Positions 1 to 4,909 are shown, counted from the first letter of the whole stretch. The stretch is 4,909 nt of DNA, filler included, from an uncultured virus (IMG/VR IMGVR_UViG_2061766007_000578) (2 parts of one record of this genome joined end to end with filler, not necessarily neighbours in it); one strand, 5' to 3'. Notes: a model not told the origin generated them from the letters alone. Translations and numbers: made by a program.

Positions 1-1
1 A

Positions 2-157
2 CAAGAGCCAAAGCCGGGGCATTGGATAAGAATGAAGGCATACGAAAAATGGGGATGTTCAGAGTGTAATACAGTTTTTAGATTTACCTTTAAGGAACAT
101 GACTATTGCCCTAATTGCGGTGCAAGAATGGTTGAGCTACAGGAAAGCGAGGAATAA
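2..157 (+). CDS. 5'-truncated phage zinc-ribbon hypothetical protein (not in ORF track)
   Basis: Manual translation of frame 2: QEPKPGHWIRMKAYEKWGCSECNTVFRFTFKEHDYCPNCGARMVELQESEE*. It has the G-x-W-I...CxxC...CPxCGA pattern, and its TAA abuts the next ATG at 158. Similar to the middle module of ORF 1087-1455. Confidence 0.85.
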   Translation, partial: QEPKPGHWIRMKAYEKWGCSECNTVFRFTFKEHDYCPNCGARMVELQESEE

Positions 158-856
158 ATGTTAGATTTTGGATTTTATAACATGGACTGCATGGAAGGTA
201 TGAAAGAATTTCCAGACAAATATTTTGATATTGCCATAGTTGACCCTGTTTATGGGGATGTTACAAAAGGCGGATATATGACAAATAATAAAGGTCAGCA
301 TATTGGAACAGGCAAGGCGAATCAAAAAGGGTATTATTCTGGCTTATGGAGTCAGAATAAAACAGAAAAAGAATATTTTTCGGAATTGTTAAGGGTAAGC
401 AAAAATCAGATTGTATGGGGGGGAAACTATTTTGCAGAAAATCTCCCATCGTCCCAAGGGTGGATTGTATGGGATAAGCAACATCCAGAGGGGATAACAT
501 TTGCTGATGCAGAATTAGCGTGGACATCTTTTGATAAAGCTATAAGAACATTTAGATTTATGTGGAATGGGATGTTGCAAGGCGATATGAAAAACAAGGA
601 AAATCGCATACATCCAACACAAAAACCAATAAGGTTATATGAGTGGATATTAAATAATTATTGTAACGAAAAAGACATAGTTCTTGATACTCACGTTGGA
701 AGTGCATCAAGCCTTATTGCTTGTAAAAACACAGGACATAAGTATGTTGGGTTTGAAATTGACGAAACCTATTTTAGATTAGCAAATCAAAGGTTGGAAC
801 AAGAAACTGCGCAAATGAATTTTTTTGATTTGGGATATAACCTATATCAAGAATGA
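158..856 (+). CDS. Phage DNA methyltransferase, N4-cytosine/N6-adenine type, beta-class motif order
   Basis: N-terminal 'DCMEGMKEFPDKYFDIAIVDPVY' (motif IV, DPPY-like), 'WIVWDK', 'HPTQKP', and C-terminal SAM-binding motif I 'VLDTHVGSASS...YVGFEID'. GAGG RBS upstream. No cognate endonuclease in the window. Confidence 0.93.
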   Translation: MLDFGFYNMDCMEGMKEFPDKYFDIAIVDPVYGDVTKGGYMTNNKGQHIGTGKANQKGYYSGLWSQNKTEKEYFSELLRVSKNQIVWGGNYFAENLPSSQGWIVWDKQHPEGITFADAELAWTSFDKAIRTFRFMWNGMLQGDMKNKENRIHPTQKPIRLYEWILNNYCNEKDIVLDTHVGSASSLIACKNTGHKYVGFEIDETYFRLANQRLEQETAQMNFFDLGYNLYQE

Positions 857-880
857 GCCACAGGAAAGGAGCGATAAGGA

Positions 881-1090
881 ATGACAGACAGAAAACCAGA
901 TATTCCCGACATCAGCAAAATAAAGTGTGTGGATTGCAGATATAATGTTGACAATGTGAACGAGGAAAGACCGAAAATGCGGTTTTGCGCAATAAGCGGT
1001 CATGCACTCGACATTATGGATAAAGGCTTGCCGATATGGGGATGCCCGATTAAGGATGCGTACAAGGCAGAAAGTGAGGAAAAAAAATGA
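881..1090 (+). CDS. Small Cys-rich phage hypothetical protein (69 aa)
   Basis: CVDC...C...GCP pattern, AGGAG/AAGGA upstream, and its stop overlaps the next start (ATGA 1087-1090). Confidence 0.8.
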   Translation: MTDRKPDIPDISKIKCVDCRYNVDNVNEERPKMRFCAISGHALDIMDKGLPIWGCPIKDAYKAESEEKK

Positions 1091-1455
1091 AACTGATAAT
1101 TGATATATCCGAAGAACGATACAAAGACGTTCAGAGGATAGCAAGCGTTCAAGCAGACAGAAACCACTTTCAAACGGCAGAGCAGATAATAGCAAATGGC
1201 ACACCTATTCCCGACAATGAGCAAAAGACAGGGCGTTGGATAAGAGTTAAAGACAAAACAGAACATTGGGTATGGAAATGTGATAAGTGTGGTTGGCAAC
1301 AGAGATTTGATACAAATCATTGCCCAGATTGCGGCGCAAAGATGGTTGAGCCACATGAAAGTGAAAAAGTGAATTGTAAATCTACGAAATGCGATAACTG
1401 TATAAATCATAATTACTGTGATTATGAGCCACAGGAAAGTGAGAATAAGGAATGA
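1087..1455 (+). CDS. Phage hypothetical protein with zinc-ribbon, apparently a three-module fusion (122 aa)
   Basis: MKLIIDISEE...IIANGTPIP module, then KTGRWI...CDKC...CPDCGAKM zinc ribbon, then a C-terminal CKSTKCDNCINHNYC module. ATGA overlaps at both ends. Confidence 0.85.
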   Translation: MKLIIDISEERYKDVQRIASVQADRNHFQTAEQIIANGTPIPDNEQKTGRWIRVKDKTEHWVWKCDKCGWQQRFDTNHCPDCGAKMVEPHESEKVNCKSTKCDNCINHNYCDYEPQESENKE

Positions 1456-1619
1456 AGGAAACAAAATCTCATGCACCTGTTTTCCGAGGGAGCAAGCCAA
1501 ACAGTACAACGGTATGTGCCTACTGTCCTAAATGTGACACGGCAATTAAGGAATACAGACAGAAAAAGTGTTATAAATGCGGGTGGGAGATATATTGGAT
1601 GCCATTCGGCAGAAAGTGA
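1452..1619 (+). CDS. Small zinc-ribbon protein (55 aa; not in ORF track)
   Basis: Manual translation: MKETKSHAPVFRGSKPNSTTVCAYCPKCDTAIKEYRQKKCYKCGWEIYWMPFGRK*. The ATG overlaps the previous stop (ATGA), it contains CPKC...CYKCG, and the junction motif lies on both sides. Confidence 0.8.
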   Translation: MKETKSHAPVFRGSKPNSTTVCAYCPKCDTAIKEYRQKKCYKCGWEIYWMPFGRK

Positions 1620-1629
1620 GGAACAAGGA

Positions 1630-1821
1630 ATGACGAGAGAGAAAGCCTTGATATTAGCACTAAAGATTGTTGATGTATGCAAGACATACGGTGGAGAGGA
1701 TAGGTGCAAACAATGTCCTTTTAATGTCAATGGATGTTTTGTTACGGACGGGAACAATATTCCGACAGATTGGAGAGCAAGCGAACTGATTAAATCCATT
1801 GAGATGCAAGGCAGAAAGTGA
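1630..1821 (+). CDS. Small Cys-rich phage hypothetical protein (63 aa); start revised from 1471 to 1630
   Basis: MTREKALILALKIVDVCKTYGGEDRCKQCPFNVNGCFVTDGNNIPTDWRASELIKSIEMQGRK*. The ATG at 1630 follows GAGGAACAAGGA, the same junction/RBS motif used by neighbouring genes. Confidence 0.8.
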   Translation: MTREKALILALKIVDVCKTYGGEDRCKQCPFNVNGCFVTDGNNIPTDWRASELIKSIEMQGRK

Positions 1822-1830
1822 GGACAAGGA

Positions 1831-2050
1831 ATGAAAATAATTGATGCAGATAAGTTTTTAGCATATTTGATCTTTTCCAAGCACATAGACGGATTGACTT
1901 GTGGTGAGGTTAAAGAAGCGATTGAAATGTGTAAGGTTGATGTACTTGACGNNNNNNNNNNNNNNNNNNNNNNNNNNNNNNNNNNNNNNTTACCGCAGAG
2001 GGGTTAATGATGTGTTGAGGATTATCGACAAGTACAAGGCAGAATTTTAG
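1831..2050 (+). CDS. Phage hypothetical protein spanning an N gap (not in ORF track)
   Basis: MKIIDADKFLAYLIFSKHIDGLTCGEVKEAIEMCKVDVLD (1831-1950), gap 1952-1989, then YRRGVNDVLRIIDKYKAEF* (1991-2050). The frame differs across the gap, which is consistent with an estimated gap length. GAGGA RBS upstream. Confidence 0.65.
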
Positions 2051-2073
2051 CCACAGGAAAGGAGCGAGAAGGA

Positions 2074-2189
2074 ATGAAAAACGAAAGACCCTGTGATAAA
2101 TGTATCTTCCATGATGGAACATGCCACCACTGGAATTGTGAACCGATAACCAGGAACGAGGCCGAGGCAGCGGTCAAGACCTTGAGGGA
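2074..2189 (+). CDS. 3'-truncated Cys/His-rich phage hypothetical protein (not in ORF track)
   Basis: MKNERPCDKCIFHDGTCHHWNCEPITRNEAEAAVKTLR runs into the N gap at 2190. Preceded by the junction motif with AGGAG/AAGGA. Confidence 0.7.
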
Positions 2190-2199
2190 NNNNNNNNNN

Positions 2200-2706
2200 G
2201 ATCAATTTTTATGTTGATAACAACGTCTACTATATGGATAACGTGGACATCCACGAACAGAACGCAATTGCGCTTCTGGTAGAACCGAGGGCGATCATTC
2301 CGGGGACGTACGACTGGATGGAACAGAACTATCACAAATTCAGGTATGTGTTCACCTTTGATGAAGAGATCCTGAAATTGCCGAACGCGAAGCTGCTCCT
2401 GTACGGACAGATCACGGCAGAGTTCCCGAACGGCCCGAAACATATAGCCGTCTCAATGGTGGCATCGGGCAAGGACTTCTGCGAAGGGCATAGGAATCGC
2501 AATATTATAGCGCGAGAGCTGAAGGGCAAGATTGATACTTTTGGAAGATTTGACGGTGGTGAGTATTGTGACGATAAAGACTTCCTGCAAGGGTACATGT
2601 TTAACGTGGCTATGGAGAACAGTTCTAACGGGCACTACTTCACTGAGAAGATTTGTAACTGCTTTGCATCGAACATAGTTCCGATCTATTGGGGATGCCC
2701 GAACAT
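2200..2706 (+). CDS. Gap-bounded internal fragment of GT10 fucosyltransferase-like gene (second copy or allele of 3151-3657)
   Basis: Open across the whole 507-nt segment and colinear without indels with 3151-3657. About 51 nucleotide and 11 amino-acid differences by hand count. Contains FNVAMENS...YFTEKI...VPIYWG. Confidence 0.85.
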
Positions 2707-2716
2707 NNNNNNNNNN

Positions 2717-3010
2717 AGAGGTGGAAGTCATTCTGGTTGATGACGGAAGCAAAGAAAAGTTCTGGACAGAATACGAATGGTGCAAGGTCTTCCATCAGAA
2801 AAACAAGGGGGTATCTTCTGCCAGGAATGAAGGATTGAAAATGGCCCAGGGGGAATACATCGCATTTATCGACGCGGACGATCTTGTCTCCGTGGACTAT
2901 GTGAGTAAAATCTTCAACAAGATGCCGTTCGATTATCTTGATCTGTCATGGAAGTCTTTACCCGGTGGTCAACAGTTCTCATACAAACTGAACAGCGATG
3001 CAGACCGACT
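2717..3010 (+). CDS. Gap-bounded internal fragment of family 2 glycosyltransferase (GT-A fold)
   Basis: EVEVILVDDGS...NKGVSSARNEGLKMAQGEYIAFIDADD contains the canonical GT2 motifs, including DxD. The N-terminal SIIIP strand is missing here and is found at 3868. Confidence 0.9.
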
Positions 3011-3085
3011 NNNNNNNNNNGTTGGCAAAGACTTGTGAACCCCACCATATGGTATGCGTTGGGGATATTGTGAAGGGAGTGCAGA

Positions 3086-3871
3086 ATGAAAATTAAACTC
3101 CGCTCAATGTATGATTCCTTCCCGGAAAAATACGGCGACAGCGATAATCAAATCAATTTCTATGTAGACAACAATGTCTACTTTCTGGACAACACGGACA
3201 TCCATGAACAGAACGCGATAGCGCTTTTGGTAGAACCCAGGGCGATCATTCCGGGGACATACGACTGGATGGAACAGAATTATCACAAATTCCGGTATGT
3301 GTTTACCTTTGATGAAGAGATCCTGAAATTGCCGAACGCGAAGCTGCTCCTGTACGGACAGATCACGGCAGAGTTCCCGATGAAACCGAAGAATAAAGCC
3401 GTCTCAATGGTGGCATCGGGCAAGGACTTTTGTGAAGGACACAGAAACCGCAATATCATAGCGCGAGAGCTGAAGGGCAAGATTGACACTTTTGGAAGAT
3501 TTGACGGTGGTGAGTATTGCGACGATGCAGCCTTCCTGCAAGGGTACAAGTTCAATGTGGCAATGGAAAACAGCAGGAACGGGCATTACTTCACGGAGAA
3601 GATTTGCAACTGCTTTGCATCGAACATAGTTCCGATCTATTGGGGATGCCCGAACATCGACAAATACTTTGACATGGACGGGATCATCTATTGTCAGAAT
3701 CATGCAGACATCATCAAAGCCGTGGACATGGTGCTCGCAGATCCGGAAGGTGAATACAACAAAAGGCGCGATGCTATTGAACACAATTATCAGACGGTGC
3801 AGAAATATCGCAGGTATGCAGACTGGTTTTTGAGAACATACGGTGAAATGTTGGAGGATATGGTCAAATGA
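3086..3871 (+). CDS. Glycosyltransferase family 10 (alpha-1,3-fucosyltransferase-like), 261 aa
   Basis: YKFNVAMENSRNGHYFTEKICNCFASNIVPIYWG matches the GT10 nucleotide-sugar-binding signature (YKFxxxxENS...YxTEK...VPIYWG). It has an upstream conserved-type Arg region 'HRNR' and 'IDTFGR', and GGAG RBS at about 3076. Confidence 0.88.
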   Translation: MKIKLRSMYDSFPEKYGDSDNQINFYVDNNVYFLDNTDIHEQNAIALLVEPRAIIPGTYDWMEQNYHKFRYVFTFDEEILKLPNAKLLLYGQITAEFPMKPKNKAVSMVASGKDFCEGHRNRNIIARELKGKIDTFGRFDGGEYCDDAAFLQGYKFNVAMENSRNGHYFTEKICNCFASNIVPIYWGCPNIDKYFDMDGIIYCQNHADIIKAVDMVLADPEGEYNKRRDAIEHNYQTVQKYRRYADWFLRTYGEMLEDMVK

Positions 3872-3953
3872 AACTATCAATCATAATTCCATACTACAAT
3901 GTCAAACCATACACAGACGAGCTGCTTGACCGGTTGGCACCGCAGATCACGGA
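3868..3953 (+). CDS. N-terminus of family 2 glycosyltransferase, 3'-truncated (not in ORF track)
   Basis: MKLSIIIPYYNVKPYTDELLDRLAPQIT is a classic GT2 first strand (SIIIPxYN). ATGA overlap with the GT10 stop, with GGAGG upstream. Confidence 0.88.
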
Positions 3954-4053
3954 NNNNNNNNNNNNNNNNNNNNNNNNNNNNNNNNNNNNNNNNNNNNTTA
4001 ATTAATTAANNNNNNNNNNNNNNNNNNNNNNNNNNNNNNNNNNNNNNNNNNNN
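3954..4053. other. Artificial contig-joining linker (N44-TTAATTAATTAA-N44, exactly 100 nt)
   Basis: A palindromic 12-mer at 3998-4009 with TAA stops in all six frames, centred between two runs of 44 N. Confidence 0.95.
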
Positions 4054-4054
4054 A

Positions 4055-4279
4055 TTGATTGAGAACTATCAGCATGAACTGATAGAACTCCGGACCGTGG
4101 CACTGTCTATCATCAAGCAGATGGAGTATAGGGATCAGCAGTACATCATCATGAAATACTTTAACCGGAAGACGATAGATGAGATCGGGGAGATTGTGGG
4201 CTATGCTTACCGGCAGACATGGGAGAACATTCACCATGCTGAACAGCAATTCATTGAGATCTACAATAAGTCTGCATAG
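4055..4279 (+). CDS. 5'-truncated RinA/ArpU-like phage late transcriptional activator (sigma region 4-like HTH)
   Basis: 'QQYIIMKYFNRKTIDEIGEIVGYAYRQTWENIHHAEQQF' fits the RinA/ArpU C-terminal pattern (helix-YF-xx-T/SxxEIAxxxGYSxRQ). Its position directly upstream of an HNH gene is typical. The listed TTG start abuts the gap and is probably not the real start. Confidence 0.75.
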   Translation: MIENYQHELIELRTVALSIIKQMEYRDQQYIIMKYFNRKTIDEIGEIVGYAYRQTWENIHHAEQQFIEIYNKSA

Positions 4280-4311
4280 TTTTGCATACTGATATGTGAT
4301 ATTGTGGTAAT
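4272..4311 (+). promoter_or_regulatory. Putative late promoter and activator-binding region
   Basis: Direct repeat TGCATA (4273, 4283). TTGCAT at 4282-4287 lies 18 nt before TG-n-GGTAAT (4303-4311), with an alternative TG-n-GATATT at 4295-4303. It sits at the 3' end of the RinA-like gene, where such promoters usually lie. Confidence 0.45.
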
Positions 4312-4359
4312 GAGAAAAATCGCGATAAACCAAACTCACAGTCACCTCCTATCAAGGAC

Positions 4360-4394
4360 AGGGCATCCACTTTCCCCAGTGGGTGCCTTTTGTT
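4360..4394 (+). terminator. Stem-loop followed by U-rich tract (intrinsic terminator-like)
   Basis: AGGGCATCCACT-ttcccc-AGTGGGTGCCTT forms a 12-bp stem with two G-U pairs, and its 3' end runs into TTTTGTT (4388-4394). Confidence 0.65.
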
Positions 4395-4397
4395 ATG

Positions 4398-4434
4398 CCG
4401 GGGGTGTAGAAAATATCCGGGGGTGTACAAATAT
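4398..4434 (+). repeat. Tandem 18-19 bp direct repeat upstream of the HNH start
   Basis: ccgggggtgtagaaaatat (4398-4416) followed by ccgggggtgtacaaatat (4417-4434). The GGGGGTG of the second copy can serve as RBS for the ATG at 4433. Confidence 0.85.
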
Positions 4435-4707
4435 GCGCGGCTCCTATGCAAAGAAGCCGACACGANNNNNNNNNNNNNNNNNNNNNNNNNNNNNNNNNNN
4501 NNNNNNNNNNNNNNNCACCCAGTCAGTGTGTGCGATATGTGGCAAGCCTGTTGACAAGTCGATTAAATATCCGGACCCGATGTCACCAACAGTTGACCAT
4601 ATTATTCCACTTGCAAAGAATGGCGATCCCGTGGCACTGGACAACCTTCAGCTCGCTCACAGATATTGCAACAGGATGAAGAGCGACAAAATAATAAATG
4701 CTGCTAA
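4433..4707 (+). CDS. Phage HNH endonuclease (packaging-associated type), gapped and 3'-truncated
   Basis: CAICGKPVD...TVDHIIPLAKNG...LDNLQLAHRYCNRMKSDK gives CxxC plus DHIIP, NL and HxxCN motifs. The start is more likely ATG 4433 than 4304. Gap at 4466-4515. Confidence 0.9.
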
Positions 4708-4717
4708 NNNNNNNNNN

Positions 4718-4909
4718 TACCCAGTCAGTGTGCGCGATATGTGGTAAGCCTGTTGATAAGTCGATTAAATATCCGGACCCGATGTCACCAACAGTTGACC
4801 ATATCATTCCGCTTGCAAAGAATGGCGATCCCGTAGCATTGGACAACCTTCAGCTTGCACACAGATATTGCAACAGGATGAAGAGCGACAAAATAATAAA
4901 TGCTGCTAA
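4718..4909 (+). CDS. Second copy or allele of the HNH endonuclease fragment
   Basis: 192 nt with the same endpoints as 4516-4707 and 10 substitutions. The translation is identical (TQSVCAICG...KIINAA). Confidence 0.88.

Follow-up and report, generated by a model that had tools for sequence, protein, structure and literature searches.

The window, that is the whole stretch of 4,909 nucleotides analysed here, derives from a phage of the cattle rumen, and the array of small genes described below occupies its first part (Table 1). A blastn search of positions 1-1950 against published phages gave two weak methyltransferase matches and nothing else.

Table 1. Genes and motif-bearing junctions of the array, in order along the window; duplex energies are those of pairing with the 16S rRNA 3′ tail
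Feature	Position	Strand	Stop/start	Remarks
Zinc-ribbon gene, 3′ part (..CPNCGARMVELQESEE*)	2..157	+		Paralogue of the middle of ORF 1087-1455
Junction 1, type A variant GAGCTACAGGAAAGCGAGGAATAAATG	134..160	+	157/158	Read ELQESEE*; TAA 155-157 abuts ATG 158; duplex -13.2 kcal/mol
N6/N4 DNA methyltransferase, 232 aa	158..856	+		PF01555 1.1e-16; phrog_67 9e-48
Junction 2, type A, contiguous SD GAGCCACAGGAAAGGAGCGATAAGGAATG	855..883	+	856/881	Untranslated; start ATG 881; duplex -13.3 kcal/mol
Single-gene cassette, 69 aa, no family	881..1090	+		Also seen in different surroundings in other phages
Junction 3, type B TACAAGGCAGAAAGTGAGGAAAAAAAATGA	1061..1090	+	1090/1087	Read YKAESEEKK*; ATG 1087 overlaps the stop (ATGA); duplex -13.0 kcal/mol
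Zinc-ribbon protein with Cys-rich tail, 122 aa	1087..1455	+		
Decayed internal copy GAGCCACATGAAAGTGAAAAAGTGA	1348..1372	+		Read EPHESEKV, inside ORF 1087-1455
Junction 4, type A GAGCCACAGGAAAGTGAGAATAAGGAATGA	1426..1455	+	1455/1452	Read EPQESENKE*; ATG 1452 overlaps the stop; duplex -10.3 kcal/mol
Small zinc-ribbon-like gene, 55 aa	1452..1619	+		
Junction 5, type B GGCAGAAAGTGAGGAACAAGGAATG	1608..1632	+	1619/1630	TGA 1617-1619 inside the SD (GRK*); ATG 1630; duplex -13.0 kcal/mol
Single-gene cassette, 63 aa, no family	1630..1821	+		Also seen in different surroundings in other phages
Junction 6, type B CAAGGCAGAAAGTGAGGACAAGGAATG	1807..1833	+	1821/1831	Upstream TGA 1819-1821; start ATG 1831
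One or two small genes, split by 38 N (1952-1989)	1831..2050	+		The last ends ..IDKYKAEF*
Junction 7, type B remnant TACAAGGCAGAA, then TAG 2048-2050, then CCACAGGAAAGGAGCGAGAAGGAATG	2033..2076	+	2050/2074	ATG 2074; duplex -13.9 kcal/mol
Last motif-preceded gene, start only	2074..2189	+		Cut by the N run at 2190

A shared motif at the gene junctions

All seven gene junctions between 134 and 2076 carry a copy of one short motif, as a sequence-only reading of this DNA had claimed. With up to two mismatches GCCACAGGAAAG was found five times (at 136, 857, 1350, 1428 and 2050; 0.39 expected), while GGCAGAAAGTGAGGA was found three times (at 1066, 1608 and 1810; 0.20 expected) and AAGGAATG five times (at 876, 1447, 1625, 1826 and 2069; 0.35 expected), and for none of the three did any of 200 shuffled sequences reach the count observed. 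An independent repeat search of the window returned the same motif families. The copies are all on the + strand and, again as claimed, none was found beyond 2076. Upstream stop and downstream start overlap as ATGA at 1087 and 1452 and abut at 158, and the other four junctions have gaps of 9-24 nt. The motif, read directly from the sequence, has three GGA elements.

Three of the window copies are translated and end the upstream protein in ..LQESEE*, ..YKAESEEKK* and ..YEPQESENKE*, in two the upstream gene stops at a TGA within the motif (..GRK*; 1617-1619 and 1819-1821), and two are untranslated, following TGA 854-856, which the first two motif bases of junction 2 overlap, and TAG 2048-2050, which stands where type A has GAG. 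These frames are those described previously, except that the copy at 134 is GAGCTACAGG and reads ELQ rather than EPQ. The decayed eighth copy looks like a former junction that now joins a zinc-ribbon part to a Cys-rich tail; the same tail was found behind a different N-terminal part in two other loci (L069 and L005).

A Shine-Dalgarno core in coupled geometry

The core shared by all copies, G-AAAG-N-GAGG, is a long Shine-Dalgarno (SD) site for the Lachnospiraceae 16S rRNA 3′ tail and lies about 7-8 nt 5′ of the start codon of the next gene. The 16S 3′ end employed (..GGATCACCTCCTTTCTA) is that of a genome of the same family other than the named hosts, the only one of 13 searched genomes to give a match; in the host genomes G006 and G007 no 16S was found by the Rfam model, and a universal primer-like pattern gave one chance match. 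Eight motif sequences, namely six window copies and the type A and type B consensus, were folded against this tail, and seven of them paired through 9-10 bp at -13.0 to -13.9 kcal/mol, the weakest duplex being that of the copy at 1428 (-10.3 kcal/mol). The choice of A or G in CAG[A/G]AAAG preserves the pairing (A-U or G-U). The conservation that had been described as reaching 10-15 nt beyond a ribosome-binding site (RBS) is in large part long Firmicute-type SD pairing with the CCUCCUUUCU tail. The elements GAGCCAC and TACAAGG and the spacer GATAAGGA are without 16S pairing beyond chance 7-mers, and a search for further complementarity of the type A extension to 16S gave two 7-mers only, which is chance level.

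Among type A copies in IMG/VR, 114 of 125 are followed, 1-13 nt past the GAG, by the start of an ORF that is 40 codons or longer; the commonest distance is 8 nt. For 97 copies that also have an upstream ORF the spacing was 51 ATGA overlaps, 6 overlaps of 1 nt, 7 abutting pairs and 17 gaps of 1-3 nt, so that 81 of 97 fall between the ATGA overlap and a 3-nt gap; passages of a review of translational coupling give -4 to +3 nt as the most efficient spacing (PMC12548453). Junction RNA folded no better than its shuffles (minimum free energy -0.4 to -5 kcal/mol, z -0.72 to +0.75), and no Rfam match to the junctions was found at E up to 1. The scan for promoters gave four promoter-like sites against 6.5 expected, none of them at a junction, and the terminator scan gave no terminator-like site. 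A promoter reading of the motif (TTGAGC .. TAAGGA) was rejected by eye, and the promoter scan gives no site there.

Extensions that belong to the upstream gene

Type A (GAGCCACAG, EPQ) and type B (TACAAGGCAG, YKA) are 5′ extensions belonging to the tail of the upstream gene, the tails reading EPQ-ESEDKE* and YKA-ESEDKE*, respectively. A single frame, that of ESE, is used in 108 of 111 type A copies whose upstream ORF has 30 codons or more, and in 107 of 120 copies anchored at the 3′ side; 10 of these 120 are untranslated or end at an internal TGA, as four window copies do. Variants differ by whole codons, as in EPQAESE (loci L127 and L255) and EQESE (L041, EQESEDEE*), and other lineages have their own junction consensus (GGAGGCAGAGAATGA in L128 and L129; GGAGGCGTGAG in L130). 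The earlier suggestion that the constraint is on the nucleotides and not on the peptide consequently needs qualification, since one frame dominates and changes occur by whole codons. Even so, the nucleotides show conservation at synonymous sites: the 40 most frequent 12-mers include 21 that are type-A-like, and 17 of these keep the 9-nt extension exactly, which SD pairing does not explain, and unrelated upstream gene families carry identical stretches of 18-30 nt, third codon positions included. The zinc-ribbon codons just 5′ of the motif vary freely, whereas the synonymous sites of the motif are nearly fixed.

Distribution in phages and hosts

The motif is present in at least 126 phage loci of IMG/VR and also in genomes of rumen Lachnospiraceae. 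The array holds small accessory genes and is sited between the replication/recombination and the packaging genes of rumen Lachnospiraceae phages and prophages. Occurrence before genes genome-wide, named beforehand as an observation that would speak for a mere extended RBS, was not found: in complete relatives the motif is used solely in the small-gene array. In four phage genomes of 42-49 kb that are 99-100% complete (three with terminal repeats) CAGRAAAGNGAG occurs in 1-4 clustered copies per genome, and at the other genes of the relative G002 the sites are of the GAAAGGAG type. Host genomes have their copies mainly on small contigs: of the 14 GAAAGYGAGGA copies in Eubacterium ruminantium, 11 fall on two such contigs, and one of the two is a run of small genes in succession. 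The same array was found in many independent assemblies and also in the genome of an isolate in culture, Eubacterium ruminantium ATCC 17233. A literature search on the strings GAGCCACAGGAAAG, AAAGTGAGGATAAGGA and EPQESE returned no relevant paper.

Gene exchange at the motif

Homologues of the genes at 881-1090 and 1630-1821 were found in eight other IMG/VR contigs, whose homology to the window consists of that gene alone. In seven of them (82-91% identity) the homology stops inside the motif, and the eighth (75% identity) aligns with 1630-1802 only. The cassette copies in those contigs are 96-97% identical to each other over 224-264 nt and have unrelated flanks. Contigs of other studies carry 873-1079/1080 and 1625-1836 with 1-2 differences between unlike flanks and, overall, recurring cassettes are 96-99% identical in unrelated surroundings. 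These near-identical cassettes, with homology ending within the motif, support the view of the sequence-only reading that the motif marks points of single-gene exchange. The further idea that each cassette arrives with its own RBS was not borne out. In locus pairs sharing the upstream gene (n = 34) identity is about 70% up to the core and at background from +9, while in pairs with a common downstream gene (n = 33) identity does not rise until the ATG. The upstream gene keeps the SD together with the type A or B extension, and the break lies between SD core and ATG.

Across 64 loci, 162 of 350 internal homology ends fell at 199 core-bearing junctions and 48 at 451 other tight junctions, making homology ends about 7.6 times more frequent per core junction (162/199 versus 48/451), although choosing the loci by the motif biases these rates. 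In the 64 loci no junction, with or without motif, was crossed by a homology segment of 80% identity or more. At non-motif tight junctions of these loci 22 pairs share the upstream flank, 31 the downstream flank and none both, and at motif junctions in the same comparison the counts are 24, 15 and none. Gene-by-gene mosaicism is not specific to motif junctions in this sample. In a further comparison 62 pairs share the upstream and 13 the downstream flank, and none share both, but because the non-motif control is also zero this statistic does not discriminate; nor does the count of spans and breaks discriminate shuffling. Among close genome pairs no clean insertion or deletion of a motif-bounded cassette was seen: 5 of 80 gapped pairs touch the motif, all through paralogous matches.

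The genomes G002 and G004 encode RecT with an exonuclease and G001 encodes Sak4 with an exonuclease, so that the annealing recombinase for which a search had been proposed is present, as RecT or Sak4, in all three complete relatives examined. Annealing proteins are common in temperate phages generally, which weakens the argument from recombinases. Rad52-like recombinases are described, in passages of an earlier study, as driving mosaic formation on short, diverged homology (PMC3945230). Illegitimate recombination combined with selection would also leave breaks at gene borders.

A proposed coupling junction that may double as a recombination linker

Taken together, the sequence comparisons suggest that the motif is a standardised translational-coupling junction that doubles as a recombination linker, a reading to which we assign a probability of about 0.6. 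The upstream gene usually reads through the motif in one frame as an acidic tail (..ESEDKE*) whose stop overlaps the next start (ATGA). A ribosome finishing one gene would be handed to the next, and any gene behind the junction would be expressed. Since many genes in many phages are separated by the same 20-30 nt, each junction could also be a crossover point for homologous recombination. Single genes would be swapped there by annealing proteins of the phage (RecT or Sak4 type) or by RecA of the host, which would explain why the genes behave as cassettes.

The motif may alternatively be a site for ribosome binding and coupling only, its likeness between loci reflecting shared ancestry of the tails as well as selection for the SD that works best in an acceptable tail peptide, with mosaic borders left by illegitimate recombination and subsequent selection for intact genes. 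This possibility, which we regard as unlikely, agrees with the 16S pairing that accounts for the core, with the separate consensus of L128, L129 and L130, with the equally mosaic non-motif junctions of the control and with variants such as that of L041, which arise by whole codons and synonymous changes. It is less easily reconciled with cassettes of 96-99% identity that recur repeatedly and recently in unrelated flanks with both ends in the shared motif, with identity at third codon positions in unrelated upstream families, or with the excess of homology ends per core junction among the motif-selected loci. Selection on the tail peptide (EPQ)ESEDKE itself, for instance as a common C-terminal tag with DNA identity secondary, would explain the dominance of one frame and the whole-codon indels, but the frame bias also follows from the required ATGA overlap. 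Since four window copies and 10 of 120 elsewhere are untranslated or truncated by an internal TGA, and the motif is nearly fixed at synonymous sites next to freely varying zinc-ribbon codons, we find it very improbable.

Factors acting in trans on such sites include the T4 RegA-type translational repressor, the T4 RegB-type RNase that cuts in SD sequences and the host GGA-binding protein CsrA. One may speculate that the motif is the target of a factor of this kind controlling the small early genes as one set, given its three GGA elements, its restriction to one module and a conservation that SD pairing does not cover, seen in the spacer and in both extensions. There are, however, two distinct extensions, which track the upstream gene family, and many junctions have neither and share the SD core only; identity outside -1..+8 is 0.29-0.65 among unrelated junction pairs, and neither RNA structure nor an Rfam match was found, all of which makes such a target improbable. 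Cassettes in one direction with shared boundaries might also point to a dedicated site-specific, integron-like system, or to chimeric metagenome assembly at shared repeats. In the likely source sample k=31 contigs end at the motifs, and the gene order given for the window, which crosses repeats of about 30 nt, is provisional. The bins with copies at 134, 855, 1061, 1426 and 1807 have a summed contig depth of 134 to 512, the bin of the copy at 1608 has 20 and gene bodies have about 8. The contig joints have sides of only 21-34 nt and come from junctions of other phages, which also explain the joint from 1443 to 1086. Against these possibilities stand junctions without hairpin or inverted repeat, a window without integrase, and the occurrence of the same array in the isolate ATCC 17233 and in many independent assemblies, so that we consider these two readings, even taken together, extremely unlikely.

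Comparison with known systems

The proposed coupling junction and linker has a close counterpart in the start-associated SAS repeats of Cluster K mycobacteriophages (Pope et al. 2011). In passages describing them (PMC3203893), these are short asymmetric repeats near starts in one orientation, with an SD core and conserved positions that rRNA pairing leaves unexplained, confined to the genome's non-structural part and with few occurrences in the host; they precede genes of different families, and the upstream stop sometimes lies inside the element. All of this holds for the rumen motif, which nevertheless works like SAS without being a member by sequence: the Cluster K consensus is GGGATAGGAGCCC, and the hosts belong to another phylum. 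According to the same passages SAS is 13 bp long and mostly intergenic, whereas the rumen motif spans 20-30 nt, is mostly translated as the upstream tail and is without an ESAS-like inverted repeat. SAS is not linked to mosaic breakpoints in those passages, while the rumen motif is.

The PeSL cassettes of T4-type phages (Arbiol et al. 2010, PMC2839356; Comeau et al. 2014, PMC4122927) are likewise described, in the parts of these papers that bear on them, as short regulatory sequences between small non-essential genes, elements of hyperplastic regions that serve as homologous exchange points and shuffle single genes. A PeSL, however, consists of a sigma-70 promoter and a terminator stem-loop and borders a transcription unit, and neither is present at the rumen junctions, which are translation-initiation elements inside one operon; PeSL recombination yields indels, replacements and mini-circles, and of these outcomes replacements are seen at the rumen junctions. 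The boundary or linker sequences of modular theory, as outlined in passages of PMC3029335, also produce mosaics through homologous recombination that takes place at short conserved sequences at gene borders, but they are unidentifiable at most borders, whereas the rumen linkers are explicit, near-identical over 20-30 nt and have a function of their own. As in NTGA coupling (PMC12548453), the SD lies in the last codons of the upstream ORF at a spacing of -4 nt, but ordinary coupling sites are not known to keep a common sequence from one genome or unrelated gene pair to another. The likeness to integron cassettes, which had been proposed before, extends to small promoterless genes that stand in arrays, all point one way and share a boundary element. 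The anatomy differs in that the junctions have no attC-like hairpin or inverted repeat, no promoter and no terminator, the 4.9-kb window has no IntI and no attI, and the exchange resembles general homologous recombination. The original papers on boundary sequences reportedly dealt with lambdoid phages. In synthetic biology, the bicistronic design likewise embeds an SD in an upstream ORF and aims at reliable initiation on any gene placed behind it.

A bolder version of the coupling and linker reading, which we consider rather unlikely, is that the junction is itself a selected plug-and-play device and not a by-product, with tail, SD and ATGA forming a common 30-nt adaptor. Such an adaptor, maintained by the rumen Lachnospiraceae phages, would guarantee expression of any incoming gene and be the substrate preferred by their recombinases of the RecT or Sak4 type. 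Single-gene cassettes would then form one pool open to a whole phage community, in what would be a recombinase-general counterpart of the integron, and a phage factor might recognise the type A and B extensions.

Few explicit linkers of phage mosaicism are known because, as passages of PMC3029335 have it, linkers are invisible at most borders. The rumen linker is explicit, has its own translation function and stands beside near-identical single genes in different contexts, and it is common to at least hundreds of uncultured rumen phage contigs and to prophages of cultured Eubacterium and Butyrivibrio strains. It offers a testable system for how much of phage gene flow is driven by homology, and, for the annotation of these phages, a practical rule by which starts and gene borders can be called. 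A warning also follows for metagenomics, as k=31 assembly graphs break at repeats of about 30 nt that co-occurring phages have in common, and assemblies with short k could be misled there.

Motif copies and gene order in the window

The junction motif is real and widespread. Eight genes in the same direction open the window, and a motif copy is present at all seven junctions up to position 2076. With at most two mismatches allowed, GCCACAGGAAAG occurs five times against 0.39 expected, while GGCAGAAAGTGAGGA occurs three times (0.20 expected) and AAGGAATG five times (0.35 expected); in each case none of 200 shuffles reached the observed count, and an independent repeat search of the window recovered the same motif families. 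An eighth, decayed copy lies within ORF 1087-1455, and a scan of the whole window found no copy after 2077. The sequence-only reading, in which every junction carried the motif and none followed past 2077, is thereby borne out, and the reading frames it assigned to the window copies agree with ours.

Genes opening the window
Feature	Position	Strand	Basis
End of zinc-ribbon gene	2-157	+	
N6/N4 DNA methyltransferase	158-856	+	PF01555 1.1e-16; phrog_67 9e-48
Small gene	881-1090	+	
Small gene	1087-1455	+	
Small gene	1452-1619	+	
Small gene	1630-1821	+	
Small gene (38 N inside)	1831-2050	+	
Small gene	2074 onwards	+	

Summed contig depth in rumen metagenomes was 134 to 512 in the bins (66-195, 846-910, 1041-1105, 1301-1365, 1431-1495 and 1756-1885) holding the copies at 134, 855, 1061, 1426 and 1807 and the internal copy. 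It was as low as 20 in the bin that covers the 1608 copy, and about 8 in gene bodies. The k=31 contigs of the likely source sample (108-883, 1051-1439 and 1410-1950) stop at motifs, so that in assembly graphs the motif behaves as a repeat shared between genomes and the gene order of the window rests on the record as assembled.

The record itself looks like a scaffold or joined pieces rather than one contiguous assembly. Runs of N occupy 1952-1989, 2190-2199, 2707-2716, 3011-3020, 3954-3997, 4010-4053, 4466-4515 and 4708-4717, of which four measure exactly 10 N, and a six-frame-stop linker, TTAATTAATTAA, stands at 3998-4009 with N runs on both sides. Downstream of the small-gene array are genes for GT10-like and GT2 glycosyltransferases, a sigma-70 region-4-like regulator and HNH endonucleases. 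Part of the GT10-like gene is found in two copies, 2200-2706 and 3147-3656, differing at about one position in 10, and an HNH segment is found twice, 4516-4707 and 4718-4909, with identical peptides; these duplicates may be true paralogues, or variants from different strains that were placed next to each other in the scaffold. G+C content is 36-41% in the small-gene array and rises to 43-49% across the glycosyltransferase region (2001-3800), where other Shine-Dalgarno (SD) sites are used and the motif is absent; this region may represent a moron-like insertion or have come from another source.

A Shine-Dalgarno core in coupling geometry

The 3′ end of 16S rRNA in a genome of the same family (Lachnospiraceae) reads ..GGATCACCTCCTTTCTA, and seven of the eight motif sequences folded against it (six window copies and the type A and B consensus forms) gave duplexes of -13.0 to -13.9 kcal/mol, the eighth, the copy at 1428, giving -10.3 kcal/mol. 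The duplex consists of 10 bp interrupted by a bulge of one base, except that the GGAAAGGAG copies at 857 and 2050 pair through 9 bp without interruption; the type A extension is not accounted for by rRNA pairing. Among the matches listed, an ORF of 40 codons or more starts 1-13 nt past 114 of 125 type-A copies, most often at 8 nt. Where the upstream ORF was clear (n=97), its stop overlapped the start as ATGA in 51 cases and by one base in 6, abutted it in 7, and was separated by 1-3 nt in 17. Such spacing is described as optimal for translational coupling in a recent review (PMC12548453).

A motif that was just an extended ribosome binding site, employed genome-wide, would stand before genes of every module. 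Instead, only 1-4 clustered copies of CAGRAAAGNGAG per genome are present in four phages of 42-49 kb, all 99-100% complete and three with terminal repeats, and the motif is not a general RBS. In one complete relative, G002, GAAAGGAG-type sites precede other genes, and GAGCCACAG is confined to a small-gene array that has the genes for recombination and replication upstream of it; in a second, G001, the array lies between methyltransferase and terminase.

A further question is whether selection acts on the nucleotides or on the encoded peptide, the sequence-only reading having decided for the nucleotides. The motif shows almost no variation at synonymous sites, in contrast to the free variation of the zinc-ribbon codons immediately before it, and to this extent that view stands. 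It fails in excluding the peptide, since among the matches listed a single frame, reading ..(EPQ/YKA)ESEDKE*, dominates in relatives (108 of 111 type-A and 107 of 120 3′-anchored copies), and variants such as EPQAESE and EQESEDEE differ by whole codons. In 10 of 120 copies an internal TGA ends the upstream gene; the window has two such stops, at 1617 and 1819. The constraint thus acts on both nucleotides and peptide frame, and the frame bias is explained by the need to end at ATGA, with no requirement for a peptide function.

Probable exchange of genes at the motif

Loci with a common upstream gene keep their motif type while spacers and downstream genes differ, and loci with a common downstream gene differ in upstream motif type. 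Identity in upstream-sharing pairs (n=34) stays at about 70% as far as the core and is no higher than background from +9 onwards; in downstream-sharing pairs (n=33) it exceeds background only once the ATG is reached, and is high thereafter. These profiles place the SD with the upstream gene and the break within about 10 nt between core and start, which contradicts the proposal that each cassette arrives with its own RBS.

Homologues of 881-1090 and 1630-1821 are found in eight other IMG/VR contigs, each homologous to the window in that one gene only. In seven of them (82-91% identity) the homology spans 864-1081/1090 or 1612-1822/1824 and so ends in motifs; in the eighth (75%) only 1630-1802 matched and the junction sequences differ. 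Three of the eight have only a 224-264 nt stretch in common, at 96-97% identity, with unrelated 1.1-kb flanks. Contigs from other studies carry 873-1079/1080 (1-2 differences) and 1625-1836 (one difference) between unlike flanks, and in one a type A junction is joined directly to position 1625. Of 350 internal homology ends at 64 loci, the 199 core junctions account for 162 and the 451 other tight junctions for 48. This excess depends on per-junction rates in loci chosen through the motif, since non-motif control junctions were equally mosaic and no homology segment of at least 80% identity at the 64 loci spanned a junction of either kind. A search of closely related genome pairs found no clean cassette insertion or deletion. 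The annealing recombinase whose presence had been raised as a check was found together with an exonuclease in all three complete relatives examined, as RecT (G002, G004) or Sak4 (G001), and annealing proteins of this kind are described as driving mosaicism on short, diverged homology (PMC3945230).

We therefore favour, with a probability of about 0.6, a junction for translational coupling that serves as a recombination linker as well. The array had also been called integron-like in outcome, but the motif does not have the anatomy of an integron: folding of the junction RNAs gave no structure, a scan of the junctions gave no promoter or terminator, and no Rfam family matched them. Its closest analogue among known elements is found in Cluster K mycobacteriophages, the Start-Associated Sequence (PMC3203893). 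In evolutionary role the motif resembles PeSLs as outlined in PMC2839356 and PMC4122927, although it comes without promoter or stem-loop, and the boundary sequences of modular theory as sketched in PMC3029335. No earlier description of the junction motif was found in the literature searched.

In the window's zinc-ribbon protein, the stretch 1348-1455 encodes a Cys-rich mini-domain of some 20 aa, CKS[TA]KC[DE]NCINHNYCD[YF] followed by EPQESE, behind an internal EPHE/EPQE linker; locus L005 has this mini-domain on an unrelated protein, and at the corresponding position locus L069 carries another Cys-rich segment. The arrangement suggests that domains, too, have been shuffled at this motif.

Distribution among phages and hosts

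Exact matches to GAGCCACAGGAAAGNGAG were found at no fewer than 126 IMG/VR loci, in at least 129 distinct contexts, and the 3′ half, AAAGTGAGGATAAGGAATG, likewise at 126 loci or more. Among the matches listed, the fixed 3′ half is preceded by ..AGGCAG (type B) in about 62% of 141 contexts and by GAGCCACAGG (type A) in at least 17; the remainder differ. Since 5′ halves vary ahead of a fixed 3′ half, the common part is G-AAAG-N-GAGG with spacer and start, and A and B are two 5′ extensions of it.

The window is present in public bovine gut metagenome runs from 11 studies. A motif 19-mer was found in 31 bacterial genome stretches, 13 of which are Lachnospiraceae by record title, some by genera which we take to belong to that family, including Eubacterium ruminantium ATCC 17233 and Butyrivibrio sp. 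INlla21; a further 8 belong to other Clostridia or Bacillota. Two small contigs of E. ruminantium hold 11 of its 14 copies of GAAAGYGAGGA, and one of the two is an array of consecutive small genes with the core ahead of each. Locus L345 of this strain (NZ_FUXA01000030.1; 4.5 kb of a 4.8-kb contig examined) has 11 SD-core copies, 9 directly before ORFs of 62-182 codons, and, coming from a cultured strain, offers a ready laboratory handle on the junction phenomenon. Other lineages among the methyltransferase relatives (loci L128, L129 and L130) have a junction consensus of their own, with the SD in the gene tail and an ATGA overlap, examples being ..GGAGGCAGAGAATGA (tails EGGRE*, QEGRQ*) and ..GGAGGCGTGAG...
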